Source: a virus (lineage: Duplodnaviria > Heunggongvirae > Uroviricota > Caudoviricetes). Taken from it: 32,849 bases of DNA. The position numbers were made by a program, and so were the translations under genes. The notes under the pieces are model-generated. The model was not told the DNA's origin. It was given only the letters and a program-made list of their open reading frames with translations, and did not search any database. This document shows positions 1-32,849 of this stretch, piece after piece. The DNA is taken from IMG/VR virus record IMGVR_UViG_2778261588_000008, positions 1 through 32,849 of that record; one strand, given 5' to 3'. The number at the start of each line of letters is the position of its first letter. Positions within the stretch are counted from its first letter, which is position 1.

Positions 1-1314
1 CTAACTTACTGATTTTAATAGATCTCTTGTGTCACTTTGGTGACTATGGGACATCATTGGGACATAATCTGCCAGCTTCTGATTCAGCATGGCGATCTGT
101 TCTGCATTGCTGTCAGTCATCCATGCTCCGTATACATTGAACACCATCTGGGCACTTGCATGGCCCATCTGGCTGGCAATGAAGCTTGGATTTGCTCCGG
201 CAGATAATGACCAGCACGCATAAGTGTGTCGTGACTGGTATGCCTTTCGATACCTGATGCCAGCACGCTTAATGGCTGTTTCCCATGAGTCGCCAATGGA
301 ATCTACCTTGTAGATAAAACCTACCTGTTTGCTTTTTCTAACCACCTGGGGGTTAAATACGAAAGTACATTCATGATTCACTGAACGTCCATATTCACGT
401 AGTTGCACCTTGATGTGGTGCTGCTTACCCAGTCTTGTCATTTCAGCCTGATTTTTCAGGACACTGATAGCGGGCTGGATAAGATGCACAACCCTGTTTG
501 TACTTGCTTCAGTTTTAGGTAGAGTGAACTCACCGAGTTTCGTATAATTGCGCCTGATAGTAATTGTTCCTGCTTTCAGATCGATATCTTCCCAGGCCAG
601 GGAGACCAGTTCACCATGACGCATTCCTGTGTACACAGCCAATGACCACAGGTTTTTTGTCTGCTGATGCCGGCAAGCATCTATCAGGCGAATAAATTCG
701 TCACGAGTTAGCGGATCTGGCTCTGCCCTGGCTTTTTTAAGAGGCTTAATTCTCTCGAAGGGATTTGCTTCTAAGTAACCGTGATCTGCAGCAAACTGGA
801 ACATTCCAGCGATTGTCGTCATGTAATAATTTACTGTGACAACGCTTCGTCCTTTTACTCGAGCTTTACCTTTTGTTGGATTTTGGTATCCGGTCAGCAA
901 ATCTTTCCTGATATACAGCAATTCCTCTTTGGTCACCGTTGACACCAGTCTGCTACCTCCAATTTTCGGAACCATCGTTCTTGCAACGGATTTATAGCGA
1001 TTGAATGCATTTGCAGAGATTTCCATGCGTTTCAGATCCAGCCACTTTTCTTCAAGTTCTTTCACCGTAATTTCTTTTTTATTTACCCCAAAAGCCTTGA
1101 GGTTAGGAGAGTCAGGGAACTGCGCAGCATAATCAAAGTTTCCTGTACGAATGGCAAAACATACAGATGTCCGCAGCTCTCCGGCGATCTTCCTGTTCTT
1201 GACAGTGTCAGGGACACCAAGATTTTCCCTGACACGTTTACCTTTAAAATTAAACCAGATGCGTAATGTGCCGCCGTGGTTTTCGACGCCTGTTGGATAT
1301 TTGACTTTATCCAT
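1..1314 (-). CDS. int: phage integrase, tyrosine recombinase (lambdoid / Rac IntR-like)
   Basis: 437-aa ORF, ATG at 1314 with GGAGG SD 5 nt upstream, TAG stop at 1-3. N-terminus PTGVE..IRIWF.FKGKR resembles lambdoid/Rac integrases; C-terminal half has tyrosine-recombinase layout (R..HxxR..Y). Excisionase-like gene directly upstream on same strand. Confidence 0.9.
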   Translation of the reverse strand: MDKVKYPTGVENHGGTLRIWFNFKGKRVRENLGVPDTVKNRKIAGELRTSVCFAIRTGNFDYAAQFPDSPNLKAFGVNKKEITVKELEEKWLDLKRMEISANAFNRYKSVARTMVPKIGGSRLVSTVTKEELLYIRKDLLTGYQNPTKGKARVKGRSVVTVNYYMTTIAGMFQFAADHGYLEANPFERIKPLKKARAEPDPLTRDEFIRLIDACRHQQTKNLWSLAVYTGMRHGELVSLAWEDIDLKAGTITIRRNYTKLGEFTLPKTEASTNRVVHLIQPAISVLKNQAEMTRLGKQHHIKVQLREYGRSVNHECTFVFNPQVVRKSKQVGFIYKVDSIGDSWETAIKRAGIRYRKAYQSRHTYACWSLSAGANPSFIASQMGHASAQMVFNVYGAWMTDSNAEQIAMLNQKLADYVPMMSHSHQSDTRDLLKSVS

Positions 1315-1369
1315 TGATACCTCCAGACGCCCAAGAGCGATACGAGCTTACATATTTCATGGTATTAAA

Positions 1370-1606
1370 TCACCCAGGTTGTTTGTTTTTCATTGAAGAG
1401 ACCCAGGCATCTATTGCTTTTCTGTTATACATACATTCACTGGAAGGTTTTGGATTACCGTCTGGCGATACGTGAATATACTCTCTTCCTACCATCCAGC
1501 ATTCTTTCCGGGCTCGGAGAATTGTGCCAGGTTTGAGCCCGGTAATTGCGATAAGAACGCTTTCACAAACCCATTCATTGGGAGCCAGTTGAATCACATT
1601 GCCCAT
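1370..1606 (-). CDS. xis: excisionase (lambda Xis-like)
   Basis: 78-aa ORF immediately upstream of int on same strand; contains E-W...GREY motif comparable to lambda Xis; SD GAGGT 5-6 nt before ATG. Confidence 0.6.
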   Translation of the reverse strand: MGNVIQLAPNEWVCESVLIAITGLKPGTILRARKECWMVGREYIHVSPDGNPKPSSECMYNRKAIDAWVSSMKNKQPG

Positions 1607-1614
1607 GTATTACC

Positions 1615-1761
1615 TCACACAACACTCAGCCCACGGCAGTGGCACCACACTTCAAACATTCGTTTCACAACTTCACGGCAGTAGAAACCGTCAACATCTC
1701 GCGTCAGGTCATAACGATTGCCGTAACGCTGGCGTACCCATAGCTCAAACGCTTTATTCAT
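1615..1761 (-). CDS. hypothetical small protein (48 aa)
   Basis: Hand-translated ORF MNKAFELWVRQRYGNRYDLTRDVDGFYCREVVKRMFEVWCHCRGLSVV, below ORF-track length cutoff; stop overlaps SD of xis. No recognisable domain. Confidence 0.3.
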   Translation of the reverse strand: MNKAFELWVRQRYGNRYDLTRDVDGFYCREVVKRMFEVWCHCRGLSVV

Positions 1762-1764
1762 TCG

Positions 1765-2007
1765 CTACTTCCTTTTCATGGCTCGTAATTTTTTCAGATG
1801 AGCTTCCTGCTCTGTTTCTGCCAGAATTTGTCGGTATTCCTGGTGATCGATCCGTTCAAACGATTCATTAAAATCGTTCATTTTTACCGATTGTGTTCGC
1901 CCATCCATTCTTCTGTACAACACGGTGTTATTTATGCAGCGAATAATTTTTACCGGGTAACCGGCACTGTCGGTATACAGTTGTCCCTGATTAATCAAAG
2001 CAAACAT
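1765..2007 (-). CDS. hypothetical protein (80 aa)
   Basis: Internal ATG of the 1765-2130 ORF with strong SD (AGGAG, 5-nt spacer) at MFALINQ; the longer upstream extension lacks an SD. Confidence 0.5.
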   Translation of the reverse strand: MFALINQGQLYTDSAGYPVKIIRCINNTVLYRRMDGRTQSVKMNDFNESFERIDHQEYRQILAETEQEAHLKKLRAMKRK

Positions 2008-2038
2008 TTTTTCTCCTGCTCTCTGAATAGTGAGAACT

Positions 2039-2410
2039 TCAGAGCCGTATGTTTGTAGCGGGTTCAATACTGATAATTTCTGCTGAGATAAGCATCCCGG
2101 CAAGCCAGAGTTCTCCGGACAGGTCTTCATCCTGACATATCAGTTCGCCAATATTAATGGTGGCCATGATATCTGTTTCCCCTGTGCGCTCATCCTTGAC
2201 TTCTTCATAAGGCAGCGTTGCGTACAGGCTTTCAATAGCGCAACTGATAACATCCAGTCCGGTCAGATTGCCGCCGACAGTAACTTCGAATGTTTCGCGG
2301 TATTCCCATAGTCCGAAAGTTAATCGAACGGTTTGGTTTGCCATGCGTCCGCATGACGTCAGATTCGGGTCATAGTTCATTATTTGCGGTTGAGTATTCT
2401 GGGTGTTCAT
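2039..2410 (-). CDS. hypothetical protein (123 aa)
   Basis: ORF 2039-2485 trimmed to the ATG (MNTQNTQ) with AAGGGA SD at 7-nt spacing; avoids overlap with upstream SPFH gene; preceded by a 7-bp GC hairpin (2417-2435). Confidence 0.5.
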   Translation of the reverse strand: MNTQNTQPQIMNYDPNLTSCGRMANQTVRLTFGLWEYRETFEVTVGGNLTGLDVISCAIESLYATLPYEEVKDERTGETDIMATINIGELICQDEDLSGELWLAGMLISAEIISIEPATNIRL

Positions 2411-2450
2411 CTGCATTTCCCTTAGCCCGGCGGCCTGCCGGGCATATAAG

Positions 2451-3278
2451 TTATTTAATCTGGATAAATGGTGTATTGGCACCACTGGTCATGTATTGCG
2501 GCAGTGTACCGTTCCACTTGTTGATGGCTTCCAGCTCCATGACGCCTGGGTTCTGGCGTAGAGCTTCGCCGCGTAAACGAATGGCATCGGCTTCTGCCTG
2601 GGCTTTTGTTCGAATGGCATCAGCCTGTCCGGCAGCTTCCGCACGTAGCATGTTGGCCTCCGCTTCACGTTGCTTGACTTCCTGCTCGCGCTGCAGGGTT
2701 TTCTGGTTTGCCGTGACTTTGGCGTTAATGCTGTCGATAACGGTTGGAGGGTATTCCGGTTTACCTACATAAGAGAGGCTCATTACCTGAATGCCGATGG
2801 GTGTCATCTCTTCCTGAATGTCTTTAAGTGCGGCATCCAGTAGTTCAGACTTGCCACCGTCGATAAATTTGTCAGTGGTCATTTTGCTGGCCAGCCGATT
2901 GAGTGCGTCGGCAATTTTCTGGCGCAGGTCAGTGTCGGTAATGTCATCCACGCCTTTGCGGTAGGTCTGAAACACCGTGGTAACTTTGGATGGATCAACT
3001 TTGTAGGCCACACCGATGTGATAGCCGATGGTTGTACCGTCACTCATCTGGAAACTGAACGGTTCATCGTAGGTCTTCATTTGTTTGAAGGTGGGGAAGA
3101 TATAAACTTCAGTATTCCAGCCAGTCCAGTAGCGACCAACACCGACCACCTCACCGACACCTTTGTCGTCGCCTAGTTTATTTACCTTGATGCCAACATT
3201 ACCTGGTTCAACGCGATCGCAACCGACAAGGCCAATAGTCGGCAGAACAATGGCTAAAGCAAAAATAATTTTTTTCAT
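2451..3278 (-). CDS. SPFH/band-7 (stomatin/prohibitin/HflK-C-like) lipoprotein
   Basis: 275 aa; N-terminal signal with lipobox LVGC; central SPFH-like region followed by Ala/Glu/Arg/Gln-rich coiled coil (REQEVKQREAEANMLRAEAAGQADAIRTKAQAEADAIRLRGEA) typical of band-7 proteins; SD AAGGA 7 nt before ATG; start overlaps stop of upstream small membrane ORF. Confidence 0.8.
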   Translation of the reverse strand: MKKIIFALAIVLPTIGLVGCDRVEPGNVGIKVNKLGDDKGVGEVVGVGRYWTGWNTEVYIFPTFKQMKTYDEPFSFQMSDGTTIGYHIGVAYKVDPSKVTTVFQTYRKGVDDITDTDLRQKIADALNRLASKMTTDKFIDGGKSELLDAALKDIQEEMTPIGIQVMSLSYVGKPEYPPTVIDSINAKVTANQKTLQREQEVKQREAEANMLRAEAAGQADAIRTKAQAEADAIRLRGEALRQNPGVMELEAINKWNGTLPQYMTSGANTPFIQIK

Positions 3279-3463
3279 CTTTTATCCTTAGTGAAAGAAA
3301 GACCCTTGTAAATGGCATAAATGCAGGGCGGGGTCAGAAACGCCAGTGCAAAGCCAGAAATAACTGCTATCGTATCCTTCATGGATATAAGGAACGGAAC
3401 GAATAATCCGTAAATGCATGCGATAATTGCCAGTAAAATTACTATTTTGAAATACAGTCTCAT
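3275..3463 (-). CDS. small membrane protein (62 aa, 2 predicted TM helices)
   Basis: Hydrophobic ORF; stop overlaps start of the SPFH gene (ATGA-type coupling), as in SPFH + small membrane partner pairs. Confidence 0.55.
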   Translation of the reverse strand: MRLYFKIVILLAIIACIYGLFVPFLISMKDTIAVISGFALAFLTPPCIYAIYKGLSFTKDKR

Positions 3464-3486
3464 TGGTCTGTGGTATCCCGATATTT

Positions 3487-3594
3487 TTAACCGACTGACA
3501 GCGCAATAAAGAGAATAATGATTTCAGTTAGTGTCAGCACTGTGGCAAGGATTAAAATCAGTTTTACTCTGTTTAATTCACGGTTGCTTTTCAT
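3487..3594 (-). CDS. possible membrane micro-protein (35 aa)
   Basis: Hand-translated MKSNRELNRVKLILILATVLTLTEIIILFIALSVG; single predicted TM helix; no convincing SD, so low confidence. Confidence 0.25.
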   Translation of the reverse strand: MKSNRELNRVKLILILATVLTLTEIIILFIALSVG

Positions 3595-3639
3595 ATAAAC
3601 GGTTAGTAAAAAATGGAAGAATTATAGTCTTCTTAATAT

Positions 3640-4221
3640 TTAATGTGTCACTGGCGCTTCTGGCATACCATGAGTATTCAGGTCGTTAATCATTTCATCC
3701 AGAAGGAGTTCAAGCCCTTCGCGCCCCATAGCAGAGAGAATGAAACCATTATCAGGATCTGCGATGAGCATTTTTTGATAGAGAAACAGAACTCGCCCCA
3801 TGCCTTCAGTTTCGCCATATTTTTCAATAAATCCCCATTCGACATGGTTTTGCAGGGCAATGCGAAGTGGTCCTGGGTATATACTCATGCAACCATGTTT
3901 CCCCTTATAAATAACTGCGCGATCTGTCGTCCCGTTATCGTTAGGGATATCAATAGTGCCGTTCTTGTTTTCCTCTTCACTGATAAACGTTGCCACATAC
4001 AGCCAGCGCCATTGAGCAACCTTCATATCGACTGAAAATCTTCCCAGGAATCTGGCATCATCGGCTTCAGCAATACATTGCATGATTCTTAAGCCGTGCC
4101 AGTATGGATTGTCGTATTCACCATCATTAAGTCGCTGTACGGCCTCAACATAATCAATGGTTGTATTGTCAATTTTTATGCCATGAGCTGTCGCTTCTGG
4201 TTTGAATTCAAAATTGTTCAT
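3640..4221 (-). CDS. hypothetical protein (193 aa)
   Basis: ORF 3640-4296 trimmed to ATG at 4221 (MNNFEFK) with AAGGAA SD; start overlaps stop of upstream 62-aa ORF. No recognisable motif. Confidence 0.6.
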   Translation of the reverse strand: MNNFEFKPEATAHGIKIDNTTIDYVEAVQRLNDGEYDNPYWHGLRIMQCIAEADDARFLGRFSVDMKVAQWRWLYVATFISEEENKNGTIDIPNDNGTTDRAVIYKGKHGCMSIYPGPLRIALQNHVEWGFIEKYGETEGMGRVLFLYQKMLIADPDNGFILSAMGREGLELLLDEMINDLNTHGMPEAPVTH

Positions 4222-4406
4222 AATGTTTGTTCCTTTGCTGGTGGAATAATCGTGTAACCCGCTCTTTTTGCCATCCACAGAAATGTATCCATGCAACCAA
4301 CGAATTCATTATCCAACAGATGTTTTGAGTAAATTACTTCACCATTTTCAATGGTTAGCAACACTCTTACTTTTTTATGTGTTATGTTCTGTTGTTTTTC
4401 TTTCAT
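4218..4406 (-). CDS. hypothetical protein (62 aa)
   Basis: ATG at 4406 with GGGAGA SD 7 nt upstream; translationally coupled to the 193-aa gene. Confidence 0.5.
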   Translation of the reverse strand: MKEKQQNITHKKVRVLLTIENGEVIYSKHLLDNEFVGCMDTFLWMAKRAGYTIIPPAKEQTL

Positions 4407-4610
4407 TTATTTATCTCCCATATGCTTTGCGCAAATACAGGTTGGCTATATGAAGATAAGAATCTCCATGTTGTGCAATGAGGCAGGCAGTTTTATACGA
4501 TGCCTTATTTTTCAGGAAAGCCATAACATAATCTCCTGCGAATAAAGGTTGCAACAATCCCCGGCGATAAAACCGTAATAAACATTCAGTGAATATTTAT
4601 TGTTATTGCG

Positions 4611-4802
4611 CTAATTCTTTTTGACTGCAGCTTTCGAATATTCACATGCAAAAGACAGGATTTCATCACCTAATGTTTTTGCATTCTGATTATTTGACAT
4701 CTGTAAAACTTGCGCAGCGCACAACAGACTATGAATGTTTATTGCAAATGAATCCGATGCCAGACAAATACCTTCGAAATTGTCATGGATATTACTATTC
4801 AC
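4611..4802 (-). CDS. small protein, stand-alone paralog of the N-terminal domain of the upstream HTH protein
   Basis: 63-aa ORF with GTG start at 4802 and AAGGAG SD 8 nt upstream that overlaps the stop of the 150-aa gene. Shares DSFA(L/I)NI..LL.A......K.LG.E...F..EY..AA with residues ~25-75 of the 150-aa protein. Confidence 0.5.
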   Translation of the reverse strand: MNSNIHDNFEGICLASDSFAINIHSLLCAAQVLQMSNNQNAKTLGDEILSFACEYSKAAVKKN

Positions 4803-4807
4803 TGCTG

Positions 4808-5260
4808 TTACTCCTTTGCAGCATTGCTACCAGTCAATAACCACATCGGATCGCAGCCAAGAATATTTGCCAGTGGGATAAGCATACTGATGGTTGGTTC
4901 ATACTCTCCGCTCTCCCACTGGATGATGATTTCTTCATCAAGAGCGAGCAGCCTGGCGAGTTCGGCTGTTGTTAAGCCGCAGGCTTCGCGTTGGGTGCGA
5001 AGGTTAACCAGCCAGCTTTCAGGGAAGGATTGTTTTTGTTGTGCAGGAGAAGCAGCAGATAGAGCATATTCATGGATAAATTCCATTACCTCAATGCCCA
5101 GTTCCTTTGAGCGAGCACAATCCAGAAGATGGAATGTGCGTACAGCACTTAGCAAATTTGCAATATTTAATGCAAAGGAATCAAGTTCTAAGCCCTTAAG
5201 CGTAACACAGCCGCAGTTGATAAAATTAGTTGTTTCTGGAGTTGCTTTTAGTGTCTTCAT
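4808..5260 (-). CDS. XRE-family HTH DNA-binding protein with N-terminal accessory domain
   Basis: 150 aa; C-terminal HTH_XRE-like segment (GLTTAELARLLALDEEIIIQWESGEYEPTISMLIPLANILG); first gene downstream of a strong leftward promoter; SD GGTGGA. Confidence 0.7.
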   Translation of the reverse strand: MKTLKATPETTNFINCGCVTLKGLELDSFALNIANLLSAVRTFHLLDCARSKELGIEVMEFIHEYALSAASPAQQKQSFPESWLVNLRTQREACGLTTAELARLLALDEEIIIQWESGEYEPTISMLIPLANILGCDPMWLLTGSNAAKE

Positions 5261-5313
5261 ATATCCACCAACAATTTTAAATTGAATTAAATCAAGTTAT
5301 AATTGATGGTGCG

Positions 5314-5342
5314 ATATTATGCTTTGGGAAATAGGCTGTCAA
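5314..5342 (-). promoter_or_regulatory. leftward early promoter (PL analog): TTGACA - 17 bp - TAATAT
   Basis: On minus strand: -35 TTGACA (5342-5337), 17-nt spacer, -10 TAATAT (5319-5314). A 17-bp near-palindrome ATCAAGTTATAATTGAT (5291-5307) sits at the predicted transcription start and is a candidate OL operator. Confidence 0.55.
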
Positions 5343-5372
5343 GAAAAAATTGATATCGTATATTTCAGGCAG

Positions 5373-5392
5373 AAAAAAACGGGCAAAGCCCG
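5373..5392 (-). terminator. intrinsic terminator downstream of cI
   Basis: On minus strand CGGGC-TTT-GCCCG hairpin followed by T7, 14 nt after the cI stop codon. Confidence 0.7.
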
Positions 5393-5405
5393 TTAAAATC
5401 AAAGA

Positions 5406-6095
5406 CTAACCAAATCTGTTTATGTTGAATGGTACTGATGAGATCACTTTAGACTGGATATAAAGCAGAGCTAACCCCTCTTTTTCGATGCTCCATGGTT
5501 GATAATTGGGGTTATCAGATAACACCATGATTTTGCTTCCAATTTTTTGAAGCCTTTTCACGTAGCATTCTCCATCAAAACAAAATGCATAAATACCATC
5601 GCCATCAAAATAAGTTACTGTCTTATCAAGAAAAAGAAGGTCGCCAGGTGAGATTGTGGGAGCCATACTGTCTCCTCTGGCGTTACCTATTTCTATATTT
5701 TTGAATGCCCGATTTCCAACAAGACGTCGGGCATATTCAGGATCAAGTTCTATTGAGCGCACTACATCTATCAAGTCACCACGGACATGAGTTCCATCAC
5801 CGCAACTAAACTCAACATCAAGGACATTAAACACGACGCTATCTGTTCTTGTCTGGTGTTTCTCTTGCGAGGAAAAGGTTGGTGAGGAGTCTTCACCTAA
5901 GAACCAGGATTGTGGATAACCGCTAATCTCTGATAAATGCGCGAGCTTATCACTCCGTGGAAATGTTTTTCCTGTTGTCCAGTACTGCACTGATTGCGCA
6001 CTCACACCTAACTTGCGGGCCAGTTGAGCCTGAGTCCATCCTTTTGCTTTCAGCATCGCGGCTATTCGATTTTCCGTGTTTTTGACGTTCTTCAT
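5406..6095 (-). CDS. cI: CI-type prophage repressor (N-terminal HTH + C-terminal S24/LexA-like autopeptidase)
   Basis: 229 aa; N-terminal HTH (GWTQAQLARKLGVSAQSVQYW); C-terminal G-D-S-M (Ser nucleophile) and downstream Lys in YVKRL, as in lambda CI/LexA; divergent from cro-like gene. Confidence 0.9.
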   Translation of the reverse strand: MKNVKNTENRIAAMLKAKGWTQAQLARKLGVSAQSVQYWTTGKTFPRSDKLAHLSEISGYPQSWFLGEDSSPTFSSQEKHQTRTDSVVFNVLDVEFSCGDGTHVRGDLIDVVRSIELDPEYARRLVGNRAFKNIEIGNARGDSMAPTISPGDLLFLDKTVTYFDGDGIYAFCFDGECYVKRLQKIGSKIMVLSDNPNYQPWSIEKEGLALLYIQSKVISSVPFNINRFG

Positions 6096-6228
6096 GACCA
6101 GGTCCTGTGGGTTTCTTTACAAGGATAAATCTTTACTTGATTTTAGTGTATTCGATCCTTTTGCAACTTGCATGTTAATTTAATCTTGATGTATTCTTGT
6201 GTTATCAAGTTAATATTGGTGTTTTGCT
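6096..6228. promoter_or_regulatory. divergent immunity control region (OR / PRM / PR analog)
   Basis: 133-bp intergenic region between divergent cI and cro. Repeated half-site CTTGAT/ATCAAG (6136-6141, 6185-6190, 6204-6209); 17-mer ATCAAGTTAATATTGGT (6204-6220) matches the OL 17-mer at 13/17; candidate PR TTGCAT-18-TATTCT. Confidence 0.5.
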
Positions 6229-6528
6229 ATGAAAGGAAATGATTACGACGTACTTCGCGCATTAATTGCGCAAAATGCCATTGCACGAAACCTTGGTGTA
6301 ACTCCGCAAGCGGTGAATCAGTGGTTTTCAAAAAACACAATTCCTGCTCGTTTTGTTTTACGCGTATGTGAAGTAGTTGCATGGAAGGTCACGCCACATG
6401 GCTTAAGGCCAGATCTTTATCCTCACCCTGAAGATGGAATTCCTGATTCGTTACGCAAAATTTCAAATCCAAGCCTAGCGCGCACGGAAGATGGGCAGAG
6501 TGATTCATCAGAAATGTCCACGCGATGA
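6229..6528 (+). CDS. cro: Cro-like HTH regulator (YdaS/Cro family)
   Basis: 99 aa; HTH with GVTPQAVNQW signature of Cro/YdaS-type proteins; divergently arranged with cI. Weak SD, short leader. Confidence 0.7.
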   Translation: MKGNDYDVLRALIAQNAIARNLGVTPQAVNQWFSKNTIPARFVLRVCEVVAWKVTPHGLRPDLYPHPEDGIPDSLRKISNPSLARTEDGQSDSSEMSTR

Positions 6529-6604
6529 ACGGTTACTGAACGAAAAAAGAAAAGCCGGGCCGCACTCCGTCAGCCCGACTTATTCTGATTAGTAAGGGGA
6601 TTTC

Positions 6605-7459
6605 ATGATGATCAATAAACAAAAAATAGTCAACCCTGAAAACTTGCCAGTTATTGAGTGGCAGGGAGTACGTGTAGTTACCACCGAAACGTTGGCGGCG
6701 GGATATGGAACAACGCCAATCCGTATACAACAGAACTACATTCGAAACGAAGATCGTTTCGTTGAGGGTAAACACTTTTTCAAAATCAGCGGTGATGAGC
6801 TGAAATCTTTCCGACTATCTTTTAGCGAGTCGGTTAATAAACATACAACATCACTTGTCCTCTGGACAGAACGCGGCGCTGCCCGCATGTCAAAAATCGT
6901 CGATACAGACGAGGCCTGGTCGTTCTTCGAAAAAATGGAGCAGGCGTATTTTCGTAAAGCAACGCCTTCTTCAAACACTATTCCAGACTTTGACGATCCG
7001 ATCGCTGCTGCTGAAGCGTGGATTGAAGCCAAAAAATCCGAACGCCTTGCTCTCGGGTATGCAGAGCGTCAGGCTCGCTACATCAGCAAACTCGAAAGCC
7101 ATCTCGCCGATGGCATCACTCCTGTGCAGTTCTGCAAACAACTCAACGGTGTAAACACTCGTCAGATTAATGCGTTCCTTGAAGAGCGTAACTGGCTGTA
7201 TGACGACCGTCCGGAGGCTATGTATCCGCGCTGGCGTGTAAAAGCGTATGCACGTGACCAATACCTGACTGAGCGTTCTGGGCAGGTTGAGCAGGAAAAC
7301 GGGGAAATGCGCGAGATTTTCAAACCACTCCTGAAGAAAAAAGGTGCCGCCTGGTTATATCGCCATTATCTGAACGGTGAACTACCGATGAAGAAAACAT
7401 GGGATGGGCTGTTTACCCATAACACTGAGCTCGCGAATCTTTTACAGGAGAACAAATAA
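6605..7459 (+). CDS. phage antirepressor-like protein (ORF6N-type N-terminal domain)
   Basis: 284 aa; AAGGGG SD; N-terminal VVTTETLAAGYGTTPIRIQQNYIRNEDRFVEGKHFFKISGDEL resembles ORF6N/antirepressor DNA-binding domains; C-terminal domain unassigned. Confidence 0.6.
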   Translation: MMINKQKIVNPENLPVIEWQGVRVVTTETLAAGYGTTPIRIQQNYIRNEDRFVEGKHFFKISGDELKSFRLSFSESVNKHTTSLVLWTERGAARMSKIVDTDEAWSFFEKMEQAYFRKATPSSNTIPDFDDPIAAAEAWIEAKKSERLALGYAERQARYISKLESHLADGITPVQFCKQLNGVNTRQINAFLEERNWLYDDRPEAMYPRWRVKAYARDQYLTERSGQVEQENGEMREIFKPLLKKKGAAWLYRHYLNGELPMKKTWDGLFTHNTELANLLQENK

Positions 7460-7668
7460 TGCAAACCAAGACGTGTGTAACTGGTGATGTCGATCTGAAA
7501 CCTTGCCCGTTCTGCGGAAATCCGGAAGTACAACTCATTGAGGTGAAATATTTTCTGGATGGCGATGATGGTTATTACGTCGCATGTACTTGCTGTAACG
7601 CAAACCAGATCCCTGATTCGAAAGAACGTGCTGTTCATGACTGGAACCAGCGTGAAAACGCGGATTGA
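7459..7668 (+). CDS. lar: Lar-family restriction alleviation protein
   Basis: 69 aa; KPCPFCG...C.CC zinc-ribbon pattern and AVHDWNQR tail typical of Lar (Rac prophage restriction alleviation) family; start overlaps upstream stop (TAATG). Confidence 0.6.
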   Translation: MQTKTCVTGDVDLKPCPFCGNPEVQLIEVKYFLDGDDGYYVACTCCNANQIPDSKERAVHDWNQRENAD

Positions 7669-7793
7669 CGGCGAGTAGGTACAAAATGATCCGCAACCAA
7701 CATATTGATTCTGCACTTTTGGGACGTTACACTGTCTCTGCACCTTATAAAGCGGGGGCCGGGCGTGGAAACCCGAAATTCAATATAGAGCAC

Positions 7794-7815
7794 AACCGCG
7801 CTCATGCGGTTTTTT
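7794..7815 (+). terminator. candidate intrinsic terminator between lar and rha
   Basis: AACCGC-GCTCAT-GCGGTT hairpin followed by T-run (7810-7815). Confidence 0.35.
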
Positions 7816-7985
7816 CGTGTCATGAGCATCGTTACGCCCAAATTATGGTGGGGCGTGCAGGGCCAACTTCGGTTGGGCCGGGTTCTATGTTGACCGGTAT
7901 TTCCACCCCTGTACGTCTCACCACCTATATGGTCGTGGAAAGCCTTGGTGGTGAGTTCATTGAATTCAACATAGGGGCTGTCACC

Positions 7986-8537
7986 ATGACTACTCTCCCA
8001 ACCCTCTCTCAACCTGAAATCACGATTATCAATGGTCGTGTTGTCACCACATCTCTTGCAGTTTCTAATTACTTTACTAAACGGCATGAGCGGGTTTTAG
8101 ACAGAATTCGAAACCTCGAATGTTCCGCTGAATTTACTGAACACAATTTTGTGTTAAGTGAATACACCGACGCATCAGGCCGCAAACTTCCCTGCTACCA
8201 AATCACCCGCGACGGTTTTGCGTTTCTTGCCATGGGCTTCACTGGCAAACGTGCAGCCAGGTTCAAAGAGGCATACATCAACGCCTTTAACCAGATGGAG
8301 AAGAATTTATCTGGTGCTGACGCGGTTGATATGTCAGCTGTTGCACGAAACGCCAGAGGCGTATACCTGCATTTGCGTGAAATCCATCAAATCTGGAAAA
8401 GCCAGCTTTACCCCATGCTTAAGGCCGTTGAATCTCCGCTGGCGAGCAAGCTGTACGACCGTGTAGGTGATGCTGTTTTTGGTGCTGCACTTGTTGATTC
8501 CAGACTGAATGGTTCTGACAAGGAGGTGCGCCCATGA
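7986..8537 (+). CDS. rha: phage regulatory protein Rha
   Basis: 183 aa from ATG 7986 (AGGGG SD). N-terminus ITIINGRVVTTSLAVSNYFTKRHERVLDRIRNLEC...YQITRDGFAFLAMGFTGKRAARFKEAYINAFNQME matches the Rha family. The ORF-track upstream extension (TTG at 7665) is low-complexity and contains a terminator-like hairpin. Confidence 0.7.
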   Translation: MTTLPTLSQPEITIINGRVVTTSLAVSNYFTKRHERVLDRIRNLECSAEFTEHNFVLSEYTDASGRKLPCYQITRDGFAFLAMGFTGKRAARFKEAYINAFNQMEKNLSGADAVDMSAVARNARGVYLHLREIHQIWKSQLYPMLKAVESPLASKLYDRVGDAVFGAALVDSRLNGSDKEVRP

Positions 8538-8767
8538 TCCGCCACATCGTTAATTCCCTGTATCACCGATACAACCGTTGCCCCCGGGTGGGGCAGTGGT
8601 TCACCACCAGCAACGGCCACGTTCTGCGGGTTTGCCTGGTCAATACAGAAAGCCAGAAGGTTGTCTGCCAGGTTCAGGGACGTACTCATACCCTGAGTTA
8701 TCCGCTGGTGGCGTTTCAGTCCGGAAAAATGTTTAAACGCCTGGGAGGTGGCTATGCGTCCGTCTGA
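8534..8767 (+). CDS. hypothetical protein (77 aa)
   Basis: ATG overlaps rha stop (ATGA); no recognisable motif. Confidence 0.45.
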   Translation: MIRHIVNSLYHRYNRCPRVGQWFTTSNGHVLRVCLVNTESQKVVCQVQGRTHTLSYPLVAFQSGKMFKRLGGGYASV

Positions 8768-9662
8768 TCTTCTGCTCGATTTTGGACATCCGGTTGCTTA
8801 TTACCCTGGGCTCGTTAAATACATGGGAAGTCCGCACGCTGTTATTTTCTTTGGTCAGATTTTTTACTGGCAGGATAAAGCACATGCAGCGGAAGGCGTA
8901 CATAAAACGCGTGAAGAGATACAACACGAAACCGGACTTACATTTGAACAACAGGCTGTAGCGCGTAAGCATCTTGTGTCCAGAGGCATTTTGGTTGAAA
9001 CCAACAAGCGTCTTGAGCACAAAATGTTCTACCGTATAGATTGTGAGCGCCTTAATGAAATTATCAATGAAAACAATCAGTTTTCCCGAAATGGGGAAAC
9101 CCGTTTTCGGGAAACTGTAAAACCCAATTTCGCGGAGGAGGGAAAGCCTTCACCGCGGACACGGGAAACCCCTCGCCGCGGAGAAGGGAAAACCAATTTC
9201 GATCTTACAGAGAATACAACAGAGATTACTTCAGAGAATACTACAGAGAGTAAAAACACTATTGGCGCATCCGCTGACGCGTCTGCACCAGCACGTTCTG
9301 CCCGACAGGAATATTCACCGGAATTTGAACAGGCCTGGCAGGAATATCCCAAACGTGCTGGTGGTAATTCCAAGTCAGCAGCCTTCAAAGCCTGGAAAGC
9401 CCGTATCAGGGAGGGAATAAAACCGGAGACCATGCTTGATGGTGTGAAGCGGTATGCCGCCTGGGTACGTGCTACAGGAAATACCGGCACACAGTTCGTG
9501 AAGCAGGCTGCGACGTTCTTTGGACCCGATCGTCACTTCGAAGATTACTGGCAACAGCCAACCGCTCCCGGAGGTGGGCGACAGCGACAGGTCGATGTCC
9601 TGGCTGGCCTGGGAGCCATGTCTGACAAATTCGGTAAATCCAGTGACAAACTGACATTCTGA
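8754..9662 (+). CDS. replication initiator / replisome organiser (lambda O-like position; DnaT-like C-terminal region)
   Basis: 302 aa from ATG 8754 (GGAGGTG SD); lies directly upstream of DnaC-like and DnaB-like genes; middle of the gene encodes a low-complexity linker over a phased DNA repeat array (putative ori). Confidence 0.65.
   Translation: MRPSDLLLDFGHPVAYYPGLVKYMGSPHAVIFFGQIFYWQDKAHAAEGVHKTREEIQHETGLTFEQQAVARKHLVSRGILVETNKRLEHKMFYRIDCERLNEIINENNQFSRNGETRFRETVKPNFAEEGKPSPRTRETPRRGEGKTNFDLTENTTEITSENTTESKNTIGASADASAPARSARQEYSPEFEQAWQEYPKRAGGNSKSAAFKAWKARIREGIKPETMLDGVKRYAAWVRATGNTGTQFVKQAATFFGPDRHFEDYWQQPTAPGGGRQRQVDVLAGLGAMSDKFGKSSDKLTF
9085..9250. repeat. putative origin of replication: iteron array plus AT-rich tract inside the initiator gene
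   Basis: Three 23-bp direct repeats with exact 23-bp phasing, each CGCGGA-N3-GGGAAA(G/A)C (unit starts 9131, 9154, 9177); two further GGGAAAC copies at 9093-9100 and 9108-9115; followed by A/T-rich ACAGAGA repeats (9205-9250). Confidence 0.5.
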
Positions 9663-9672
9663 GGTGACAGCG

Positions 9673-10551
9673 ATGATGACGATTAACCAACGTGAGAAAC
9701 AAACAAGACTACAGGCGCGAATGGATGAGTTACGGGCAGAGATTGCATTTGCTCAGAATGGCGAAAAGCCATGGCCTTACCGCGCCTGCCGGGAATCTGA
9801 AGGGGTTGGATGCTGCGAAAAACACGGTAAATATCGTACGCATATACTGGTGTGGGATGATCGGCAGGGGGGCGCTGTCTCAAAAATTTCCCGCTGTCCG
9901 GAGTGTCTGGTGGATGAAATGGATGTGACACATCGGACTCTGGTTGCAATGAAAGCTGATGTGCTGATTGAGAATGCTGGTGTTGCCTGTAGGTTTCGCG
10001 ACTGTGAGTTTGAAAACTATCAGGAGATTAACTCTGATGCAGCCAGAAATCTTGCTGCCTGCCGCCGCTATGCAGAGAGCTGGGAGGATGTTCTGGCTAA
10101 CGGTACCAGTCTTGTTCTGACAGGCAGTTGTGGTACCGGAAAAAATCATCTGGCTGTGGCTATGGCAAAACACATCATCCGTAACCATCTGGCCAGTGTG
10201 GAGATTACTGATGTGATGCGCCTTACCCGTGCTGTGAAAAACTGCTGGCGGAATGACAGCGAAAAAACAGCGGATGAAGTTATTGAGCATTATGCGTCAT
10301 TGGATTTGCTGATCATCGACGAAGTCGGCGTTCAGTTTGGCAGCGCGGCTGAAATGGCTATTTTGCAGGAAATTATCAATGCCCGGTACGAAAGCATCCT
10401 GCCCACCATCCTGATCAGCAACCTTTCACCGGAAGAGTTGTGGGCGTTCATCAGCCCCCGCATTGCCGACAGGATCACAGACGGGGGACGCAACTGGTTG
10501 TCGTTTAACTGGCCCAGCTATCGTGCGCATATTGGAGGTGTGGCTGCATGA
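9673..10551 (+). CDS. DnaC-like helicase loader (IstB-type AAA+ ATPase)
   Basis: Walker A GSCGTGKNHLAVA, Walker B LLIIDEVG; N-terminal Cys cluster (C..C....C..C); GAGGTGA SD; stop overlaps dnaB-like start. Confidence 0.8.
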   Translation: MMTINQREKQTRLQARMDELRAEIAFAQNGEKPWPYRACRESEGVGCCEKHGKYRTHILVWDDRQGGAVSKISRCPECLVDEMDVTHRTLVAMKADVLIENAGVACRFRDCEFENYQEINSDAARNLAACRRYAESWEDVLANGTSLVLTGSCGTGKNHLAVAMAKHIIRNHLASVEITDVMRLTRAVKNCWRNDSEKTADEVIEHYASLDLLIIDEVGVQFGSAAEMAILQEIINARYESILPTILISNLSPEELWAFISPRIADRITDGGRNWLSFNWPSYRAHIGGVAA

Positions 10552-11939
10552 CCACTCCAGTATGGCGTAACGATGATCTGGAAGGCGCTGTCATTGGCGC
10601 GTTTTTTCTGCGTGGGGCAGATCATGAAGTGATGGATATTCTGGCCACACTGCCAGCGGACGTTTTTTCTGTACGAGCGTATAGGGATATCTACACAGGC
10701 ATCTGCCGACAGGCTCGTGTTTCAGGTGTGATTGATCCTGTGCTGCTGTGTAATGAAATGCCGGAACTTGCTCCGGTGATTACTGATACCGGGCGTAAAA
10801 CCTGGGTGAAGTCTTCACTGGAGCACTATGTTGCAGCGTTGCGGCGCAATGCTGCATTGCGTGATGCAGAAAAAACACTGAATGAGGCGCTGCAGAAATT
10901 ACGTGATGCGCATACCTGTGAAGCAGCTGAAGATGTCCTGAAGGATGCGCAGAACATGATGGCTTCATTGTCGACGGAAAAGGGCATTATTCAGCCGGTA
11001 CATATTGATGATGTGCTTCCGGAGGTGGTTGAGCGTGTTGAATGCCGGAATCAGGGACTGGAAAAATCCAGAACGTTGATGACCGGTATTGATGAACTGG
11101 ACGCAAAAACAGGCGGCATGGAGCCCGGCGATCTGGTATTTATTGCGGCTCGTCCGTCAATGGGCAAAACCGAACTGGCGCTGGATATCATCGACAAGGT
11201 GACTGAGCAGGGGCATGGTGTTCTTCTGTTCACAATGGAAATGGCGAACATTCAGATCGGTGAACGCATGGTGTCTGCTGCCGGAGGAATGCCTGTATCG
11301 CGCCTGAAATCTGTCTCTCACTTTGGTGACGAAGACTGGGCGCGTTTCATTAAGGGGGTGGAGCTGATGACCGGACGCAATATCTGGATGGTGGACCAGG
11401 CGAACCTGACCATTGATGAAATATGCGCAACAACGAAACACCATCTGATTAAACACCCGGAAACGGCGCTGGTGGTGGTTGATTATCTCGGGCTGATAAA
11501 AACCCGTACCATAGGACGTCATGACCTTGCCGTGGGGGAAATATCAAAAGGGCTTAAAGGCCTGGCAAAATCCGGCGGATTACCGGTGGTTGCGCTGAGC
11601 CAACTTTCCCGTGGAGTTGAGTCCAGACCCAATAAACGACCTATGAACTCAGACCTGAAAAATTCCGGAGAAATAGAGGCTGATGCAGACATCATTCTGA
11701 TGCTTTACAGGGATGAAGTGTACAACCCGGATACGCAGGCCAGAGGCATTGCAGAAATCAATATCACGAAACAACGTAACGGTTCTCTGGGGACGATTTA
11801 CCGGCGTTTTTATAACGGACATTTTCTGCCCGTAGACCAGGAAAGCGCACAGATTCTTTCCACCCCAATGCAGCAGCCCCAGCCGCGCAGATACAGCAAT
11901 AAGCGAACCGACAGCAGTAAGATGGAGCGTTTCTTTTGA
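10548..11939 (+). CDS. dnaB: replicative DNA helicase (DnaB family)
   Basis: 463 aa; Walker A ARPSMGKT, RecA-like C-terminal domain (VVVDYLGLI, ALSQLSR), N-terminal DnaB-type domain; GGAGGTG SD. Confidence 0.9.
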   Translation: MTTPVWRNDDLEGAVIGAFFLRGADHEVMDILATLPADVFSVRAYRDIYTGICRQARVSGVIDPVLLCNEMPELAPVITDTGRKTWVKSSLEHYVAALRRNAALRDAEKTLNEALQKLRDAHTCEAAEDVLKDAQNMMASLSTEKGIIQPVHIDDVLPEVVERVECRNQGLEKSRTLMTGIDELDAKTGGMEPGDLVFIAARPSMGKTELALDIIDKVTEQGHGVLLFTMEMANIQIGERMVSAAGGMPVSRLKSVSHFGDEDWARFIKGVELMTGRNIWMVDQANLTIDEICATTKHHLIKHPETALVVVDYLGLIKTRTIGRHDLAVGEISKGLKGLAKSGGLPVVALSQLSRGVESRPNKRPMNSDLKNSGEIEADADIILMLYRDEVYNPDTQARGIAEINITKQRNGSLGTIYRRFYNGHFLPVDQESAQILSTPMQQPQPRRYSNKRTDSSKMERFF

Positions 11940-11950
11940 ACAACCAGACC

Positions 11951-12193
11951 ATGACTTTTACGCCTGAACAATTACGTAAACAGGCACAGGAAATGTTACG
12001 ACAGGCGGAACAACTGGAAAAGACAGGCGTAACAAAAGATGCCATTCGTAAGGATATGGTGCCAGCGCTCAGGGAACTGATGCAGGCGAAACACCGTGCA
12101 CAAAAAGCAGTGGATGAGCTGGTGGATTGTGTGGCAGAGCTGGAAACCAAAGTTGGAAAGTTCGAAAAACTGGTGCAGGAGGTACTGCGCTGA
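11951..12193 (+). CDS. hypothetical coiled-coil protein (80 aa)
   Basis: ATG at 11951 (the ORF-track start at 11936 is TTG inside the dnaB stop); highly charged helical sequence. Confidence 0.45.
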   Translation: MTFTPEQLRKQAQEMLRQAEQLEKTGVTKDAIRKDMVPALRELMQAKHRAQKAVDELVDCVAELETKVGKFEKLVQEVLR

Positions 12194-12540
12194 TGCGTGA
12201 TATGTACGACGTTTTAGATCGTTGGGGGGCCTGGGCTGCAGCAGATAACAGTGGTGTGGACTGGCAGCCGATAGCAGCAGGCTTCAAGGGGCTTTTACCA
12301 CGCGGTAAAAAGTCACGTCTCCAGTGTGATGATGATGAGGGGCTCATGATCGATGGGTGCGTAGCTAGATTAAGAAAGTACAAACCAGAAGAGTATGAGT
12401 TAGTTATAGCCCATTTTGTGGTAGGGATTTCATTGCGAGCCATTGCTAAGAAGAGAAAGTGTTCGGATGGGACTATCAGGAAAGAGTTGCAAACATCGCT
12501 TGGTTTCATTGAAGGCATTGTTTGCACTCTTGCCTGTTAA
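12193..12540 (+). CDS. putative late-gene antiterminator, small Q-like (QuuD-type)
   Basis: 115 aa from ATG 12193, overlapping upstream stop. MRD..VL.RWGAWAA N-terminus and C-terminal HTH-like segment recalled as typical of small Q-type antiterminators; position after replication genes and before lysis fits Q. Homology not verified. Confidence 0.4.
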   Translation: MRDMYDVLDRWGAWAAADNSGVDWQPIAAGFKGLLPRGKKSRLQCDDDEGLMIDGCVARLRKYKPEEYELVIAHFVVGISLRAIAKKRKCSDGTIRKELQTSLGFIEGIVCTLAC

Positions 12541-12561
12541 CTATTCTTAACTGTCTTCTAG

Positions 12562-13446
12562 TTATATTGGGCGCTTTGAATTCGATTTAAAGCGTCTTCC
12601 ACTTATTCCAGAAACCCAAATGTCTTCCTCAAGAAAGTCAAGAAGGGCTTTTATTTCTTTTTTTGATGAAGGCATGACAATTTTCTCAACACCACCAACT
12701 ATTATGGTTTGTAAGGGGAATTTAACTTTAGCAGCTTCGGATTTAAACTTTGACATATTTGGGAGTGTTAGCATCCCAGTCTGATTTATTAGTGTTACTT
12801 TATTTCTTATCACTGTATCTGCAACGGATTTTAGATCAAAACCTTGGGGAGTAGAAAATACACTAAGTTGACTAAATGCATTAAGTTCTTGGTCAGTAGC
12901 AGCAGAAAAATAGGACGACATGTCAAAAATACTTCTTAGATTAAAGAAACTCTTAAATCGTATTGTATCATTGATAATTATTGCAACTAGTTTATCATCA
13001 ACATTAAAACCGATGCTATTAGCTTTACTAAAGGTAGTTTTGCTTGCACAAAGCTTTCCAAAGAATGATTTTGAGGTATCTAAGATTTGTTTTTTGTTGA
13101 AAGTTTGTAGTGCAATAATATTGGGGTTTGCTGGCGCGTCAACACCAACAAATAATGCTTTAATATAACCAATATCAATTTGGCTAGGATCCCAGATAGG
13201 CACGGCGGTAGGCCTATTGACTGCGTCAATCAGGCGTGCAGAATCAGTAAAGTTTTGTATTTCAAAACACTCACTATGTTTTGGTGTATAACCGGCATAG
13301 AATGGTATCATATTGTTATGATGACTTTCAAAATATTGACGCTGTTGTTGGAAAATGGCCGTAACAGAAGTACTTGCTGTTGCATCAAGTTCGACTCTAA
13401 CAATTCTCGTTGCAATTGTATTATCTATTACTGCAAAAAGTGCCAT
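12562..13446 (-). CDS. hypothetical protein (294 aa), second gene of counter-oriented AT-rich cassette
   Basis: ATG at 13446 with AAAGGA SD; 6 nt downstream of the membrane-protein stop; visibly AT-rich codon usage unlike flanking phage genes; no catalytic motif recognised. Confidence 0.7.
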   Translation of the reverse strand: MALFAVIDNTIATRIVRVELDATASTSVTAIFQQQRQYFESHHNNMIPFYAGYTPKHSECFEIQNFTDSARLIDAVNRPTAVPIWDPSQIDIGYIKALFVGVDAPANPNIIALQTFNKKQILDTSKSFFGKLCASKTTFSKANSIGFNVDDKLVAIIINDTIRFKSFFNLRSIFDMSSYFSAATDQELNAFSQLSVFSTPQGFDLKSVADTVIRNKVTLINQTGMLTLPNMSKFKSEAAKVKFPLQTIIVGGVEKIVMPSSKKEIKALLDFLEEDIWVSGISGRRFKSNSKRPI

Positions 13447-13451
13447 GGTTA

Positions 13452-13970
13452 TTATCCTTTAACATGTAGAAATGTGTAGTCTGTTAATTGAATAACTGTA
13501 AATTTGATATCTTTAATATCAGTAATGACTGATTTAGAAATCAATACAAAACCTACGCCGGTGTCATCTTCAGCTTCGTAAAATTTATAACCGATAAGTG
13601 ACAATACTGGGTTAAAGTTATAGTTCTCGGAAAAGCTGATGTAAAATAACAATGACAAATAAAAGAATAACGCATATGCTTTATTTTCAGCAATAGAATC
13701 TGTTCCTAGGAGAGGGAATAAATAGCTTAAGAAATAATTAGTTACTTCTTTGTTAGCGGGAGAAACTGAACTAATATTTTTTGTCAGAGGTTCAAGTTGT
13801 TTCTCAGCATATTGAATCAGGCCTATTGCTAATAACCAACTTGCTATGCCAACGCATAAGCTATATTGCATCAGCCAAACCGTATCTTTTACATATCCAA
13901 TAAAAAATAGAGTTGCGCAAACAGGTGCAATTGAGCTGGCTGTTAATAATAAGCGTGCTAATTTGTTCAT
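13452..13970 (-). CDS. integral membrane protein (~4 TM helices), first gene of counter-oriented cassette
   Basis: 172-173 aa (two adjacent ATGs, AAAGGA SD); four hydrophobic segments then a ~60-aa soluble C-terminus; AT-rich. Confidence 0.7.
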   Translation of the reverse strand: MNKLARLLLTASSIAPVCATLFFIGYVKDTVWLMQYSLCVGIASWLLAIGLIQYAEKQLEPLTKNISSVSPANKEVTNYFLSYLFPLLGTDSIAENKAYALFFYLSLLFYISFSENYNFNPVLSLIGYKFYEAEDDTGVGFVLISKSVITDIKDIKFTVIQLTDYTFLHVKG

Positions 13971-14135
13971 CATGATATCCTTTGTACTGTTTATGCATAC
14001 AGCACTTTACATCATGTACTCCAAAGTATCTATCTTGTGAAGAATCTTACACTAAATACTACAGAAAAGTTAACGCGTACGCAAAAAGTATTATATCGTG
14101 TTAAGAGTGGTTACTTCGCCACACAGCTTAAACCC

Positions 14136-14154
14136 GCTCGACAGCGAGTTTTTT
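14136..14154 (+). terminator. weak intrinsic terminator-like hairpin
   Basis: GCUCG-ACAG-CGAG(U) stem then U6; plus-strand orientation. Confidence 0.3.
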
Positions 14155-14278
14155 AGTGTCCGAAAAGCGGTACAGGACGTTAAATGCGCTGGTGGTTGCG
14201 AATACAGGTCTTTCAACTTGCTGGCTTTTTCGACAAGAGTTATTGGTATGTCACGTTAACCAGAAAAGGGAAAAAGAC

Positions 14279-14476
14279 ATGCTAAAACAGCAGGATATGA
14301 CCGAAACAGCCAGAGTGGTGTTTAATGAGTTAAGCGTCACCGAACCGGCGACCGTCGGGGAGATTGCACAGAATACTTACCTTTCACGCGAACGCTGCCA
14401 GTTAATACTGACCCAGCTTGTTATGGCGGGTCTGGCAGATTATCAGTTCGGTTGTTACAGACGCCTTTCGCAGTGA
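14279..14476 (+). CDS. small putative winged-helix DNA-binding protein (65 aa)
   Basis: ATG 14279 with AAGGGA SD (the ORF-track start at 14156 is GTG with no SD); followed by a terminator overlapping its stop. Confidence 0.45.
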   Translation: MLKQQDMTETARVVFNELSVTEPATVGEIAQNTYLSRERCQLILTQLVMAGLADYQFGCYRRLSQ

Positions 14477-14486
14477 AGGCTTTTTT
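14463..14486 (+). terminator. intrinsic terminator
   Basis: GCCTT-TCGCAGTG-AAGGC hairpin followed by T6. Confidence 0.5.
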
Positions 14487-14626
14487 ATTTGTGGTAATGG
14501 GCGGCTGGTGGGTGTTAGCGGCACCTGCCAGCCATCTGCTCATGCGTTGGGGTCACAAGCAAACCTCAGGCCCATCTGCTTTGCGCAAAAGCGGAATGAG
14601 CCTATCAGAGAAGTGCTTATTGATCT

Positions 14627-15673
14627 ATGGCTAATACTGTAAAAATATCCAGTTGTGAGTTAATCAACGCTGATTGCCTGAAATTTATCCGGACCTTACC
14701 GGAAAACTCTGTCGATCTGATAGTCACAGACCCGCCATACTTTAAAGTGAAGCCCGAGGGCTGGGATAACCAGTGGAAGGGCGATGATGATTACCTGCAA
14801 TGGCTGGACCAGTGTCTGGCTCAGTTCTGGCGGGTATTAAAACCTGCCGGAAGTCTTTACCTGTTCTGTGGTCATCGCCTGGCATCTGACACCGAACTCA
14901 TGATGCGTGAACGTTTTAATGTGCTGAACCACATTATCTGGGCGAAGCCGTCCGGACGCTGGAATGGGTGCAACAAGGAAAGCCTGCGGGCGTATTTCCC
15001 GGCAACAGAGCGCATTCTGTTTGCCGAACATTATCAGGGGCCATATCAGCCAAAAAATGACGGCTATGCGGCAAAAGGGCGCGAGCTTAAGCAGCACGTA
15101 ATGGCCCCGCTGATTTCTTACTTCCGTGATGCGCGTGAATCACTGGGGATAACGTCAAAACAGATAGCTGAAGCCACCGGAAAGAAAAACATGGCTTCGC
15201 ACTGGTTTGGTACCAGTCAGTGGCAGTTACCGAATGAGGCCGATTACAGTAAACTACAGGCGCTGTTTGCACGTGTGGCGGCAGAAAAACACCAGCGCGG
15301 TGAACTGGAGCAGCCACACCACCAGCTGGTCAGCACATACAGCGAACTGAACCGGCAATATGCCAGCCTGCTGGAGGAATACAAATCACTGCGGCGTTAT
15401 TTTTCCGTATCGGCTGTTGTTCCTTATACGGATGTCTGGACGCACAAGCCCGTGCAGTTTTATCCGGGTAAGCATCCCTGTGAAAAACCGGCGGATATGT
15501 TGCGTCAGATAATTACTGCCAGCAGCCGTCCAGGCGATTTGGTCGCAGATTTTTTTATGGGGTCGGGGTCGACAATAAAAGCGGCACTGTCGCTGGGACG
15601 CAGGGCGATTGGCGTGGAACTGGAAGAGGAACGTTTTAATCAGACGGCCAGAGAAATAACGAAAGATTTTTAA
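14627..15673 (+). CDS. orphan DNA N6-adenine methyltransferase (beta-class, N6_N4 MTase family)
   Basis: 348 aa; motif IV DPPY near N-terminus (LIVTDPPYF) and AdoMet motif I F.GSGST near C-terminus (FFMGSGSTI): circularly permuted beta-class order; no adjacent restriction endonuclease gene. Confidence 0.85.
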   Translation: MANTVKISSCELINADCLKFIRTLPENSVDLIVTDPPYFKVKPEGWDNQWKGDDDYLQWLDQCLAQFWRVLKPAGSLYLFCGHRLASDTELMMRERFNVLNHIIWAKPSGRWNGCNKESLRAYFPATERILFAEHYQGPYQPKNDGYAAKGRELKQHVMAPLISYFRDARESLGITSKQIAEATGKKNMASHWFGTSQWQLPNEADYSKLQALFARVAAEKHQRGELEQPHHQLVSTYSELNRQYASLLEEYKSLRRYFSVSAVVPYTDVWTHKPVQFYPGKHPCEKPADMLRQIITASSRPGDLVADFFMGSGSTIKAALSLGRRAIGVELEEERFNQTAREITKDF

Positions 15674-15890
15674 TTCAGTGATGATATAAGTTGTATATTT
15701 CTGATACAGATGTATACACATATTTAAAACTGAACACCAAATATATTTTTGATGTCTGAAAAACTGTCGTTAGTATTCTGACTGGTCCGGAAGACGGTTA
15801 TTTTTGTGTTCACAGGGGCGTTACTATCGTCTGAAGGACCAGTGCTGGCTTTCCTGGTAATTCGTGTGATTCCGGAAGCCAGTACAGTAT

Positions 15891-15965
<75 letters not shown>

Positions 15966-16330
15966 GCATTTGAAACAAGCCTTATTGTATTGCGGCACTG
16001 GCGTATTTTTTATTACGTGGGAGCAGGTTGTTTTGAAAAAGCATTTTGTTCTCTGGCTATGATTTGAGGCCAGGTGTAGCCTCAGTGCTGATTTTTTTAC
16101 GACAGCAGAATGGTGCATTATCGGTGGAGATTTTGTATTTCCTGGCAGGGTCGGTGATGCATCATTCTGGTGTTGTAAATCGCACCAAAGAGGCGCACCT
16201 CAGTGCGAGGGTGGTTTAAAGAGTCGGTTTAGCGGGAAACCACAGTATCCATACAGCACGGAATACTTCGGGAGGCACCCGACGCCTCGGTTTAATAACA
16301 ATTAAAAAATTCATCCCTTGCATTGACCAA

Positions 16331-16353
16331 CCGCCATATCTGGCGGTTTTTTT
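16331..16353 (+). terminator. intrinsic terminator in the tRNA-to-lysis non-coding region
   Basis: CCGCCA-TATC-TGGCGG hairpin followed by T7. Confidence 0.6.
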
Positions 16354-16679
16354 ATTCCTTTCTCAGGACGAAAAAAGACACGAGCATCCAGGAATACTCG
16401 TGGGACAACGTCCTTTGGATAGCAATTTGCGAGAGGGTGAAAAGTAGCGCGGTCGTCGGATTAAGACCGCGGGACAAAGTCCATGAAGAATAATAAGTAT
16501 TGGCCCCCTTCCGGGGACATGTTCATACTACTAAGCTTCAGAAGTGGTTTAAATCCTCAAATTAACCTTAATTTCCGATAAGTCTTATTTCATTTCTTTG
16601 CGCCACATCTGGCGCGCATCAAATAACGCCACGCAAAGAGCATCTGCGGATGCCGGTGCTTTTGACGGGGTGTTTTTAC

Positions 16680-16701
16680 GGGCCGCTGGTGGCCCTTTTT
16701 T
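16680..16701 (+). terminator. terminator/attenuator-like hairpin immediately upstream of the lysis operon
   Basis: GGGCC-GCTGGT-GGCCC hairpin then TTTTTTATTT, ending 19 nt before the first lysis-gene ATG. Confidence 0.45.
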
Positions 16702-16719
16702 ATTTACAGGAGAAAAAGT

Positions 16720-17112
16720 ATGTCTGAACCCTTGTCCGGTTCCGGCACGGCTGCGGCGCTCGGCGGGGCGACGGTATTCGGGCTGTTTACTGGAACGGAT
16801 TTCGGGATTGTGTTTGGTGCGTTCGCCGGGGCGTTGTTTGTGGCAACGATGCCGCAGAAGATTTCAGCCTGGCGTGTGGCGGCACATTTTCTGGTGTCGT
16901 TCATTGTTGGTGTACTGGGGGCGCGTGTACTGTCAGCCTGGATTGCATCAAAAACAGGTTATGACGGTACATCTGCGGATGCACTGTGTGCGGTGCTGGT
17001 GGCGGTGGTGTCGGTGAAGACTCTGTCGTTCATCCACCAGCAGGATATCGCATCACTGGTGTCCGGCCTGTTCTCGCGCCTGCGGGGCGGAGGAGGCGGC
17101 AATGTTAAGTAA
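16720..17112 (+). CDS. putative holin (multi-TM membrane protein)
   Basis: 130 aa; AGGAG SD; 3-4 Gly/Ala-rich hydrophobic helices, charged C-terminus; first gene of cluster ending in endolysin. Confidence 0.55.
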   Translation: MSEPLSGSGTAAALGGATVFGLFTGTDFGIVFGAFAGALFVATMPQKISAWRVAAHFLVSFIVGVLGARVLSAWIASKTGYDGTSADALCAVLVAVVSVKTLSFIHQQDIASLVSGLFSRLRGGGGGNVK

Positions 17113-17380
17113 CCTTCCCGGATTGCTGAATGTGGCGTTATGCACGGTTACCGTGCTGACGCTCTTTTTTTATCGTCGCCGTGATTCCAGACATAAACCG
17201 CTGATGTCATGGCTGGCCTGGCTGCTGATGCTGCTGTATGCCTTTGCGCCCCTCAGCTATCTGTGTGGTCGCCCGTTAGCGGCGAACTGGCTGGCGGTGG
17301 GGCTTAATTTGCTGTTCTGCGTGCTGGTGATTCGCGCACGCGGGAACGTTTCAAAAATCCTTGTATTACGAAGGCGCTGA
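17102..17380 (+). CDS. putative second holin / antiholin-like membrane protein
   Basis: 92 aa; 3 hydrophobic segments, basic C-terminus; overlaps upstream gene end and abuts endolysin start. Confidence 0.5.
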   Translation: MLSNLPGLLNVALCTVTVLTLFFYRRRDSRHKPLMSWLAWLLMLLYAFAPLSYLCGRPLAANWLAVGLNLLFCVLVIRARGNVSKILVLRRR

Positions 17381-17381
17381 T

Positions 17382-17927
17382 ATGAAGTCGAAAGATGAAA
17401 TTTTTGACGAAATTCTGGGAAAAGAGGGCGGTTACGTCAATCACCCGGATGATAAAGGTGGTCCGACTAAATGGGGCATCACTGAAAAAGTTGCCCGTGC
17501 ACACGGTTATCAGGGCGATATGCGTGACCTGACGCGTGGGCAGGCGCTGGAAATACTCGAGGCGGATTACTGGTTCGGGCCACGTTTTGACCAGGTCGCC
17601 GCATTATCCCCTGATATTGCCGCAGAGTTGTGTGATACCGGTGTGAATATGGGGCCGTCCGTAGCATCGAAAATGCTCCAACGCTGGCTGAACGTTTTCA
17701 ACCTGCAAGGCAAATTGTTCCCGGATATGGACGCAGACGGGCGTATCGGCCCCCGCACGATTAACGCACTACGGACTTATCTGCAAAAACGCGGCAAAGA
17801 CGGCGAACTGGTGATGCTGAAGGCGCTGAATTGCACGCAGGGCGACCGCTATCTGGGGCTGGCAGAAAAACGCGAGGCCAACGAGTCGTTTGTCTACGGC
17901 TGGATGAAAGAGCGCGTAGCAGTTTAA
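17382..17927 (+). CDS. endolysin, GH108-type muramidase with C-terminal peptidoglycan-binding domain
   Basis: 181 aa from ATG 17382 (ORF-track start 17361 is TTG); N-terminal EGGYVNHPDDKGGPTKWGIT matches GH108 signature; C-terminal region resembles PG_binding_3. Confidence 0.85.
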   Translation: MKSKDEIFDEILGKEGGYVNHPDDKGGPTKWGITEKVARAHGYQGDMRDLTRGQALEILEADYWFGPRFDQVAALSPDIAAELCDTGVNMGPSVASKMLQRWLNVFNLQGKLFPDMDADGRIGPRTINALRTYLQKRGKDGELVMLKALNCTQGDRYLGLAEKREANESFVYGWMKERVAV

Positions 17928-18025
17928 AAACTGACGCTGAAGGGCTGAACACCCTCAACTCACGCAGGCTCTTTTCTGGGGTTACGATGAGTGAAAGTAA
18001 GGGGTACAGCATCAGATAGCAAAAA

Positions 18026-18055
18026 CCCCGGCTGCTGGAACAGTCCGGGGTTTTT
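18026..18055. terminator. bidirectional intrinsic terminator after endolysin
   Basis: 9-bp GC-rich stem with one bulge (CCCCGGCTG / CAG(T)CCGGGG), 6-nt loop, flanked by A5 upstream and T5 downstream. Confidence 0.7.
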
Positions 18056-18146
18056 AGTTTTCACGTCAAAGAGAAAATTGTGAGTAGTGAGTACGGAGAA
18101 AATCCTCGTGGGAAAGTATAAAAGATTCTTTTTGAGGTTGTCCATT

Positions 18147-18260
18147 ATGAAAGGTATTGAAGTGGAAACTCCCGCGAGCCTTGATTTGACAAGGGCTGTG
18201 GCCTTTGCAATCCGCCTTGTGGCGGTCGCTGTTCTGATTTGGGCTGTACGTTGGTGGTGA
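18147..18260 (+). CDS. possible membrane micro-protein (37 aa)
   Basis: Hand-translated MKGIEVETPASLDLTRAVAFAIRLVAVAVLIWAVRWW; GAGG SD 9 nt upstream; stop 1 nt before next ATG. Confidence 0.3.
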   Translation: MKGIEVETPASLDLTRAVAFAIRLVAVAVLIWAVRWW

Positions 18261-18261
18261 C

Positions 18262-18444
18262 ATGAGCCGAAAACACTGGACACACAGAATGCCGCGAACG
18301 GCGGCGAAATGGGCACTGGTAGCGATACTGGTGCCTTTTTTATTGGTGGGGTGCGTCAGCCTGGATAAGGCGCGCCAGTTTTTCGATACGGCTTCTCAGG
18401 TCTGCGAAATTGTCGACGGTGTTCGACAGTGTCTGCAGAGCTGA
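18262..18444 (+). CDS. small lipoprotein (60 aa; mature part ~30 aa with 3 Cys)
   Basis: Signal peptide with lipobox LLVGC; GGTGGTG SD; not Pro-rich, so unlike typical Rz1 o-spanins. Confidence 0.45.
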   Translation: MSRKHWTHRMPRTAAKWALVAILVPFLLVGCVSLDKARQFFDTASQVCEIVDGVRQCLQS

Positions 18445-18617
18445 TCGCCCGTAAGAGCAGAATATTTCGCTGAAAAATGAAGGGTGCGCCAGCGTCCAGA
18501 AAGCATGAAATTCTGCTGTGTGTGCCAATTTGTCTTATACATTCTGAATCTTGCCGAATCAGGATGAACTTTGAACAACAGCCCGGGCGGCAAGGGGCAT
18601 TTTTATCCGGAGGGGAT

Positions 18618-18842
18618 ATGAAGAGATTACTGGTAACCGTAAAGCCCTTTAACGGAACGATTCCATTCAGGGTTTTGCAGCGTGGACGTGTTCTGGTTAA
18701 GGATATCTTCAGTGGTAAATGCACGGAGTGTTATTCCCGGACATATGAAGTGGATGCCACGGATGAAGAAATTTCTGTTGAATGTGATCTGAACGCAAAT
18801 ATGGCGGGGATTGTAACGGCCACGTTGTTGCCTGTTTCATGA
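18618..18842 (+). CDS. hypothetical protein (74 aa)
   Basis: Internal ATG with GGAGGGG SD; upstream part of the track ORF lacks an SD. Confidence 0.45.
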   Translation: MKRLLVTVKPFNGTIPFRVLQRGRVLVKDIFSGKCTECYSRTYEVDATDEEISVECDLNANMAGIVTATLLPVS

Positions 18843-18882
18843 ATGACATAGAATGTCTCTGGGTACCCAAAAGGAGAACACT

Positions 18883-19098
18883 ATGTTTGTAGAAAATAAC
18901 CTGAAGGCTGATCCTGATAATCAGGGATGGGTTCTTGGTTGGGCTGTAGTACGTGACAAACCCTGGCATCTGGTCGGCATTTATGCAACGGAGGATGGCG
19001 CAAAGTCTAAACGTTCTGAATTGAATGGGGAGTATGAAGTTCGTTATGGTTCCCATCGTTTAGGTAGTGATGATTTTATGTCTGTCGGACTTAGCTAA
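18883..19098 (+). CDS. hypothetical protein (71 aa)
   Basis: ATG with AAGGAG SD; followed by strong terminator. Confidence 0.5.
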   Translation: MFVENNLKADPDNQGWVLGWAVVRDKPWHLVGIYATEDGAKSKRSELNGEYEVRYGSHRLGSDDFMSVGLS

Positions 19099-19120
19099 CT
19101 GGCTGTGATGTCTGTTTGTA

Positions 19121-19144
19121 GCCCCGCAAATGCGGGGCTTTTTT
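19121..19144 (+). terminator. intrinsic terminator
   Basis: GCCCCGC-AAAT-GCGGGGC perfect 7-bp GC stem followed by T6. Confidence 0.75.
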
Positions 19145-19160
19145 ATATCTGGAGATGATG

Positions 19161-19457
19161 ATGGAAAAAACAGAAAACAAACCGGTTGCAATTGGTGCCG
19201 CTGCTGTTCCGTTTAAGTTTGAGTTGTCTCAACTGGTGGAGATGCGCATCAGTGATGAATGGGGTGAGGTTAAAGCCCGCGCGCAGTATGCGGATGGCGA
19301 AAACCAGTACTTACTCCACTACAAAGCTGCTGATGGTCGCGCCACGACGGAGTGGTTTGGTGAGTCAATGCTGGAAGCAACAGAAGATGCTCGTCATCCT
19401 GGTTGTCCGGTATTTGCAGGTATGAAATTACCGGAAGGCGCAGTCGTTACTGAGTAA
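19161..19457 (+). CDS. hypothetical protein (98 aa)
   Basis: Third in-frame ATG chosen for GGAG SD spacing; followed by a GC hairpin (CAGCCC/GGGCTG) with no T-run. Confidence 0.45.
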   Translation: MEKTENKPVAIGAAAVPFKFELSQLVEMRISDEWGEVKARAQYADGENQYLLHYKAADGRATTEWFGESMLEATEDARHPGCPVFAGMKLPEGAVVTE

Positions 19458-19518
19458 CAGGCATTACAGCAGCCCTTCAGCGAGGGGCTGCGATAATGCC
19501 GGTATTAAGGAGATTCCA

Positions 19519-19869
19519 ATGCCATCACGAATACCCCGCGCCTGTCGTAAGCGTGGATGTGCAGGCACAACAACAGACAGTTCGGGTTACTGCGATAAGC
19601 ATCGCGGTGAAGGCTGGGTGCAGCACCAGCGCGGACTGAGCCGCCACCAGCGTGGCTATGGCTCAAAATGGACGGTGATTCGTGCCCGTATTCTGAAGCG
19701 CGATAAAGGTCTGTGTCAGTTGTGTCTGCGTGTCGGTGTGGTGAGCGAGGCGAAAACTGTCGACCACATCATCCCGAAAGCGCATGGCGGAACAGACGCA
19801 AACAGCAACCTGCAGAGTCTGTGCTGGCCCTGCCACAAAGAGAAAACAGCGCGCGAACGAATCAAGTGA
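19519..19869 (+). CDS. HNH endonuclease (terminase-associated)
   Basis: 116 aa; Cys-rich N-terminus, HNH core DHIIPKAHGG...N.NLQSLCWPCHKEKT; AAGGAG SD; directly upstream of terminase genes as in HK97-like cos phages. Confidence 0.8.
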   Translation: MPSRIPRACRKRGCAGTTTDSSGYCDKHRGEGWVQHQRGLSRHQRGYGSKWTVIRARILKRDKGLCQLCLRVGVVSEAKTVDHIIPKAHGGTDANSNLQSLCWPCHKEKTARERIK

Positions 19870-19884
19870 TAATTATTCTCACTT

Positions 19885-19950
19885 GTTGGGAGGGGCGGGT
19901 CAAATCCCTGCAGCCCTGGCTGTCCGGGACCGCCGCCTGACCCTTCCTCA
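19885..19950. other. putative cos / packaging initiation site
   Basis: GC-rich block between HNH and terS with nested dyad symmetry: GGGCGGGTC ... CAGCC-CT-GGCTG ... GACCGCCGCC; minus-strand GGCGGCGGTCC resembles the lambda cohesive-end motif GGGCGGCGACCT as recalled. Confidence 0.35.
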
Positions 19951-20016
19951 CATCGCCGCAGGTTCGAAAACTTTTTTTTGGAAATGTGAACAAACGATTG
20001 ATAGGTAAGACCGATT

Positions 20017-20499
20017 ATGTCAGGACCTCCGAAAACCCCGCCACGCCTGCATTTGATACGAGGCAACCCCTCAAAGCGTCCCGTTAAAGACCACAAAAAA
20101 ACCGCTAAAAAGGATGAAAAAGGTCTTCCTAAAATTCCGCAGCATTTAGGGGCTCAGGGGAAGTACTGGTTCAGGCGAATGGCGGAAGAGCTGAATGCGG
20201 AAGGGATCATTTCTCAGCTTGATGCACGTGCGCTCGAGTTGCTGGTGGAAGCCTACACCGAATATCGGCATCACTGCGAAACACTCGATGTTGAGGGGTA
20301 TACTTACCGCACGGAAACGCAGAGCGGTGATGTACTGATTAAGGCGCACCCCGCGGCGGCAATGAAAGCGGATGCCTGGAAGCGGATCCGGGCAATGCTT
20401 GCAGAGTTTGGTATGTCACCGGCAAGCCGGGCTAAAGTAAATATCGCCGGACCGGATGATGTTGATCCGCTGGCGGAGCTTTTAAAAGCGAGAGACTGA
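20017..20499 (+). CDS. terS: terminase small subunit (P27 family-like)
   Basis: 160 aa; basic N-terminus with LIRGNPSKRP motif; stop overlaps terL start (ATGA). Confidence 0.75.
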   Translation: MSGPPKTPPRLHLIRGNPSKRPVKDHKKTAKKDEKGLPKIPQHLGAQGKYWFRRMAEELNAEGIISQLDARALELLVEAYTEYRHHCETLDVEGYTYRTETQSGDVLIKAHPAAAMKADAWKRIRAMLAEFGMSPASRAKVNIAGPDDVDPLAELLKARD

Positions 20500-22256
20500 T
20501 GGCAAAAGTGGCTGACGGGATCCGCTACGCCGAACGTGTTGTTGCAGGAGAAATTGTTGCTGGCGAATTTGTCCGCCTGGCCTGCCAGCGTTTTCTTGAT
20601 GATCTGAAGTACGGCGAAGAGCGGGGGATTTATTTCAGTGAACCCCGTGCGCAGCACATCCTGAATTTCTACAAATTTGTGCCTCATGTAAAAGGGGCGC
20701 TGGCAGGCCAGCCCATTGAGTTGATGGACTGGCATGTATTTATCCTCATTAATATTTTTGGTTTTGTCATTCCGCTGGTCAATGAAGAGACCGGGGAAGT
20801 TGTCATGCGCAGCGATGGCAGCGGACGTCCGGTGATGGTGCGCCGGTTCCGGACGGCGTACAACGAAGTCGCCCGTAAAAACGCAAAATCAACTCTGTCA
20901 TCGGGTATCGGCCTGTATATGACGGGGGCAGATGGTGAAGGCGGAGCTGAGGTGTATTCAGCCGCAACCACGCGTGACCAGGCCAGAATCGTGTTTGAAG
21001 ACGCCAAAAATATGGTCAGAAAAGCCCGGTCGACACTCGGGCGGTTGTTTGATTTCAACAAGCTGGCGATTTACCAGGAGCAGAGCGCATCAAAATTTGA
21101 ACCGCTTTCTTCGGATGCAAACAACCTGGATGGTCTGAACATCCACTGCGCCATTATTGATGAGCTGCATGCACATAAAACCCGTGACGTGTGGGACGTT
21201 CTGGAAACGGCAACCGGTGCTCGTCTGCAGTCCCTTTTATTTGGTATCACCACGGCAGGGTTTAACAAGGAAGGGATTTGTTACGAGCAGCGTGATTACG
21301 CCATCAAGGTATTGCGTGGCTATAACAGCGACGTGGAGGGCGCGGTAAAAGACGACTCCTACTTTGCGATTATTTACACCCTCGATGAGGGAGATGATCC
21401 GTTTGATGAAACGGTCTGGCAGAAAGCGAATCCCGGCCTGGGCATCTGTAAACGCTGGGATGATCTGCGTCGCTTGGCGAAAAAAGCGAAAGAACAGGTC
21501 TCTGCACGGGTGAATTTTTTTACCAAACACATGAATGTGTGGGTAACAGCAGAGTCTGCCTGGATGGACATGATTAAGTGGGAGAAATGCGAATATATTG
21601 CCCCACGACATGAGCTTAAAACGTATCCCATGTGGGTCGGCGTCGACCTTGCTCATAAGATTGATATCTGTGCGGCGGCAAAACTCTGGCGAACCGATAA
21701 CGGACATGTTCATGCTGATTTTAAATTCTGGCTCCCGGAAGGACGGCTGGAGCGGTGCTCGCGGCAGCAGGCAGAACTTTACCGGAAATGGGCGGAGATG
21801 GATAAGCTCATCCTGACGGATGGTGATGTTATCGATCATGCTCAGATAAAAAGTGACTTACTGGAATGGATTGGTGGTGAAAACCTGAGGGAGCTGGGAT
21901 TTGACCCGTGGAGTGCAATGCAGTTCAGTCTGGCTCTGGCTGAAGAAGGGATACCGCTGGTGGAAGTTCCGCAGACGGTCCGCAATCTGTCAGAGGCCAT
22001 GAAGGAAACGGAATCACTGGTCTATGCCGGGCGTTTTCACCACAGCAATCACCCGGTCATGAACTGGATGATGTCTAACGTTACGGTAAAACCGGACAAA
22101 AACGACAATATCTTCCCGAACAAATCCACGCCTGAAGCCAAAATCGACGGCCCTGTTGCGATGTTTACAGCAATGAGCCGGATGCTGGTCAATGGCGGTG
22201 AACCGGAGCCGGATCTGTCTGAACACCTGATTAGTGTTGGTATCCGCTCGCTTTAA
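20499..22256 (+). CDS. terL: terminase large subunit
   Basis: 585 aa; N-terminal ATPase followed by nuclease domain; sits between terS and portal. Confidence 0.9.
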
Positions 22257-22267
22257 CCGAGGGCATT

Positions 22268-22450
22268 ATGTTTCTGATAATTCTCACGCCTCTGGTGGGC
22301 GTGCTGGGTGCGCTTTTGCTGGCGTATGGCGCCTGGCTGATTTATCCCCCGGCGGGTTTTGTTGTTGCCGGGGCGCTGTGCCTGTTCTGGTCGTGGCTGG
22401 TTGCACGATATCTCGACCGTACACGGCAGTCTGTCGGCGGAGGTAAATAG
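22268..22450 (+). CDS. small membrane protein (60 aa, 2 TM)
   Basis: ATG with GAGGG SD; two hydrophobic helices; between terL and portal. Confidence 0.4.
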
Positions 22451-23691
22451 TGTTCTTTTCGGGGTTATTTCAACGAAAAAGTGACGCACCGGTGACCACG
22501 CCAGCAGAGCTGGCGGAGGCTATCGGGCTGTCATACGACACCTATACCGGAAAGCGGATCAGCAGCCAGCGGGCCATGCGGCTGACGGCGGTCTATTCCT
22601 GCGTCAGGGTGCTGGCTGAGTCTGTTGGTATGCTGCCCTGCAGTCTCTACAAAATCAGCGGCACCCTTAAAACACGGGCGGTGGATGAACGGCTGCATAA
22701 GCTGATTTCGGCAAAACCCAATGGCTACATGACGCCGCAGGAATTCTGGGAACTGGTCATTGTCTGCCTGTGTCTGCGGGGGAATTTTTACGCCTACAAG
22801 GTAAAGGCACTGGGGGAAGTGGTGGAGCTTCTTCCGATAGATCCGGGCTGTGTGGAACCGAAGCTGAACAGCCAGTGGCAGCCGGTTTATCAGGTGACGT
22901 TTCCGGATGGTTCCGTGGATGTGCTGACCCAGGATGAAATCTGGCATGTGCGCACTCTGACGCTGGACGGACTGGTGGGGCTGAATCCCATTGCGTATGC
23001 GCGTGAGGCCATTTCACTGGCAGCGGCAACCGAGGAGCACGGTGCCAGGTTGTTTGGTAATGGTGCGGTGACATCCGGTGTGTTGCGTACGGAACAAAAG
23101 CTCACGCCGGATGCTTACGAGCGTCTGAAGAAAGATTTTGAGGAGCGTCACACGGGGCTTGGCAATGCTCACCGCCCGATGATTCTGGAAATGGGGCTGG
23201 ACTGGAAGTCGATGGCGCTGAACGCCGAGGACAGCCAGTTCCTGGAAACCCGCAAGTTTCAGCTGGAAGAAATCTGTCGTCTGTTCCGCGTGCCATTGCA
23301 CATGGTGCAGAACACCGATCGCGCCACCTTCAACAATATTGAAGAGCTGGGGCTGGGCTTCATTAACTATTCTCTTGTGCCGTATCTGACCCGTATTGAA
23401 CAGCGGATCAATACAGGGCTGGTCAGGGAGAGCAAACAGGGGAAGTTTTACGCCAAATTTAATGCCGGAGCATTGTTGCGTGGCGACATGAAATCCCGCT
23501 TTGAAGCGTATGCCACGGGGATCAACTGGGGGATTTATTCCCCTAATGACTGCCGTGATCTGGAAGATATGAATCCCAGACCGGGCGGTGATGTGTATCT
23601 GACACCGATGAACATGACCACCAGTCCCTCTGCTGGCGATGACAACGGTAAGAAAAAGGAGAGTGGAGATGCAGACAAAACAGCGTCTTGA
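22450..23691 (+). CDS. portal protein (HK97-family)
   Basis: 413 aa; GTG start with GGAGG SD overlapping upstream stop; size and position between terminase and prohead protease. Confidence 0.85.
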   Translation: MFFSGLFQRKSDAPVTTPAELAEAIGLSYDTYTGKRISSQRAMRLTAVYSCVRVLAESVGMLPCSLYKISGTLKTRAVDERLHKLISAKPNGYMTPQEFWELVIVCLCLRGNFYAYKVKALGEVVELLPIDPGCVEPKLNSQWQPVYQVTFPDGSVDVLTQDEIWHVRTLTLDGLVGLNPIAYAREAISLAAATEEHGARLFGNGAVTSGVLRTEQKLTPDAYERLKKDFEERHTGLGNAHRPMILEMGLDWKSMALNAEDSQFLETRKFQLEEICRLFRVPLHMVQNTDRATFNNIEELGLGFINYSLVPYLTRIEQRINTGLVRESKQGKFYAKFNAGALLRGDMKSRFEAYATGINWGIYSPNDCRDLEDMNPRPGGDVYLTPMNMTTSPSAGDDNGKKKESGDADKTAS

Positions 23692-24319
23692 TATACCGCT
23701 GAACCTGAAATCCGTCAGTGATTCCGGGGAATTTGAAGGTTACGGTTCTGTTTTTGGTGTTAAGGACAGCCACGATGATGTGGTGGTCCCCGGTGCCTTT
23801 ACCACAACACTCCAGAAATGGAGCGAAAAAAAGGCGCTGCCTGCGTTGCTCTGGCAGCACCGCATGGATGAGCCCATCGGTGTGTACACCGAAATGAAAG
23901 AAGATGATGTCGGGCTTTATGTCAGGGGGCGATTACTCGTTGATGATGATCCCCTGGCAAAACGTGCACATGCCCATATGAAGGCCGGTTCTTTAACCGG
24001 CCTTTCTATTGGCTACATCCTGAAAGACTGGGAGTACGACCGTGAAAAAGGGGTATTCCTGCTGAAAGAGATCGACCTGTGGGAGGTCAGTCTGGTGACG
24101 TTTCCTTCCAATGATGAGGCACGCATCAGCGATGTGAAAAATGCGCTGGCGCGTGGGGAGATCCCTGATCAGAAAATTATTGAGCGAGTCCTGCGCGATG
24201 TTGGACTCTCGCGAACCCAGGCCAAAGCATTCATGGCCGGGGGATATGGCGCTTTATCCCTGCGTGATGCTGAGGATGTGGATGCCGCACTGAATGCACT
24301 GAAAAATCTTAAATTTTAA
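23669..24319 (+). CDS. prohead maturation protease (HK97 / S78 family)
   Basis: 216 aa from ATG 23669 (AGGAGAG SD), overlapping portal end; N-terminal FEGYGSVFGVKDSHDDVVVPGAF motif. Confidence 0.8.
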   Translation: MQTKQRLDIPLNLKSVSDSGEFEGYGSVFGVKDSHDDVVVPGAFTTTLQKWSEKKALPALLWQHRMDEPIGVYTEMKEDDVGLYVRGRLLVDDDPLAKRAHAHMKAGSLTGLSIGYILKDWEYDREKGVFLLKEIDLWEVSLVTFPSNDEARISDVKNALARGEIPDQKIIERVLRDVGLSRTQAKAFMAGGYGALSLRDAEDVDAALNALKNLKF

Positions 24320-24333
24320 CCAGGAGAAAAATA

Positions 24334-25557
24334 ATGGCTGACATTAAAGATGTGGAGCAGGTCGCGCAGGAGCTGCAGCAGAAGTTTGACGATTTTAAGG
24401 CAAAAAACGACAAGCGCATTGACGCGATCGAACAGGAAAAAGGCAAGCTGGCCGAACAGGTGGAAAGCCTGAACGGGCAAATCAGCGAGCTGGAGAACCT
24501 GAAAAGCGACCTGGAAAAAGAGCTGGCAGACATCAAGCGTCCGGCAGGCGGCACGCAAAATAAAGTTGCCAGTGAACACAAAGAAGCGTTTATCGGATTT
24601 ATGCGCAAGGGGCGTGAAGACGGCCTGCGTGAGCTGGAGCGTAAGGCGCTGCAGGTGGGCAATGATGAAGATGGCGGTTATGCCATTCCGGAAGAACTGG
24701 ATCGCACCATTCTGACGCTACTGAAAGATGAGGTGGTGATGCGCCAGGAAGCCACTGTGATCACCCTCGGGGGCTCGGATTATAAAAAACTGGTGAATCT
24801 GGGCGGCACAACGTCCGGATGGGTGGGGGAAACGGATGCACGTCCGGAAACCGCCACCTCAAAACTGGGGCTGATTGAACCCTTTATGGGGGAAATCTAC
24901 GGCAACCCGCAGGCCACCCAGAAAATGCTCGATGACGCTTTCTTCAATGTGGAAGACTGGATCAACAGTGAGCTGGCGCTGGAATTTGCCGAACAGGAAG
25001 AAATTGCCTTTACCAGTGGCGACGGCAGCAAAAAACCAAAAGGTTTTCTGGCTTATGAGTCCACCGATGAAGATGACAAGACCCGTGCGTTTGGCAAACT
25101 TCAGCACATCGCTTCCGGTGCGGCTTCTGGCGTGACTGCCGATGCGATCATTAAACTGATTTACACCCTGCGCAAGGCGCATCGCAGCGGCGCGAAGTTC
25201 ATGATGAATAACAGCAGCCTGTTTGCCATTCGCCTGCTGAAGGATAACGACGGAAATTATCTGTGGCGTCCGGGCATTGAGCTGGGTCAGCCTTCTTCAC
25301 TGGCGGGGTATGGCATCGTTGAGAATGAGCAGATGCCGGATATTGCTGCCGATGCAAAAGCTATTGCGTTTGGTAACTTCAAACGCGGCTATACCATCGT
25401 TGATCGTATCGGCACCCGCATCCTGCGCGATCCTTACACCAACAAACCGTTTGTGGGCTTTTATACAACCAAACGAACCGGCGGTATGCTGGTGGATTCT
25501 CAGGCGATTAAGCTGATGAAGATCGGTGCTGCAACCCGCCAGAAAGCCGCTGCGTAA
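24334..25557 (+). CDS. major capsid protein (HK97 fold) with N-terminal coiled-coil delta/scaffold domain
   Basis: 407 aa; AGGAG SD; N-terminal ~100 aa heptad-rich coiled coil then capsid domain; follows protease. Confidence 0.85.
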   Translation: MADIKDVEQVAQELQQKFDDFKAKNDKRIDAIEQEKGKLAEQVESLNGQISELENLKSDLEKELADIKRPAGGTQNKVASEHKEAFIGFMRKGREDGLRELERKALQVGNDEDGGYAIPEELDRTILTLLKDEVVMRQEATVITLGGSDYKKLVNLGGTTSGWVGETDARPETATSKLGLIEPFMGEIYGNPQATQKMLDDAFFNVEDWINSELALEFAEQEEIAFTSGDGSKKPKGFLAYESTDEDDKTRAFGKLQHIASGAASGVTADAIIKLIYTLRKAHRSGAKFMMNNSSLFAIRLLKDNDGNYLWRPGIELGQPSSLAGYGIVENEQMPDIAADAKAIAFGNFKRGYTIVDRIGTRILRDPYTNKPFVGFYTTKRTGGMLVDSQAIKLMKIGAATRQKAAA

Positions 25558-25570
25558 TGCAGTTTTTTAT

Positions 25571-25590
25571 GCCCGCACAGTGTTGCGGGC
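25571..25590 (+). other. GC-rich stem-loop immediately after major capsid gene
   Basis: GCCCGCA-CAGTGT-TGCGGGC 7-bp stem; T-run precedes rather than follows it, so not a canonical terminator. Confidence 0.4.
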
Positions 25591-25601
25591 AGGAGTTTCT
25601 G

Positions 25602-25919
25602 ATGGCAGCAATAGTGGAAAAACTCAGGGCGCAGTGCCGTATTGATACAGATGATGCAACTGATGATGAGTTACTGATGCTGTATTTCCGGGCTGCCTGC
25701 CGCAAGGCAGAAAATTTTATCAACCGTAAGCTTTATGAGGAGATGGTGCCGGAAGGTGATCCTGAAGGGGTGCTTATAGCTGATGATGTTTTGTTGGCGC
25801 TCATGTTGCTGGTCGGACACTGGTACGAAAACCGGGAAAATTCCTCAGATGTCAGCAAGGCACCAGTCCCGTTTGGTTTTTCTTCTCTGCTGGAGCCTTA
25901 TCGTTTTATTCCTTTGTAG
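25602..25919 (+). CDS. head-tail connector protein (gp6-like)
   Basis: 105 aa from ATG 25602 (AGGAG SD); VEKLRAQCRIDTDDATDDELL motif resembles gp6-like connector proteins. Confidence 0.65.
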   Translation: MAAIVEKLRAQCRIDTDDATDDELLMLYFRAACRKAENFINRKLYEEMVPEGDPEGVLIADDVLLALMLLVGHWYENRENSSDVSKAPVPFGFSSLLEPYRFIPL

Positions 25920-25927
25920 GAGGAACC

Positions 25928-26266
25928 ATGCAGGCGGGCAGATTACGTGATCGCGTAACTATTCTGAATGTCACCACCGCCCGCTCTCCGTCAGGGCATC
26001 CGGTGGAGACGGTGACGGAGGGAGCTACCGTATGGGCAGAAGTTAAGGGTATCAGCGGGAGGGAGAGAATATCAGGAGGTGCAGAAACCGCTCAGGCTAC
26101 GGTCAGAGTCTGGATGAGATTCCGACGCGATGTGACGGCAGCTTCACGTCTGAAAGTGCTGACCGGTGCATTCAAAGGAGCCATTCTTGGTATAGAAGGG
26201 CCACCAATACCGGATGCACGCGCCACCCGGCTTGAAATACTCTGCAGCCTGAAGGGGAATGTGTGA
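25928..26266 (+). CDS. head closure / head-tail adaptor protein
   Basis: 112 aa; GGAGGAA SD; position and size in HK97-type neck module. Confidence 0.65.
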   Translation: MQAGRLRDRVTILNVTTARSPSGHPVETVTEGATVWAEVKGISGRERISGGAETAQATVRVWMRFRRDVTAASRLKVLTGAFKGAILGIEGPPIPDARATRLEILCSLKGNV

Positions 26267-26712
26267 TGGATTTCAGTCTTGATTTTTCCGGCCTGGCGGA
26301 TATTGCACGGGATCTGGAGACGCTCAGCAGGGCAGAAAACAATAAGGTTCTGCGCGATGCCACCCGTGCCGGTGCTGAAGTTATGCGGGATGCAGTTGTT
26401 GAACGTGCGCCGGAGCGAACCGGGAAACTGAAGAAAAATGTGGTTGTTCTCACGCAGCGTTCAAAGCGTCGGGGGGAAATTATCTCGGGTGTCCACATTC
26501 GCGGACGGAACCTGCGAACCGGAAACAGTGATAACAGCATGAAAGCCAGCGATCCCCGAAATGCGTTTTACTGGCGCTTTGTGGAGCTGGGAACGATAAA
26601 CATGCCCGCGCATCCATTCATTCGCCCGGCTTTCGATACGACAGAGGAGCTGGCGGCGCAGGTTGCCATACAGCGAATGAATCAGGCTATTGATGAGGTC
26701 TTAAGTAAATGA
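26266..26712 (+). CDS. neck protein (HK97 gp10 family-like)
   Basis: ATG 26266 overlapping upstream stop; position in neck module. Confidence 0.6.
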   Translation: MDFSLDFSGLADIARDLETLSRAENNKVLRDATRAGAEVMRDAVVERAPERTGKLKKNVVVLTQRSKRRGEIISGVHIRGRNLRTGNSDNSMKASDPRNAFYWRFVELGTINMPAHPFIRPAFDTTEELAAQVAIQRMNQAIDEVLSK

Positions 26713-27053
26713 GGGAAGCCACACTGTATTCCCTGCTGTCTCAGTTGGCCGGAGGACAGGTTTATCCTTATGTGGTCCCGCTGACGGAGGGAAAGCCTGC
26801 GGTATCTCCGCCGTGGCTGGTGTTTTCTGTGGTGTCTGACACGGCGTCTGATGTGCTTGATGGTCAGGCTGAATCCAGAATTACCGTGCAGATCGATGTC
26901 TGGGCAACGGTGCCTGATGACGCAGATGATATCCGAGAACAGGCGCTTGATGCGGTAAGGCAACTTGTACCCTCCGTTATTTCTAAAACTCAGGGTTATG
27001 ATCCTGATTCCCGTCTGAGCAGAGCCACGCTTGAATTTCAGGTAATAGCCTGA
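26709..27053 (+). CDS. tail completion / tail terminator-like protein
   Basis: 114 aa; ATG overlaps upstream stop; last gene before major tail protein. Confidence 0.55.
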   Translation: MREATLYSLLSQLAGGQVYPYVVPLTEGKPAVSPPWLVFSVVSDTASDVLDGQAESRITVQIDVWATVPDDADDIREQALDAVRQLVPSVISKTQGYDPDSRLSRATLEFQVIA

Positions 27054-27074
27054 GGTCGTTAATGATTTTACCCA

Positions 27075-27097
27075 CCCGCCGCTGGCGGGTTTTTTTA
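27075..27097 (+). terminator. intrinsic terminator upstream of major tail gene
   Basis: CCCGCC-GCT-GGCGGG hairpin followed by T7. Confidence 0.6.
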
Positions 27098-27113
27098 TTT
27101 TCAGGAGACGAGT

Positions 27114-27818
27114 ATGTCCTCTAATTTTGAGCGTTCGCAACTGACGAAAATTATGATTTCGTCTGCACCGGTAACAGCAGAAACCCTGGATTCTGCCAGC
27201 TATCTTGGCCTGAGCTGTACAATCAAAGAGGTGCAGTTTACCGCAGGACAAAAGCAGGATATTGATGTCACCACGCTGTGTTCTGTTGAGCAGGAAAATA
27301 TTAACGGTCTTGGTGCCGCGTCAGAGATTTCCATGTCAGGCAACTTTTACCTCAATGCTGCCCAGAACGCGTTGCGCAGTGCCTATGACAATGACACCAC
27401 GTATGGCTTTAAAGTTATTTTTCCGTCAGGAAACGGATTTACCTTTATGGCAGAGGTGCGTCAGCATACCTGGTCTGCAGGAACCAATGGTGTTGTGGCT
27501 GCAACGTTTTCCCTGCGCCTGAAAGGTAAACCTGTGCTGGCGACAGAGCCGCTGAAAGTGAAGGTCGATTTAAACAGCACGCTGCAGGTTTCTGCCGGAG
27601 CGAAACTCGAAATGGTGGTTGAGGCTGCCGGTGGTGTGCCGCCTTATTCTTATGTCTGGAAGAAAGGTAGTTCTCCTGTTTCCGGACAGACGGCGGCAAC
27701 GTTCAGTAAGGCATTTGCAGTATCCGGTGATGCGGGCGCATATACCTGCGAGATTTCTGATTCAGCAAGCCCGGTTAACAAAGTGACCTCCACTTCCTGC
27801 ACTGTAACCGTCAGTTAA
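27114..27818 (+). CDS. major tail protein with C-terminal Ig-like domain (lambda V-like)
   Basis: 234 aa; CAGGAG SD; C-terminal ~90 aa has Ig-like pattern (PPYSYVWKKG ... GAYTCEISDS). Confidence 0.8.
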   Translation: MSSNFERSQLTKIMISSAPVTAETLDSASYLGLSCTIKEVQFTAGQKQDIDVTTLCSVEQENINGLGAASEISMSGNFYLNAAQNALRSAYDNDTTYGFKVIFPSGNGFTFMAEVRQHTWSAGTNGVVAATFSLRLKGKPVLATEPLKVKVDLNSTLQVSAGAKLEMVVEAAGGVPPYSYVWKKGSSPVSGQTAATFSKAFAVSGDAGAYTCEISDSASPVNKVTSTSCTVTVS

Positions 27819-28204
27819 TGAGGATGGGTGTGATGACTAAAAATATCCGTAATCTGGCTCTGGCAACGATGTCGGGGTTTCGCCATAAAACTGTTGATGT
27901 GCCTGAATGGGAAGGGGCAACGGTTGTATTACGGGAACCTTCTGCAGAAGCCTGGTTGCGCTGGCAGGAGATCGTTAAAGCAAAAGATGATGAGACACCG
28001 TTATCCGTTGCGGAGCGCGCCCGCCGAAATCTGGAGGCAGATGTTGAACTGTTCATTGATGTTCTGTGTGATACCGGACTGCAACCTGTATTTTCAGAGG
28101 ATGATCGTGAACAGGTGATTGCCGTGTATGGCCCGGTGCATGCGCGGCTTCTTCGGCAGTCTCTGGAACTGATCAGTGATGCCGGCGAGGTTAAAAAAAA
28201 GTAG
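27818..28204 (+). CDS. tail assembly chaperone (lambda G-like)
   Basis: 128 aa (alternative ATG at 27833 with better SD); ends ...GEVKKK* on slippery run A AAA AAG; acidic protein upstream of tape measure. Confidence 0.7.
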   Translation: MRMGVMTKNIRNLALATMSGFRHKTVDVPEWEGATVVLREPSAEAWLRWQEIVKAKDDETPLSVAERARRNLEADVELFIDVLCDTGLQPVFSEDDREQVIAVYGPVHARLLRQSLELISDAGEVKKK

Positions 28205-28506
28205 CGCTTCCGGGGATGCGTTTTCTGATGATGCTGGCACTCAGGATGGGGCGCACATTGTCAGAGTTACGCCGGGAAATGTCCGCATCAGAAATCATGA
28301 TGTGGGCAGAATTTGACAGGTTCAGCCCGCTGGGGGACGAACGGGCTGATATCCGGGCTGCCCAGATTGTTTCAGCTGTTTACGGTGCGCAGGGTGTCAA
28401 AGTACCACTGAATGATGCGCTTCTTCAGTGGGAGCATGAATCAGAAGAAAATAAATGCGATGATCCATTTATTGGATTAGAGGTTGCTCTAATGTCTTCA
28501 CTATAA
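28198..28506 (+). CDS. T-frame extension of tail assembly chaperone (G-T fusion via -1 programmed frameshift)
   Basis: Frame -1 relative to G is open from the slippery heptamer A-AAA-AAG (28195-28201) through 28506, reading ..KK-VALPG-MRFLMML.. with no intervening stop. Confidence 0.6.
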   Translation, partial: KVALPGMRFLMMLALRMGRTLSELRREMSASEIMMWAEFDRFSPLGDERADIRAAQIVSAVYGAQGVKVPLNDALLQWEHESEENKCDDPFIGLEVALMSSL

Positions 28507-28564
28507 GATAATTTTTTAATCGTTTTGAAATTGAATGCTTTACTCAAAGCCAGGAGGATTAATC

Positions 28565-28906
28565 ATGAGAAAATCAGTGGTGACATTAGCTTGTTTGTTT
28601 TTTATTAGTGCATGTAAGCCATCAGATAATTATGTTATTTCTTTAGGGGAAAACTTAGTTAAAGATAAGCTTATTGATCCTGATAGTGCAAAATTTAATT
28701 CTTTTTTTCATAAGTCAGGTGATTTATATGGTTATGTTTGTGGTGATGTTAATTCAAAAAACACGTTTGGTGGATATACAGGGAAAAAGCCATATTTTGT
28801 TTATTTGGAAGTTGTGGATGGAAAAGTTAAGAGTCATGGGACTGTAACAATTGTTAATGATCATGATCCAAGCAGTATGGAAAAATATAAGTTGTTTTGC
28901 CAATAA
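28565..28906 (+). CDS. lipoprotein moron (113 aa), unknown function
   Basis: ATG 28565 with AGGAGG SD (ORF-track start 28535 lacks SD); signal peptide with lipobox FISAC; visibly AT-rich; followed by terminator. Confidence 0.6.
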   Translation: MRKSVVTLACLFFISACKPSDNYVISLGENLVKDKLIDPDSAKFNSFFHKSGDLYGYVCGDVNSKNTFGGYTGKKPYFVYLEVVDGKVKSHGTVTIVNDHDPSSMEKYKLFCQ

Positions 28907-28920
28907 TTATCATCTTAAAA

Positions 28921-28941
28921 AACCGCAGAAGCGGTTTTTTT
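28921..28941 (+). terminator. intrinsic terminator after lipoprotein moron
   Basis: AACCGC-AGAA-GCGGTT hairpin followed by T-run. Confidence 0.7.
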
Positions 28942-28955
28942 ATGGGGTAAAGTAA

Positions 28956-31900
28956 ATGGCGACATTACGTGAGCTGATTATTAAAATCTCGGCAAATTCC
29001 CGGTCATTCCAGTCAGAGATCTCCCGGGCTTCGCGTATGGGGCAGGATTACTACCGTACCATGCAGAACGGAGGCCGGCAGTCCGCTGCTGCATCCCGTG
29101 AAATGCGGCGTGCACTGGCAGAAGTGACGGATCAGATAAATACAGCTAAATCTTCGGCACTGAATATGGCGGGGGCATTTGCCGGGGCTTTTGCTACCGG
29201 TCATCTTATTTCTCTCGCCGATGAGTGGAATTCAGTAAATGCCCGTCTGAAGCAGGCCTCACAGTCCACTGATGATTTTCAGGTATCACAACGTGAATTA
29301 ATGGCAATCAGCCAGAGAACGGGAACGGCGTTTTCTGATAACGCCAGCCTTTTTGCCCGCTCTGCAGCTTCCATGCGGGAGTATGGCTACAGTTCTGAGG
29401 AGGTACTGAAAGTCACCGAGGCTATCTCCACGGGCCTGAAATTATCCGGTGCCAGTGCAGCAGAAGCCAGTTCGGTGATCACGCAGTTCAGTCAGGCACT
29501 GGCGCAGGGAGTGCTGCGCGGTGAAGAATTTAACTCTGTGAATGAGAACGGCGATCGTGTTATTCGTGCGCTGGCTGCGGGAATGGGTGTTGCCCGTAAG
29601 GATCTGAAGGCCATGGCGGATAACGGAAAGTTGACCGCCGATAAGGTTGTTCCTGCACTGATTAGTCAGCTTGGGGCGTTGCGTGATGAATATGCAGCAA
29701 TGCCTGATACGGTTTCATCCTCTGCAACCAAAGTTGAAAACGCCTTTATGGCCTGGGTTGGTGGTGCGAACGAAGCAAGCGGAGTGACGAAGACGCTCTC
29801 CGGTGTGCTGAATGGTATTGCAGGCAATATTGACACTGTGGCAACCGCTGCCGGTGCTCTGGTTGCCGTCGGGGTAGCCCGATATTTTGGCAATATGGCA
29901 TCTTCTGCTGGATCTGCAACTGCCGGATTAATTACTGCAGCCAGAAACGAAGTAGCTCTTGCGGAAGCGCAGCTCCGGGGGACGCAGATAGCAACCGCCA
30001 GGGCGCGTGCGGCGGTTTATCGTGCGCAACAGGCGGTCGCGGCTACCCGTGGTACTGAAAGACAGGCAGCCGCAGAAGCGAAACTGGCTGCTGCCCAGGC
30101 ATCACTTACCCGTAATATTGCGGCCAGAACAGCAGCACAGACAACGCTGAATACTGTCACGTCAGTGGGGAGTCGTTTATTAAGTGGTGCGCTGGGGCTG
30201 GTTGGTGGTGTGCCGGGACTCGTCATGCTGGGGGCGACGGCCTGGTACACGATGTATCAGAATCAGGAGCAGGCCAGAGAATCTGCACGCCAGTATGCCG
30301 CAACAATCGACGAAATTCGCCAGAAAACGTCGGCAATGTCGCTTCCTGAAGCGTCAGATAATGAGGAAAAGACGCGGCAGGCACTGGAGGAACAAAATCG
30401 CCTGATTAACGAACAGGAAGGAAAAATTCGCGGACTGAAAAATCAAATTGCTGATTATCAACGTTGGCTTGATGAAAGTTCGCAGAGTGGTTCTGGTGCT
30501 GAAATCATCCTTAAAGGGCTTGCAGAAGCAACAAATCAACTGGCAGTTGAACAGTCCCGTCTCACACAAATGCAGGGCAAAGCGCAATCCATTCAGGATG
30601 TGCTTGCCGGGCTGGAGGAGCGACGAGTGGCGTTGATCCGTCAACAGGCAGCGGAACAAAACAAAGCGTATCAGTCCCTGTTGATCATGAATGGGAAGCA
30701 TACCGAGTTTAATCGCCTTCTCGGGCTTGGTAATGAATTACTTCAGCAGCGACAGGGGCTGGTGAATGTACCGTTACGGCTACCACAGGCAACTCTGGAT
30801 GATAAACAGCAGACCGCACTGAATAACAGCAAGCGCGAACTGGCTCTGTCCCGCCTTAAGGGGGAAGCGCGTGAGCGTGCCCGACTGGGCTATGCTGCGG
30901 ATGATCTCGGCTTTGTGGGAGAGGCGTATCGGACAGCCAGACAGAATTATATCAATAACTCACTGGATGCCTGGCGAAATAACCAGGCAAATAAACCCAA
31001 AGCGCATAAAAAGACCGAAGCGGAAAAAACAGAAGATATTTATAAACGGCTGATTAAACAGCAAAAAGAACAGATAGCACTGGCAGGGCAGAATACTGAA
31101 CTGGCTAAGATGAAATATCAGGTCAGTCAGGGCGAATTATCAACCCTGTCAGAAGCGCAGAAAAAAACGCTTTTGCAGAATGCAGCACTCATCGACCAGA
31201 AAAAGATTCGTGAGCAGCTTGCCGCGTATGAAAGCAGTCTGGCGGACAGTAATGCCAGTGCCCGGGCATCTGACGACGCGCAGTTGCTGGGATATGGTGA
31301 AGGCTCACGGATGCGTGAACGACTCCAGGAAATGTGGAGTATCCGGCATGAGTTTGAGCAGAAAAATAACGAGCTGCTGAGACAGTATCAGGCCGGAGAA
31401 ATTGAAGAAGCCCTGTGGAAACAGGAGAAAGAACTGAATAAAAAATATCTGGAAGAGCGTCTCAGCGATCAGCAGGATTATTATGCAAAGGCCGATGCTT
31501 TACGTAATAACTGGAATGCCGGACTCCAGGAGGGACTGACCAACTGGGCAGACAGTGCCACCGATTATGCTTCACAGGCGGCAGATGCTGTTGTTTCCAC
31601 GATGGACGGGCTGGTATCAAATATTTCCGATGCACTGGCCGGGAATGTTGTGGAGTGGAGGAACTGGGGGAGTTCAGTTCTCCGGGAAGTTTCAAAAATT
31701 CTGATGAATGCGGCCATTGTTAACGGACTGAAGTCACTCTCCGGTGCCGGAGGGTGGCTTGGTACGGTCGGCGGATGGATTTCGGGGGCGGTGGCAAACG
31801 CAAAAGGTGGTGTTTACACATCGGCAAATCTGAGTGCTTACAGTAACACTATTGTGGATACACCGACGTATTTTGCTTTTGCGAAAGGTGCCGGGCTGAT

Positions 31901-32156
31901 GGGCGAGGCCGGGCCTGAAGCTATCATGCCACTGACACGGGCAGCGGACGGCTCTCTTGGGGTCAGGGCCATTGGCAATGTGAATGGTGGCGGTGGATTT
32001 GTTTATTCTCCCGTGTATCACATTAGCATTCAGAATCAAGGGAGCAATGGCGAGATAGATACGCGCTCAGCCAGGGGACTGGTGGATCTGATCGACAGCA
32101 GGGTTGTGTCAATTATGCAGTCATCGCGTCGGGATGGAGGATTATACAGTGCCTGA
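28956..32156 (+). CDS. tail tape measure protein
   Basis: 1066 aa; Ala/Gln-rich coiled-coil interior, hydrophobic Gly-rich stretches, located between GT chaperone and M/L genes. Confidence 0.9.
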   Translation: MATLRELIIKISANSRSFQSEISRASRMGQDYYRTMQNGGRQSAAASREMRRALAEVTDQINTAKSSALNMAGAFAGAFATGHLISLADEWNSVNARLKQASQSTDDFQVSQRELMAISQRTGTAFSDNASLFARSAASMREYGYSSEEVLKVTEAISTGLKLSGASAAEASSVITQFSQALAQGVLRGEEFNSVNENGDRVIRALAAGMGVARKDLKAMADNGKLTADKVVPALISQLGALRDEYAAMPDTVSSSATKVENAFMAWVGGANEASGVTKTLSGVLNGIAGNIDTVATAAGALVAVGVARYFGNMASSAGSATAGLITAARNEVALAEAQLRGTQIATARARAAVYRAQQAVAATRGTERQAAAEAKLAAAQASLTRNIAARTAAQTTLNTVTSVGSRLLSGALGLVGGVPGLVMLGATAWYTMYQNQEQARESARQYAATIDEIRQKTSAMSLPEASDNEEKTRQALEEQNRLINEQEGKIRGLKNQIADYQRWLDESSQSGSGAEIILKGLAEATNQLAVEQSRLTQMQGKAQSIQDVLAGLEERRVALIRQQAAEQNKAYQSLLIMNGKHTEFNRLLGLGNELLQQRQGLVNVPLRLPQATLDDKQQTALNNSKRELALSRLKGEARERARLGYAADDLGFVGEAYRTARQNYINNSLDAWRNNQANKPKAHKKTEAEKTEDIYKRLIKQQKEQIALAGQNTELAKMKYQVSQGELSTLSEAQKKTLLQNAALIDQKKIREQLAAYESSLADSNASARASDDAQLLGYGEGSRMRERLQEMWSIRHEFEQKNNELLRQYQAGEIEEALWKQEKELNKKYLEERLSDQQDYYAKADALRNNWNAGLQEGLTNWADSATDYASQAADAVVSTMDGLVSNISDALAGNVVEWRNWGSSVLREVSKILMNAAIVNGLKSLSGAGGWLGTVGGWISGAVANAKGGVYTSANLSAYSNTIVDTPTYFAFAKGAGLMGEAGPEAIMPLTRAADGSLGVRAIGNVNGGGGFVYSPVYHISIQNQGSNGEIDTRSARGLVDLIDSRVVSIMQSSRRDGGLYSA

Positions 32157-32490
32157 GCCTGAAGTTTTTAACTGGATCCCCCGTGAGGGGATGGAGACGA
32201 CACGAAAGCCATCAGTTATTACGGTAAAGTTTGGTGACGGATATGAACAGCGACGGGCTGGTGGGCTGAATGCGGATCTGAAAACGTTTAAACCGGTATT
32301 TCGTGTCACAGATGAATACTCCCGTGCCGCGCTGGACAGTTTTTTATCCCGTCATGCCGGGATTCGTGCTTTTTTGTGGCGCCCGCCAAAACACAACAGG
32401 ACTGTCCGGGTTGTCTGCAGGGAGTGGAGCATTTCGGATAATGCCATGTATACCGATTTTAACTGTACCTTTGAAGAGGTCACTCACTGA
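32134..32490 (+). CDS. M: minor tail protein M (lambda gpM-like)
   Basis: Motifs shared with lambda M as recalled: FGDGY.QR...GLNA.LKT, FLW.PP, F.EV; start either ATG 32134 or GTG 32149 (GGAGGA SD); overlaps end of tape measure gene. Confidence 0.8.
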   Translation: MEDYTVPEPEVFNWIPREGMETTRKPSVITVKFGDGYEQRRAGGLNADLKTFKPVFRVTDEYSRAALDSFLSRHAGIRAFLWRPPKHNRTVRVVCREWSISDNAMYTDFNCTFEEVTH

Positions 32491-32849
32491 TGCAGGATAT
32501 ACAGCAGGAAACACTCAATGAGTGCACTAAAACGGAGCAATCCGCGCTGGTCGTGCTCTGGGAAATTGATCTGACAGAGGTCGGCGGAGATCGTTACTTT
32601 TTCTGCAATGAGCAGAACGAAAAAGGTGAACCAGTCACCTGGCAGGGGCGGCAGTATCAGGCCTATCCCATTCAGGGAAGTGGATTTGAGATGAACGGCA
32701 AAGGAGCCAGTGCAAGGCCAACGCTGAAAGTCTCTAATCTGCACGGCATGGTCACCGGGATGGCGGAAGACCTGCAGAGTCTGGTCGGCGGAACGGTGGT
32801 CCGGCGTAAGGTTTACGCCCGTTTTCTGGATGCGGTGAACTTCGTCAAC
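32490..32849 (+). CDS. L: minor tail protein L (lambda gpL-like), truncated by window edge
   Basis: ATG overlaps M stop (ATGA); hand translation MQDIQQETLNECTKTEQSALVVLWEIDLTEVGGDRYFFCNEQNEKGEPVTWQGRQYQAYPIQGSGFEMNGKG... is near-identical to lambda L N-terminus as recalled. Not in ORF track because no stop within window. Confidence 0.85.
   Translation, partial: MQDIQQETLNECTKTEQSALVVLWEIDLTEVGGDRYFFCNEQNEKGEPVTWQGRQYQAYPIQGSGFEMNGKGASARPTLKVSNLHGMVTGMAEDLQSLVGGTVVRRKVYARFLDAVNFVN

Follow-up and report, generated by a model that had tools for sequence, protein, structure and literature searches.

We found that the window analysed here (32,849 nucleotides), which is a phiP27-like E. coli prophage, carries two adjacent genes whose sequence relationships suggest an accessory cassette that moves among phages: a gene for an SPFH/Band-7 lipoprotein and, directly upstream of it, a gene for a 62-aa protein with two predicted membrane helices. 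The SPFH gene in this window is an ordinary, already catalogued family member. What is new is the recognition of its conserved, often unannotated partner (PHROG 1130), which turns a vague annotation into a testable two-component system. As to what the pair does, we favour, at a probability of roughly one in three, an SPFH ring or cage that is made early, sits at the inner membrane on its periplasmic side with the two-helix protein as its adaptor, and would protect the envelope of the infected cell.

Few membrane scaffolds are as widespread as the SPFH proteins, and how their clients are chosen is a matter of debate. Cage structures have recently been solved for HflK/C, prohibitin, erlin, stomatin, flotillin and QmcA. 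Phages keep a minimal version of this system, consisting of an SPFH protein with a predicted lipid anchor and a two-helix partner of 60-70 aa.

The SPFH lipoprotein and its two-helix partner

Three open reading frames follow one another on the minus strand, at 2451..3278 (275 aa), 3275..3463 (62 aa) and 3487..3594 (35 aa). The 275-aa product is a homologue of phiP27 L05 and matches PHROG 200 (E=1e-114); it shares 98.9% of its residues with L05 (and 92.8% with the P88 protein), so that its gene was already represented in databases. An earlier note on this DNA had claimed an SPFH domain, and the HMM search bears this out: Pfam Band_7 (PF01145) was matched with 108.3 bits against a cut-off of 23.6 (E=6.1e-31), with an envelope spanning residues 22-208 (2655..3215, minus strand) and covering profile positions 2-176 of 176. 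In an AlphaFold2 model (pLDDT 79) the SPFH core, with its beta-rich SPFH1 and alpha/beta SPFH2 parts, is followed by a single helix of 65 residues, rich in Ala, Glu and Gln (residues 178-242; 2553..2747, minus strand), which aligns with the coiled-coil region of HflK. This helix corresponds to the long Ala/Glu-rich coiled coil described in the note and, going by the model, is the coiled-coil wall element of SPFH cages. Foldseek matched the model with probability 1.0 to solved chains of HflK/C, prohibitin, erlin, stomatin, flotillin and QmcA (PDB 8z5g being among the matches), with E-values of ~1e-13 to HflC/HflK, prohibitin, erlin and stomatin chains over 240-300 columns. Many GenBank records name the protein a ‘serine protease’. 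We rejected this name, given that SPFH was the only domain detected and that the sole protease-named match was a weak PHROG on the coiled coil.

Beyond the helix lies a conserved C-terminal tail (A-I-N-K-W-N-G-x-L-P ... P-F; 2454..2552, minus strand), in which K254, W255, G257, P260, P270 and F271 are invariant (alignment A3) and which has low confidence in the monomer model (pLDDT 42-54). The tail is likely to form an oligomer or cap interface. Assembly into a ring or cage on the membrane would be expected by analogy, as every structurally solved full-length SPFH protein oligomerises, and a tail that is conserved yet of low pLDDT in a single-chain prediction is compatible with such an interface.

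The N-terminus of the protein reads MKKIIFALAIVLPTIGLVGC-DR and has the layout of a lipoprotein signal (3219..3278, minus strand), with a positive n-region (MKK), a hydrophobic core and the lipobox L-V-G-C ending at Cys20, followed by Asp at +2. Using the test pattern [LVI][ASTVI][GAS]C at the end of an N-terminal signal peptide, we found the lipobox in 123 of 138 enterobacterial homologues, and Cys20 was invariant across 9 diverse phage homologues. The lipoprotein signal with lipobox LVGC that the note had read from this sequence is thus well founded. In E. coli, avoidance of the Lol pathway, and with it retention of a lipoprotein in the inner membrane, is reported for Asp and for aromatic residues at this position. 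Under this rule, Asp at +2 predicts inner-membrane retention for the 275-aa protein. Among the 123 lipobox-bearing homologues the +2 residue was Asp in 101, Tyr in 17, Glu in 4 and Trp in 1; for the SPFH family as a whole retention is unproven, because the residue is Tyr or Glu, not Asp, in N4, S6 and KE22.

The gene for the 62-aa protein (3275..3463, minus strand) ends where the SPFH gene begins, the stop of the former and the start of the latter sharing the sequence ATGA, which supports the claim that the two are translationally coupled. Two hydrophobic segments are seen by hydropathy, as had also been claimed, and the structural model predicts helices at residues 2-26 and 28-61 (pLDDT 67). 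The protein matches PHROG 1130 (E=1.1e-23), which is filed under ‘moron, auxiliary metabolic gene and host takeover’, and its family shares an inter-helix motif, P-x-L-(I/V)-S-x-x-(D/N)-(T/S) (alignments A1 and A2). The family comprises 89 clusters at 50% identity, all of 36-91 aa. Judged by its conservation, we regard it as a real family, and its recurrent place next to the SPFH gene (see below) marks it as a probable dedicated co-factor of the SPFH protein.

The same two-gene logic, in which an SPFH protein is paired with a small membrane protein, is known from SPFH-NfeD operons (QmcA-YbbJ, YqiK-YqiJ and archaeal stomatin-STOPP). QmcA and YbbJ assemble into a single complex. The partners in those operons, however, carry an NfeD/OB-fold, and the 62-aa protein does not: it had no Pfam match at E<=0.1 (holin families included), its 62 residues make up two helices, and with all clusters at 36-91 aa its family is too short for an NfeD C-terminal domain or for fusion to another domain. 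The suggestion of an NfeD-like partner therefore did not hold. QmcA, moreover, faces the cytoplasm, whereas the SPFH protein of the window is predicted to be exported.

Two membrane segments with both termini inside and a charged C-terminus are also the architecture of a class II holin, and this opens a different reading of the pair as a lysis-timing device, in which a holin-like partner (or a true holin) is corralled by the SPFH scaffold and membrane permeabilisation is tuned in this way. Eukaryotic stomatins regulate channels, which would fit such a device. So would the neighbourhood of the SPFH gene in some phages: in PhiCrAssBcn2 the next ORFs encode a multi-TM protein and a peptidoglycan hydrolase, and in Kayvirus the genes mbpV and mbpS lie between the endolysin gene lysK and tgl, with holA near (PMC7150955). 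These Kayvirus and crAss-like neighbourhoods point to a role other than envelope protection. Against lysis timing, the lysis cassette of the window (two holins and a GH108 endolysin; 16720..17927) lies ~14 kb from the SPFH pair in a different transcription unit, the pair is found among early genes in N4 and P88, and the partner lacks a match to any Pfam family, so that we consider a role in lysis timing unlikely. Class II holin identity of the partner was rejected, despite the fitting architecture, on the missing holin match and on the position of the lysis cassette elsewhere.

Probable early transcription and mobility of the pair

The pair lies in a transcription unit in which the minus strand holds every gene from position 5260 down to int. 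At its head the promoter scan placed a pL-like promoter (TTGACA-17-TAATAT; 5342..5314, minus strand), which together with an operator-like palindrome, ATCAAGTTATAATTGAT (5291-5307, minus strand), makes up an element at 5291..5342. A second copy of this palindrome is found at 6204-6220, in the cI/cro intergenic region. Just upstream of the pL-like promoter lie the gene for an S24 (cI-like) repressor (5406..6095) and its terminator (5394..5378). The scan returned 6 promoter-like sites in the window, i.e., fewer than the mean of 11.7 in shuffled sequence, and the pL assignment therefore stands on position and on the shared palindrome. No minus-strand terminator was found by the scan between the pL-like site and int. 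The pL-like promoter is thus the probable origin of a leftward transcript that includes the cassette, and the location in a leftward early operon that had been claimed for it agrees with the int-proximal position of the unit, its promoter and palindrome, and the lack of a called terminator before int.

Given that the cassette sits in a repressor-controlled leftward unit, its two proteins would be made after infection or induction and would be silent in a quiet lysogen. This bears on a possible role as a lysogenic-conversion surface lipoprotein of the Bor/Lom kind, made in the lysogen to the benefit of the host (e.g., through tolerance of envelope stress or serum resistance). The SPFH lipoprotein is encoded in prophages of pathogenic E. 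coli, Stx phages included, and the PHROG category of its partner would suit such a role. However, the scan found neither a minus-strand promoter-like site upstream of the cassette, which could have served as its own promoter, nor a terminator-like site flanking it; the family is widespread in virulent phages; and the +2 residues point to the inner membrane rather than to the cell surface. We regard lysogenic conversion as highly improbable.

Relatives were detected in 741 of 50,697 phage records, among them haloarchaeal viruses, crAss-like phages, Kayvirus, jumbo phages and the virulent N4-like phages and Vequintavirinae. Of the complete E. coli genomes, about 7% have one. In most of the varied phage lineages that we looked at, the partner gene directly precedes the SPFH gene, and usually its ORF overlaps the SPFH start by 4-20 nt. 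Specifically, partner-SPFH pairs were found in P2-like P88, a P1-like phage-plasmid, Erwinia S6, N4 (VEc25), Xanthomonas PB119, Pseudomonas and Burkholderia phages, Vequintavirinae and crAss-like contigs; in Seunavirus KE22 the partner is likewise upstream, with one small ORF between the two genes. Viral-contig scans seeded with Pseudomonas and crAss homologues, which supply diverse loci, found the partner in 66 of 67 Pseudomonas-type and 71 of 78 crAss-like contigs. Looking for the module in other prophages, as the earlier note had suggested, recovered the pair with different flanks, and the same two genes carry different flanks in different contexts generally. In some phiP27-like prophages the match is confined to the flanking DUF5406 region, and one E. 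coli prophage has kept the partner beside a decayed, frameshifted SPFH gene; all this speaks for a mobile accessory cassette. In P88 the pair lies in the early operon and in N4 it adjoins the RNAP2 genes, in line with early expression.

The window also holds a Kiwa defence system (KwaA, 1.9e-83; KwaB, 3.9e-148; PADLOC-DB v2). It is a separately transcribed unit, unlike the SPFH cassette, which is co-oriented inside the early operon.

Mobility among prophages is a trait of defence genes too, and one may ask whether the pair is an abortive or toxic membrane module, in which a latent pore-forming partner is restrained by the SPFH cage and released by a trigger (e.g., a competing phage) in the manner of RexAB. 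The tight coupling of a small hydrophobic protein to a scaffold would be in keeping with this, and the bona fide Kiwa shows that this prophage collects such cargo. The SPFH protein, its 62-aa partner, the 35-aa ORF and three flanking proteins had no match in PADLOC-DB v2 at E<=0.1, whereas Kiwa scored strongly and so served as a positive control in the same window; identity with a known defence system was rejected on this ground. Further points weigh against an abortive module. Its genes are co-oriented within early lytic operons and not separately transcribed as in Kiwa, and altruistic suicide is hard to square with carriage by virulent phages. The partner alone is probably not lethal, since it was retained beside the frameshifted SPFH gene in the E. 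coli prophage mentioned above. Overall, we judge an abortive function quite improbable.

Proposed role at the inner membrane

Among known phage proteins, the closest counterparts of the pair are phiP27 L05 (PHROG 200 ‘lipoprotein’) and P88 gp12/gp11, which combine the same SPFH family with the same upstream small membrane partner and show no substantive difference from it; N4/VEc25 gp20 and gp19 represent the same family and the same pairing with an upstream small protein. Kayvirus MbpS belongs to this family as well and is likewise paired with a small membrane protein upstream, but an N-terminal TM anchor stands in for the lipobox, and the neighbouring MbpV has a single TM segment and no relation to the two-helix partner in the window. 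In the full-text literature searched we found genome-annotation remarks and speculation on phage SPFH proteins and no experiment on any of them.

Outside phages, the comparison of most interest is with HflK/HflC, with which the 275-aa protein has in common the SPFH domain, the long coiled coil and, by prediction, a place at the inner membrane on its periplasmic side. Among solved structures HflK is its best sequence match (PDB, E=2e-4), and HflC and HflK give the top NCBIfam matches (TIGR01932, 25.5 bits against a cut-off of 134.4, and TIGR01933, 23.4 against 159.4, respectively). These scores are far under the cut-offs, so that the likeness does not go beyond the family level, and orthology with HflK/HflC was rejected. 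The two systems also differ in their anchor, which is an N-terminal TM helix in HflK/HflC and, by prediction, a lipid on Cys20 after a cleavable signal in the window. They differ in composition too: HflK and HflC form a heteromeric pair, while the window has one SPFH gene and a separate 62-aa two-helix partner, with no second SPFH ORF among the ORFs examined.

This likeness underlies the idea of an FtsH modulator, put forward in the earlier note and, for other phages, in several papers. A phage SPFH protein would here mimic or join the HflK/C cage on the periplasmic side and alter the access of FtsH to its substrates (a CII-like regulator, Xis or host proteins), thereby biasing the lysis-lysogeny decision or shielding phage proteins. 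In its favour are the predicted location on the same side of the membrane as HflK/C, the matches just described, and the first gene of the leftward operon, which matches a PHROG named ‘CII-like regulator’. On the other hand, the bit scores fall far short of those that define HflK and HflC, prohibitin and erlin rank level with HflK/C in Foldseek, and the 275-aa protein is without an N-terminal TM helix. Furthermore, the cassette is common in crAss-like phages and in strictly virulent phages (N4, Erwinia S6, Vequintavirinae), which have no lysogeny decision to make; the presence of relatives in many virulent phages argues against a lysogeny-specific FtsH role as the general function of the family. 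Modulation of FtsH does not strike us as a likely role, and lambda-style control of CII through FtsH is the less likely reading. Membrane-based exclusion, the alternative in the earlier note, fits the distribution better than control of FtsH and lysogeny, with no known defence model matching the pair.

Under the envelope-protecting cage that we favour, the 62-aa protein would form a helical hairpin in the inner membrane, with its N- and C-termini in the cytoplasm (by the positive-inside rule) and the loop P-x-L-I-S-x-x-D-T in the periplasm. Translation of the SPFH gene, coupled through the ATGA, would yield an exported protein that is lipid-modified at Cys20. As Asp at +2 would hold this lipoprotein in the inner membrane, its SPFH domain would come to lie flat on the periplasmic face, i.e., on the side occupied by HflK/C. 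Through the long helix and the conserved C-terminal tail the protein would be expected to oligomerise, and the resulting closed ring or cage would enclose a patch of membrane. To this assembly the partner, present in roughly equimolar amounts, could contribute the TM anchor or adaptor that HflK/C have in cis.

The most plausible role for such a cage would be to block the inner-membrane step of superinfecting phages, the alternative being that it stabilises the membrane during infection. Superinfection exclusion by lipoproteins or small membrane proteins that a phage makes early has precedents in T5 Llp, phi80 Cor, TP-J34 Ltp and T4 Imm/Sp. These proteins and their N15 counterpart of Cor act early on the envelope in both temperate and virulent phages, and we infer from this a functional analogy with the cassette. 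They are small monomeric blockers and not SPFH scaffolds, with no relationship in sequence or fold to the cassette detected, and neither cassette protein matched the PHROG families annotated as superinfection exclusion. The next gene upstream in N4 is a member of Pfam GP17, ‘superinfection exclusion gene product 17’, and in the Vi01-like PhiSH19 the SPFH gene is listed adjacent to a ‘superinfection exclusion protein’ (PMC3220722); both neighbours provide weak guilt by association with exclusion. If the pair is indeed expressed from the repressed pL-like promoter, lysogens would go without its protection, which sets the pair apart from classical prophage exclusion genes.

A wider and more tentative reading is that the pair is an ancient, phage-specific envelope machine, in which a self-contained, periplasm-facing cage and a trans-encoded anchor, conserved in phages as different as crAss-like phages of Bacteroides, N4 and E. 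coli prophages, take early control of an inner-membrane patch (e.g., by excluding the DNA of competing phages or by timing membrane failure). If this were true, the pair would represent a widespread and unrecognised class of takeover or exclusion systems, and the first SPFH system with a client set by a virus. Should the pair exclude phages or tune lysis, this would be of consequence for phage-therapy cocktails and for our view of how prophages compete in Shiga-toxin-producing strains; should it act on FtsH, a virus would have a means of acting on a central protease. The system lends itself to tests in easy hosts, e.g., E. coli with N4, P2-like or phiP27-like phages.

Sequences flanking the pair

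Upstream of the pair, the earlier note had considered a 35-aa membrane peptide as a possible further member of the module. This ORF (3487..3594, minus strand), for which the evidence of coding is weak, contains one hydrophobic segment and is intact in 35 of 36 sequence variants; these come from a viral-contig scan that returned only near-identical loci and are shallowly diverged, and among them dN/dS was ~0.5, with variable sites split 10/4/10 over the three codon positions. It has no Shine-Dalgarno sequence, was not called by PGAP, and had no match in Pfam or PHROG. The ORF is missing from other cassette contexts, as homology between cassettes ends at ~3468. Given its absence from differently flanked copies, we rejected it as a third component of the cassette. 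The reading as a type I toxin with an antisense RNA gained no support from Rfam, which has no match in the region, and antisense promoter-like sites occur at chance level. Nor did we accept as a promoter a GTGACA-19-TATAAT sequence picked out by eye upstream of this ORF, in which the spacer is too long.

At the other end, directly 3′ of the SPFH stop codon, lies a GC-rich hairpin (2421..2450, minus strand; RNA folding energy -17.1 kcal/mol, z=-1.6). It was rejected as a terminator, since it lacks a T-run, reaches a z-score of only -1.6 and was not called by the terminator scan. The hairpin nevertheless moves with the cassette, in that homology to a differently flanked copy (L004) reaches ~2424.

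The SPFH lipoprotein and its two-helix partner

The 275-aa ORF (2451..3278, minus strand) encodes a protein whose residues 22-208 matched the Pfam Band_7/SPFH profile with 108 bits (E=6e-31; cut-off 23.6 bits), confirming by HMM the SPFH domain suggested in the earlier note, and which also matched PHROG 200, a family of SPFH proteins annotated as 'lipoprotein' (E=1e-114). SPFH was the sole domain detected, and we found no support for the label 'serine protease' that is frequent in GenBank. At the N terminus (MKKIIFALAIVLPTIGLVGC) stands a classic lipoprotein signal, as had been proposed, whose lipobox Cys did not vary across nine aligned homologues from phages unrelated to one another. Asp and aromatic residues directly after this Cys are reported to hold E. 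coli lipoproteins in the inner membrane. Because most of the 123 enterobacterial homologues in which a lipobox could be recognised had such residues here (Asp in 101, Tyr or Trp in 18, Glu in 4), we predict that the protein is anchored in the inner membrane and faces the periplasm.

In the AlphaFold2 model (pLDDT 79), one helix (residues 178-242) comes after the SPFH core, in line with the core and long coiled coil anticipated earlier. Foldseek matched the model at full length and with probability 1.0 to solved cage-forming SPFH proteins (HflC/HflK, prohibitin, erlin, stomatin, flotillin and QmcA), with no subfamily favoured. The last 30 residues (…AINKWNGxLP…PF) were strongly conserved and of low confidence in the monomer model, as might be expected of a segment that is ordered only in an oligomer. 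Only a family-level similarity links the protein to HflK/HflC, the host SPFH proteins that scaffold FtsH: the PDB match to HflK had E=2e-4, and NCBIfam HflK/HflC scores were 23-25 bits against cut-offs of 134-159.

The adjoining 62-aa ORF (3275..3463, minus strand) encodes a protein with two hydrophobic segments, two predicted helices (2-26 and 28-61) and positive charges at each end (R2 and K6; K53, K58, K60 and R61), which probably places both ends in the cytoplasm and the short loop in the periplasm. It matched PHROG 1130 ('membrane protein'; E=1e-23) and nothing in Pfam, NCBIfam or PADLOC. Judged by its conservation it is a genuine family: close relatives share an invariant P23 and L25-I-S-M-K-D-T31, and searching 1.84 billion cluster representatives with a profile returned 89 clusters, all of 36-91 aa. 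Such lengths leave no room for an OB-fold domain which, together with the lack of a Pfam match, rules out the NfeD-like partner (i.e., the classical SPFH partner) that had been envisaged.

Directly upstream of the SPFH gene, many phage lineages had small genes with the same architecture and loop motif, usually overlapping the SPFH start, so the module that the earlier note proposed to look for elsewhere does recur. The overlap was 4 nt in P2-like phage P88 (gp11/gp12) and in a second phiP27-like prophage with other flanks; the partner also preceded the SPFH gene in a P1-like phage-plasmid (as a 78-aa ORF without annotation), in the Schitoviridae Erwinia phage S6, N4 (VEc25) and Xanthomonas PB119, in Pseudomonas phage Ostro and Burkholderia vB_E173, and, separated by one additional ORF, in Seunavirus KE22 (partner-family HMM E-values for these ORFs, 1e-30 to 1e-3). 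In 66 of 67 Pseudomonas-type viral contigs the same HMM picked up an ORF whose end meets the SPFH start, and it picked up an upstream ORF, mostly overlapping the SPFH start, in 71 of 78 crAss-like contigs, where the loop reads L-I-S-A-P-N-T-I-E-N-V-I-G-F. These crAss-like homologues are unannotated two-TM proteins of 60-75 aa; in PhiCrAssBcn2 (partner at L095:1284-1499) a multi-TM ORF and a peptidoglycan hydrolase gene come after the SPFH gene. The partner was missing from some deeper branches, where other membrane ORFs were seen instead, namely a 3-TM ORF upstream in Caulobacter CcrBL10, the single-TM MbpV upstream in Kayvirus and a single-TM ORF downstream in haloarchaeal virus Hardygib1; no membrane ORF was found upstream of the SPFH gene in Salmonella PMBT37. 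On this comparison, the association of SPFH with a small membrane protein is general, and the 62-aa family itself spans phages of Pseudomonadota and Bacteroidota.

Genomic context of the pair

The window, a phiP27-like E. coli prophage, starts at its integrase gene (1..1314, minus strand); 2300-3800 was 95% identical to phage phiP27 and several Stx2-converting phages, and 2400-3660 was 99.9% identical to a prophage adjoining mlrA in E. coli UTAK-5. All three minus-strand ORFs of the earlier note were found in place. The 62-aa stop and the 275-aa start share an ATGA, preceded by a good Shine-Dalgarno sequence (AAGGA), which upholds the proposed coupling of the two genes. A hairpin directly after the SPFH stop lacked a T-run and was of unremarkable stability (z=-1.6).

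The 35-aa ORF (3487..3594, minus strand), earlier considered a possible third member, did not hold up. Of 36 distinct phiP27-like sequences, which diverge by just a few percent, 35 kept it open; these shallowly diverged variants gave a dN/dS of ~0.5 and variable sites of 10/4/10 by codon position. We found no Shine-Dalgarno sequence and no PGAP call for it, homology to cassettes with other flanks stopped at ~3468, just upstream of the 62-aa start, and no similar gene was annotated next to the pair in P88, N4 or S6. We thus treated it as context-specific, of unproven coding status and outside the module. Two weak antisense promoter-like sites within it (3495..3558, plus strand; 9/12 matches each) would fit a type I toxin-antitoxin arrangement; such sites were no commoner than in shuffled sequence, and a search of Rfam gave no match.

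Genes to the right of the cassette encode a CII-like HTH protein (4808..5260, minus strand; PHROG 4836 'CII-like regulator', E=8e-77), an S24-peptidase repressor (5406..6095) and, on the opposite strand to the latter, a Cro-like protein (6229..6528). A clean terminator (5394..5378) comes after the repressor gene, and beyond it stands a promoter-like site (TTGACA-17-TAATAT; 5342..5314, minus strand). Just downstream, a 17-bp palindrome (5291-5307) recurs, as operators do, in the cI/cro intergenic region (6204-6220), and a scan found no minus-strand terminator between the promoter-like site and int. Given these features, the proposed placement of the cassette in a leftward, repressor-controlled early unit is reasonable but not proven. 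The CII-like gene would be the first of this unit, and stands to the left of the repressor gene whereas in lambda it stands to the right. Elsewhere, the pair lies inside the early cox-to-A operon (P88) or just past the RNAP2 genes (N4).

Distribution and possible roles

Using tblastn with the SPFH protein, we found relatives in 741 of 50,697 phage records, including the strictly virulent N4-like Schitoviridae, Vequintavirinae and Kayvirus as well as jumbo and Lak phages, crAss-like phages and haloarchaeal tailed viruses. Since relatives are spread through virulent phages, the modulation of FtsH raised in the earlier note cannot be the general role of the family; the topology is right for it and the phage carries a CII-like gene, but with a generic HflK/C similarity we regard it as unlikely here too. 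Overall, the interpretation in the earlier note is partly supported: it holds for the SPFH domain, lipoprotein signal and coupling, is reasonable for the position, and fails for the NfeD-like partner and the 35-aa member. The FtsH idea is itself a recurrent speculation: papers noting an SPFH domain in phages speculate about HflK/C-like lysogeny control, Sec-dependent export or adsorption, and concern T4-like RB43, 44RR and Aeh1 (PMC1524935), Kayvirus MbpS (PMC7150955), Burkholderia CSP3 (PMC10269572), a Pseudomonas satellite prophage (PMC4936722), Vi01-like PhiSH19 (PMC3220722), a Schitoviridae phage (PMC13239085) and a Crassvirales genus (bioRxiv 10.64898/2026.08.21.746148). The passages on this domain contain no mention of a conserved two-helix partner, and full-text searching of the literature brought up no experimental study of an SPFH protein from a phage.

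The cassette or its core was present in 364 of 5,426 complete E. coli genomes, with 27 copies on plasmids. In prophage TD225-C4 (L092:3053-3562) the SPFH gene was frameshifted and partly deleted, with a 59-aa ORF still annotated at the partner position directly upstream, and in some phiP27-like prophages the match was restricted to the flanking DUF5406 region; taken with the spread described above, this marks the pair as a dispensable, horizontally exchanged accessory cassette. An abortive module, in which the scaffold would restrain a latent pore, seems quite improbable given a partner kept beside a broken SPFH gene and no PADLOC match. Lysis timing through a holin-like partner is unlikely as well: lysis genes adjoin the SPFH gene in Kayvirus and PhiCrAssBcn2, which speaks for it, but in the window the lysis cassette is 14 kb away.

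Considering the detected domains and the behaviour of all solved full-length SPFH proteins, it is probable that the lipoprotein is anchored to the periplasmic face of the inner membrane and oligomerises into a ring or cage, onto which the co-translated two-helix protein would dock via its conserved periplasmic loop, contributing the transmembrane part that HflK/C have in cis. As carriage is as much virulent as temperate, the location early and the protein exported, we favour an envelope-level role during lytic growth, either to keep out superinfecting phages at the inner-membrane step or to protect the membrane; a surface lipoprotein expressed in the lysogen is very improbable. For structure and role together, this reading is tentative (probability about 0.35). 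Exclusion has precedents in T5 Llp, phi80 Cor, TP-J34 Ltp and T4 Imm/Sp. Neighbouring genes hint weakly at the same: N4 vec25_18 (L087:1407-1721), just upstream of the pair, matched Pfam PF17420 'Superinfection exclusion gene product 17' (E=1e-55), and in the genome table of a Vi01-like phage (PMC3220722) a 106-aa 'superinfection exclusion protein' is listed next to the SPFH gene. While the 275-aa gene belongs to a known, catalogued family, the cassette is a distinct variant of characterised SPFH systems in its lipid anchor, non-NfeD two-helix partner and phage-borne state; no surprise, it poses a well-defined and easily testable question about a very widespread phage cassette.

Accessory genes around the cassette and in the prophage

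The one plasmid copy that we inspected, on a P1-like phage-plasmid of E. coli O22:H8 (92,972 bp; cassette region L005:3704..7168), lay among tRNA genes (Ile, Ser, Thr and Asn) and adjoined a 'Thoeris anti-defense Tad2 family protein', which gives the region the look of an accessory or counter-defence island. The recognisable defence cargo of our prophage is a complete Kiwa system (12562..13973, minus strand), comprising KwaA (13452..13973; 173 aa; PADLOC E=1.9e-83) and KwaB (12562..13446; 294 aa; PADLOC E=3.9e-148, with a Pfam KwaB match), on the strand opposite to the adjacent replication and late genes, in the manner of a moron expressed in the lysogen. No restriction partner was recognised, among the ORFs checked, for a type II-like DNA methyltransferase (14627..15673, plus strand; Pfam N6_N4_Mtase E=1e-43; PADLOC MTase_II E=1.9e-152), whose gene is followed by a tRNA-Gly (TCC) gene (15891..15965, plus strand).

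Follow-up and report, generated by a model that had tools for sequence, protein, structure and literature searches.

Two independently evolving accessory genes of a phiP27-like prophage, one of which ends in a conserved histidine tail that may engage the Lon protease

The locus described here raises the question of what two overlapping phage genes do and whether they do it together. It lies in a 32,849-nucleotide stretch of viral DNA (IMG/VR record IMGVR_UViG_2778261588_000008; the window, hereafter), where genes for proteins of 62 and 193 residues (p62 and p193) are read leftward and overlap by four nucleotides. An earlier note had described them as a translationally coupled early pair with good Shine-Dalgarno sequences and proposed a host-takeover or anti-defence role. 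Both open reading frames and both ribosome-binding sites are found as that note described them, and RefSeq agrees:

4218-4406, minus strand: p62, the 62-residue gene (ATG 4406-4404, stop TGA 4220-4218; RefSeq CDS WP_000660644.1; phrog_340 member)
3640-4221, minus strand: p193, the 193-residue gene (ATG 4221-4219, stop TAA 3642-3640; RefSeq WP_053289839.1; phrog_1515 member)
4218-4221, minus strand: ATGA overlap of the p193 start codon with the p62 stop codon, read from the sequence
4415-4419, minus strand: Shine-Dalgarno sequence GGGAG of p62, 8 nt 5' of the ATG, read from the sequence
4231-4235, minus strand: Shine-Dalgarno sequence AAGGA of p193, 9 nt 5' of the ATG and within the end of p62, read from the sequence

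Both are genuine conserved genes. The RefSeq boundaries on the chromosome of E. coli UTAK-5, which is 100% identical over the region, coincide with those given here; the open reading frame listing also offers a 218-residue p193 frame from an upstream TTG, the RefSeq start being ATG 4221, which yields 193 residues. Pairwise dN/dS values are low (0.28 and 0.17 for p193, 0.05 and 0.22 for p62), indicating that both genes are protein-coding and under purifying selection, and profile matches in other genera, with E values of 1e-50 to 1e-100, lie far beyond those of chance open reading frames.

The window represents a phiP27-like E. coli prophage inserted beside mlrA; the element in UTAK-5 is a prophage that likewise adjoins mlrA. 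Among phages the nearest match is phiP27, which carries Shiga toxin (94% nucleotide identity) and whose L06 and L07 are direct orthologues of p193 (89% amino-acid identity) and p62 (98%), the phiP27 annotation giving longer versions of both. The gene region is found in 168 of 5,426 complete E. coli genomes and many Shiga-toxin-converting phages carry relatives of the genes; knowledge of what the genes do would help to explain induction and host takeover by prophages of this kind. By exhaustive profile search the p193 family comprises 129 clusters at 50% identity, nearly all of them stand-alone proteins of 190-215 residues, and its genomic and phage matches are almost entirely to prophages of Enterobacterales (Escherichia, Citrobacter, Klebsiella, Rahnella, Yersinia, Phytobacter, Raoultella and Providencia); Aeromonas and Elizabethkingia appear as host names in two phage records. 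Wherever the neighbourhood of p193 was inspected, the gene was part of the operon leading from the repressor towards xis and int. Matches to p193 in plasmids were considered as evidence for a mobile module and rejected, these being mostly non-mobilizable records of 37-41 kb that are most likely excised prophages. The p62 family is larger (499 homologs), and the 120 relatives listed are all stand-alone proteins of 60-110 residues, nearly all from Enterobacteriaceae. A literature search on the accession numbers, locus tags and PHROG identifiers of the two genes found no paper.

The leftward gene order is HTH gene, 63-residue ORF, p37, p62, p193, two small membrane ORFs, SPFH gene, DUF5406, DUF4222, xis and int. 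The neighbouring genes and candidate control signals are:

6204-6220: palindrome copy related to that at 5291-5307, in the cI/cro intergenic region
5406-6095, minus strand: S24-type repressor gene
5394-5378, minus strand: terminator-like hairpin after the repressor gene
5339-5354: related palindrome copy, overlapping the -35 element of the leftward promoter-like site
5314-5342, minus strand: promoter-like site TTGACA-17-TAATAT, putative pL analogue heading the leftward operon (consensus scan, 10 of 12 matches; a consensus match only)
5291-5307: operator-like palindrome ATCAAGTTATAATTGAT, immediately past the -10 hexamer (in repeat families D1 and D2)
4808-5260, minus strand: HTH gene, 150 residues, the first gene downstream of the promoter-like site
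4611-4802, minus strand: 63-residue ORF, in an otherwise unannotated 400-nt gap
4411-4524, minus strand: p37, a 37-residue ORF unannotated in RefSeq, directly upstream of p62 in the same operon
3487-3594, minus strand: 35-residue hydrophobic ORF unannotated in RefSeq, between the p193 and SPFH genes, 88-94% conserved in relatives
3275-3463, minus strand: 62-residue hydrophobic membrane ORF, between the p193 and SPFH genes
2451-3278, minus strand: SPFH (Band-7) lipoprotein gene

The position assigned to the two genes in the earlier note, between an HTH pair (4808-5260 and 5406-6095) and the SPFH gene (2451-3278), is thus correct, and its description of a leftward early operon is consistent with the promoter-like site at 5342-5314 and the cI/cro-region palindromes that flank it. 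The palindrome copies are 16-17 bp in length and of the ATCAAG-N5-ATTGAT type, with three occurrences of the core motif TWACTTGATWW in the window where 0.11 would be expected, and those at 5291-5307, 5339-5354 and 6204-6220 are probably repressor operators. A promoter-like site bracketed by cI/cro-type palindromes fits a repressor-controlled early operon; a sequence scan found no terminator-like site within the minus-strand run, and the consensus scan found no promoter-like site directly upstream of p62 or p193. From sequence motifs and gene order alone we infer that the leftward operon is under repressor control from a pL-type promoter, and that p62 and p193 would be expressed early.

Two of the small ORFs in this interval merit description in their own right. 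The p37 protein has the sequence MAFLKNKASYKTACLIAQHGDSYLHIANLYLRKAYGR, and its frame ends 4 nt before the p62 start; tblastn finds homologs of 42-92% identity at the equivalent relative position in the P27, Citrobacter, Phytobacter, Klebsiella, Fels-1 and CwR94 loci, and its dN/dS is 0.10. The 63-residue ORF at 4611-4802 shares 39% identity over 46 residues with the N-terminal part of the adjacent 150-residue HTH protein, of which it may be a truncated paralogue.

Searches of Pfam, NCBIfam, PADLOC and PDB sequences with p62 and p193 as single proteins returned no match above threshold, and family profiles of the two searched against curated libraries likewise gave none, in keeping with the earlier observation that neither protein contains a recognisable motif. 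p193 matches phrog_1515 over its full length (residues 1-193, E = 8e-92), 42 of 42 divergent relatives also match this family, and p62 matches phrog_340 over residues 2-61 (E = 3.2e-24); the entries for these two families carry no functional information. Profile-profile comparison indicates that the p62 and p193 families are unrelated, and no paralogue of either protein is encoded in the window. p62 is predicted to be a small beta-hairpin-plus-helix protein, the AF2 model (pLDDT 84.5) containing strands at residues 14-20 and 23-30 and a helix at 39-48. p193 is a soluble, acidic alpha/beta protein with no membrane segment, for which no fold relative was found among the solved structures of the PDB and no enzyme-like signature was detected by domain or profile searches. 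It carries a net charge of -13 over 193 residues (pI 4.78), and the acidity of the family as a whole (pI 4.4-5.7 in 38 of 42 members) argues against DNA binding. Among 42 relatives, some just 20-25% identical, the near-invariant positions are G34, D37, R72, W73, G88, R120, E128, Y148, G166 and H193, of which D37, R72, W73, R120, E128 and Y148 could form a catalytic site of unrecognised type.

Several names attached to relatives in databases were considered and set aside. DUF905, the UniRef name of one p62 homolog, corresponds to a Pfam model without a match up to E = 5 in P0248, in nine other relatives or in the window protein. A relation of p62 to "anti-repressor" families was likewise not borne out: the PHROG matches are weak (E = 0.004-0.06) and to C-terminal parts of those proteins and the listed p62 relatives are stand-alone, and the window's own antirepressor-like genes give no match to p62. 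The names "2-polyprenylphenol hydrolase", given to p193 homologs in Klebsiella phages, and "serine protease", given to the SPFH gene of a Klebsiella phage, are flagged here as wrong, the former receiving no support from profile searches and the latter product being an SPFH/Band_7 protein.

On alignment of the family, the most conserved feature of p193 is its C-terminal tail, which appears to be flexible and ends in histidine:

3643-3669, minus strand: codons for the p193 tail GMPEAPVTH-COOH, a candidate Lon H-degron (family conservation and model)

The tail consensus is G-[LIMV]-P-x-x-P-[VT]-[IAMLT]-H-COOH (in short, G-Φ-P-x-x-P-[V/T]-x-His-COOH). A terminal histidine is present in 56 of 65 full-length cluster representatives at 50% identity, 49 of the 65 fitting [VTIAL]-x-H; with close relatives counted as well, 94 of 114 end in histidine, and most of the exceptions are frameshifted or truncated. 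Within the 56 His-ended tails, the residue at position -2 is V or T in 44, and that at -1 is I, A, M or L in 33; the window protein ends P-V-T-H, placing a polar threonine in the penultimate position. The last helix of the p193 model ends at residue 184 and residues 190-193 have pLDDT values below 50, so that the C-terminus is predicted to be accessible and unstructured. As no downstream gene overlaps the p193 stop codon, overlap constraint is not the reason for the conservation of the tail. The widespread E. coli Stx1a/Stx2a-phage lineage (P0021, P0023 and P0024; L006-L008 5001-5573) ends in ...HGMPEGQ, without P-V-x-His, indicating that the tail is dispensable there and providing a naturally occurring tail-less form for comparison.

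A C-terminal histidine in such a context recalls the Lon H-degron, x-[L/I]-[L/I/V]-H-COOH, described in a 2025 study as a widespread signal with an invariant terminal histidine preceded by two hydrophobic residues, in which some variation is tolerated (PMC11986505). Published examples end in FTVH, VTLH, PIIH and, in SulA, YLYH, and substitution of the histidine by aspartate drastically reduces degradation (PMC11986505); LarA and HspQ bind Lon and regulate it allosterically through C-terminal sequences of this kind (PMC10665427). p193 resembles the H-degron carriers SulA, Smg and Yersinia Y0596 and Y2853, and the regulators HspQ and LarA, in possessing a presumably exposed [V/T/hydrophobic]-x-His-COOH end that is conserved across a divergent family, but its fold is unrelated to theirs, its invariant P-x-x-P lies outside the published motif, and its penultimate residue is threonine. 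Phage proteins that target Lon are represented by T7 gp4.5 and T4 PinA (PMC10286901), and lambda CIII, a product of the pL operon, is both inhibitor and substrate of FtsH (PMC1838920). The likeness of p193 to these early phage proteins acting on a host AAA+ protease is one of analogy only; CIII is encoded in an operon equivalent to that of p193.

The conserved His-ended tail, taken together with the published H-degron, leads us to propose p193 as a short-lived early protein that may engage Lon. In full, the account that we favour, though tentatively and with somewhat less than even confidence, is that p62 and p193 are independent accessory genes of a repressor-controlled leftward early operon ending in xis and int, and that p193 is a binding-type protein docked on Lon through its tail. 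The tail would dock the protein onto the host protease, whilst the folded acidic body would act by binding a host or phage partner. In the simplest version p193 would be a Lon substrate, its level low and transient after induction, as with SulA; in a less likely version it would compete for Lon or modulate it, compare CIII with FtsH and HspQ and LarA with Lon. p62 would have a separate role, as a member of the wider enterobacterial prophage family phrog_340, and the ATGA overlap would reflect the tight gene packing of the operon rather than a two-subunit system. The degron likeness is compatible with a tightly limited, host-directed early function for p193, and the conserved terminal histidine would predict either Lon-dependent turnover or Lon modulation. 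Several points weigh against engagement of Lon, however: p193 has no experimental or homology link to the protease and a three-residue resemblance is weak; the polar threonine precedes the histidine in the window tail and the invariant prolines fall outside the published degron; the Stx-phage lineage of P0021, P0023 and P0024 dispenses with the terminal histidine; and this residue may serve a different purpose, as part of a binding or active site or as a contact for some other partner. The conserved His-ended tail, the Lon hypothesis and the p193 model without a solved structural relative are new here.

The role originally put forward for the two genes, host takeover or anti-defence, would have one or both proteins bind directly to RecBCD, FtsZ, a restriction enzyme or another defence protein, with the p193 tail forming part of the interaction surface. 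It draws on the sequence motifs that place the genes in a repressor-controlled early leftward operon, on the left-operon annotation, which contains no Gam or Red-type recombination genes and so leaves such functions unassigned, and on p193 itself, which lacks an enzyme signature and is acidic, as are many phage inhibitor proteins. By position and presumed regulation p62 and p193 indeed resemble the accessory genes of the lambda pL operon and b region (Gam, Kil, CIII, Ral, SieB and ea), sharing a place between repressor and xis/int, a seemingly repressor-controlled promoter and the character of small, packed genes exchanged as a mosaic, but they are sequence or fold kin to none of them in searches of Pfam, PHROGs with an assigned function and the PDB. 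Neither protein is similar in sequence or fold to any known inhibitor, and sequence and fold searches yielded no link to Gam, Kil, Ral, RecBCD, FtsZ or restriction enzymes; we regard direct inhibition of such a target as fairly unlikely. The DNA mimics Ocr and ArdA are far more negative than p193, and the more specific idea that p193 is a DNA-mimic anti-restriction protein of that type was rejected given its moderate charge (-13, pI 4.78) and the absence of a sequence or fold match to them.

A bolder form of the Lon proposal would make p193 the first of a new family of phage Lon modulators, an abundant early protein whose H-degron occupies Lon or allosterically reprogrammes it and whose fold has no solved relative. 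Were this so, phage proteins or host antitoxins would be stabilised and toxin-antitoxin-based abortive infection would be blunted. We consider this reading quite improbable.

The overlap of the two genes also suggests a two-component module, whether toxin-antitoxin, toxin-immunity pair or heteromeric complex, in which p62 would neutralise or assist p193. Type II toxin-antitoxin modules classically place a small gene first, in overlap with the larger gene that follows, and p62 and p193 share with such modules their adjacency, common strand and ATGA overlap; a p62-like gene is, moreover, present in 32 of the 36 phage records with p193, a co-occurrence confounded by phage kinship. Unlike those modules, however, the two genes lack recognised domains (no toxin, antitoxin or defence-protein match was obtained for either protein in Pfam, NCBIfam or PADLOC) and lack an autonomous context, no promoter-like site being found directly 5' of the pair and the p193 family occurring at this operon position only, in prophages or prophage-sized circular records. 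Nor are they inherited as a unit, the upstream partner of p193 varying by genus. Adjacency of p62 and p193 is confined to Escherichia phages. In Citrobacter a 140-residue gene, itself ATGA-coupled to p193, intervenes between the small gene and p193, and the gene that precedes p193 in Citrobacter and Phytobacter encodes 137-140 residues and overlaps or abuts the p193 start. Several genes separate p62 from p193 in Klebsiella phages, where the SPFH gene overlaps the annotated p193 start; in Rahnella the p62 homolog lies 1.4 kb upstream and a different 73-residue gene provides the overlap; and in Providencia an antirepressor-like gene abuts p193. With a broadened profile no p62 homolog was found within 5 kb of p193 in Yersinia, Phytobacter, CwR94 or Providencia, and none is present within that distance in 4-5 of the 9 loci outside Escherichia, whilst Fels-1 has the small gene and no p193 match.

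In E. coli, Citrobacter, Phytobacter, Klebsiella, Rahnella and Providencia alike, the p193 start thus overlaps or abuts whatever gene lies upstream, and coupling to such varying genes is a general property of a tightly packed operon and no sign of partnership. p62 and p193 are not an obligate pair; they are accessory genes that evolve independently. The ATGA overlap reported in the earlier note is plainly present at 4221-4218, but the functional pairing built upon it does not survive, the small gene being missing or separated in most loci outside Escherichia, and a misleading assumption is thereby removed. That the genes nonetheless form a two-component module is, in our judgement, very unlikely.

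We give a similarly slim chance to expression of the genes in the lysogen, where they would serve the host through superinfection exclusion or defence rather than lytic growth. Temperate phages frequently keep lysogenic-conversion or exclusion genes between int and the repressor gene, and the SPFH and membrane genes close by could suit such a function. PADLOC, however, gives no matches, the sole promoter-like site that heads the operon is bracketed by operator-like palindromes, and none lies directly 5' of p62 or p193.

HflK and HflC are SPFH-family proteins. Least persuasive, and hardly probable, is that p193 works with the neighbouring membrane module of small transmembrane protein and SPFH/Band-7 lipoprotein, perhaps in membrane-protease control of the kind exerted by FtsH-HflKC (FtsH and HflKC act as a complex when lambda chooses between lysis and lysogeny; PMC1838920). 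In its favour, the module stays adjacent to p193 in two arrangements, closely following it in E. coli P27-like phages and directly preceding and overlapping it in Klebsiella phages. Against it, p193 has no membrane segment, and the Citrobacter, Rahnella, Yersinia, Phytobacter, CwR94, Raoultella and Providencia loci have no SPFH gene less than 5 kb from p193.

Some further features of the neighbourhood were recorded. In Klebsiella phage ST512-KPC3phi13.5 (L018) the gene at 5462-6912 named "serine protease" encodes an SPFH/Band_7 protein 85% identical to that of the window and directly precedes a mis-annotated p193 homolog, the order of SPFH module and p193 being inverted relative to E. coli; the 62-residue membrane ORF (3275-3463 in the window) accompanies the SPFH gene in Klebsiella phages. 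In many lineages outside the P27 group the immediate neighbour of p193 is an antirepressor-like gene, a commoner neighbour than p62. A conserved gene of 177-200 residues (e.g. MIIQSKLIRAALVCAAKNDVRYYLNGVHITP...) is found just downstream of p193, directly or past one gene, in Citrobacter, CwR94 and Providencia prophages; it is absent from the window, and its single member from L003 gave no Pfam match. The loci concerned are:

L010 4888-5637, L012 5578-6408, L013 5586-6464, L015 5566-6267 and L017 4270-4968: antirepressor-like neighbours of p193, judged from translated sequences
L018 6921-7628, L020 4091-4834 and L021 4037-4783: antirepressor-like neighbours of p193, with Rha, anti-repressor or ORF6N annotations
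L003 5590-6192, L010 5634-6200, L014 5569-6147, L015 6267-6854 and L017 5553-6086: the 177-200-residue gene downstream of p193

The window has an antirepressor-like gene of the Rha family elsewhere, at the start of which two Rfam matches score above their gathering thresholds:

7740-7816, plus strand: isrK (57.7 bits)
7841-7928, plus strand: C4 antisense RNA (82.4 bits)

We take these two matches to suggest P1/P7-type antisense control of the antirepressor.

Follow-up and report, generated by a model that had tools for sequence, protein, structure and literature searches.

In Bacillus subtilis, the XRE helix-turn-helix (HTH) proteins SinR and SlrR each carry a two-helix oligomerisation element, and in each case an adjacent gene, encoding SinI or SlrA, supplies a small paralogue of that element. 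SinI acts on SinR by capping it, the precedent for a repressor paired with its own antagonist (PMC3163267). In bacteriophage lambda, the first gene downstream of the promoter pL encodes N, an arginine-rich RNA-binding antiterminator, and the early HTH regulator CII, encoded on the right arm, has its counterpart in CIII, a small helical protein to which it is not homologous. CIII is an early product of pL. Among eukaryotes, microProteins and Id-type HLH inhibitors are small proteins made up of nothing but the dimerisation module of a transcription factor, and they form non-productive heteromers.

The stretch of DNA analysed here (the window, 32,849 nucleotides at its full length) encodes a 150-aa XRE HTH regulator with an N-terminal two-helix hairpin, followed by a gene for a 63-aa protein, S1, that is a free copy of that hairpin. 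Our best guess, by analogy, is that the pair is a variant of known regulatory logic in an uncharacterised family. Measured against the described systems, SinR/SinI is the closest in logic: a neighbouring small paralogue of the regulator's two-helix element, for which the models suggest a role in oligomerisation, is present, but the small protein does not belong by sequence to the Sin domain family. The hairpin is C-terminal in SinR and N-terminal in the window's regulator; its helices run to 19-24 residues, whereas the whole hook of SinR and SinI comprises ~37; and the small gene lies downstream and is co-transcribed, whereas SinI is separately regulated. The window's pair also belongs to a prophage pL operon of Enterobacterales, its interaction is predicted by analogy, and its free copy does not co-vary with the regulator. 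With lambda CII/CIII the pair shares an early HTH regulator, a small helical protein of the early pL operon and a PHROG label ('CII-like regulator'), but it matches neither Phage_CII nor Lambda_CIII, and no evidence of protease involvement was found for it. With lambda N it shares position only: the first pL gene here encodes an XRE HTH protein, not an N-type antiterminator, an Rfam search and inspection by eye gave no sign of a nut (boxA/boxB) site in the pL leader, and relatives of the module are found in Stx phage types that lack N, Eru7 among them. The HTH domain has the fold of P22 C2 and of the 434 repressor and Cro and is related to them in sequence, but those proteins lack the N-terminal hairpin and differ in their dimerisation elements. 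MicroProteins and Id proteins are unrelated and come from another kingdom, and are analogous in logic only.

The prophage and its leftward operon

The window is a lambdoid prophage of Escherichia coli, inserted next to mlrA/yehW and 100% identical to part of the E. coli UTAK-5 chromosome, with a gene order of int, xis, a short left operon, cI, a cro-like gene and the replication genes. The cI repressor (5406..6095, minus strand; type cI1) was recognised from domain matches to an HTH and an S24 peptidase, and an intrinsic terminator is predicted 3' of it and upstream of pL (5378..5394, minus strand). A promoter scan, read together with the sequence, places pL, a strong promoter, at 5314..5342 on the minus strand (TTGACA-17 nt-TAATAT). 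Around it stand copies of a 17-bp palindrome, ATCAA-N7-TTGAT, one on either side: OL1 (5291..5307), which lies past the -10 element and ahead of the start codon and is a perfect palindrome (ATCAAGTTATAATTGAT), and OL2 (5338..5354), which has one mismatch and overlaps the -35 hexamer. Three further copies, at 6125-6141, 6174-6190 and 6204-6220, make up the OR region (6125..6220) in the cI-cro interval. Six sites with at most one mismatch occur in the 32.8-kb window, four of them in the cI/pL/pR region. Since pL and pR share these operators, pL is repressor-controlled, with the genes for the 150-aa and 63-aa proteins as its first two, much as the earlier note had proposed in placing them first behind a strong leftward promoter. 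For the same reason both should be silent in the lysogen and first expressed after induction or infection, and their early co-expression from pL is to be expected from the promoter and operators.

The pL leader, put at ~45 nt in that note, comes to ~47 nt when counted from the -10 element to the ATG at 5260, with a deduced transcript start. No nut-like sequence had been noticed there, and a search of 5260-5310 at Rfam gathering thresholds likewise returned no RNA element; no GC-rich stem was seen by eye. Downstream of the 63-aa gene, the operon continues with a conserved 37-aa ORF of unknown function (MAFLKNKASYKTACLIAQHGDSYLHIANLYLRKAYGR; 4411..4524, minus strand). An Enterobacter prophage has a gene call that is clearly homologous to it (L172 3827-3943), and coding sequences of 114 nt are annotated at its position in Stx1_499 and PhiR49_2; the identical RefSeq genome carries no annotation there. 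Just 3' of the stop codon of the 63-aa gene, a near-perfect AT-rich palindrome (AATAAATATTCA-C-TGAATGTTTATT) occupies 4577-4601; it is kept in close relatives only, one of its arms is like hairpin-coding sequence, and it drew no terminator call.

Elsewhere in the prophage, Rfam gathering searches matched isrK at 7740-7816(+) (57.7 bits) and C4 antisense RNA at 7841-7928(+) (82.4 bits), both in the 5' part of a mechanical ORF (7665-8537(+)) that overlaps a gene called as a Rha family phage regulatory protein by PGAP. From its sequence, the region looks like P1 ImmI-type antisense control of an anti-repressor, here within the right operon of a phage that has cI and cro. A tRNA gene lies at 15891-15962(+) (Rfam, 65.6 bits).

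The hairpin in fused and free form

Both reading frames lie where the earlier note had placed them. The regulator (4808..5260, minus strand; 150 aa, ATG start), identified by PHROG, Pfam and AlphaFold2 (AF2) evidence, consists of a disordered segment (residues 1-22), a two-helix hairpin of the type we call A1 (residues 23-70; 5051..5194, minus strand), a linker (71-80) and an XRE HTH domain of five helices (81-143; coding region 4832..5020, minus strand). That the C-terminal part is an XRE-type HTH, as had been proposed, is borne out by a Pfam HTH_3 match at residues 87-141 (8.6e-10, 39 bits against a cut-off of 23), which places it in the XRE / Cro-C1 group. The only Pfam families matched are HTH_3, HTH_19, HTH_31, HTH_25 and HTH_26, and residues 1-80 have no Pfam match. 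Over its full length the regulator matches phrog_4836 at 8.4e-77, a family labelled 'CII-like regulator'; the label finds no backing in Pfam, where Phage_CII is not matched. AF2 predicts the hairpin helices at residues 23-45 and 49-70 with block-mean pLDDT of 75-87, a low-confidence linker and the five helices of the HTH. The latter matches P22 C2 and the 434 repressor in Foldseek (6e-4, TM-score ~0.9 on target) and PDB sequences in phmmer (1e-4), and fold searches with the 150-aa model returned matches through the HTH only. With a separate cI bearing an S24 domain next to it, the regulator is not the immunity repressor.

The HTH is near-invariant across related prophages (dN 0.004-0.06, dS 0.14-1.5, dN/dS ~0.05), and mosaic breakpoints flank it: homology to phiP27, which has a type-B hairpin, stops at 5002 (residue 86), and homology to PhiR49_2 starts on its other side, at 4829. 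Its near-invariance across phages of differing immunity means that the regulator's DNA target must be conserved. A search for such a target over ~2.5 kb of 13 representative loci found 11-mers common to at least 12 of them only in two HTH-coding segments. One of these segments (GAAGCCTGCGGCTT at 4974-4987, encoding EACGL in the HTH) holds a short inverted repeat, AAGCC-TGC-GGCTT. Many relatives of the regulator carry two HTH domains in one chain, a common form being of 230 aa, and the 150-aa form probably arose by deletion between two such HTH repeats, to judge from the aligned sequences. The idea that the 63-aa ORF is the broken-off C-terminus of these longer relatives was considered and rejected, their extra 80 residues being the second HTH.

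S1 (4611..4802, minus strand; 63 aa, GTG start; hairpin at residues 16-62) matches phrog_4587, a family of small phage proteins of unknown function, at 1.7e-29, its residues 3-62 covering positions 2-61 of the 66 in the profile. Its Shine-Dalgarno sequence AAGGAG (4811..4816, minus strand) lies within the last regulator codons, 8 nt upstream of the GTG, an overlap with the end of the upstream gene that had been noticed before. Both this motif and the start position are conserved in relatives, with ATG in Stx-phage versions where the window has GTG, and in free-form relatives the two genes are 5 nt apart or overlap; a ribosome-binding site inside the end of the regulator gene is a layout that would favour coupled translation. 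The regulator's C-terminus (MWLLTGSNAAKE) and the junction with the small gene (4808-4860(-)) match the second-HTH end of the 230-aa relatives (P0009, L005). Over 37 distinct nucleotide versions dN/dS is ~0.2 at a dS of ~1, and on these substitution patterns the ORF reads clearly as a real gene under purifying selection. Relatives measuring 60-80 aa come from E. coli, E. albertii, Salmonella, Citrobacter, Yokenella, Klebsiella aerogenes and Pantoea, and fused forms are known from Enterobacter as well; homologues are present in eight genera. The window's copy has one A fewer in an A-run (~4617-4625(-)) than its closest relatives (L008-L010), a 1-nt deletion that changes the C-terminus from KKELAQ to KKN, past the structured hairpin, and PGAP leaves S1 without annotation in the 100% identical UTAK-5 genome. 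S1 has no Pfam family at E<=0.1, SinI and Lambda_CIII included, and a 66-aa relative gave a single, spurious Pfam match at E<=1.

The homology between S1 and the regulator's N-terminus, which the earlier note had seen by eye, is significant. Residues 24-69 of the regulator align without gaps to residues 14-59 of S1 with 18 of 46 identical (39%; 34.7 bits), at E=1e-8 in one pairwise BLASTP comparison. Each protein also finds the other's family, regulator residues 24-72 matching phrog_4587 at 3.3e-7 and S1 matching phrog_4836 at 1.4e-3, and an HMM built from the small proteins only recovers every type-A N-domain (1e-10 to 4e-14; Z=71). Nine positions are invariant in S1 and type-A hairpins (S18, F19, A20, L26, A29, K42, G45, F51 and Y55); the shared positions are both apolar and polar, the polar set including S18, N22, K42, E47, E54 and Y55, and together they would form one surface. 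AF2 models S1 as helices 16-34 and 39-62 with a pLDDT of 95-97 in the core. Given two-helix models for both proteins, the shared unit is a helical hairpin of ~48 residues and not a ligand-sensing domain. The N-terminal domain first described as ~90 residues long and sensor-like is thus reduced to residues 23-70, preceded by ~22 low-confidence residues, and to a fold of the kind that builds oligomer interfaces. Profile comparison thus bore out the relationship, but structure searches added no significant hairpin neighbour: the S1 model had no significant match in PDB or BFVD fold searches, its top neighbours, likewise not significant, being a designed protein of two helices and the hairpin pair of a complex between two interacting proteins, and the hairpin profile found nothing credible among PDB sequences.

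The module in related prophages

Related loci were gathered in two ways, by way of the small protein (80 IMG/VR loci) and by way of the invariant HTH segment (80 loci), the latter set carrying no bias towards the small protein; some contigs are common to both. Pooled, they hold 87 distinct combinations of cI, regulator and small protein, mostly from E. coli prophages, so that the counts do not come from independent samples. A free hairpin gene follows the regulator in all 79 of the HTH-seeded loci with enough downstream sequence. In 64 of them it is S1, which stands free at 63-69 aa or makes up the C-terminal half of a 121-aa protein of the phiP27 L08 type, and in the other 15 it is S2, a different 63-aa protein (MKTPLNILEEVAAQIKEN...) that stands +189 nt after the regulator gene (L087-L098 and similar loci). 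As to the L08 form, the 121-aa ORF of phiP27-type phages (phiP27, L002 4304-4669) has the S1 hairpin for its C-terminal half, the two halves are separate overlapping genes in Pantoea (L170 3199-3608), and in E. coli JP538 the PGAP annotation covers only the 68-aa hairpin part. Further carriers of S2 are the phages phi467, Fraca and SaltyDalty, along with a Klebsiella phage. On sequence comparison, the S1 and regulator genes form a conserved and predictedly early module of N-less lambdoid prophages.

S2 is itself a paralogue of the type-D regulator hairpin (33% identity, E=3e-10), so the relationship between fused and free hairpins arose at least twice. The hairpin type of the regulator corresponds without exception to the type of the neighbouring cI (cI1 with A, cI2 with B, cI3 with E, cI4 with D, cI5 with C, cI6 with G and cI7 with F). 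The free hairpin keeps no such correspondence: S1 is found behind types A, B, C, D, E and G and S2 behind A3, E, F and G, a distribution by which co-variation of the free hairpin with that of the regulator was rejected. S1 is detectably related to types A, E and F only, with no relationship detected to B, C, D or G; two Stx phages, one with a type-A and one with a type-B regulator, encode almost identical S1 proteins; and the S1 subtype goes with the regulator gene's 3' end next to it, a matter of simple linkage. No free B-type hairpin was found in phage records, S2 never occurred with its own type D in the survey, and S1 is universal in type-B phages. The earlier note had suggested a decoy or titration arrangement; for the window's pair this may still be so, but because the hairpin types that S1 follows number at least six, and it has no detectable similarity to B, C, D or G among them, a decoy of the regulator's own N-domain is no general rule. 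Among these pairings, the window appears as one in which regulator and free hairpin happen to resemble each other.

More distant prophages repeat the arrangement. Yokenella has the order cI, hairpin-HTH and free hairpin, Pantoea has the same three genes with one more small gene between regulator and free hairpin, and in both the free hairpin, with the sequences read by eye, resembles that of its own regulator. In Enterobacter the order is cI, a hairpin with two HTH domains and an S2 fusion of 137 aa. One Salmonella locus (L168) has two free hairpins, with the HTH absent at that position. An exhaustive HMM search of 1.84 billion representative proteins returned 20 clusters at E<=0.001. In the 19 looked at (all but the weakest, a 1,495-aa protein) the hairpin is either a small protein by itself or fused N-terminally to an HTH, and these come from Enterobacterales wherever the source names the organism. 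GTDB species representatives contained no relative.

Part of the 1.4-kb region occurs in 295 of 5,426 complete E. coli genomes, and the module is found in Stx1a, Stx2a and Stx2d phages, including Stx2_14040, the reference phage of Eru7, the Stx phage type described as most widespread across Western Europe (PMC8951638). The genes that the two papers on Stx-phage regulatory regions (Eru) classify lie on the opposite side of cI, and neither paper refers to the present pair; a keyword search of the literature for such antagonists in prophages gave nothing relevant. Proteins named 'Clade VIII CI' in PMC8951638 have two HTH domains and no peptidase domain; they might be two-HTH members of the regulator family and not immunity repressors.

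A proposed interaction and its alternatives

A lone two-helix hairpin with broad hydrophobic faces would be unstable as a monomer, and would be expected to pair with a second hairpin into an intermolecular four-helix bundle. As such a hairpin should not be a stable monomer, the regulator would dimerise through it, bringing two HTH domains onto DNA. The free hairpin of S1 could then enter the regulator's bundle and yield a complex with one HTH, or one unable to assemble further, thereby tuning or antagonising the regulator as SinI does SinR; alternatively, S1 would be a subunit, in fixed ratio, of the active complex. That the hairpins build four-helix bundles, and that S1 enters one with the regulator in the manner of SinI with SinR, is the reading we favour, tentatively and with rather less than even confidence. 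Paralogy, a common predicted fold, the shared residues and the coupled gene layout speak for it, as do the presence of the module in 79 of 79 loci, its recurrence in Yokenella and Pantoea, the two origins of the fused-and-free pairing, the SinR/SinI precedent and, though short of significance, the nature of the top structural neighbours. Against it stand the lack of co-variation, with S1 kept under purifying selection beside unrelated hairpins, the two-HTH relatives, which would need no dimerisation and still keep the hairpin, and the Salmonella locus with its two free hairpins and no HTH.

Much of this counter-evidence would suit a small protein of independent function, S1 forming a homodimeric bundle directed at a different target in phage or host, its resemblance to the regulator being a matter of ancestry only and the hairpin a mobile module repeatedly fused to, or split from, an HTH in this part of the genome. 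Such independence would account for the maintenance of S1 (dN/dS ~0.2) beside regulators whose hairpins are unrelated in sequence, for the other fusions in which the hairpin is seen (the 121-aa L08 form and the 137-aa S2 fusion), for the free pair in L168 and for the interchange of S1 and S2 at one position. It sits poorly, however, with a hairpin-bearing regulator preceding the free hairpin in all surveyed E. coli phage loci, with the recurrence of the arrangement in Yokenella, Pantoea and Enterobacter prophages, with the coupled layout of the free forms and with the polar positions common to S1 and type-A hairpins, and we regard it as the main rival, possible though on the unlikely side. Those same polar positions could instead point to a common third partner for which the free copy competes, be it a host protease responsible for degrading the regulator, on the model of lambda CII/CIII/FtsH, or cI or Cro of the phage itself. 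The perfect correspondence of hairpin and cI over seven types, the 'CII-like regulator' label and the predicted early expression of both proteins from pL, like that of lambda CIII, would fit this decoy; yet the correspondence is explained equally well by adjacency, with ~150 bp between the genes and a breakpoint at the hairpin/HTH boundary, a decoy based on homology fails where S1 accompanies a regulator of type B, C, D or G, and neither Phage_CII nor Lambda_CIII is matched in Pfam, which together make a shared partner improbable. A bolder proposal, to which we attach a still smaller probability, is that the hairpins act as a code of specificity between lambdoid prophages resident in one cell: every immunity type would fit its particular hairpin to an HTH regulator that does not otherwise vary, and the free hairpins would be dominant-negative copies, mainly against the regulators of other immunity types. 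S1 (related to A, E and F) and S2 (related to D) would then sabotage, or insulate against, co-induced prophages, a suggestion that draws on the absence of S2 from type-D loci in the survey and the universality of S1 in type-B phages.

Two remaining readings are both highly improbable. If the small ORF were a non-functional relic of duplication, or not translated, its similarity to the regulator would be without consequence; its omission by PGAP from an identical genome, its GTG start and the 1-nt deletion near its 3' end could be so construed, but the strength of the phrog_4587 match, the low dN/dS at a dS of ~1, the conserved Shine-Dalgarno and start positions with ATG in relatives, the homologues in eight genera and a deletion that costs only the last residues past the hairpin leave this account very little room. 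Slightly less credible again is a toxin-antitoxin-like pair with the HTH protein as antitoxin or autoregulator, a form of which the earlier note had entertained. Its basis lies in weak, HTH-level matches to HipB and MqsA-type models, which fall far below the NCBIfam cut-offs (21.4 bits for couple_hipB, whose cut-off is 71.65, and 18.3 bits for the MqsA family, whose cut-off is 61.8), PADLOC matches are likewise at the level of the HTH, the partner is a 63-aa helical hairpin without a match to any toxin family or in PADLOC, and the genes sit inside a repressed early operon and not in an autonomous cassette.

The module takes the position of lambda N in a large group of N-less lambdoid prophages. 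It belongs to an uncharacterised family in which neither protein has a described function and the hairpin has no Pfam family or solved relative, and the contrast of its near-frozen HTH with hairpins that differ wholly from one immunity type to the next makes a clean example of modular evolution, which calls for an explanation. If, as we tentatively favour, the free hairpin controls the regulator, the pair would be a compact switch acting in the first minutes after induction of a toxin-carrying prophage and, if true, a Gram-negative, phage-borne counterpart of SinR/SinI.

What the first reader, a model, noticed from the sequence alone, without database searches (positions are those of the whole stretch)
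9085..9250. Phased 23-bp iteron array plus AT-rich tract inside the initiator gene: likely ori
Three direct repeats of the form CGCGGA-N3-GGGAAA(G/A)C start at 9131, 9154 and 9177 (exact 23-bp spacing, about two helical turns), preceded by two more GGGAAAC copies and followed by an A/T-rich ACAGAGA-repeat tract. In lambda the origin lies inside O at the linker between its DNA-binding and P-interaction domains; here the repeats fall on a low-complexity linker of the O-like protein.
Basis: partly seen in the sequence, partly recalled or inferred. Interest (0 to 1): 0.45.

Follow-up and report, generated by a model that had tools for sequence, protein, structure and literature searches.

The report
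Prophage replication origin inside initiator gene
This is very probably the replication origin of an E. coli Shiga-toxin-type prophage, built like phage lambda's origin and lying inside the gene of the protein that recognises it, and its A-rich 12-base repeat tract is conserved at the DNA level in phage initiator genes across many bacterial phyla.

Summary
There are five, not three, contiguous 23-bp units (9087-9201). Each is an imperfect palindrome, CGrA-N3-GGG-AAA-CCC-N3-TyCG. A GATC and four 12-mers, CAGAGA(A/T)TACnn (9205-9256), follow. This is the most periodic stretch of the 32.8-kb window and beats every null simulation.

The repeats lie in the disordered linker (residues 109-184) of a 302-aa protein with a winged-helix N-domain and a helical C-domain. 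The gene sits in the early-right operon of a lambdoid prophage, upstream of DnaC-like and DnaB-like genes.

Selection acts on the DNA, not the peptide:
- 23 bp is not a multiple of three.
- Third-codon-position identity among orthologues is 0.72 in the repeats against 0.48 in the N-domain, while amino-acid identity falls from 86% to 56%.
- Tract codons are fixed (GAG 37/37).

Relatives keep the 23-bp period, but the repeat sequence changes with the N-domain. Mosaic breakpoints flank the tract.

The origin reading is therefore strongly supported, though untested experimentally. "O-like" holds only by analogy, because there is no homology to lambda O (PF04492).

Unexpectedly, the 12-mer tract preceded by a 21-24-bp array recurs in initiator genes of phages and prophages across many phyla. 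I found no description of it.

The parts
8754..9662 (+). Initiator gene (302 aa; the mechanical ORF starts at GTG 8748). Winged-helix N-domain at residues ~13-108, disordered linker at 109-184, helical C-domain at ~185-270.
9087..9201 (.). Five contiguous 23-bp dyad-symmetric iterons: 9087-9109, 9110-9132, 9133-9155, 9156-9178 and 9179-9201. The family consensus is CGAAnnnGGGAAAnCCnnnTTCG. These are the putative binding sites of initiator dimers.
   Evidence: Five units are kept in register in 8 orthologues. Codon-position identity is flat at 0.76/0.76/0.72, against 0.88/0.92/0.48 in the N-domain. Unit cores are read in all three frames.
9201..9204 (.). GATC (Dam site) at the iteron/tract junction, within the conserved TCGATCnTACAGAGA.
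   Evidence: Conserved in all enterobacterial orthologues. Absent in Burkholderia and Acinetobacter relatives. It is the only GATC in 9000-9400.
9205..9256 (+). A-rich 12-mer tract: CAGAGAATACAA, CAGAGATTACTT, CAGAGAATACTA, CAGAGAGTAAAA. It is the putative DNA unwinding element and a module junction.
   Evidence: It is the least stable 40-50 bp of the gene, 47% A and 63% purine on the top strand, and unpaired in the ssDNA fold. Third-position identity is 0.82. GAG 37/37 and ACA/ACT 66/68. The same tract is found in other initiator families.
9258..9260 (.). Mosaic breakpoint. phiP27, PhiR49_2 and others share only the 3' part of the gene from here on, at 97-98% identity.
   Evidence: H21-H24 start at query 511-513. 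Protein alignment.
9025..9080 (.). Second, weaker AT-rich patch on the 5' side of the array (GC about 32-35%). Its role is unknown, and it encodes the conserved end of the N-domain (..NEIINENN..).
   Evidence: within the least stable 4-9% of the window.
9664..10551 (+). DnaC/IstB-like AAA+ helicase loader, the presumed partner of the initiator C-domain.
   Evidence: Pfam IstB_IS21 at 1.4e-15. PHROG 50 at 5e-83. NCBIfam DnaC at 2e-39, below the family cut-off.
10548..11939 (+). DnaB-family replicative helicase.
   Evidence: Pfam DnaB_C at 4.8e-72. PHROG 19. TIGR00665 at 3.7e-92, below the family cut-off.

Best explanation
The segment 9087-9256 is the vegetative replication origin of this lambdoid, Stx-phage-like E. 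coli prophage, and it lies inside the initiator's own gene.

Proposed mechanism:
1. Dimers of the initiator's winged-helix N-domain bind the five abutting 23-bp palindromic iterons.
2. Because 23 bp is about 2.2 helical turns, the bound dimers form a continuous, slowly spiralling nucleoprotein array, comparable to lambda's O-some.
3. On supercoiled DNA this array destabilises the adjacent 12-mer tract, which is A-rich, strand-asymmetric and of low duplex stability.
4. The initiator's C-domain then recruits the phage-encoded DnaC-like loader and DnaB-like helicase, encoded immediately downstream, onto the opened tract.

What is shown: the repeat anatomy, DNA-level purifying selection, location in a disordered linker, co-variation of iteron sequence with N-domain, modular exchange at the tract, low duplex stability, and gene context.

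What is inferred: binding, dimer stoichiometry, unwinding at the tract, recruitment of the loader and helicase, and origin activity itself.
For: (1) Significance and anatomy. This is the top periodic stretch of the window, 0.626 against a null maximum of 0.538. Motif enrichment is and dyad symmetry.

(2) DNA-level selection. Among 7 orthologues, nucleotide identity at codon positions 1/2/3 is 0.88/0.92/0.48 in the N-domain (amino-acid identity 0.86). It is 0.76/0.76/0.72 in the iterons (amino-acid identity 0.56) and 0.84/0.76/0.82 in the tract. Unit cores fall in all three frames. In relatives found by protein similarity only, tract codons are GAG 37/37 against 95/270 elsewhere, p=1e-15.

(3) Position. 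The repeats lie in the disordered linker between a winged-helix domain and a helical domain.

(4) Co-variation. Six phage relatives at 34-62% N-domain identity and 8 bacterial orthologues all have 23 bp as the top period at the same place, with related iterons such as GGAAATGGGGAAAGTCCATTCCG in a Klebsiella phage and CGAACTGCGGAAAGCGCATTTCG in BcepIL02. Other N-domain subfamilies have unrelated 23-bp units.

(5) Modularity. phiP27-type genes share only the region from 9258 onward. mEp460-type genes share only 9201-9245. P0047, P0040 and P0042 combine other N-domains with this C-domain.

(6) Context. The order cI-like repressor, cro-like gene, antirepressors, initiator, DnaC-like, DnaB-like matches lambda's early-right operon.

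(7) Reference origins. Annotated lambda iterons are spaced 20/24/23 bp and are followed by an A-rich tract. The annotated P22 rep_origin in gene 18 has the same layout. According to PMC8022706 and PMC5043065, lambda O binds about 20-bp inverted-repeat iterons in the centre of O and opens the adjacent strand-asymmetric A+T-rich region.

(8) The tract is the least stable 40-50 bp of the gene.
Against: There is no experimental evidence for binding or for origin function.

The tract is only moderately AT-rich (35% GC), and about 1.5% of the window is less stable.

The winged-helix fold is generic. Many transcription regulators score as well as replication initiators, so the array could in principle be an operator.

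Units 2 and 5 are poor palindromes, with 6/10 and 5/10 arm matches.

No DnaA box or IHF site is present. That fits lambda but gives no independent support.
Confidence: 0.85

Rival explanations
1. The repeats simply encode a repetitive, low-complexity peptide linker. Selection, or slippage, acts on the protein, and the DNA has no cis function.
For: The segment encodes a disordered, compositionally biased linker. The tract peptide TE(I/N)TTEIT is conserved in many homologues, with D150, E153, T155, T159 and E161 invariant in alignment A1.
Against: The 23-bp period is not a multiple of 3, so successive unit cores are read in frames 2, 1, 3, 2, 1 and give different peptides. Third-codon positions are as conserved as first and second positions, while amino-acid identity is lower than in the folded domain. 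Tract codons are fixed: GAG 37/37 and ACA/ACT 66/68, against 35% and 43% elsewhere in the same genes. This holds even in a GC-rich Burkholderia phage and in hosts with 31-37% GC. In Aaphi23 and Pmp14 the tract repeat has a 13-nt period, so the two copies encode different peptides.
Confidence: 0.02
2. The array is an operator. The winged-helix protein is a transcription regulator, or an autoregulating initiator, that binds the repeats to control expression of the downstream DnaC/DnaB genes, and replication starts elsewhere.
For: The fold matches MarR, ArsR and CRP-type regulators as well as it matches initiators. NCBI names the orthologues only 'DNA-binding protein'. A weak promoter-like and a terminator-like match lie on the minus strand at 9040-9099.
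Against: Five abutting sites inside a coding region, followed by a conserved A-rich repeat tract, match the layout of annotated origins. The same architecture is coupled to at least 7 different C-domains and to different downstream partners: DnaC plus DnaB, DnaB alone, lambda-P-like, G39P-like, or none. This argues against a role tied to particular downstream genes. PHROG profiles assign the protein to replication initiators. Promoter and terminator matches are at chance level. Autoregulation could coexist with origin function.
Confidence: 0.06
3. The conserved 12-mer tract is primarily a recombination linker, a patch of shared homology that lets N- and C-modules be exchanged between phages. 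It is conserved because recombinants arise there, not because it is an unwinding element. The iterons may still be the origin.
For: Mosaic breakpoints lie on both sides of the tract. The same 40 bp at 95% identity or more occurs in 1416 of 5426 complete E. coli genomes, in otherwise dissimilar initiator genes. Chimeric combinations are observed.
Against: Homology-driven exchange cannot by itself maintain a 23-nt match across phyla whose GC content ranges from 29 to 55%, including Cyanobacteria, Firmicutes, Proteobacteria, Campylobacterota, Chloroflexi and CPR. The tract always has the same polarity and a fixed short distance (about 5-8 nt) from the last iteron. Lambda, P22 and SPP1 have analogous A-rich short-repeat tracts at the same place with different sequences. 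Both roles may be true at once.
Confidence: 0.07

Closest known systems
Phage lambda ori-lambda and O protein; also P22 ori and gp18
   Same: The origin lies inside the initiator gene, in the linker between the DNA-binding N-domain and the partner-binding C-domain. It has four to five dyad-symmetric iterons spaced about two helical turns apart: lambda's annotated spacing is 20/24/23 bp, and here it is exactly 23. An A-rich, purine-skewed tract with short direct repeats follows on the coding strand. The gene sits in the early-right operon downstream of cro. The N-domain plus iterons behave as one exchangeable specificity module.
   Different: The N-domain is not a member of Phage_rep_O (PF04492) and shows no detectable homology to lambda O. 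The iterons are 23-bp units that abut without spacers. The tract is a 12-mer repeat with a sequence conserved across phyla, whereas the lambda and P22 tracts are idiosyncratic. The partners are a phage DnaC-like loader plus a phage DnaB-like helicase, rather than lambda P with host DnaB, or P22 gp12 alone.
Bacillus phage SPP1 oriL with G38P, G39P and G40P
   Same: It is a three-gene module of origin-binding protein, helicase loader and DnaB-type helicase, with the origin inside the first gene's linker. That linker has short repeats followed by an AT-rich 12-nt-repeat stretch. The G38P C-domain type (Phg_2220_C) is one of the C-domains joined to the same tract in other phages.
   Different: SPP1 repeats are 9-11 nt rather than 23-bp units. 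SPP1 lacks the TACAGAGAWTAC tract. The window's C-domain is of another type, as in phiP27 L17, and its loader is a DnaC/IstB-type AAA+ protein, not G39P.
Iteron plasmid origins (P1, F, RK2, R6K, pSC101)
   Different: [quoted passage not shown] Here the units are dyad-symmetric, no DnaA box or IHF site is present, and the origin lies inside a coding region.
Lambda-type O/ori of Stx phages 933W and P27 (Kozlowska et al. 2020, PMC7466680)
   Same: These are Shiga-toxin prophage replication origins with iterons inside the initiator gene, bound by dimeric initiators.
   Different: Those phages carry true lambda-O homologues with six lambda-like iterons. The window carries a different, uncharacterised initiator family and a different iteron sequence. 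The deposited phiP27 genome (AJ298298) has, at the corresponding place, gene L17 with an HTH_36/GntR-type N-domain, the window-type C-domain, and DnaC and helicase genes.

Membership tests
Lambda-type intragenic iteron origin (functional class) | An array of at least 4 initiator-specific repeats, phased at about two helical turns. | tested here: met
   Five units at exact 23-bp spacing. It is the top autocorrelation of the window.
Lambda-type intragenic iteron origin (functional class) | Located inside the initiator's own gene, in the inter-domain linker. | tested here: met
   Codons 111-167 of the 302-aa ORF. The AF2 linker is residues 109-184 at pLDDT about 30, between two folded domains.
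Lambda-type intragenic iteron origin (functional class) | An adjacent A+T-rich, strand-asymmetric region of low duplex stability (DUE). | tested here: met
   9205-9256 has 35% GC, 47% A and 63% purine. It is the least stable 40-50 bp of the gene and within the least stable 1.5% of the window.
Lambda-type intragenic iteron origin (functional class) | Repeat sequence co-varies with the initiator's DNA-binding domain across relatives. | tested here: met
   at least 15 N-domain subfamilies, each with its own 23-bp unit.
Lambda-type intragenic iteron origin (functional class) | Repeats are conserved as DNA, not as peptide. | tested here: met
   Codon-position identity is flat at 0.76/0.76/0.72, against 0.88/0.92/0.48 in the N-domain. 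Unit cores fall in three frames.
Lambda-type intragenic iteron origin (functional class) | The initiator binds the repeats, and the fragment supports initiator-dependent replication. | not testable with these tools
   Requires EMSA or footprinting and a mini-replicon assay.
Lambda O protein family (Pfam PF04492 Phage_rep_O) | The N-terminal domain matches the Phage_rep_O profile or is homologous to lambda O. | tested here: not met
   No Pfam hit at E<0.01. Lambda O and P22 gp18 hit PF04492 at 6e-36 and 7e-38 in the same kind of scan. hhalign against lambda O gives probability 0.25%.
DnaD / SPP1 G38P-type replisome organisers | The C-terminal domain matches DnaB_2 (PF07261) or Phg_2220_C (PF09524). 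| tested here: not met
   The window protein has no Pfam hit. PHROG 1701 'DnaD-like helicase loader' matches residues 105-273 at 1.9e-38, so a distant relationship remains possible. Other tract-bearing initiators do carry these domains.
Winged-helix DNA-binding fold | The N-domain adopts a helix-turn-helix plus beta-hairpin wing. | tested here: met
Plasmid-type iteron origin (Rep monomers plus DnaA) | Direct, non-palindromic repeats together with DnaA boxes. | tested here: not met
   The units are dyad-symmetric. There is no DnaA box with up to 1 mismatch in 8900-9400.
'21-24-bp array plus TACAGAGAWTAC tract' origin class (defined here) | The tract sits mid-ORF in an initiator gene, immediately preceded by a periodic array of 21-24 bp. 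| tested here: met
   The window meets it. In IMG/VR, 98 of 114 loci have period 23. In the species-level genome set, about 105 of 116 loci have period 21-24 or its double.

The most novel reading that the evidence does not exclude
The 12-mer tract (TACAGAGAWTAC)n may be more than an AT-rich spacer. It could be a sequence-specific, cross-phylum 'origin-opening and helicase-loading cassette'.

It is maintained at the DNA level from Cyanobacteria and Firmicutes to Proteobacteria, Campylobacterota and CPR. It is always placed 5-8 nt after a 21-24-bp iteron array, and it is combined with dozens of iteron specificities and at least 7 partner-binding domains.

Its constancy implies a constant reader. 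One candidate is a conserved surface of this initiator superfamily: all N-domains share an 'LLSQIxYW' helix, which could capture one strand of the opened 12-mers, much as DnaD, TrfA and RepE bind a specific DUE strand. The other candidate is a universal host replication factor.

The tract would also serve as the recombination joint that makes these initiators modular, and as a simple sequence signature for locating prophage origins in any genome.
Probability: 0.4. Interest if true: 0.7.

Novelty: new variant of a known kind. Interest (0 to 1): 0.55.

Why it matters
For this prophage, the result pins down the likely origin and the specificity module of an uncharacterised replication system. That system comprises an initiator without a Pfam family, a DnaC-like loader and a DnaB-like helicase. 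It is carried by Stx1- and Stx2-converting phages and found in 101 of 5426 complete E. coli genomes. Replication of Stx phages governs toxin gene dosage after induction, and published work on Stx-phage origins concerns the lambda-O type.

More generally, the analysis shows that this origin belongs to a very large class that, as far as I could find, has not been described. The class is defined by contiguous 21-24-bp iterons plus a DNA-level-conserved 12-mer tract. It is present in about a quarter of complete E. coli genomes and in phages and prophages of many phyla.

This gives three things:
- a cheap sequence signature for prophage origins;
- a natural experiment in initiator/iteron specificity, with at least 15 N-domain/iteron pairs on one scaffold;
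- a directly testable question about whether unwinding elements are read sequence-specifically.

Tried and rejected
1. Peptide-repeat explanation: rejected by frame analysis and codon-position conservation.

2. Known RNA family or structured RNA: Rfam at gathering threshold finds nothing in 8700-9700. The strong ssDNA fold (z=-4.9) comes from the palindromic units, and the tract is unpaired.

3. Internal promoter or terminator: matches are at chance level.

4. Homology to lambda O: none found.

5. My initial recollection that P22 gp18 has the mEp460-type N-domain was wrong. P22 gp18 is Phage_rep_O.

6. PDB sequence search found no hit. Foldseek E-values are weak (0.02 or higher), so only the fold class is claimed.

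7. DnaA box or IHF involvement: no sites found.

8. By inspection, without a tool call, the tract does not fit a DnaA-trio pattern, and a primase CTG site is not conserved in the tract variants seen.

9. Literature searches for the tract sequence, for the peptide TEITTEIT, and for descriptions of this origin type found nothing relevant. Subscription literature is not covered. Examples are Backhaus and Petri 1984 on P22, Grosschedl and Hobom 1979 on lambdoid origins, and Weigel and Seitz 2006 on phage replication modules; these three are cited from memory.

10. SPP1 oriL was checked as a possible characterised member of the class. It has an analogous layout but lacks the tract.

11. Two tract hits are unrelated microsatellites (L034 and L181) and were excluded.
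Full report
OBSERVATION.

CGCGGA-N3-GGGAAA occurs three times in the 32.8-kb window, at 9131, 9154 and 9177. Laid out in 23-bp register, the array has five units, starting at 9085, 9108, 9131, 9154 and 9177. It runs directly into CGATCTTACAGAGAATAC....

In the best dyad register the units are 9087-9109, 9110-9132, 9133-9155, 9156-9178 and 9179-9201. Each is an imperfect palindrome of two 10-nt arms around AAA, with 5-8 of 10 arm matches. Four 12-mers, CAGAGA(A/T)TACnn, follow at 9208-9255.

The 130 nt from 9075 are the most strongly autocorrelated stretch of the whole window at any period from 6 to 45. The score is 0.626 at period 23, against a maximum of 0.538 in 100 simulated windows. The 12-mer tract ranks second. 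A degenerate unit motif hits four times, all here, against 0.55 expected.

Small inaccuracies in the finding: the unit at 9154 has GGGAAACC rather than GGGAAA(G/A)C. The GGGAAAC at 9109 is the start of unit 2, not an in-register core.

THE HOST GENE AND CONTEXT.

The repeats lie in codons 111-167 of a 302-aa ORF, 8754-9662. Pfam, NCBIfam and a PDB sequence search give nothing for this protein. PHROG profiles place it among replication initiators: phrog_270 at 8e-66, and phrog_9773 'O-like' on the N-terminal two thirds.

An AlphaFold2 model built on 48 homologues has three parts: a folded N-domain (residues about 13-108, pLDDT about 80), a disordered stretch (109-184, pLDDT about 30), and a helical C-domain (about 185-270, pLDDT about 85). 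The disordered stretch is the part encoded by the repeats.

Downstream lie a DnaC/IstB-like AAA+ gene (9664-10551) and a DnaB-family helicase gene (10548-11939).

The window is a lambdoid prophage. It has an integrase at the left end, an S24-type cI-like repressor (5406-6095, minus strand) and a cro-like gene (6229-6528). Antirepressor genes come next, then the replication genes, and further on lysis, terminase, portal, capsid and tape-measure genes. It is 97-98% identical in this gene to Stx1a- and Stx2a-converting phages.

IS THE SELECTION ON DNA OR ON PROTEIN?

This is the key test between 'cis-acting site' and 'repetitive linker peptide'.

First, 23 is not a multiple of three. The unit cores start at codon positions 2, 1, 3, 2 and 1, and so encode different peptides.

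Second, I compared seven orthologues from Escherichia, Klebsiella, Serratia, Pantoea and metagenomes, which align without gaps. Mean pairwise nucleotide identity at codon positions 1/2/3 is as follows:
- N-domain: 0.88/0.92/0.48, the normal coding signature, with amino-acid identity 0.86.
- Iterons: 0.76/0.76/0.72, with amino-acid identity 0.56.
- Tract: 0.84/0.76/0.82.

Pooling 35 units gives the consensus CGCGAAnnnGGGAAACCCnnTTT, with high information at the outer CGAA/TTCG and the inner GG-AAA-CC.

Third, I took twelve relatives found by protein similarity alone. In the tract, Glu is GAG 37/37, against 95/270 elsewhere in the same genes (p=1e-15). Thr is ACA/ACT 66/68, against 83/195 elsewhere (p=2e-17).

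The peptide-repeat explanation is rejected.

COMPARATIVE ANATOMY.

Relatives of the N-domain at 34-62% identity come from Burkholderia, Klebsiella, Aggregatibacter, Acinetobacter, Pasteurella and Salmonella phages. All have 23 bp as the strongest period of the gene, at the same place, followed by a variant of the tract.

Their units resemble the window's:
- Klebsiella Kp4884-1: GGAAATGGGGAAAGTCCATTCCG.
- BcepIL02: CGAACTGCGGAAAGCGCATTTCG.
- WCHABP12: CGAACGACGAAAACGCATTTCG.

Eight closer orthologues keep five units in register and an invariant junction, TCGATCnTACAGAGA.

Phages with a different N-domain carry the same tract, preceded by 5-6 units of the same 23-bp period but of unrelated sequence. 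Examples are mEp460, PhiR42_1 and Pantoea AH07, with units such as CATCGGGTCAAAATGACCTGATG and GGGCAAATTGCCCTCATC.

Breakpoints of nucleotide similarity flank the tract. phiP27 and PhiR49_2 share only 9258-9662 with the window, at 97-98% identity. mEp460-type genes share only 9201-9245. Database proteins combine mEp460-type or sal3-type N-domains with the window's exact C-domain.

This is the behaviour expected of a specificity module (N-domain plus iterons) joined through a constant element to a partner-binding module. It is what is known for lambdoid O genes.

COMPARISON WITH REFERENCE ORIGINS.

In the lambda record the four annotated iterons start 20, 24 and 23 bp apart. They are followed by ACACAAAAGACACTATTACAAAAGAAAAAAGAAAAGATTATTC.

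The annotated P22 rep_origin in gene 18 has four repeats about 23-24 bp apart, followed by ACAAAAGACAATAT twice.

PMC8022706 summarises that lambda, P22 and phage L each have different iterons within the coding region of their initiator.

PMC5043065 summarises three further points. Lambda O dimers bind inverted-repeat iterons. Binding to all iterons on supercoiled DNA opens the adjacent A+T-rich region, which is highly strand-asymmetric. The exact DUE sequence matters in oriC and RK2, which use 13-mers.

The window's tract is the least stable 40-50 bp of the gene, within the least stable 1.5% of the window, with 47% A and 63% purine on the coding strand.

However, the window protein is not a lambda O homologue. 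PF04492 hits lambda O and P22 gp18 but not this protein or any other tract-bearing initiator tested. hhalign against lambda O gives probability 0.25%. No DnaA box or IHF site is nearby.

MECHANISM (most likely).

1. Dimers of the winged-helix N-domain occupy the five abutting 23-bp palindromes.
2. At about 2.19 turns per unit, the array spirals by roughly 70 degrees per unit and would wrap or strain the DNA.
3. The adjacent 12-mer tract melts.
4. The C-domain brings in the phage's DnaC-like loader and DnaB-like helicase.

The anatomy, the selection, the co-variation and the context are shown. Binding, melting and recruitment are inferred by analogy with lambda and SPP1.

BEYOND THE FINDING.

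In 98 of 114 usable loci the top period of the 130 nt upstream is exactly 23. The tract sits mid-ORF, with medians of 167 codons upstream and 153 downstream.

Clustering gives at least 15 N-domain subfamilies, each with its own unit consensus. They are joined to at least 7 C-domain families: lambda-O-C-like, Phg_2220_C, the window/phiP27 type, DnaB_2 and others.

The 40-bp tract occurs at 95% identity or more in 1416 of 5426 complete E. coli genomes. The whole window segment occurs in 101 of them.

A sensitive blastn search finds the tract in initiator genes of Staphylococcus, Bacillus and Geobacillus phages, again preceded by 22-23-bp arrays.

A scan of one genome per species returned at least 120 loci, against my estimate of about 0.3 expected by chance. 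They come from Proteobacteria, Firmicutes, Cyanobacteria, Campylobacterota, Chloroflexi, Fibrobacteres, Nitrospinota and CPR. About 90% have a 21-24-bp array, or its double, upstream.

SPP1 is the characterised Gram-positive paradigm: G38P with oriL inside gene 38, followed by G39P and G40P. It has the analogous layout and a Phg_2220_C-type C-domain, but not this tract.

I found no paper that mentions the tract or this class. The library lacks much of the older subscription literature, so prior description cannot be excluded.

VERDICT.

The caveat is that the initiator is an analogue of lambda O, not a homologue.

As an origin it is an unsurprising kind of thing. What raises interest is that it exemplifies a very widespread and apparently uncharacterised origin class. 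That class has an invariant 23-bp geometry and a 12-mer tract conserved at the DNA level across phyla. This points to a sequence-specific step in origin opening or helicase loading that can be tested directly.

Noticed in passing
window 7740-7816 (+) and 7841-7928 (+): Rfam gathering-level hits to the isrK Hfq-binding sRNA (58 bits) and C4 antisense RNA (82 bits). They lie inside the 5' part of the mechanical ORF 7665-8537, whose translation hits Ash (residues 22-117) and Rha (128-213). This looks like a P1/P7-type C4-controlled antirepressor switch just upstream of the replication genes. The 'Ash' part is probably not one protein with Rha.
   Followed up: no
window 9201-9204: A GATC (Dam site) sits exactly at the iteron/tract junction. 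It is conserved in all enterobacterial orthologues (TCGATCnTACAGAGA) and in mEp460 and Kp4884-type phages. It is absent from Burkholderia and Acinetobacter relatives. It may provide methylation or SeqA control of the origin in Dam+ hosts.
   Followed up: partly
window 12562-13446 (-): This ORF has a Pfam KwaB (Kiwa anti-phage defence) match at 1.1e-6, just above the gathering cut-off. It lies on the opposite strand within the prophage's early/nin region, with a second minus-strand ORF at 13452-13973 next to it. It may be a prophage-borne defence cassette.
   Followed up: no
L148 (OR842880.1, 'Xanthomonas phage SU1', record positions 7437-10464): The locus is 33% GC, and its initiator is nearly identical to that of Staphylococcus phage 37 ORF012. 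That is implausible for a Xanthomonas phage, so the record is probably mislabelled or contaminated.
   Followed up: no
L001 (phiP27, AJ298298, gene L17 at locus 1977-2903): The deposited phiP27 genome has an HTH_36/GntR-type N-domain fused to the window-type C-domain, followed by DnaC and helicase genes. Its linker has other repeats (15-nt TGAACCnTCAGAATC) and no 12-mer tract. PMC7466680 describes the 'P27' O protein as a lambda-O-like protein with six iterons, which does not obviously match this record.
   Followed up: partly
IMG/VR loci L023, L038, L047, L064, L074, L076, L083, L088, L097, L115, L129 and L130: This is a subclass of tract-bearing initiators whose N-domain contains the motif 'EIVYWYRPTEVRDEHTG' and whose C-domain is the window type. 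Upstream repeats are irregularly spaced (AAAACGGAACACCCCCC ... ATAACGGAACAGGGG) and do not form a clean 23-bp array. It is an exception to the rule.
   Followed up: no
All N-domain subfamilies (window residues 33-42; loci L002-L011 and L144-L147): Otherwise divergent N-domains share a helix motif ending in YW, for example FGQIFYWQDK, LQQLHYWL, LSEIVYWYRP and NQLIYWSDR. This conserved surface could have a function common to all tract-bearing initiators.
   Followed up: no
window 15891-15962 (+): A tRNA gene (Rfam, 65.6 bits) lies in the prophage between the methylase gene and the lysis genes.
   Followed up: no
L012 (lambda, locus 540-600): Lambda's origin palindrome arms, GTCAGAGAATTC / GAATCCTCTGAC, contain CAGAGAAT. 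This is the same octamer as the core of the window's 12-mers (CAGAGAATAC). It could be coincidence or a remnant of a shared element.
   Followed up: no

Follow-up and report, generated by a model that had tools for sequence, protein, structure and literature searches.

A counter-oriented AT-rich gene pair beside the antiterminator gene of a lambdoid prophage is very probably a complete Kiwa operon

The whole stretch of DNA analyzed here (32,849 nucleotides, hereafter referred to as the window) carries two AT-rich genes on the minus strand, between an antiterminator Q gene on their left and the holin and endolysin genes (16720–17927) downstream. This raises the question of what the two genes encode, and how they came to lie against the direction of their phage neighbours. 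The initial annotation had recognized their counter-orientation in the Q-to-lysis slot, an assignment that the present analysis bears out, and had put them forward as the best candidate for an undescribed defence or exclusion system, resembling Kiwa by architectural analogy only. Kiwa is reportedly a defence system described by Doron in 2018. I conclude that the cassette is very probably a complete Kiwa operon, in the order kwaA–kwaB, which a lambdoid prophage carries as a moron, and that its mechanism should, by homology, be that of the characterized Kiwa systems. The genes at the center of this question are the following:

12193–12540, plus strand: antiterminator Q gene (PF06530, E 9.4e-46), converging on kwaB
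12562–13446, minus strand: kwaB, ORF of 294 amino acids, predicted soluble DNA-binding effector component of Kiwa
13452–13973, minus strand: kwaA, ORF of 173 amino acids, predicted membrane component of Kiwa

The stop codon of Q ends at 12540, 21 nt before the stop of kwaB at 12562. On the minus strand kwaA lies upstream and kwaB downstream, co-oriented and adjacent, the arrangement by which Kiwa is recognized. The motif AAAGGA precedes both start codons, the copy for kwaB falling within the last codons of kwaA. This tight coupling and the two motifs had been described at the outset with a gap of 6 nt between the genes; the gap from the kwaA stop to the kwaB ATG is in fact 5 nt (TAACC). Most kwaA homologues begin at the second ATG, giving a protein of 172 amino acids. 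Both ORFs are real genes and not chance frames, since at the composition of the cassette, where the stop probability is 0.071 per codon, the probability of a chance open frame is ∼4e-10 for 294 codons and ∼3e-6 for 173 codons. Homologues of the pair were found with E values of 1e-104 to 1e-182.

The region is also compositionally foreign. The GC content is 0.326 for kwaA and 0.351 for kwaB, so that the cassette stands at ∼0.33–0.35 against ∼0.50 in its flanks. The AT-rich codon usage noted at first sight is confirmed by GC3 values of 0.28 and 0.24, respectively, compared to 0.45–0.64 in the neighbouring phage genes (Q, helicase, methylase, lysis and head), whose overall GC is 0.47–0.59.

Profile searches identified both proteins over their full length. 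The larger one matches the PADLOC KwaB model PDLC00225 (E 3.9e-148, full length) and five further KwaB models, six in total, as well as the Pfam family PF16162 (KwaB/DUF4868) over residues 108–281, with 29.2 bits for a gathering score of 26.3 (E 1.1e-6). Its architecture is that of an N-terminal alpha/beta domain and a C-terminal DUF4868 domain. The smaller one matches the PADLOC KwaA model PDLC00216 (E 1.9e-83) over positions 1–172 of the 173-position profile, and 11 further KwaA models. With the NCBIfam KwaA equivalog NF041622 it scores 46 bits (E 5.1e-12), which misses the curated cutoff of 100 bits. As this score is significant yet under the equivalog cutoff, the protein is, judged by its sequence, a member of the KwaA family, and stands to the O55:H7-type KwaA as a homologue, not as an equivalog. 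In PHROGs, both proteins are present as phage-borne families of unknown function.

I generated structure models of KwaA and KwaB (AlphaFold/AF2) from alignments of 41 and 42 homologues, respectively. The KwaA model (pLDDT 78) comprises helices at residues 2–28, 32–59, 76–89 and 98–114, and strands at residues 62–72, 130–136, 141–146, 157–162 and 167–170. In a Foldseek search of the PDB, its best seven matches are all KwaA (9mrx_A, 9mrg, 9mrr), with TM scores of 0.57–0.70 and a probability of 1.00, and the next match has an E value of 0.48. KwaA is therefore predicted, from the model, to possess four transmembrane (TM) helices and a cytoplasmic beta-barrel. The four TM helices proposed earlier are consistent with this model and with its match to the solved KwaA; a hydropathy scan detects the first two helices (TM1 and TM2) only. 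The predicted KwaB fold likewise matches solved KwaB, and nothing else in the PDB.

The link to the solved Kiwa structures came from these fold searches only, as phmmer with each protein (up to an E value of 10) and profile searches with the clade alignments retrieved no Kiwa entry from the PDB. A clade that lies out of reach of plain sequence searches against the solved structures is thus still caught by clade-specific profiles and by fold. The KwaA/KwaB and DUF4868 profile tests and the structure tests suggested beforehand were both positive. Because gene order, spacing, profiles and folds all agree, I consider the Kiwa operon to be complete. The likeness to Kiwa is accordingly one of homology, with full-length PADLOC matches, a PF16162 score above threshold and matches to solved structures, and not the architectural analogy proposed originally. 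An identity as a porin, an adhesin or a metabolic enzyme was considered separately and rejected, as no such match was found in Pfam, NCBIfam or the PDB.

Homologues of the pair are widely distributed. A search with the KwaB profile (E up to 1e-3) gathered 1,028 clusters at the 50% identity level, which make the KwaB subfamily of 290 amino acids a large one; it is distributed over the Enterobacterales. Across Enterobacterales homologues, 22 columns are invariant in KwaA and 47 in KwaB, and the invariant basic residues of the KwaB clade are K152, R171, R214, K216, K266, K291 and R292. In NCBI, 80 contigs carry the identical KwaB, labeled “Kiwa anti-phage protein KwaB-like domain-containing protein”, and 862 contigs carry the exact KwaA; some of the RefSeq genomes give the small protein the name “KwaA family protein”. 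The cassette is present in 33 of 5,426 complete E. coli genomes, with 98.8–99.4% nucleotide identity; it is always chromosomal, and in the listed genomes always adjoins a gene annotated as “antiterminator Q family protein”. No copy was found in the plasmid collection. The deposited-phage collection contains no close copy, the only matches being a Klebsiella phage (47%) and the Pseudomonas Pf phage PfAC02a (32%, annotated KwaB). The proposal of horizontally acquired defence cargo was thus right, with Kiwa as the cargo; the proposal of an undescribed system was not, the identical KwaB being annotated as Kiwa in NCBI. The cassette is real, but it is an already described system, annotated in public databases.

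How, then, did the operon come to lie beside Q? The features that surround it, as far as the endolysin, are these:

13974–14069, minus strand: kwaA upstream region, presumably with the cassette's own promoter; AAAGGA ribosome-binding site at 13980–13985
14070–14154, plus strand: late-promoter-like element, with a −35-like TTAACG at 14070–14075 and a −10-like TATCGT at 14094–14099
14100–14137, plus strand: conserved leader of this element, with a hairpin and T-run at 14136–14154
ATG at 14279: small TrmB-like ORF of 65 amino acids
14627–15673: DNA methyltransferase, orphan-type N6/N4 (PADLOC MTase_II, E 2e-152)
15891–15965: tRNA-Gly(TCC), the only hit of an Rfam scan of 11800–16800
16720–17112 and 17102–17380: holins
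17361–17927: GH108 endolysin

It had been pointed out that the cassette leaves no room for a late promoter directly after Q. This is correct, because the cassette is inserted between Q and a promoter-plus-terminator element, which sits across it at 14070–14154. Over its core (∼60 nt) and its leader (∼40 nt), this element does not vary among six phages and prophages, and a terminator scan found a terminator-like site at 14136–14149. Strain Combat2C1 has a prophage without cargo; there the element begins 17 nt past the Q stop, and ADP-ribosyltransferase/AB5 toxin genes and then a holin gene follow it. From its position and form, I infer that 14070–14154 is a Q-dependent late promoter with an early terminator (PR'/qut/tR'). 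By the same reasoning, the cassette would have pushed this element 1.5 kb downstream, so that Kiwa would not be part of the late transcription unit and would face the other way.

The comparison with homologous prophages that had been recommended defines the inserted unit. The same-backbone prophage MEI7BO1-21 aligns with the window on either side of the interval from 12197 to 16600, in place of which it has a different Q and other genes, without the Kiwa block. The Combat2C1 prophage is free of cargo. The unrelated prophage H1827/12 (P27-family terminase, sheathed tail), on the other hand, shares exactly 12191–14152 with the window at 98%, a block that includes Q, kwaB, kwaA and ∼180 nt upstream of kwaA. 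As this block is common to H1827/12 and further copies, Q, Kiwa and the element to the right move as a unit, in one recombination block. The H1827/12 cassette (WP_001163087.1, WP_031617482.1) resembles that of the window in having Q at its left and the promoter-like element at its right. The prophages that house copies of this type have P27-family terminases and DUF968/KilA-N early genes, and a holin gene comes directly next; in the window, by contrast, the block passes within the terminator hairpin into a segment of phiP27/Stx-phage type (TrmB-like ORF, methyltransferase), and then tRNA-Gly. This combination of the Kiwa block with a phiP27/Stx-type segment is absent from the complete E. coli genomes searched.

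Two further observations concern this right-hand junction. The homology breakpoint falls inside the hairpin at 14136–14154, whose stem in the window (GCTCG-ACAG-CGAGT) is weaker than that of the other five phages (CCCGCC...GGCGGG). At the site corresponding to 14279–15965, phiP27 and Stx2 phages also have this small ORF and methylase, with ileZ/argN/argO and stx after them; in the window, this segment contains no toxin gene.

The position between Q and the late-promoter-like element is occupied by other genes in other phages. In phiP27 (1240–2469 of the compared segment, L003) it holds a single plus-strand gene, L22, which matches PD-Lambda-1 (E 2e-89). In Shigella phage SfII (437–1459 of L005) it holds two counter-oriented genes, one of which (orf50) matches the PADLOC candidate PDC-M53A (E 2e-32), and in Stx2a_WGPS2 (907–2470 of L004) two counter-oriented genes, gp26 and gp27, with no match to a defence model. 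MEI7BO1-21 has an ORF6N fragment there, and in Combat2C1 (1801–1914 of L008) the slot is empty. The Kiwa cassette is therefore like L22 and orf50 in being inserted after the Q stop and ahead of the conserved element, and like the SfII and Stx2a_WGPS2 cargo in its counter-orientation, whereas the phiP27 and SfII proteins are unrelated to KwaA and KwaB. It is possible, although I regard it as somewhat doubtful, that this junction is a dedicated cargo slot of lambdoid phages, where phages exchange defence cassettes, often counter-oriented, of which the Kiwa clade would be one. Such cassettes would be expressed in the lysogen and lie out of reach of Q-dependent late transcription, and early transcription converging on them after induction might damp them. 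If so, gp26 and gp27 of Stx2a_WGPS2 would be a candidate new system. A narrow search of the literature returned no specific account of the Q/late-promoter slot as a defence hotspot.

In a lysogen, kwaAB would most likely be expressed from its own promoter. The kwaA upstream region is almost unchanged in the cassette of H1827/12, and the best promoter candidate read by hand, TTCACA-17-TACATG at ∼14041–14013, is not placed with confidence. The cassette should be insulated from Q-dependent late transcription, because it precedes the late-promoter-like element and faces the other way. After induction, early rightward transcription through Q would meet kwaAB transcription head-on, which might damp kwaAB. 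At the other end of the operon, a terminator scan found none after kwaB. An imperfect hairpin at 12476–12535 (in the minus-strand RNA; MFE −30 kcal/mol, z −3.3) lies inside the 3' end of Q, just past the kwaB stop. Since a T-run is lacking, I did not accept this hairpin as the kwaB terminator; it could instead act as a 3' stabilizer, or as a barrier for converging transcripts.

A consensus scan gave no convincing promoter for the cassette, with 7 promoter-like sites compared to 7.1 in shuffled sequence. Taken with the very low GC, this might mean that the pair is silent or decaying cargo with no phenotype in its host, either as H-NS-silenced AT-rich DNA or as an allele that has lost its function. 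The close copies of the cassette bear on this in both directions. At four positions (C133, L228, P229 and K242), the KwaB of the window departs from each of three other copies, as might be expected of decay, and against close copies kwaB has 4–7 non-synonymous and 2–8 synonymous differences, with no clear purifying selection at such short range. For kwaA, in contrast, the comparison with three other E. coli copies gives 2 synonymous and 0 non-synonymous differences. Both ORFs are also full length against their PADLOC profiles, and the number of public contigs with the exact KwaB (80) and the exact KwaA (862) indicates that the allele is established and spreading. I therefore find silent or decaying cargo very hard to credit.

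The gene pair, its homology, fold, insertion point and mobility are what the present analysis covers directly, while the mechanism is taken over from other Kiwa clades. In these, KwaA forms membrane tetramers, in which ICL1 and the C-terminus make up a cytoplasmic beta-barrel that binds KwaB dimers, and the fence-like membrane supercomplex that KwaA tetramers and KwaB dimers build is published for the O55:H7 Kiwa only (PMC11785009). The complex goes to phage attachment sites, where it appears to sense membrane distortion, and KwaB binds DNA via basic residues of DUF4868 and stalls replication, so that late transcription is prevented, with no abortive infection (PMC11785009). Kiwa also reduces conjugation, and is inhibited by Lambda Gam (PMC11785009).

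By homology, KwaA of the lysogen studied here would form tetramers in the inner membrane, to whose cytoplasmic beta-barrels KwaB dimers bind. The trigger may be a perturbation of the membrane where a superinfecting phage attaches or a conjugative pilus acts. Activated KwaB would then bind the incoming DNA through its DUF4868 domain and stall its replication, blocking late transcription without killing the cell. Both the lysogen and its resident prophage would benefit.

Other parts of the window show features of cargo in their own right. A second AT-rich stretch (3500–5400, GC 0.38–0.42) lies between the integrase-side genes and a CI-like repressor; its ORFs at 3640–4296 (minus strand) and 4785–5285 (plus strand) have no Pfam or PADLOC match, and in the overlapping ORF at 4808–5260 (minus strand) the only similarity is that of an HTH to the N-terminus of RmrA. 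Genes for an SPFH/Band 7 membrane protein (2451–3278, minus strand) and a DUF5406 protein (2039–2485, minus strand) adjoin the integrase gene. Neither is matched in PADLOC, and both could represent additional cargo expressed in the lysogen. Finally, the GC content falls sharply to 0.31 in 28501–29000, around an ORF of 123 amino acids (28535–28906) between the tail assembly chaperone and tape measure genes. This ORF has no PADLOC match, and a related prophage (L002) has a hypothetical gene at the equivalent site.

The discovery value of the locus is small, as Kiwa is described and structurally solved, and the exact KwaB is already labeled as such in NCBI. Its use lies in the documented anatomy of the insertion, with Q and cassette moving between unrelated prophages, and in pointing to a site where a search for more prophage cargo should be worthwhile.

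Compared with the solved Kiwa of O55:H7 RM12579 (PDB 9MRX, 9MRG, 9MRR, 9MTN, 9O0I), the system of the window has the same two-gene kwaA-kwaB operon, the same plan of KwaA (four TM helices and a cytoplasmic beta-barrel, predicted in the window) and the same plan of KwaB (N-terminal alpha/beta domain and DUF4868). The two differ in sequence, with an identity in structural alignments of only 9–12% for KwaB and 16–18% for KwaA, and in length, the window proteins being shorter by 22 residues in KwaA (173 versus 195 amino acids) and by 21 in KwaB (294 versus 315). The published DNA-contact residues (R142, R167, K187, R233, N134, D169) and interface residues do not map by simple numbering onto the KwaB of the window. 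Divergence this deep, shorter proteins and contact residues that are not recognizable by position, together with phage specificities that vary between Kiwa clusters (PMC11785009; Zhang, Todeschini et al.), might suggest a Kiwa-like homologue with a differing trigger or effector step, for example a different target or a prophage-specific role in superinfection exclusion. I consider this improbable, since the folds of both proteins, the order of the genes and the two-protein architecture have been retained, and Pfam and NCBIfam show no sign of an added enzymatic domain in either product. In addition, all five Kiwa operons of different clusters (ECOR8, ECOR12, ECOR49, D9 and Ralstonia) protected against phage, with both genes required (PMC11785009). 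The strain names ECOR8, ECOR12, ECOR49 and D9 are absent among the 33 cassette-bearing complete E. coli genomes.

The window very probably holds a Kiwa that should work as the characterized ones do. Differences from these in trigger or specificity are plausible, judged by sequence, because identity to the O55:H7 proteins is 9–18% and each protein is ∼20 residues shorter. Beyond sequence and length, the system of the window is set apart from that of O55:H7 by the PADLOC sub-models that it matches (PDLC00216 and PDLC00225), and by its riding in a lambdoid prophage, beside Q.

Follow-up and report, generated by a model that had tools for sequence, protein, structure and literature searches.

A methylase gene of the M.EcoGII family and its conserved RNA leader in a phiP27-like lambdoid prophage

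The methylase gene studied here, in a window of 32,849 nucleotides (IMG/VR record IMGVR_UViG_2778261588_000008), is, as far as its sequence tells, an orthologue-level and ordinary member of the well-studied M.EcoGII prophage family, and its 5' spacer holds a new RNA element that has no match in Rfam 15 and is tied to genes of this family. As a discovery the methylase itself amounts to little, since it is one more allele of a characterised family. The locus offers three conserved elements, namely a tR'-type terminator, a winged-helix protein, and a strongly covarying leader RNA, and we found no description of the off/on control of a toxic genome-wide methylase in a lambdoid phage in the literature searched.

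Background

M.EcoGII is sold as a reagent and is widely used for chromatin footprinting. The enzyme methylates adenine without specificity for sequence and is active when cloned alone (PMC5778455); in its lysogen it is silent, and it is toxic (PMC5778455; reviewed in PMC12707154). Reconstructed ancestors of the family were described as non-site-specific in the SUPREM paper (PMC11551740), and the natural homologue EspM is sequence-non-specific (PMC13540299). In the published model, M.EcoGII consists of a Rossmann core, a charged two-helix linker, and a four-helix target-recognition domain (TRD) that contains a helix-turn-helix (HTH), at about residues 135-259 (PMC11551740); the size of this TRD is not unusual, according to a review. 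An anti-restriction role of M.EcoGII is a proposal of the literature, in which it "appears likely" (PMC5778455, PMC12707154). In Stx phages, the late promoter pR' is constitutive and its transcripts are terminated at tR' (PMC7547250).

Methods

The M.EcoGII reference sequence came from a PDF table of PMC11551740 that had been read by machine and contained visible errors (NHHIWA, TKVPQYY, RRRAIG); thus, the identity to M.EcoGII given below is slightly underestimated. Domain boundaries were those of the published M.EcoGII model. Our own AlphaFold model of the methylase, based on 31 homologues that were all at least 76% identical, had a mean pLDDT of 63.6, with values below 50 at residues 99-155 and 254-286, and this low-pLDDT model was kept out of the fold searches. 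The helices predicted in it, at residues 147-173, 177-184, 190-194, 204-223, and 231-259, lie where the published architecture would have them but are of low to moderate confidence.

Results

The methylase gene and its predicted specificity

The gene and its parts are as follows.

14627..15673, + strand: M.EcoGII-family beta-class N6-adenine methyltransferase gene (ATG start, 348 aa)
14729..14740, + strand: motif IV, DPPY (catalytic), residues 35-38, invariant in 31 homologues
15029..15403, + strand: linker, helical TRD, and linker, residues 135-259 (boundaries from the M.EcoGII model, PMC11551740)
15554..15574, + strand: motif I, F-M-G-S-G-S-T (AdoMet binding), residues 310-316, located in the translation

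The first-pass annotation had read this open reading frame as an orphan beta-class N6-adenine DNA methyltransferase gene, and the family searches agreed. The protein matched the Pfam profile PF01555 (N6_N4_Mtase) with an E-value of 1.1e-43 (150.2 bits against a cut-off of 26.7) and the PADLOC MTase_II model with an E-value of 1.9e-152, and its PHROG assignments were to methyltransferase families. The motif order is that of the beta class, as had been noted at first pass, with DPPY in the N-terminal part and FMGSG (residues 310-314) in the C-terminal part. Residues F310, G312, S313, G314, and S315 of motif I are invariant in the 31 homologues, and all the invariant columns of the family in this alignment, including DPPY, FxGSG, and HPCEKP, are retained.

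The wide spacing of the two motifs, earlier put at about 250 aa, was borne out, with an exact figure of 271 residues from Y38 to F310. The N6_N4_Mtase match covered residues 29-340 and profile positions 1-219 of 221; as the profile was nearly complete over these residues, the methylase must have some 90 residues more than the profile between its two halves. The earlier reading of this stretch as a large insert that forms the TRD should be given up. Judged from the alignment with M.EcoGII, the 271 residues are probably a normal inter-motif region with the architecture modelled for that enzyme, which takes in what remains of the catalytic half (to about residue 134), the linker and HTH-containing TRD (about residues 135-259), and the motif-X region. 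The three segments of residues 135-259 align with M.EcoGII without gaps, at 20 of 25, 64 of 78, and 17 of 22 identical residues (77-82%).

Over the whole protein, 293 of 345 residues (about 85%) are identical to M.EcoGII by BLASTP, the lengths being 348 and 349 aa. The two one-residue gaps coincide with reading errors in the reference, and there are no real indels. The methylase of phage 1720a-02, which was named as a very similar MTase in the M.EcoGII paper (PMC5778455), is 85% identical to the query with no gaps, and L24 of phiP27 is 92% identical. The core (residues 1-134) is identical to that of M.EcoGII at 126 of 134 positions, and the reported dimer-interface stretches at 12 of 14 (residues 97-110) and 25 of 25 (residues 116-140). 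One of the two differences in the former stretch is an OCR error in the reference, and the other, N98, is the residue found in the ancestral reconstruction Anc291. Q179 of M.EcoGII is also retained. The gene is common: DNA at least 80% identical to it was found in 1887 of 5426 complete E. coli genomes (about a third), with up to five copies per genome.

It had been stated at first pass that the specificity could not be read from the sequence. Because of the identity of about 85% to M.EcoGII and the reported non-specificity of M.EcoGII, the reconstructed ancestors, and EspM, our best prediction is that the enzyme would methylate any adenine. A defined target site, which would make the gene a sequence-specific orphan methyltransferase with an epigenetic or regulatory role or with protection against one restriction system, is unlikely in our estimation. 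The specificity could differ from that of M.EcoGII, since 14 of the 78 TRD residues and 10 of the 47 linker residues are changed and since a site-specific relative exists: M.PflMI, which has a similar overall predicted structure and lacks the charged linker (SUPREM paper, PMC11551740). However, the charged linker is present here without indels, and relatives more divergent than this one (the ancestral reconstructions and EspM) were reported to be non-specific. The name that NCBI gives to the family, "site-specific DNA-methyltransferase", would favour a defined site, but it is generic and reflects no tested property.

Neighbouring genes and late-operon control

The neighbourhood of the gene contains the following features.

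12193..12540, + strand: antiterminator Q gene, 115 aa (Pfam Phage_antitermQ, E-value 9.4e-46)
14070..14135, + strand: start of the conserved late-leader block and presumed position of pR' (from homology edges)
14136..14154, + strand: tR'-like hairpin and U-run upstream of the winged-helix gene (terminator scan; stem 14136-14149)
14279..14476, + strand: gene of a 65-aa winged-helix protein (phrog_331; 14279 is the likely true start)
14463..14486, + strand: hairpin over the winged-helix stop codon, then a T-run, terminator-like (terminator scan; hairpin 14463-14480)
15891..15965, + strand: tRNA-Gly(TCC), directly downstream of the methylase gene (ARAGORN; Rfam tRNA, 65.6 bits)

The order of the locus is Q, a Kiwa cassette in the moron slot (a gene pair on the opposite strand), the pR'/tR' block, the winged-helix gene, the leader, the methylase gene, tRNA-Gly, and the lysis genes, the holins and endolysin of the late region being found by Pfam and PHROGs. 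An equivalent arrangement occurs in phiP27, SfV, Ayreon, 1720a-02, and RM11911. The window has no stx, and its gene set is apparently complete from the integrase through the tape measure gene. The methylase gene is carried as cargo in the late operon, and the prophage is a lambdoid one of the phiP27-like kind. The position between Q and the late promoter block looks like a hotspot for genes of defence; it holds Kiwa here and a gene of a GIY-YIG nuclease family in phiP27.

The orphan status given to the gene at first pass persisted after fuller annotation, as no nuclease family was matched among its neighbours in Pfam, PHROGs, NCBIfam, or PADLOC, and the interval to the holin gene contains only the tRNA and no open reading frame with a family match. 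The sole nuclease-type gene is the packaging HNH gene at 19519-19869, which lies beside the terminase gene 3.8 kb away and is also found in a related prophage without the methylase. These observations make it barely credible that the enzyme belongs to a restriction-modification system whose endonuclease was missed and in which the small upstream gene encodes a C-protein controller, even though that gene is of a DNA-binding type and immediately precedes the methylase gene on the same strand, an arrangement also seen in C-protein-regulated systems. In many phages, moreover, the winged-helix and methylase genes form a two-gene module between Q and the lysis genes, with no third gene.

The small gene itself, seen at first pass as winged-helix-like, is present as described, and its 65-aa product is predicted to fold as a winged helix that includes a beta hairpin (pLDDT 88); the best structural matches were winged helices of the ArsR, MarR, and BlaI types. 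RefSeq names the protein "TrmB family transcriptional regulator". Its Pfam TrmB match was 17 bits (E-value 0.0056), under the cut-off of 25.6; there was no NCBIfam match and no Pfam match to HTH_3 (Xre-type), and a PDB sequence search gave nothing meaningful (best E-value 0.62). The suggestion that the gene is a controller fits poorly with this fold, which is not an Xre-type HTH, and with its distribution: it accompanies the methylase in 54 of 77 diverse loci (about 70%) and is missing from the other 23. M.EcoGII, moreover, was reported as active when cloned alone (PMC5778455).

The start of Q was placed from an annotated gene of E. coli H1827/12 that is 98% identical to it. Homology to phages 1720a-02, phiP27, RM11911, and L076 starts at 14070-14093, and in 1720a-02 the late-leader block starts 8 nt past the Q stop codon; homology to prophages that have Q and Kiwa and lack the methylase stops at about 14137-14152. 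A scan with the sigma-70 consensus gave no match in 14070..14135 and pR' was not located, so its placement there is presumed from homology.

Terminators flanking the small gene had been proposed, and terminator-like hairpins were indeed found on both sides, at 14136-14149 and 14463-14480. In the region 12400-16800, 12 terminator-like sites were present against 4.3 +/- 2.3 expected. In 51 of 56 loci, the small gene is preceded at a distance of 74-131 nt by a hairpin with a T-run, and the sequence of the stem varies. In the window, the fold at 14136..14154 is no better than that of shuffled sequences (z -0.46), and we regard it as a weak, degenerate tR'-like hairpin; the methylase gene of this prophage might thus be leakier than assumed. 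The stem of the hairpin at 14463 varies by genus with compensation (for example, CCTTT/AAGG, CCTCC/GGGGG, TCGCC/GGCGG, and CTGCC/GGCAG), and by strict criteria only 21 of 56 loci have a terminator at the winged-helix stop codon. These hairpins fit best as late-operon (tR'-type) terminators that are overridden by Q, and not as borders of a controller unit. The gene order suggests that Q governs read-through into the late operon that holds the methylase gene; given the position downstream of Q and the conserved tR'-like hairpin, the methylase is probably silent in the lysogen and expressed upon induction.

The RNA leader and the start region

Between the winged-helix gene and the methylase gene, two features were recognised.

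14494..14596, + strand: structured RNA leader, 103 nt, a three-way junction in which P1 encloses P2 and P3, then hairpin P4 (RNAalifold consensus)
14597..14626, + strand: linker between the leader and the start codon (sequence and alignments)

The secondary structure of the leader is conserved, as shown by covariation in the aligned sequences. In the MAFFT alignment (A5), 88% of cells were paired, compared with 25-42% when the partners were slid, and 14 leader pairs showed compensatory change, compared with 0-6 after sliding; none of 500 shuffles reached the observed value. In the model-fitted alignment (A6), 91% of cells were paired and 17 of 29 leader pairs were compensatory. The median nucleotide identity was 86% for the leader and 71% for the methylase coding sequence.

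A covariance model of the leader was matched 59 times over 0.91 Mb, and each match was on the + strand and immediately 5' of the methylase gene. In viral contigs, the methylase gene followed the leader pattern in 117 of 117 assessable cases, and all these model and pattern matches lay 30-130 nt upstream of the methylase start on the same strand. The leader is also present in loci that lack the small winged-helix gene. The methylase-less locus L166 had no match to the model, and the Xenorhabdus and Photorhabdus loci had no significant match even with filters off, the best being a degenerate one at 4921-5004 of L131 (E-value 1.5). Searches of Rfam 15 gave only the tRNA in 13900-16800 (E-value up to 1) and only chance-level miRNA-type matches of 12-17 bits in 14440-14660 (E-value up to 10). 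A non-exhaustive search of the motif-discovery literature found no described RNA motif upstream of DNA methylase genes of enterobacterial prophages.

The leader of the window scored 80.7 bits against the model. Such a score, together with the full-length reading frame, the retention of every invariant column, and the apparently complete phage gene set, makes it highly improbable that the methylase gene is a non-functional relic of a prophage in decay, a reading to which the degenerate tR'-like hairpin of the window and the description of M.EcoGII as unexpressed on a cryptic prophage would lend some weight.

Two other explanations of the conserved spacer were considered. A peptide gene was rejected: an open reading frame that starts with ATG at 14497 and runs to 14634 (45 codons, overlapping the methylase start) exists in the window, in most genera it is cut to MGGWWVL and a stop codon, and single-base indels break the frame. 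The spacer could also be a DNA operator for the winged-helix protein. However, G-U pairs recur, for example at three leader pairs (in 7, 6, and 7 sequences), and would be C-A mismatches on the opposite strand; because of these strand-specific pairs and the compensatory changes, we favour an RNA.

No recognisable Shine-Dalgarno (SD) sequence was found in the linker (14597..14626), in which a nearly invariant UGAUCU ends 1 nt before the methylase AUG. In minimum-free-energy folds, AGGUCA and AAGC of P3 pair with GCUU...UGAUCU. This alternative pairing was kept in 91.5% of cells, compared with 28-44% after sliding, and its covariation was no better than in shuffles.

Discussion

We consider it likely that the enzyme is a non-specific methylase of the M.EcoGII type, carried as late-operon cargo, silent in the lysogen, and protecting the progeny DNA. 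In the lysogen, transcription from the late promoter would stop at the tR'-type hairpin or hairpins, and no toxic enzyme would be made; we base this step on the lambdoid paradigm and the reported silence of M.EcoGII in its lysogen. Upon induction, to judge from the gene order, RNA polymerase modified by Q would read through, and the methylase would be made with the lysis and morphogenesis proteins. The enzyme, probably a homodimer, would then flip and methylate adenines across the replicating phage DNA before packaging; its activity and non-specificity are expected from the 85% identity, in which the catalytic core, dimer interface, linker, and TRD are all kept intact. The progeny DNA would thereby be pre-protected in the next host against many adenine-sensitive type I, II, and III restriction systems. 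Protection of the phage genome had been suggested at first pass, and the same may be expected by analogy with the closest characterised relative, for which it was proposed in the literature (PMC5778455, PMC12707154). As a likely additional layer, the leader, whose alternative pairing would reach the nucleotides just 5' of the SD-less start codon, probably limits or times translation. A point against a protective role is that heavy m6A would also expose the DNA to methylation-dependent (type IV) nucleases.

A main purpose other than anti-restriction, such as methylation of phage or host RNA, timing of replication or packaging, or the countering of a defence that senses unmodified DNA, seems rather unlikely. 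M.EcoGII methylates RNA and DNA:RNA hybrids according to the literature, but it is far slower on RNA than on DNA (Supplementary data of PMC11551740), and position 179, where an E is tied to better RNA activity in an engineered enzyme, carries Q both here and in M.EcoGII. Reviews describe regulation of the viral cycle by many orphan phage methylases, and no in vivo anti-restriction test of the M.EcoGII family was found in the literature searched; against this stands the expected expression with the late genes just before packaging, which fits modification of the progeny DNA.

With regard to the leader, it probably controls methylase expression by limiting or timing translation. More tentatively, and with less than even confidence, we suggest an undescribed cis-regulatory leader, specific to genes of the M.EcoGII family, that would take up either of two folds and in this way gate the translation of the toxic enzyme. 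The first fold of this conjectural switch would be the covariation-supported junction of P1, P2, and P3. In the second, hypothetically, AUGGGC would pair with the 5' arm of P3, and the loop and 3' arm of P3 would pair with GCUU...UGAUCU by the SD-less start. What sets the switch could be the methylase itself, a small molecule, for which SAM and SAH are the obvious guesses, or the adjacent winged-helix protein, which would then activate translation much as Com does.

A useful correction from this analysis is that the specificity is predictable (any adenine); likewise, the readings as an "insert" and as a "controller" are to be dropped. The proposed RNA switch, if true, would be a new one on a biotechnologically important enzyme and of interest to RNA biologists and users of M.EcoGII.

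Comparison with known systems

The closest solved structures by sequence are two entries named "Methyltransferase" (PDB 8urk and 9c3u), M.RsrI, M.MboIIA, and CcrM. These beta-class relatives align only to two separate stretches of the methylase, its catalytic halves at about residues 8-147 and 270-343, with E-values from 1e-24 to 1e-15. No PDB sequence aligned to the linker and TRD (about residues 148-269), and in the best matches the halves are about 85-95 residues closer to each other.

As with C.PvuII and C.AhdI, a small gene of a DNA-binding type lies directly upstream of the methylase gene in the same orientation. C-proteins belong to the all-helical HTH proteins of the Xre type and act on C-boxes within restriction-modification operons. 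In contrast, the protein here has the beta wing of a winged helix, its locus contains no endonuclease, and 30% of the diverse loci lack the small gene.

The pR'-tR' leader of Stx phages and lambda, including the StxS sRNA (PMC7547250), shares with this locus a conserved terminator-like hairpin downstream of Q and before the late cargo. The type of Q and the leader sequence are different here, the position of pR' is presumed, and there is no Rfam match.

L24 of phiP27, orf48 of SfV, and the "DNA methylase" of Stx2 phages between Q and stx belong to a common module with this locus, which runs from Q through a hairpin, the 65-aa gene, a 150-nt spacer, and the methylase gene to tRNA, toxin, or lysis genes. 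phiP27 differs in having the GIY-YIG gene in place of Kiwa and ileZ-argO with stx2e in the slot of tRNA-Gly.

M.EcoGII and M.EcoGI, from prophages of E. coli O104:H4 C227-11 (Murray et al. 2018, PMC5778455), share the lambdoid late-region location. M.EcoGII is also alike in the beta-class motif order, the identity of about 85%, the conserved residues 116-140, and Q179. The present enzyme differs from it by about 50 substitutions, 14 of them in the 78-residue TRD, and its prophage is phiP27-like without stx.

In phage Mu, mom is made late, and com, a small gene just upstream, activates its translation by unfolding a hairpin of the mRNA in which the mom start is hidden. Mom belongs to another enzyme family than the AdoMet methylases and Com is a zinc-finger protein, whereas the small protein here is a winged helix and the leader also occurs without its gene. 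The parallel lies in the 65-aa gene upstream and in a leader RNA that is able to pair with the start region. Mom, too, modifies DNA for a temperate phage and is toxic, and it is silent in lysogens (PMC12707154).

The methylase and its family

The open reading frame singled out in the first-pass annotation was placed exactly:

14627..15673 (+): methylase ORF, ATG start, 348 aa

Its assignment to the beta class of methyltransferases was also correct, as the Pfam match and the motif order support it. DPPY (residues 35-38) precedes F-M-G-S-G-S-T (residues 310-316); the long middle was recognized in the annotation, and its estimate of about 250 aa was slightly low, as we counted 271 residues. The Pfam N6_N4_Mtase profile matched residues 29-340 (E 1.1e-43) over profile positions 1-219 of 221; thus, the methylase is about 90 residues longer than the profile between the two halves. 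In the PDB, related sequences (the unnamed methyltransferase 8urk/9c3u; M.RsrI; M.MboIIA; and CcrM) cover only residues ~8-147 and ~270-343. Both the long middle and the motif order are thus real.

The methylase belongs to a known, characterized family, and the finding as first stated is ordinary. M.EcoGII is a non-specific adenine methyltransferase of 349 aa from a very large family and a well-defined E. coli prophage, and phage 1720a-02 encodes a relative very similar to it (PMC5778455). The window protein is identical to M.EcoGII at 293 of 345 residues, a value slightly below the true identity since the reference sequence (supplement of PMC11551740) was machine-read with a few errors. Region by region, 126/134 residues are identical in the N-terminal core, 64/78 in the target-recognition domain (TRD), and 25/25 at residues 116-140 of the reported dimer interface; like M.EcoGII, the window protein has Q at position 179. 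The protein is 92% identical to L24 of phiP27 and, without gaps, 85% identical to the 1720a-02 enzyme. With such close identities, the methylase is no orphan of unknown type. At the DNA level, its gene is 83-92% identical to the one labelled 'DNA methylase' in phiP27 and many Stx2-converting phages, and 1887 of the 5426 complete E. coli genomes contain DNA that is >=80% identical (one genome can have up to five copies; best match 98%). Across Enterobacterales, the family occurs at 66-96% identity.

In the AlphaFold-multimer model of M.EcoGII, the Rossmann core comprises residues 1-134 and 260-349, the HTH-containing TRD (160-237) has four helices, and a long charged linker partly forms two helices (PMC11551740). 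The window methylase is collinear with this layout. Our own model gave helices at 147-173, 177-184, 190-194, 204-223, and 231-259, with low confidence (mean pLDDT 63.6) owing to a shallow alignment. A review of the beta class sees nothing exceptional in the size of the TRD region in M.EcoGII and its orthologues (PMC7544214). The 'large insert' proposed at first is therefore no insertion; between the motifs lie the remaining part of the catalytic half, the linker together with the TRD, and the motif-X region. The smallest beta-class enzymes with solved structures have ~85-95 fewer residues in this stretch.

M.EcoGII methylates adenine irrespective of the DNA context, and also acts on RNA and hybrids (PMC5778455; PMC7544214). 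The SUPREM paper describes the reconstructed ancestors of the family as non-site-specific (PMC11551740), and EspM, a natural homologue, is likewise described as a non-specific adenine methyltransferase (PMC13540299). The view that specificity cannot be read from the sequence was thus wrong: the best prediction from these relatives is that the window allele would likewise methylate adenine non-specifically.

Prophage context and cargo

The window is a phiP27-like lambdoid prophage. Its gene order starts with an integrase, an SPFH-domain gene, a cI-like repressor, and a cro-like gene; an antirepressor, Rha, a DnaC-like loader, a DnaB helicase, and the late antiterminator gene Q (stop at 12540) come next. 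The methylase region, two holins, and a GH108 endolysin follow Q, and HNH with terminase, portal, protease, capsid, and tape measure form the end. Within an insert at 12541-14069, A+T-rich DNA (35-42% G+C) contains a complete Kiwa pair of anti-phage genes on the opposite strand:

12562-13446 (-): KwaB, 294 aa (PADLOC E 3.9e-148)
13452-13973 (-): KwaA, 173 aa (PADLOC E 1.9e-83)

Homology with the methylase-carrying phages restarts past Kiwa, at 14070-14093. In phage 1720a-02, the counterpart of this block starts 8 nt past the Q stop; Kiwa is therefore cargo between Q and a late-leader core. Other E. coli prophages (represented by locus L166) share Q and Kiwa with the window at 98% identity up to ~14150, where a holin follows directly. 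As these prophages contain neither the small gene upstream of the methylase nor the methylase itself, the two genes form an optional cassette downstream of the core. Both homology patterns overlap at 14070-14150, which places the shared core there.

Among the compared loci, the gap between Q and the late leader is a variable cargo slot, with a GIY-YIG nuclease-family gene in phiP27 (L001 3208-4437), Kiwa in the window (12541-14069), a hypothetical gene of 159 aa encoded on the other strand in E. coli RM11911 (L003 4892-5371), and nothing in 1720a-02. The distance from Q to the small gene ranges from 240 to >3000 nt.

No cognate endonuclease is adjacent to the methylase, as first reported; the packaging HNH gene, located 3.8 kb downstream and found also in the methylase-less relative, is the sole one of nuclease type. 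The first-pass annotation was also right about the probable role, likely protection of the phage genome from host restriction.

Downstream of the methylase, a tRNA-Gly(TCC) in 15891-16719 (+) is followed by ~750 nt without a convincing ORF, with three terminator-like hairpins (16064-16085, 16329-16348, and 16680-16695) just before the holin. The same position in phiP27 contains ileZ-argO and stx2e. At the other end, the SPFH/Band-7 domain protein gene (2451-3278, -) adjoins the integrase. Lambdoid prophages often have lysogenic-conversion or defence cargo in the integrase-side region.

The small winged-helix gene

14279-14476 (+): small gene, 65 aa, likely extent from the annotations of phiP27, SfV, and E. 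coli RM11911

The substitution pattern is of the coding type, the fraction of mismatches being 0.18, 0.11, and 0.29 for the first, second, and third codon position, respectively. The protein belongs to PHROG 331, a family of unknown function; its Pfam TrmB match was below threshold, though RefSeq names it TrmB family. The gene lies upstream of the methylase at a near-fixed distance in all 76 close viral loci, and in 54 of 77 loci from different species (iterative search included). It is a frequent but dispensable partner, being absent from 23 of the 77, and M.EcoGII was active when cloned alone (PMC5778455). The winged-helix type proposed for the product was confirmed; its reading as a controller was not, since the fold differs from that of R-M C-proteins and the gene is dispensable. 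A regulatory role of the protein is possible.

Structure of the leader RNA

The part of the locus that deserves follow-up is the RNA between these two genes, with the winged-helix partner second:

14494-14596 (+): leader RNA, 103 nt, three-way junction plus hairpin, directly 5' of the methylase
P1: UGGGC/GCCCA, enclosing the other two helices of the junction
P2: long hairpin, GGCUGG-U-GGGUG ... CACCY-G-CCAGCC
P3: second hairpin, closing pair C-G, U-A, A-U, or U-G
P4: GCUUU/AAAGC, after the junction

In the alignment, the 150-nt spacer was more conserved than either gene. Against the Salmonella reference, the leader had a median nucleotide identity of 86% and the methylase CDS one of 71%; the leader was better conserved than the CDS in 23 of 24 comparisons. 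The consensus structure was obtained with RNAalifold. In a MAFFT alignment fitted to no structure, 88% of cells were paired, versus 25-42% with the partners slid, and compensatory change was found at 14 pairs versus 0-6; none of 500 shuffles reached the observed values. In the model-fitted alignment of 59 sequences (A6), 91% were paired, with 17 of 29 pairs compensatory. G-U pairs recur in the alignment and show that the structure belongs to the mRNA strand. In P3, ~90% of sequences have a tandem C-A/A-C internal loop (A6 columns 50/71 and 51/70; ~14545-14546 with 14560-14561 in the window), which is Watson-Crick in a few outliers; it may be a conserved non-canonical motif.

We rejected the leader as coding sequence, because most genera retain only seven codons of the ORF at the conserved AUG and its frame is disrupted by indels. 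This AUG lies inside P1 and, in the window and its nearest relatives, opens a 45-codon ORF (14497-14634, +; ATGGCTAA) whose stop overlaps the methylase start. As the same frame stops after 7 codons in most genera, this is probably not a conserved gene; in the window, it could couple translation.

Distribution of the leader RNA

A covariance model built from 34 sequences gave 59 hits in 0.91 Mb, one per locus and always on the + strand, ending ~30 nt before the methylase start. The methylase-less locus gave none. A 19-base conserved pattern matched 118 times in viral contigs; a methylase started 30-130 nt downstream in all 117 assessable matches, and the winged-helix gene was upstream in 103. 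The leader also occurs in loci without the small gene. In the Xenorhabdus/Photorhabdus loci (L131, L133-L162), methylase identity is 66-69% and the small gene is kept at 39-50%; the spacer is shorter (76-101 nt), with at best a degenerate remnant of the 5' half, as matched at L131 4921-5004. These loci may carry a variant leader. The leader had no match in Rfam 15, and a description of the motif was not found in two motif-discovery papers, which does not by itself prove it unpublished.

Probable late expression and a possible translational switch

In 51 of 56 loci, the small gene is preceded at a distance of 74-131 nt by a hairpin with a T-run, the stem sequence of which varies by genus. The window counterpart, 14136-14154 (+), is present in the terminator scan but weak; its stem is interrupted, and its fold is no better than shuffles. 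Hairpins of the relatives at this tR'-like position have G+C-rich stems of 8-12 bp. Termination here may be leakier in the window prophage. The late promoter of Stx phages is constitutive, with transcription stopped at tR' until Q acts (PMC7547250), and M.EcoGII is reported to be silent in its lysogen and harmful on expression (PMC5778455; PMC12707154). Taken together, Q-dependent late expression is the most likely regime for the methylase. A sigma-70 consensus scan of the region located no late promoter.

Single-sequence folds (z about -3.3) gave an arrangement unlike the junction. AUGGGC pairs with GCUCAU in the P3 5' arm, and the P3 loop and 3' arm contribute AGGUCA plus AAGC to a pairing with GCUU...UGAUCU, which ends one nucleotide before the methylase AUG. 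No Shine-Dalgarno sequence was recognizable at the usual distance from this AUG in the sequence and alignments. The alternative pairings are kept in 91.5% of cells (28-44% slid), all 10 variations in the AUGGGC/GCUCAU helix keep pairing, and a double compensatory change in P1 of locus L088 leaves this helix intact; covariation was no greater than in shuffles. A translational switch is accordingly plausible but unproven.

The closest functional analogy to the whole module of small gene, leader, and methylase is mom/com of phage Mu, in which a small upstream-encoded protein reportedly binds the leader RNA of a toxic late modification enzyme and unlocks its translation. For the methylase, this analogy is a lead.

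Follow-up and report, generated by a model that had tools for sequence, protein, structure and literature searches.

A 60-residue lipoprotein as a candidate one-component substitute for Rz/Rz1 in the lysis cassette of a Caudoviricetes virus

ORF-B encodes a 60-aa prolipoprotein and is probably a one-piece substitute for Rz/Rz1, since it lies exactly in the slot that Rz/Rz1 occupies in close relatives. Comparative sequence analysis gives what we regard as an even chance that this lipoprotein performs the outer-membrane step of lysis, or is essential for it, without an inner-membrane partner from the phage. The original prediction had taken ORF-B and the small membrane peptide ahead of it, ORF-A, for a coupled pair and had offered a highly reduced spanin equivalent as one explanation. 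That idea is retained for the lipoprotein alone, given its placement in the Rz/Rz1 slot to the nucleotide and its mutual exclusivity with Rz/Rz1, and not for a two-part unit of ORF-A and ORF-B.

The lysis cassette and its lipoprotein gene

The features of the region are given below; the window is the whole stretch of 32,849 nucleotides that was analysed, and all coordinates refer to it unless a relative is named.

16720..17112, + strand, holin-type membrane protein of 130 aa, gene 1 of the cassette (PF16931 Phage_holin_8, E 2e-23; phrog_198, holin)
17102..17380, + strand, second holin-type protein of 92 aa with 3 TM (PF05449 Phage_holin_3_7, E 8e-21; phrog_217, holin)
17382..17927, + strand, endolysin of 181 aa, GH108 and PG_binding_3 (PF05838, E 5e-26; PF09374, E 5e-25)
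18018..18059, both strands, bidirectional intrinsic terminator in the gap between the endolysin and ORF-A, a hairpin between A5 and T5
18108..18260, + strand, ORF-A, small inner-membrane peptide, predicted to be tail-anchored (phrog_4493, E 3e-23)
18252..18264, + strand, coupling junction TGG TGG TGA c ATG, the same before ORF-B and before Rz
18262..18444, + strand, ORF-B, 60-aa prolipoprotein occupying the spanin slot (phrog_7528, E 9e-37)
18311..18342, + strand, terminator-like hairpin (11 bp) with U6 within the signal-peptide codons of ORF-B, found by scan

A member of the Phage_holin_8 family has been shown experimentally to be required for induced Stx2e release (PMC12571312). The endolysin has no SAR or signal sequence, and its GH108 type is swapped for an M15 peptidase endolysin in relatives. 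ORF-B closes the holin-holin-endolysin cassette in prophages of E. coli, Salmonella, Citrobacter, Yersinia and Lelliottia. It was found 3' of this cassette in 92 of 96 loci, the endolysin lying beyond the fetched sequence in the other four, and the distance to the endolysin stop was 25 nt or less in 38 of the 96. The two genes overlap in Yersinia (ATGA) and in Lelliottia, the latter with a different, unrelated holin. An SD-like motif precedes M1 of ORF-B in most contexts examined and is weak in locus L077 and in phiP27. E. coli MEI7BO1-21 is a mosaic relative, with a 100% match to the query region and holins at 87% and 84% amino acid identity. A scan of species-representative genomes added three loci, too few for statistics and used for context only. 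In the present prophage ORF-B takes the fourth and final place in the cassette, after two holins and the endolysin.

Both reading frames described originally, ATG 18147-18260 (37 aa) and ATG 18262-18444 (60 aa), are present, and ORF-A and ORF-B are genuine coding genes under purifying selection. In-frame pN/pS was 0.22-0.36 for ORF-B and 0.08-0.15 for ORF-A, versus 0.9-1.5 in the other frames. The description of the 60-aa product as a lipoprotein with a mature part of 30 aa, three Cys and no richness in Pro also agrees with our analysis. Codons 1-30 (18262-18351) encode a signal peptide with a basic n-region, an h-region and the lipobox L-V-G|C31. The predicted lipidation site, Cys31 (18352-18354), is followed by Val32 at +2, so that a lipobox Cys with a residue other than Asp at +2, the o-spanin criterion, is found here. 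The mature part (18352-18441) contains C31, C48 (18403-18405) and C57 (18430-18432) and is free of Pro. M1 rather than M10 is the start because the M10 position is occupied by T, V, A, I or Q in many homologues. AF2 returned one long helix for residues 12-59 at a moderate pLDDT of 68, the maximum hydrophobic moment of 0.50-0.62 indicates amphipathicity, and no hydrophobic segment follows Cys31, i.e., there is no C-terminal TMD. The net charge is -1 here, with a net-anionic mature part in the E. coli branch, and 0 to +3 in divergent members. By eye, the helix bears some resemblance to the Lpp coiled coil; we do not claim Lpp mimicry.

Homologues (n=155) were found only in Enterobacteriaceae; of 5426 complete E. 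coli genomes, 305 (~6%) contain ORF-B DNA. The family is currently annotated as "hypothetical protein" only, often with a wrong start. G30, C31 and C48 are invariant (G30 and C31 in 25 diverse homologues), C57 is near-invariant (90% or more of sequences, spacing C-x8-C), and Val at +2 is conserved. The matching PHROG family, phrog_7528, has no assigned function. Searches of Pfam and NCBIfam returned no meaningful match for ORF-A or ORF-B, and for ORF-B none to described o-spanin families at E values up to 10. When the ORF-B profile was run against 1.84 billion library representatives, 25 clusters matched, all of them the same small family or fragments, and none links to a known spanin. Two further matches were rejected: one in the PDB to a designed repeat protein, which covered low-complexity or lipobox stretches only, and one of a single divergent member to Lysis_col (PF02402, E 0.07), confined to the lipobox region. 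A literature search found no experimental work on the ORF-B family or on phiP27 lysis.

The hairpin inside ORF-B (dG -19.2, z -3.1) has its stem retained in the Salmonella, Citrobacter and Lelliottia homologues, where one wobble pair has become Watson-Crick and the loop is altered. The signal half of the gene has a lower pS than the mature half. We considered that the unusual conservation might reflect a signal peptide that is itself functional, in the manner of the BRPs, and rejected this: divergent members have a changed signal peptide and retain the mature-part motif. The conservation of the signal peptide is therefore mostly attributable to close relatedness and the RNA hairpin. An Rfam scan of 15600-20100 yielded a tRNA and sub-threshold chance matches only.

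Exchange with Rz/Rz1 at the spanin slot

The loci L091-L104 share one backbone, consisting of the Phage_holin_8 and Phage_holin_3_7 genes, an M15 endolysin and a 37-aa ORF-A (2501-2614 in these loci). In L091-L098 the slot at 2616 is occupied by ORF-B; in L099-L104 it is occupied by Rz (PF03245, 2616-3080) with an embedded Rz1 (PF06085). Homology between the ORF-B-type and the Rz-type cassettes extends as far as the slot gene's start codon and ends there. Among 96 ORF-B loci, which like all loci analysed come from related prophages and are not independent samples, a single one (GER2) also has Rz, and its ORF-B is a pseudogene with three in-frame stops; among 80 Rz loci none has ORF-B, despite the common downstream genes p74, p71, HNH and terS. 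The phage genome records of phiP27, phiSTEC1575-Stx2k and vB_Apl-pPE4 have ORF-B without Rz/Rz1, and both Stx2e and Stx2k phages carry ORF-B.

It had been noted that canonical spanins are missing, and our spanin search of the window likewise found no Rz/Rz1 relative and no i-spanin-like ORF. The late and lysis regions of the window contain no small lipoprotein other than ORF-B, and no conserved ORF with an N-terminal TMD was found within 1.5 kb of ORF-B across 97 loci.

Compared with lambda-type Rz/Rz1 (PF03245/PF06085), ORF-B has the same slot, the same backbone and the same ORF-A/SD junction, and would also be expressed late, have a lipoprotein component in the outer membrane and carry periplasmic Cys, the ORF-B side of these three being predicted. 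The two differ in that they have no sequence similarity and that ORF-B comes without an i-spanin; the mature part of ORF-B is helical and Pro-free, whereas Rz1 is Pro-rich and unstructured. Set against the description of two-component spanins, ORF-B has the lipoprotein signal and the lysis-cassette location, but lacks a cognate i-spanin gene, a length that spans the periplasm and membership of an o-spanin family such as PF06085 (Rz1).

Alternative readings and the upstream membrane peptide

One alternative treats ORF-B as cargo, and it seems to us improbable, though worth serious attention. On this view a Bor-, Cor- or Llp-like lipoprotein for lysogenic conversion or superinfection exclusion happened to displace Rz/Rz1, and the ORF-B phages would then be truly spanin-less, with an outer membrane broken by shear or another route. 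Receptor-blocking phage lipoproteins with disulfides are known (T5 Llp, Cor), which counts for this reading. Morons (KilA-N, a 93-aa gp52-like protein, a 90-aa antisense ORF) cluster between the endolysin and terminase genes, so that replacement of Rz/Rz1 by unrelated cargo is conceivable, and spanins were absent from ~13% of phages (91/677) in the 2018 census (PMC6139136). The module in the window also has a terminator upstream. This bidirectional terminator after the endolysin, already recognised in the original prediction, has a dG of -24.9 (+) and -23.5 (-) kcal/mol and z of -5.9 and -5.2, with 0 of 200 shuffles as stable, and it travels with the ORF-A module, the homology to phiSTEC1575-Stx2k starting at ~18022. 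The proposed isolation between two strong terminators holds on this upstream side and not downstream, where the fold of 18440-18620 is not more stable than that of shuffled sequence (z +0.3/-0.5), no terminator directly follows ORF-B and the next one on the + strand is at 19120-19145, two ORFs on.

Several observations stand against cargo. No sigma-70-like promoter was found on the + strand in 16500-19600, including upstream of ORF-B, nor a significant terminator directly downstream, as a moron with its own transcription unit would have, and the gene abuts or overlaps the endolysin in most relatives. In the commonest layout the two genes are ~20 nt apart or overlap, an arrangement which suggests that ORF-B is expressed with the lysis genes. 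The strict exclusivity with Rz/Rz1, with ORF-B decaying where Rz is present, and the conserved position over five genera and two endolysin types argue in the same direction. A lysogenic-conversion or toxin module, one of the options first raised, is accordingly disfavoured by the missing promoter, by the lack of intergenic space in many relatives and by the overlap with the endolysin stop in several genera; for the toxin option, PADLOC gave no defence or toxin match for ORF-A and ORF-B or for the three ORFs that follow, adding to the empty Pfam and NCBIfam searches.

Somewhat less probable still is that ORF-B is a true o-spanin whose partner is a host envelope protein or the periplasmic loop of a holin-type protein. 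The predicted outer-membrane lipoprotein with its periplasmic Cys, the cassette position and a published census call are o-spanin hallmarks, and the 92-aa holin-type protein has one Cys inside a predicted periplasmic loop. However, the same two holin-type genes also serve Rz/Rz1 cassettes, and the unrelated holin of Lelliottia means that ORF-B does not co-vary with any phage membrane protein. The mature length of 30 aa is also far below that of any known spanin complex. The census call itself concerns phiP27, for which a 51-aa 'o-spanin' (20706-20861) was listed in a 'separated' two-component spanin; it formed a singleton family, had 83% predicted helix and belonged to the pair whose combined periplasmic length, 62 aa, was the lowest of all, already an extreme (Kongari et al. 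2018, PMC6139136). This 'o-spanin' belongs to the same family as ORF-B, with 92% identity over all 60 residues and the same cassette type; the call starts at M10, whereas homologues point to M1. The corresponding 'i-spanin' (20348-20542; TTG start, 64 aa) matches no PHROG. It runs antisense within a 90-aa ORF whose full length matches phrog_36812, and this module is present in only 3 of ~97 ORF-B loci. Being antisense, TTG-initiated and unconserved, this i-spanin call in phiP27 appears spurious, and the assignment to a two-component spanin accordingly fails.

The remaining alternatives involve ORF-A. The 37-aa membrane peptide reported earlier corresponds to the PGAP call (ATG 18147-18260), and its C-terminal hydrophobic stretch was found; its start needs correction, most likely to GTG 18108, which gives 50 aa (MGKYKRFFLRLSIMKG...), with ATG 18147 (37 aa) and GTG 18087 (57 aa) as the other candidates. 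GTG 18108 is favoured since all relatives have ATG or GTG at that position (ATG in ORF-A', a replacement variant with another C-terminus at ORF-A's place; GTG in GER2 and L101), since GGAG lies 9-10 nt upstream, since homology between the cassette types starts there, and since the PHROG profile does so as well, positions 1-2 of phrog_4493 (a family with no assigned function) aligning at residues 8-9 of the 57-aa form. The basic N-terminus predicts an N-in topology with only RWW outside, and because the sole hydrophobic segment is at the extreme C-terminus, ORF-A is expected to have no periplasmic domain. The stop codon TGA 18258-18260 ends 1 nt before the ORF-B ATG, and the last codons provide an SD-like GGTGGTGA for the slot gene. 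This junction precedes ORF-B in the window and in L093, and Rz in L101 and GER2. The claimed coupling of the pair thus stands in the window and is not obligate, as ORF-A is missing from about half of the ORF-B loci (45 of the 92 with the endolysin within the locus, including phiP27 and the compact Yersinia cassettes), and it also precedes the full Rz/Rz1 in GER2 and L099-L104. For these two reasons ORF-A is not an i-spanin; it is more likely, from its distribution, an independent accessory gene upstream of the spanin slot, ahead of either allele. ORF-A would then be a conserved 50-aa tail-anchored inner-membrane peptide, N-in, in several lambdoid lineages, giving SD and translational coupling to whichever gene follows, with a role of its own possibly in lysis timing.

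That ORF-B, ORF-A or both modulate timing, as an antiholin-like protein or as a modulator of endolysin or envelope stress, we hold to be quite unlikely. The cassette position and the small membrane-associated products are compatible with it, and an accessory or regulatory role would suit ORF-A, which occurs in front of both slot alleles. A lipoprotein sorted to the outer membrane, as Val at +2 predicts, is, however, poorly placed to control an inner-membrane holin, and the exclusivity with Rz/Rz1 points to functional equivalence of ORF-B rather than to regulation. Finally, ORF-A and ORF-B as a highly reduced two-component spanin is very improbable and largely refuted by the distribution described above, together with the predicted N-in topology and the ORF-A' variant, even though the two genes are adjacent and coupled here and an N-out protein whose TMD is C-terminal could in principle be an i-spanin (PMC6139136).

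A possible mechanism and its meaning

Our preferred reading remains that ORF-B alone substitutes for Rz/Rz1. Spanins are thought to bridge and fuse both membranes. Since 30 residues cannot span the periplasm, this mechanism cannot apply as such to ORF-B. ORF-B would be transcribed with the late and lysis genes by Q-antiterminated polymerase reading through the upstream terminator and the in-gene hairpin, and translated from M1, coupled here to the ORF-A stop. The product would be exported by Sec, lipidated at Cys31 (Lgt/LspA/Lnt) and, because +2 is Val, presumably moved by Lol to the inner leaflet of the outer membrane, where the 30-residue amphipathic helix may accumulate, probably as oligomers disulfide-linked through Cys48/Cys57. 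After holin triggering and murein removal by the endolysin, the inner membrane would be pressed on the outer membrane, and the lipid-anchored helix may then destabilise or fuse the outer membrane. Alternatively, ORF-B may resemble colicin lysis lipoproteins in triggering a host factor, for instance the phospholipase PldA. Against a disruptor stands the net-anionic mature part in the E. coli branch, unlike cationic membrane-active peptides, and we know of no precedent for a solo outer-membrane lipoprotein that disrupts the outer membrane in phage lysis.

An architectural parallel is offered by the colicin lysis or BRP lipoproteins (PF02402), prolipoproteins of 45-60 aa with mature parts of ~27-35 aa, which permeabilise the envelope or cause bacteriolysis, the BRPs via PldA activation, and by the entericidins, amphipathic helical lipoproteins. 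ORF-B resembles the BRPs and entericidin B in size and lipidation; the BRPs have no significant homology to it and occur in plasmid or chromosomal rather than phage context. A T1 gp11-type u-spanin is, like ORF-B, a single gene product for the outer-membrane step with an N-terminal lipoprotein signal. U-spanins, however, have a C-terminal inner-membrane TMD and a periplasmic domain of roughly at least 100 residues (Kongari 2018, PMC6139136), whereas ORF-B has no such TMD and a mature part of only 30 residues. The disruptin phiKT gp28 is described as cationic and antimicrobial-peptide-like with no lipoprotein signal (bioRxiv 10.1101/515445). On that description it is, like ORF-B, a small single spanin-replacing protein with an amphipathic helix; ORF-B differs in its predicted lipid anchor and in a net charge from -1 (E. 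coli branch) to +3 (one divergent member). We tentatively suggest, with slightly less confidence than we attach to the lysis role itself, a third class of outer-membrane disruptor beside spanins and the cationic disruptin, namely a one-component lipoprotein with a 30-residue amphipathic helix, anchored in the outer membrane and standing in for the two-gene Rz/Rz1 complex with no inner-membrane subunit, or 'solo o-spanin', which would be common among prophages of enterobacteria.

If this is true, the outer-membrane step of lysis would be possible from the outer membrane alone, by a 30-residue lipoprotein allelic with Rz/Rz1, and the question of spanin-less phages would become directly testable in E. 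coli, for which a lambda complementation platform already exists. Our result also revises one entry of a published census, namely the i-spanin assigned to phiP27, which appears spurious. The ORF-B family occurs in Stx2e- and Stx2k-converting phages, where lysis governs toxin release, and a minimal outer-membrane-active lipopeptide could be of interest for engineered lysis and for outer-membrane permeabilisation.

Layout of the prophage and its lysis cassette

A lambdoid prophage of phiP27/Glaedevirus type, taken from an Enterobacteriaceae genome, makes up the window. An integrase lies at its left end; early genes, a region with a Q-type antiterminator, a DNA methylase and a tRNA-Gly come next, followed by a late block on the + strand. 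The relevant features are:

15891-15965 (+), tRNA-Gly (anticodon tcc), just upstream of the lysis cassette
16720-17112 (+), holin, PF16931
17102-17380 (+), holin, PF05449
17382-17927 (+), GH108/PG_binding_3 endolysin
between the endolysin and three small ORFs (+), ORF-A (small membrane-peptide gene ending at 18260), then ORF-B (60-aa lipoprotein gene, 18262-18444)
between ORF-B and the HNH endonuclease (+), three small ORFs with no assigned function
19519-19869 (+), HNH endonuclease
20017-22256 (+), P27-type terminase, with head and tail genes after it

After the antiterminator region and before the lysis cassette comes a minus-strand gene pair (12562-13973) that encodes a 294-aa KwaB-like protein (PF16162, E 1e-6) and, upstream of it, a 173-aa protein that has a hydrophobic segment at its N-terminus; the pair looks like Kiwa-type anti-phage defence carried as prophage cargo. 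A 113-aa predicted lipoprotein (28565-28906, +; lipobox FISA↓C; phrog_2320, with no function assigned) is encoded between the genes for tail assembly chaperones and the one for the tape measure; it is a candidate moron and possibly a surface-exclusion protein. In the early-left region an SPFH/Band-7 domain protein with the lipoprotein signal LVG↓C (2451-3278, -) is followed by a 62-aa membrane ORF (3275-3463, -).

Exchange of ORF-B and Rz/Rz1 in the spanin slot

The spanin slot, the position straight after ORF-A and the endolysin, was compared by exact-sequence look-ups of two ORF-A variants. Both variants lie in cassettes of the same order and near-identical coordinates: PF16931 holin, PF05449 holin, M15 endolysin and ORF-A (2501-2614). 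With the one variant, listed in 4369 index blocks, position 2616 starts the 60-aa ORF-B in 8/8 places; with the other (882 blocks), it starts a 154-aa PF03245 Rz with an embedded PF06085 Rz1 in 6/6 places. In pairwise blastn, homology between the two cassette types continues through the start codon of the slot gene and then stops, the common junction being CGT TGG TGG TGA y ATG. Rz stands alongside ORF-B in one of 96 ORF-B loci, that of GER2 (MG710528), where three in-frame stops make the ORF-B copy (5297-5485) a pseudogene. This copy adjoins the terminase genes, on the downstream side of an intact Rz/Rz1, and is apparently a remnant of a cassette exchange. None of 80 IMG/VR loci retrieved with Rz contained ORF-B, and many of them share the downstream p74, p71, HNH and terS genes with ORF-B loci. 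ORF-B and Rz/Rz1 are mutually exclusive alleles, and our central result is that ORF-B occupies the spanin slot.

The endolysin-terminase interval is a moron hot spot, and it is conceivable that the spanins were displaced by ORF-B as a cargo gene. However, ORF-B is integrated in the lysis operon and is conserved in five genera and with two types of endolysin, and its mutual exclusion with Rz/Rz1 also speaks against cargo. As the original prediction had it, the window holds no recognisable spanins: the search gave no Rz/Rz1 relative and no i-spanin-like ORF, nor does the late region encode a second lipoprotein of the ORF-B kind. Near ORF-B, no ORF combining an N-terminal TMD with a periplasmic domain is conserved. 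A hidden host partner for ORF-B is a less likely alternative.

The spanin of phiP27 has been classed as two-component and 'separated'; of the 528 two-component systems in that census it has the smallest combined periplasmic length, 62 aa (Kongari et al. 2018, PMC6139136). The census o-spanin of phiP27 (20706-20861) is the M10 form of the ORF-B homologue. The census i-spanin (20348-20542; 2670-2864 (+) in L002, the phiP27 locus of NC_003356) is a 64-aa TTG ORF with no PHROG match, antisense within an unannotated 90-aa ORF (L002 2654-2926, -) that matches phrog_36812 end to end; the module occurs in only 3 of the loci examined. This i-spanin ORF is probably not a gene, and the two-component assignment is not tenable. 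The o-spanin-like nature of the ORF-B family has been known since the 2018 census, from sequence features only.

In an independent survey, 277 of 279 Stx phages had Rz; its two phages with a metallopeptidase endolysin, and its classical holin, were exclusive to cluster C. We infer that the Rz-less phages of this survey are P27-like; P27 is not named there. Antibiotic-induced release of Stx2e is lost when a holin gene of 130 aa (WP_032083190), lying downstream of stx2e, is deleted (PMC12571312). The primers of that study match the start and end of the PF16931 holin of the window, and therefore at least that part of the cassette type appears functional. A record labelled "Actinobacillus phage vB_Apl-pPE4" (L007, PP818812.1) carries an E. 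coli-type cassette with an unannotated ORF-B at 95% aa identity; its host assignment may be questionable.

Properties of ORF-B and its independence from ORF-A

Both ORFs lie where they had been predicted and are genuine genes. Against diverged homologues, in-frame pN/pS is 0.22-0.36 for ORF-B and 0.08-0.15 (at pS about 0.6) for ORF-A, compared with 0.9-1.5 in the two alternative frames. Each matches a PHROG family of unknown function; neither has a match in Pfam, NCBIfam or PADLOC, and the ORF-B profile gave nothing meaningful against PDB sequences.

ORF-B begins with an n-region that is long and basic, followed by a hydrophobic core and the lipobox LVG↓C31 with Val at +2. Its 30-residue mature part, CVSLDKARQFFDTASQVCEIVDGVRQCLQS, contains Cys31, Cys48 and Cys57 and no Pro, which upholds the earlier description of a lipobox and a mature part of about 30 aa with three Cys, not Pro-rich. 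The residue after the lipidated Cys governs lipoprotein sorting (the +2 rule), and Val therefore predicts sorting to the outer membrane. PGAP and the phiP27 record both place the start at M10. Residues 1-9 are conserved, but many homologues have Thr, Val, Ala, Ile or Gln at residue 10, so that the start is M1, not M10. In most of the genomic contexts examined M1 has an SD-like motif ahead of it, which is weak in the homologous locus L077 and in phiP27. Homologues (155 at 90% clustering) are found in Enterobacteriaceae only, and a profile search of 1.84 billion representatives gave only 25 clusters. In divergent members the signal peptide is altered and the mature motif, [WL]-F-[GD]-x-A-x-x-V-C-x2-[IV]-x2-[IV]-x3-C with spacing C-x8-C, is retained. 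AF2 predicts a helix for the mature part (pLDDT 68), and the census gave 83% helix for the phiP27 homologue (Kongari et al. 2018, PMC6139136). The mature part is amphipathic, its maximum moment of 0.50-0.62 being equalled by 0.3-11% of shuffles. Its net charge is -1 for the E. coli branch and ranges from 0 to +3 in the others, so that it is not one of the cationic disruptin-type peptides.

ORF-A had been read as 37 aa; the gene is real, but its start is probably GTG 18108, giving 50 aa. Its single hydrophobic segment stops two to three residues short of the C-terminus, and the Lys/Arg-rich N-terminus suggests, by the positive-inside rule, an N-in topology with no periplasmic domain. The Stx phage GER2 has an ORF-A of 88% identity, placed after lysozyme R and ahead of a complete Rz that contains Rz1; 1 nt separates the stop of this ORF-A from the ATG of Rz. 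PhiR12-type phages carry a 50%-identical ORF-A' and a second membrane ORF of 43 aa between R and Rz/Rz1. ORF-A is missing from 45 of the 92 ORF-B loci that include an endolysin, phiP27 among them; in 38 of them, no more than 25 nt separate ORF-B from the endolysin stop. In the compact cassette of Yersinia enterocolitica prophages the endolysin and ORF-B overlap by ATGA, and in one Lelliottia prophage with an unrelated holin GH108 overlaps ORF-B. The proposal that ORF-A and ORF-B form a coupled two-part unit is contradicted by this distribution and essentially refuted; ORF-A appears not to be the partner of ORF-B. A third small membrane ORF, ORF-C (43-44 aa, phrog_4906; 4862-4996 in locus L053, 4192-4323 in L006), accompanies ORF-A' and, like ORF-A, stands ahead of either ORF-B or Rz/Rz1. 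Interchangeable micro-membrane-protein genes thus populate the lambdoid endolysin-spanin interval.

Two strong terminators had been expected to flank the two genes. The hairpin upstream (18018-18059) makes a convincing terminator in both directions. Such a terminator is absent directly downstream: the 175 nt that follow ORF-B have no more stable a fold than shuffles do, and one is met again at 19120-19145, two further ORFs on. Inside the signal-peptide codons of ORF-B is a terminator-like hairpin with U6 (18311-18342, +; 11 bp, dG about -19 kcal/mol, z -3.1). Homologues from Salmonella, Citrobacter and Lelliottia retain its stem at synonymous sites, and in phiSTEC1575-Stx2k one Leu-to-Pro change turns a G.U pair into G-C. 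The hairpin may block un-antiterminated read-through into ORF-B.

Proposed role of ORF-B in lysis

ORF-B would be transcribed late, together with the lysis genes, the last codons of ORF-A supplying an SD (GGTGGTGA) and stop/start coupling for whichever slot gene comes next. Routed via Sec/Lgt/LspA/Lol to the inner leaflet of the outer membrane, its helix would build up, perhaps in the form of Cys48/Cys57 oligomers, as long as the murein is intact, and act after the endolysin has removed the wall. It could then destabilise the outer membrane directly, fuse it with the apposed inner membrane, or activate a host factor such as PldA. Small colicin-lysis lipoproteins activate such a factor, and the last route is proposed by likeness to them. 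The suggestion of a reduced spanin equivalent fails for the ORF-A/ORF-B pair and gains from the slot exchange with Rz/Rz1 for ORF-B, which is probably an orphan, minimal o-spanin-like lysis lipoprotein allelic with Rz/Rz1.

Follow-up and report, generated by a model that had tools for sequence, protein, structure and literature searches.

A 113-residue lipoprotein encoded between the tail assembly chaperone and tape measure protein (TMP) genes of a lambdoid Escherichia coli prophage is dispensable accessory cargo (a moron) and no structural part of the tail. Similarity of the flanking genes places it in the orthologue of the HK97 gene-15 moron slot, with different cargo, and its family recurs as low-GC prophage morons, most often directly 5′ of TMP genes. 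As to what the protein does, we tentatively favour exclusion of incoming phages at the level of the cell envelope, by analogy with exclusion proteins of other phages.

The 32,849-nt stretch of DNA that we analysed (hereinafter, the window) is a lambdoid E. coli prophage that combines HK97-type head genes with lambda-like M/L/K/I/J tail-tip genes. It encodes an integrase (1-1314, minus strand), an S24 repressor (5406-6095, minus strand) and a Q antiterminator (12127-12540), as well as a holin and endolysin cassette located away from the lipoprotein gene. The lipoprotein gene (28565-28906, plus strand) shares its strand with the Q-dependent late operon, in which it is embedded. On its left are the tail assembly chaperone gene G (27833-28204, plus strand; PF06222, 2.4e-58), in which an A8 slippery run at 28193-28200 leads to a –1 frameshift from G into T, and the T frame of the G-T chaperone (28216-28506, plus strand; PF06223, 3.4e-18). 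On its right is the gene for a 1066-residue TMP (28956-32156, plus strand), identified by PF20155, PF06120 and PF09718 and by tblastn. Identity to the HK97 counterparts is 63% for T and, over the N-terminal 333 residues (tblastn), 84% for the TMP; the two slots are therefore orthologous.

The lipoprotein ORF starts MRKSVVTLACLFFISACKPS and follows an intergenic leader (28507-28564, plus strand) that contains the Shine-Dalgarno sequence AGGAGG (28552-28557), 7 nt 5′ of the ATG. Its N-terminus reads as a lipoprotein signal peptide (28565-28612, plus strand), with the n-region MRK, the hydrophobic core SVVTLACLFF and the lipobox residues I-S-A ahead of Cys17 (FISAC; Cys17 codon at 28613-28615). 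This arrangement is the one expected of lipoproteins processed by Lgt and LspA, namely [LVI][ASTVI][GAS]C about 15–35 residues from the start, after a positively charged n-region and a hydrophobic core, and the ACKPS segment is nearly invariant among 12 close homologues. The residue at position +2 is Lys18; as Asp, the subject of the Lol avoidance rule of E. coli, is absent from this position, the protein would be sorted to and anchored in the outer membrane. The mature lipoprotein of 97 residues (28613-28906, plus strand) has Cys17 as its predicted acylation site, and its domain is assumed by default to face the periplasm. The GC content of the gene is 0.30, compared with 0.49–0.52 for the tube, G, T and TMP genes. 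The earlier note had described a 113-aa lipoprotein gene with a strong AGGAGG, the lipobox FISAC and a GC content below that of the flanking tail genes (here 0.30 versus about 0.50), placed between the G/GT chaperone and tape measure genes, and all of this is seen in the window.

The T-TMP site is polymorphic among closely related prophages. The G-T-TMP junction was found, at 95–99% identity, in 903 of the 5,426 complete E. coli genomes searched, and the lipoprotein segment is present in 18 of the 903, always at the T-TMP site and never elsewhere. The other junctions (~885, or about 98%) are empty while their G, T and TMP flanks remain 95–99% identical; they span 1097–1098 bp as against 1501 bp in the occupied form, a difference of about 403 bp. 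The gene is likewise absent from the HK97 and HK022 records. Because some 885 of 903 related junctions do without it, the gene is dispensable for tail making. The interruption of an otherwise conserved junction, as first proposed from the window, is thus borne out, and the gene is not a conserved structural tail component of the relatives.

Alignment to the empty site of strain AZ147 reveals that divergence begins inside T, at about 28436, and stops at the TMP start codon; the imported low-GC block therefore comprises 28436-28955, more than the lipoprotein gene alone. Its left part (28436-28506, plus strand) is the 3′ end of T, which is set off by its divergence from the empty-site allele and by its composition (GC of 0.31 in the last 70 nt of T versus 0.54 in the remainder) and still encodes a T-like C-terminus. 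A related tail module of lower GC content was probably the source of the block, which would have entered through recombination within T and not by insertion into the intergenic spacer. Presence or absence at a precise site among close genomes and a base composition unlike that of the neighbours, two of the hallmarks of a moron (Juhala et al. 2000), are both observed here; the other hallmarks are a promoter and a terminator belonging to the gene itself and expression while the prophage is repressed.

Directly 5′ of the TMP gene, a hairpin followed by a U-run has the shape of an intrinsic terminator (28917-28941, plus strand). It consists of AAAAAACCGC-AGAA-GCGGTTTTTT at 28917-28940 plus one further T, and its folding free energy is –12.6 to –15.3 kcal/mol (z of about –3.7 to –4.0), with none of 200 shuffled sequences folding as well. 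A terminator scan of the window did not call the hairpin at 28917-28940, likely because its A and T runs pair with each other and consume the T tail. The earlier note had taken this element for the lipoprotein gene's own terminator, a view at odds with the presence of equivalent hairpins where the gene is missing. In the empty E. coli site (L001), the hairpin AACCGC-TTCG-GCGGTTTTTTTT occupies the corresponding position ahead of the TMP start, and equivalent hairpins with U-runs stand 5′ of TMP in the orthologous Citrobacter locus L009 (same stem), in the Enterobacterales locus L014 (different stem, GCCC/GGGC), in HK97 (after gene 15) and in ES18 (after gp20). The hairpin appears to be a resident of the region 5′ of TMP, in front of which the cargo has been placed. 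Given the Q antiterminator that the prophage encodes, late transcription would be expected to continue past the hairpin.

The leader upstream of the lipoprotein gene contains only weak promoter-like matches, TTGCTC-17-GATAAT and ATGTCT-17-TTTAAT, and a promoter scan of this region returned no promoter-like site on the plus strand. With a sigma-70 position weight matrix the two matches score 7.9 and 8.5, respectively, the best values obtained, and both are within the background set by random 200-nt windows of the window sequence (90th percentile, 9.0) and by composition-matched shuffles (median, 8.3). In the same scan, the region upstream of HK97 gene 15 scores 7.6, though that gene is expressed from the prophage.

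The gene has the signature of a functional one. A comparison of the two E. coli alleles counts 16.5 synonymous and 6.5 non-synonymous substitutions (dN/dS of 0.08), indicating purifying selection. An AlphaFold2 model with a mean pLDDT of 87.8 places a helix at residues 21–33, four antiparallel strands and a second helix at residues 102–112, and the mature domain is accordingly modelled as a cystatin/NTF2-like alpha+beta roll. Searches of Pfam and NCBIfam returned no match, no PDB entry was related by sequence, and none of the PADLOC 2.0 anti-phage defence profiles matched at E ≤ 10. The only annotation obtained is phrog_2320, 'unknown function' (2e-33, over residues 1–113). The lack of a PADLOC, Pfam or NCBIfam match, together with the lack of a sigma-70 promoter above background, was counted against an exclusion role.

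The family to which the protein belongs is very large: with clusters defined at 50% identity, an exhaustive search by profile yielded 9,824 representative clusters (~10^4) at E ≤ 1e-3 and 531 at E ≤ 1e-10. Fifteen positions are at least 90% conserved in 126 diverse members (L36, D38, P39, S41, A42, F44, C59, G60, N63, K65, N66, G69, Y71, G73 and C112), and the window lipoprotein has every one of these near-invariant residues. They form a DPxSAxF element and a hairpin loop, CGxVNxKNxxGxYxG (also written DPxSAxF...CGxVNAKNxxGGYxG), and a conserved C59-C112 disulfide is probable. A hydrophobic N-terminal leader is found in 131 of the 146 top matches and a lipobox-like site in 90, which marks the family as extracytoplasmic; some members also carry a C-terminal SPOR domain, which binds peptidoglycan. 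A scan of one genome per species found 329 relatives in alpha-, beta- and gamma-proteobacteria, Campylobacter, Bdellovibrionales and a planctomycete, and relatives are also encoded by phages that infect Klebsiella, Pseudomonas, Acinetobacter, Salmonella, Mycobacterium abscessus, Gordonia and Rhodobacter. Our literature searches returned no characterisation of the family and no functional data for any member.

In their genomic surroundings, members of the family resemble the window gene in composition and, repeatedly, in position. The family gene is lower in GC than its flanks at 70 of 80 loci (median difference, –0.07). Orthologues with 58% and 48% identity in prophages of Citrobacter and other Enterobacterales occupy the same T-TMP slot, with a GC content of 0.35–0.36 (0.33–0.36 across orthologues) against ~0.5–0.55 in the flanks. 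Among the 150 ORFs that immediately neighbour the family gene at 76 species-level loci, TMPs are the commonest Pfam class (TMP_3 and TMP_2, four each, eight ORFs in all), followed by S24 repressors (four), K-like NlpC/P60+JAB proteins (three), Bro-N (two) and Rha (two). By Pfam or tblastn, Brenneria, Atlantibacter, two Xenorhabdus, three Pseudomonas species, Janthinobacterium and Campylobacter concisus each have a TMP gene immediately following the family gene, and the adjoining TMPs belong to different TMP families. Such adjacency may only reflect the chaperone/TMP junction being one of few insertion-tolerant points in tail operons, a consideration that bears against exclusion. Other members lie just 3′ of a TMP gene (L020 and L095) or in a slot between K and I, which the HK97 and HK022 records mark as a second moron slot and which holds the members from Fraca and LMessi, the SPOR-fused AUS531phi protein and those of L017-L019. 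One member has ogr and int as its neighbours in the P2-like phage SEN5, and others stand beside S24 repressors; at most of the 80 loci, no recognisable phage gene adjoins. Co-divergence of the lipoprotein with TMP, suggested by Citrobacter identities that track those of G and T, was considered and dropped, because the K-I-slot homologues are equally similar to the window protein (55%, compared with 58% and 48% for the T-TMP ones); this, too, was weighed against exclusion.

The moron status of HK97 gene 15 and exclusion by its product, gp15, were reportedly described by Juhala in 2000 and Cumby in 2012. Gene 15 was the first element ever called a moron; it lies between the chaperone and TMP genes, and its product, made from the prophage, is a superinfection exclusion protein (PMC3594210; the position is also evident from the HK97 record). 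Like the window gene, it specifies a small envelope-targeted product and is followed by a hairpin with a U-run and then the TMP start. The products themselves differ: gp15 is a YebO-like inner-membrane protein of 62 residues with a single transmembrane helix and no lipobox (phrog_5031), whereas the window protein is a 113-residue outer-membrane-type lipoprotein with a globular domain (phrog_2320), and of the two it is gp15 that has a demonstrated function. Homology to gp15/YebO was rejected, as no alignment with the window lipoprotein was obtained and the PHROG families differ. A closer relative is gp20 of ES18, which is a member of the same family (phrog_2320 at 3.2e-35; tblastn 1e-7), lies directly 5′ of TMP and is followed by a terminator hairpin; its GenBank record carries the annotation 'possible moron; function unknown'. 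It is a longer protein (151 residues), about 41% identical over the core only, and is encoded by an unrelated Salmonella phage beside two other morons.

Several phage lipoproteins invite comparison as well. Cor (phi80/N15/HK022) and Llp (T5), which inactivate FhuA, and the window protein are all small phage-encoded lipoproteins with outer-membrane-type sorting signals, and the earlier note had drawn its guess at receptor blocking from the first two. We find no homology behind this analogy, which is one of protein class, the mature domain being unrelated. BLASTP gave no alignment with HK022 Cor and hhalign aligned only 20 signal-peptide columns; phrog_1119, the PHROG of HK022 Cor, does not match the window lipoprotein at E ≤ 1; and for T5 Llp the comparison ended in 19 signal-peptide columns by hhalign and a BLASTP E value of 9.6. 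The mature parts of Cor and Llp are ~60 residues long, as against 97 in the window lipoprotein, and their genes are found near receptor-binding or J genes, not at TMP. Judged by sequence comparison, the window lipoprotein appears to belong to no characterised exclusion family. Lambda Bor is an outer-membrane lipoprotein moron of a lambdoid prophage (PMC3594210), but it occupies a different locus and its phenotype is serum resistance, which is not phage-related; the window lipoprotein has no Pfam match and hence none to the Bor model. The lipoprotein Ltp of Streptococcus phage TP-J34 has TMP as its reported target (Bebeacua 2013, cited in PMC3952083). Going by that citing account, Ltp would be a functional analogue of the mechanism favoured below, and differs in acting in a Gram-positive host, in being surface-exposed and in being encoded in the lysogeny module. 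Tai/Tab tail-assembly-interference systems were discarded as relatives, since Tai maps to other places in phage genomes and the source paper draws no connection with the lipoprotein family.

The reading that we favour, and hold only tentatively, is that the lipoprotein excludes incoming phages at the envelope. By established rules, Cys17 would be exposed by cleavage and lipidated, and Lys at +2 would direct the protein through Lol to the outer membrane, from which a disulfide-bonded cystatin/NTF2-like domain of ~95 residues would face the periplasm. Made in the lysogen and/or, through Q-antiterminated read-through, late in lytic growth, it would alter the envelope so that incoming phages are shut out. 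The favoured target would be a conserved periplasmic or cell-wall step in siphophage DNA delivery, such as the tail tip or tape-measure passage, or peptidoglycan. Exclusion is suggested by the gp15 precedent in the same slot, by the reported targeting of TMP by Ltp and by the bias of tail-operon morons towards envelope proteins that affect phage sensitivity. We lean weakly towards a conserved step over the plugging of a single outer-membrane receptor, because the loop motif is kept across bacterial classes with differing outer-membrane proteins and some relatives carry SPOR domains. The narrower alternative, a Cor/Llp-type blocker that binds and inactivates one receptor (FhuA, LamB, OmpC, BtuB or the like) from the periplasmic side, stops adsorption and shields progeny from debris, is quite unlikely in our estimation. 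The window protein is of the right class, a small outer-membrane lipoprotein in a tail region and with Cys residues, and gene order and Q point to late lytic expression, when blocking of debris would be useful. Yet it aligns with Cor and Llp through its signal peptide only and falls in a different PHROG family; a motif common to thousands of proteins, in phyla whose outer-membrane proteins are quite unlike one another, is unexpected for a one-receptor binder and argues against so narrow a block; and the SPOR-fused relatives point to the cell wall and not to a barrel protein.

That most family loci have no phage neighbour speaks against exclusion more generally, since the ancestral role may be a housekeeping envelope function unrelated to phages. 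A corresponding role in host fitness, be it serum or antimicrobial resistance (as with lambda Bor), envelope-stress tolerance, adhesion, or the inhibition or modulation of peptidoglycan hydrolases (lysozyme, type VI effectors), is somewhat unlikely, with the following in its favour: many members are chromosomal, the family is very large and widely spread with some SPOR fusions, Bor provides a precedent for an outer-membrane lipoprotein moron (PMC3594210), and the strains with the gene derive from gut, cattle, poultry and slurry sources. Such a role does not predict the strong recurrence in tail modules beside TMP genes, and the protein matches none of the Pfam families, Bor, MliC/PliC and Ivy included. 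A helper of the lytic cycle, expressed from the late operon only, acting in envelope disruption and release or in preventing re-adsorption and having no role in the lysogen, would accord with the embedded position on the late-operon strand and with the promoter scores; it is improbable given that the gene is missing from ~98% of near-identical prophages, which are presumably viable, that a holin and endolysin cassette is present in another part of the prophage, and that HK97 gene 15 also scores poorly in the promoter scan, yet is expressed from the prophage (PMC3594210). For a structural or assembly component of the tail only the position between tail genes can be cited, and we regard this as highly improbable: ~885 of 903 related junctions with 95–99% identical flanks are without the gene, the lipoprotein signal peptide implies export away from cytoplasmic tail assembly, and homologues reside in non-tail slots such as ogr-int in SEN5. 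Returning to exclusion, its most general form would make the family a widespread and unrecognised set of prophage-borne periplasmic factors beside TMP genes, which, throughout Proteobacteria, block the delivery of siphophage genomes at a conserved stage in the periplasm or cell wall and act, through the conserved loop as a ligand-binding element, as a Gram-negative counterpart of Ltp; we consider this generalisation unlikely.

Tail-operon morons are a main way in which prophages change the host surface and phage sensitivity, and most are functionally blank. A moron in the prototype slot was already known, and gp20 had been flagged as a possible moron in the ES18 record. Of some interest is a very large family that has no Pfam, NCBIfam or PADLOC model and stands repeatedly beside TMP genes. 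The present case joins the prototype slot, that of HK97 gene 15, to this family, unnamed in the curated libraries searched, and to repeated TMP adjacency in unrelated siphophages of several bacterial classes. Should the family consist of exclusion or envelope-modifying factors, thousands of 'hypothetical lipoproteins' would gain an annotation and a new mechanism would be added to the few known entry-blocking proteins; if not, the gene is one more ordinary moron. As for the position of the prophage itself, it adjoins mlrA in strain E21845/O/A.

A terminator-shaped hairpin followed by a U-run lies just upstream of the tape measure protein (TMP) start at the empty E. coli site, which carries no lipoprotein gene (L001, 2216-2236), and an equivalent element precedes the TMP gene in the orthologous Citrobacter locus (L009), another Enterobacterales locus (L014), HK97 (L097) and ES18 (L004). 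The hairpin is kept with or without a moron in the slot between the G-T chaperone and TMP genes, and its stem varies by lineage (CCGC/GCGG, GCCC/GGGC or CCCGC/GCGGG). In the late operon, it may attenuate TMP dosage, affect RNA stability or serve as a recombination landmark.

The same slot in ES18 (L004, 1924-4300) holds three consecutive genes annotated as 'possible morons', namely gp18, gp19 (a DUF4041 protein) and the lipoprotein family member gp20, with annotated terminators 3' of gp19 and 3' of gp20. The succession of three possible morons shows that the slot is able to accumulate cargo. Between the window and E. coli PK8241, the second lipoprotein-bearing E. coli allele, dS is far greater in the lipoprotein gene (0.29) and T (0.16) than in neighbouring G (0.01), and this sequence comparison therefore points to mosaic recombination, with the boundary falling between G and the 3' part of T.

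Some members of the lipoprotein family, including P0036 and P0063, carry a SPOR domain, which binds septal peptidoglycan, fused at the C-terminus. One such fusion is phage-borne and occupies the second moron slot, between tail genes K and I, in Pseudomonas phage AUS531phi (L006, 3501-4154). In a Cycloclasticus MAG (L070, 4994-9042), a 305-aa member is directly followed by the R subunit of a type I restriction enzyme (HSDR_N/ResIII/EcoEI_R_C), which may represent a defence-island setting for the family outside prophages. The window's lipoprotein gene also has three truncated or frameshifted variants in Logan assemblies (P0003, P0009 and P0013; 87-93 aa); their divergence begins past homopolymer-rich stretches, and either assembly error or pseudogene formation could account for them.

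Elsewhere in the prophage, a complete Kiwa anti-phage defence pair directly follows the Q antiterminator gene on the opposite strand (window 12562-13973 (-)), comprising KwaB (12562-13446 (-); PADLOC PDLC00225, 3.9e-148) and KwaA (13452-13973 (-); PDLC00216, 1.9e-83). At this hotspot after Q, ORF6N/HTH genes apparently replace Kiwa in the closest E. coli genome, E21845/O/A, so that cargo varies at no fewer than two sites in the prophage. A DNA methyltransferase gene (14627-15673 (+); PF01555, 1e-43; PADLOC MTase_II, 1.9e-152) is positioned with the Kiwa pair on one side and the lysis genes on the other. Because no nuclease gene was noted adjoining it, the product may be an orphan methylase of the anti-restriction type. 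The major tail tube protein (27114-27818 (+)) bears a C-terminal Ig-like domain, a usual decoration on lambdoid tail tubes, which is recognized through Ig_2/Ig_3 and PHROGs Hoc-like matches at approximately residues 124-234.
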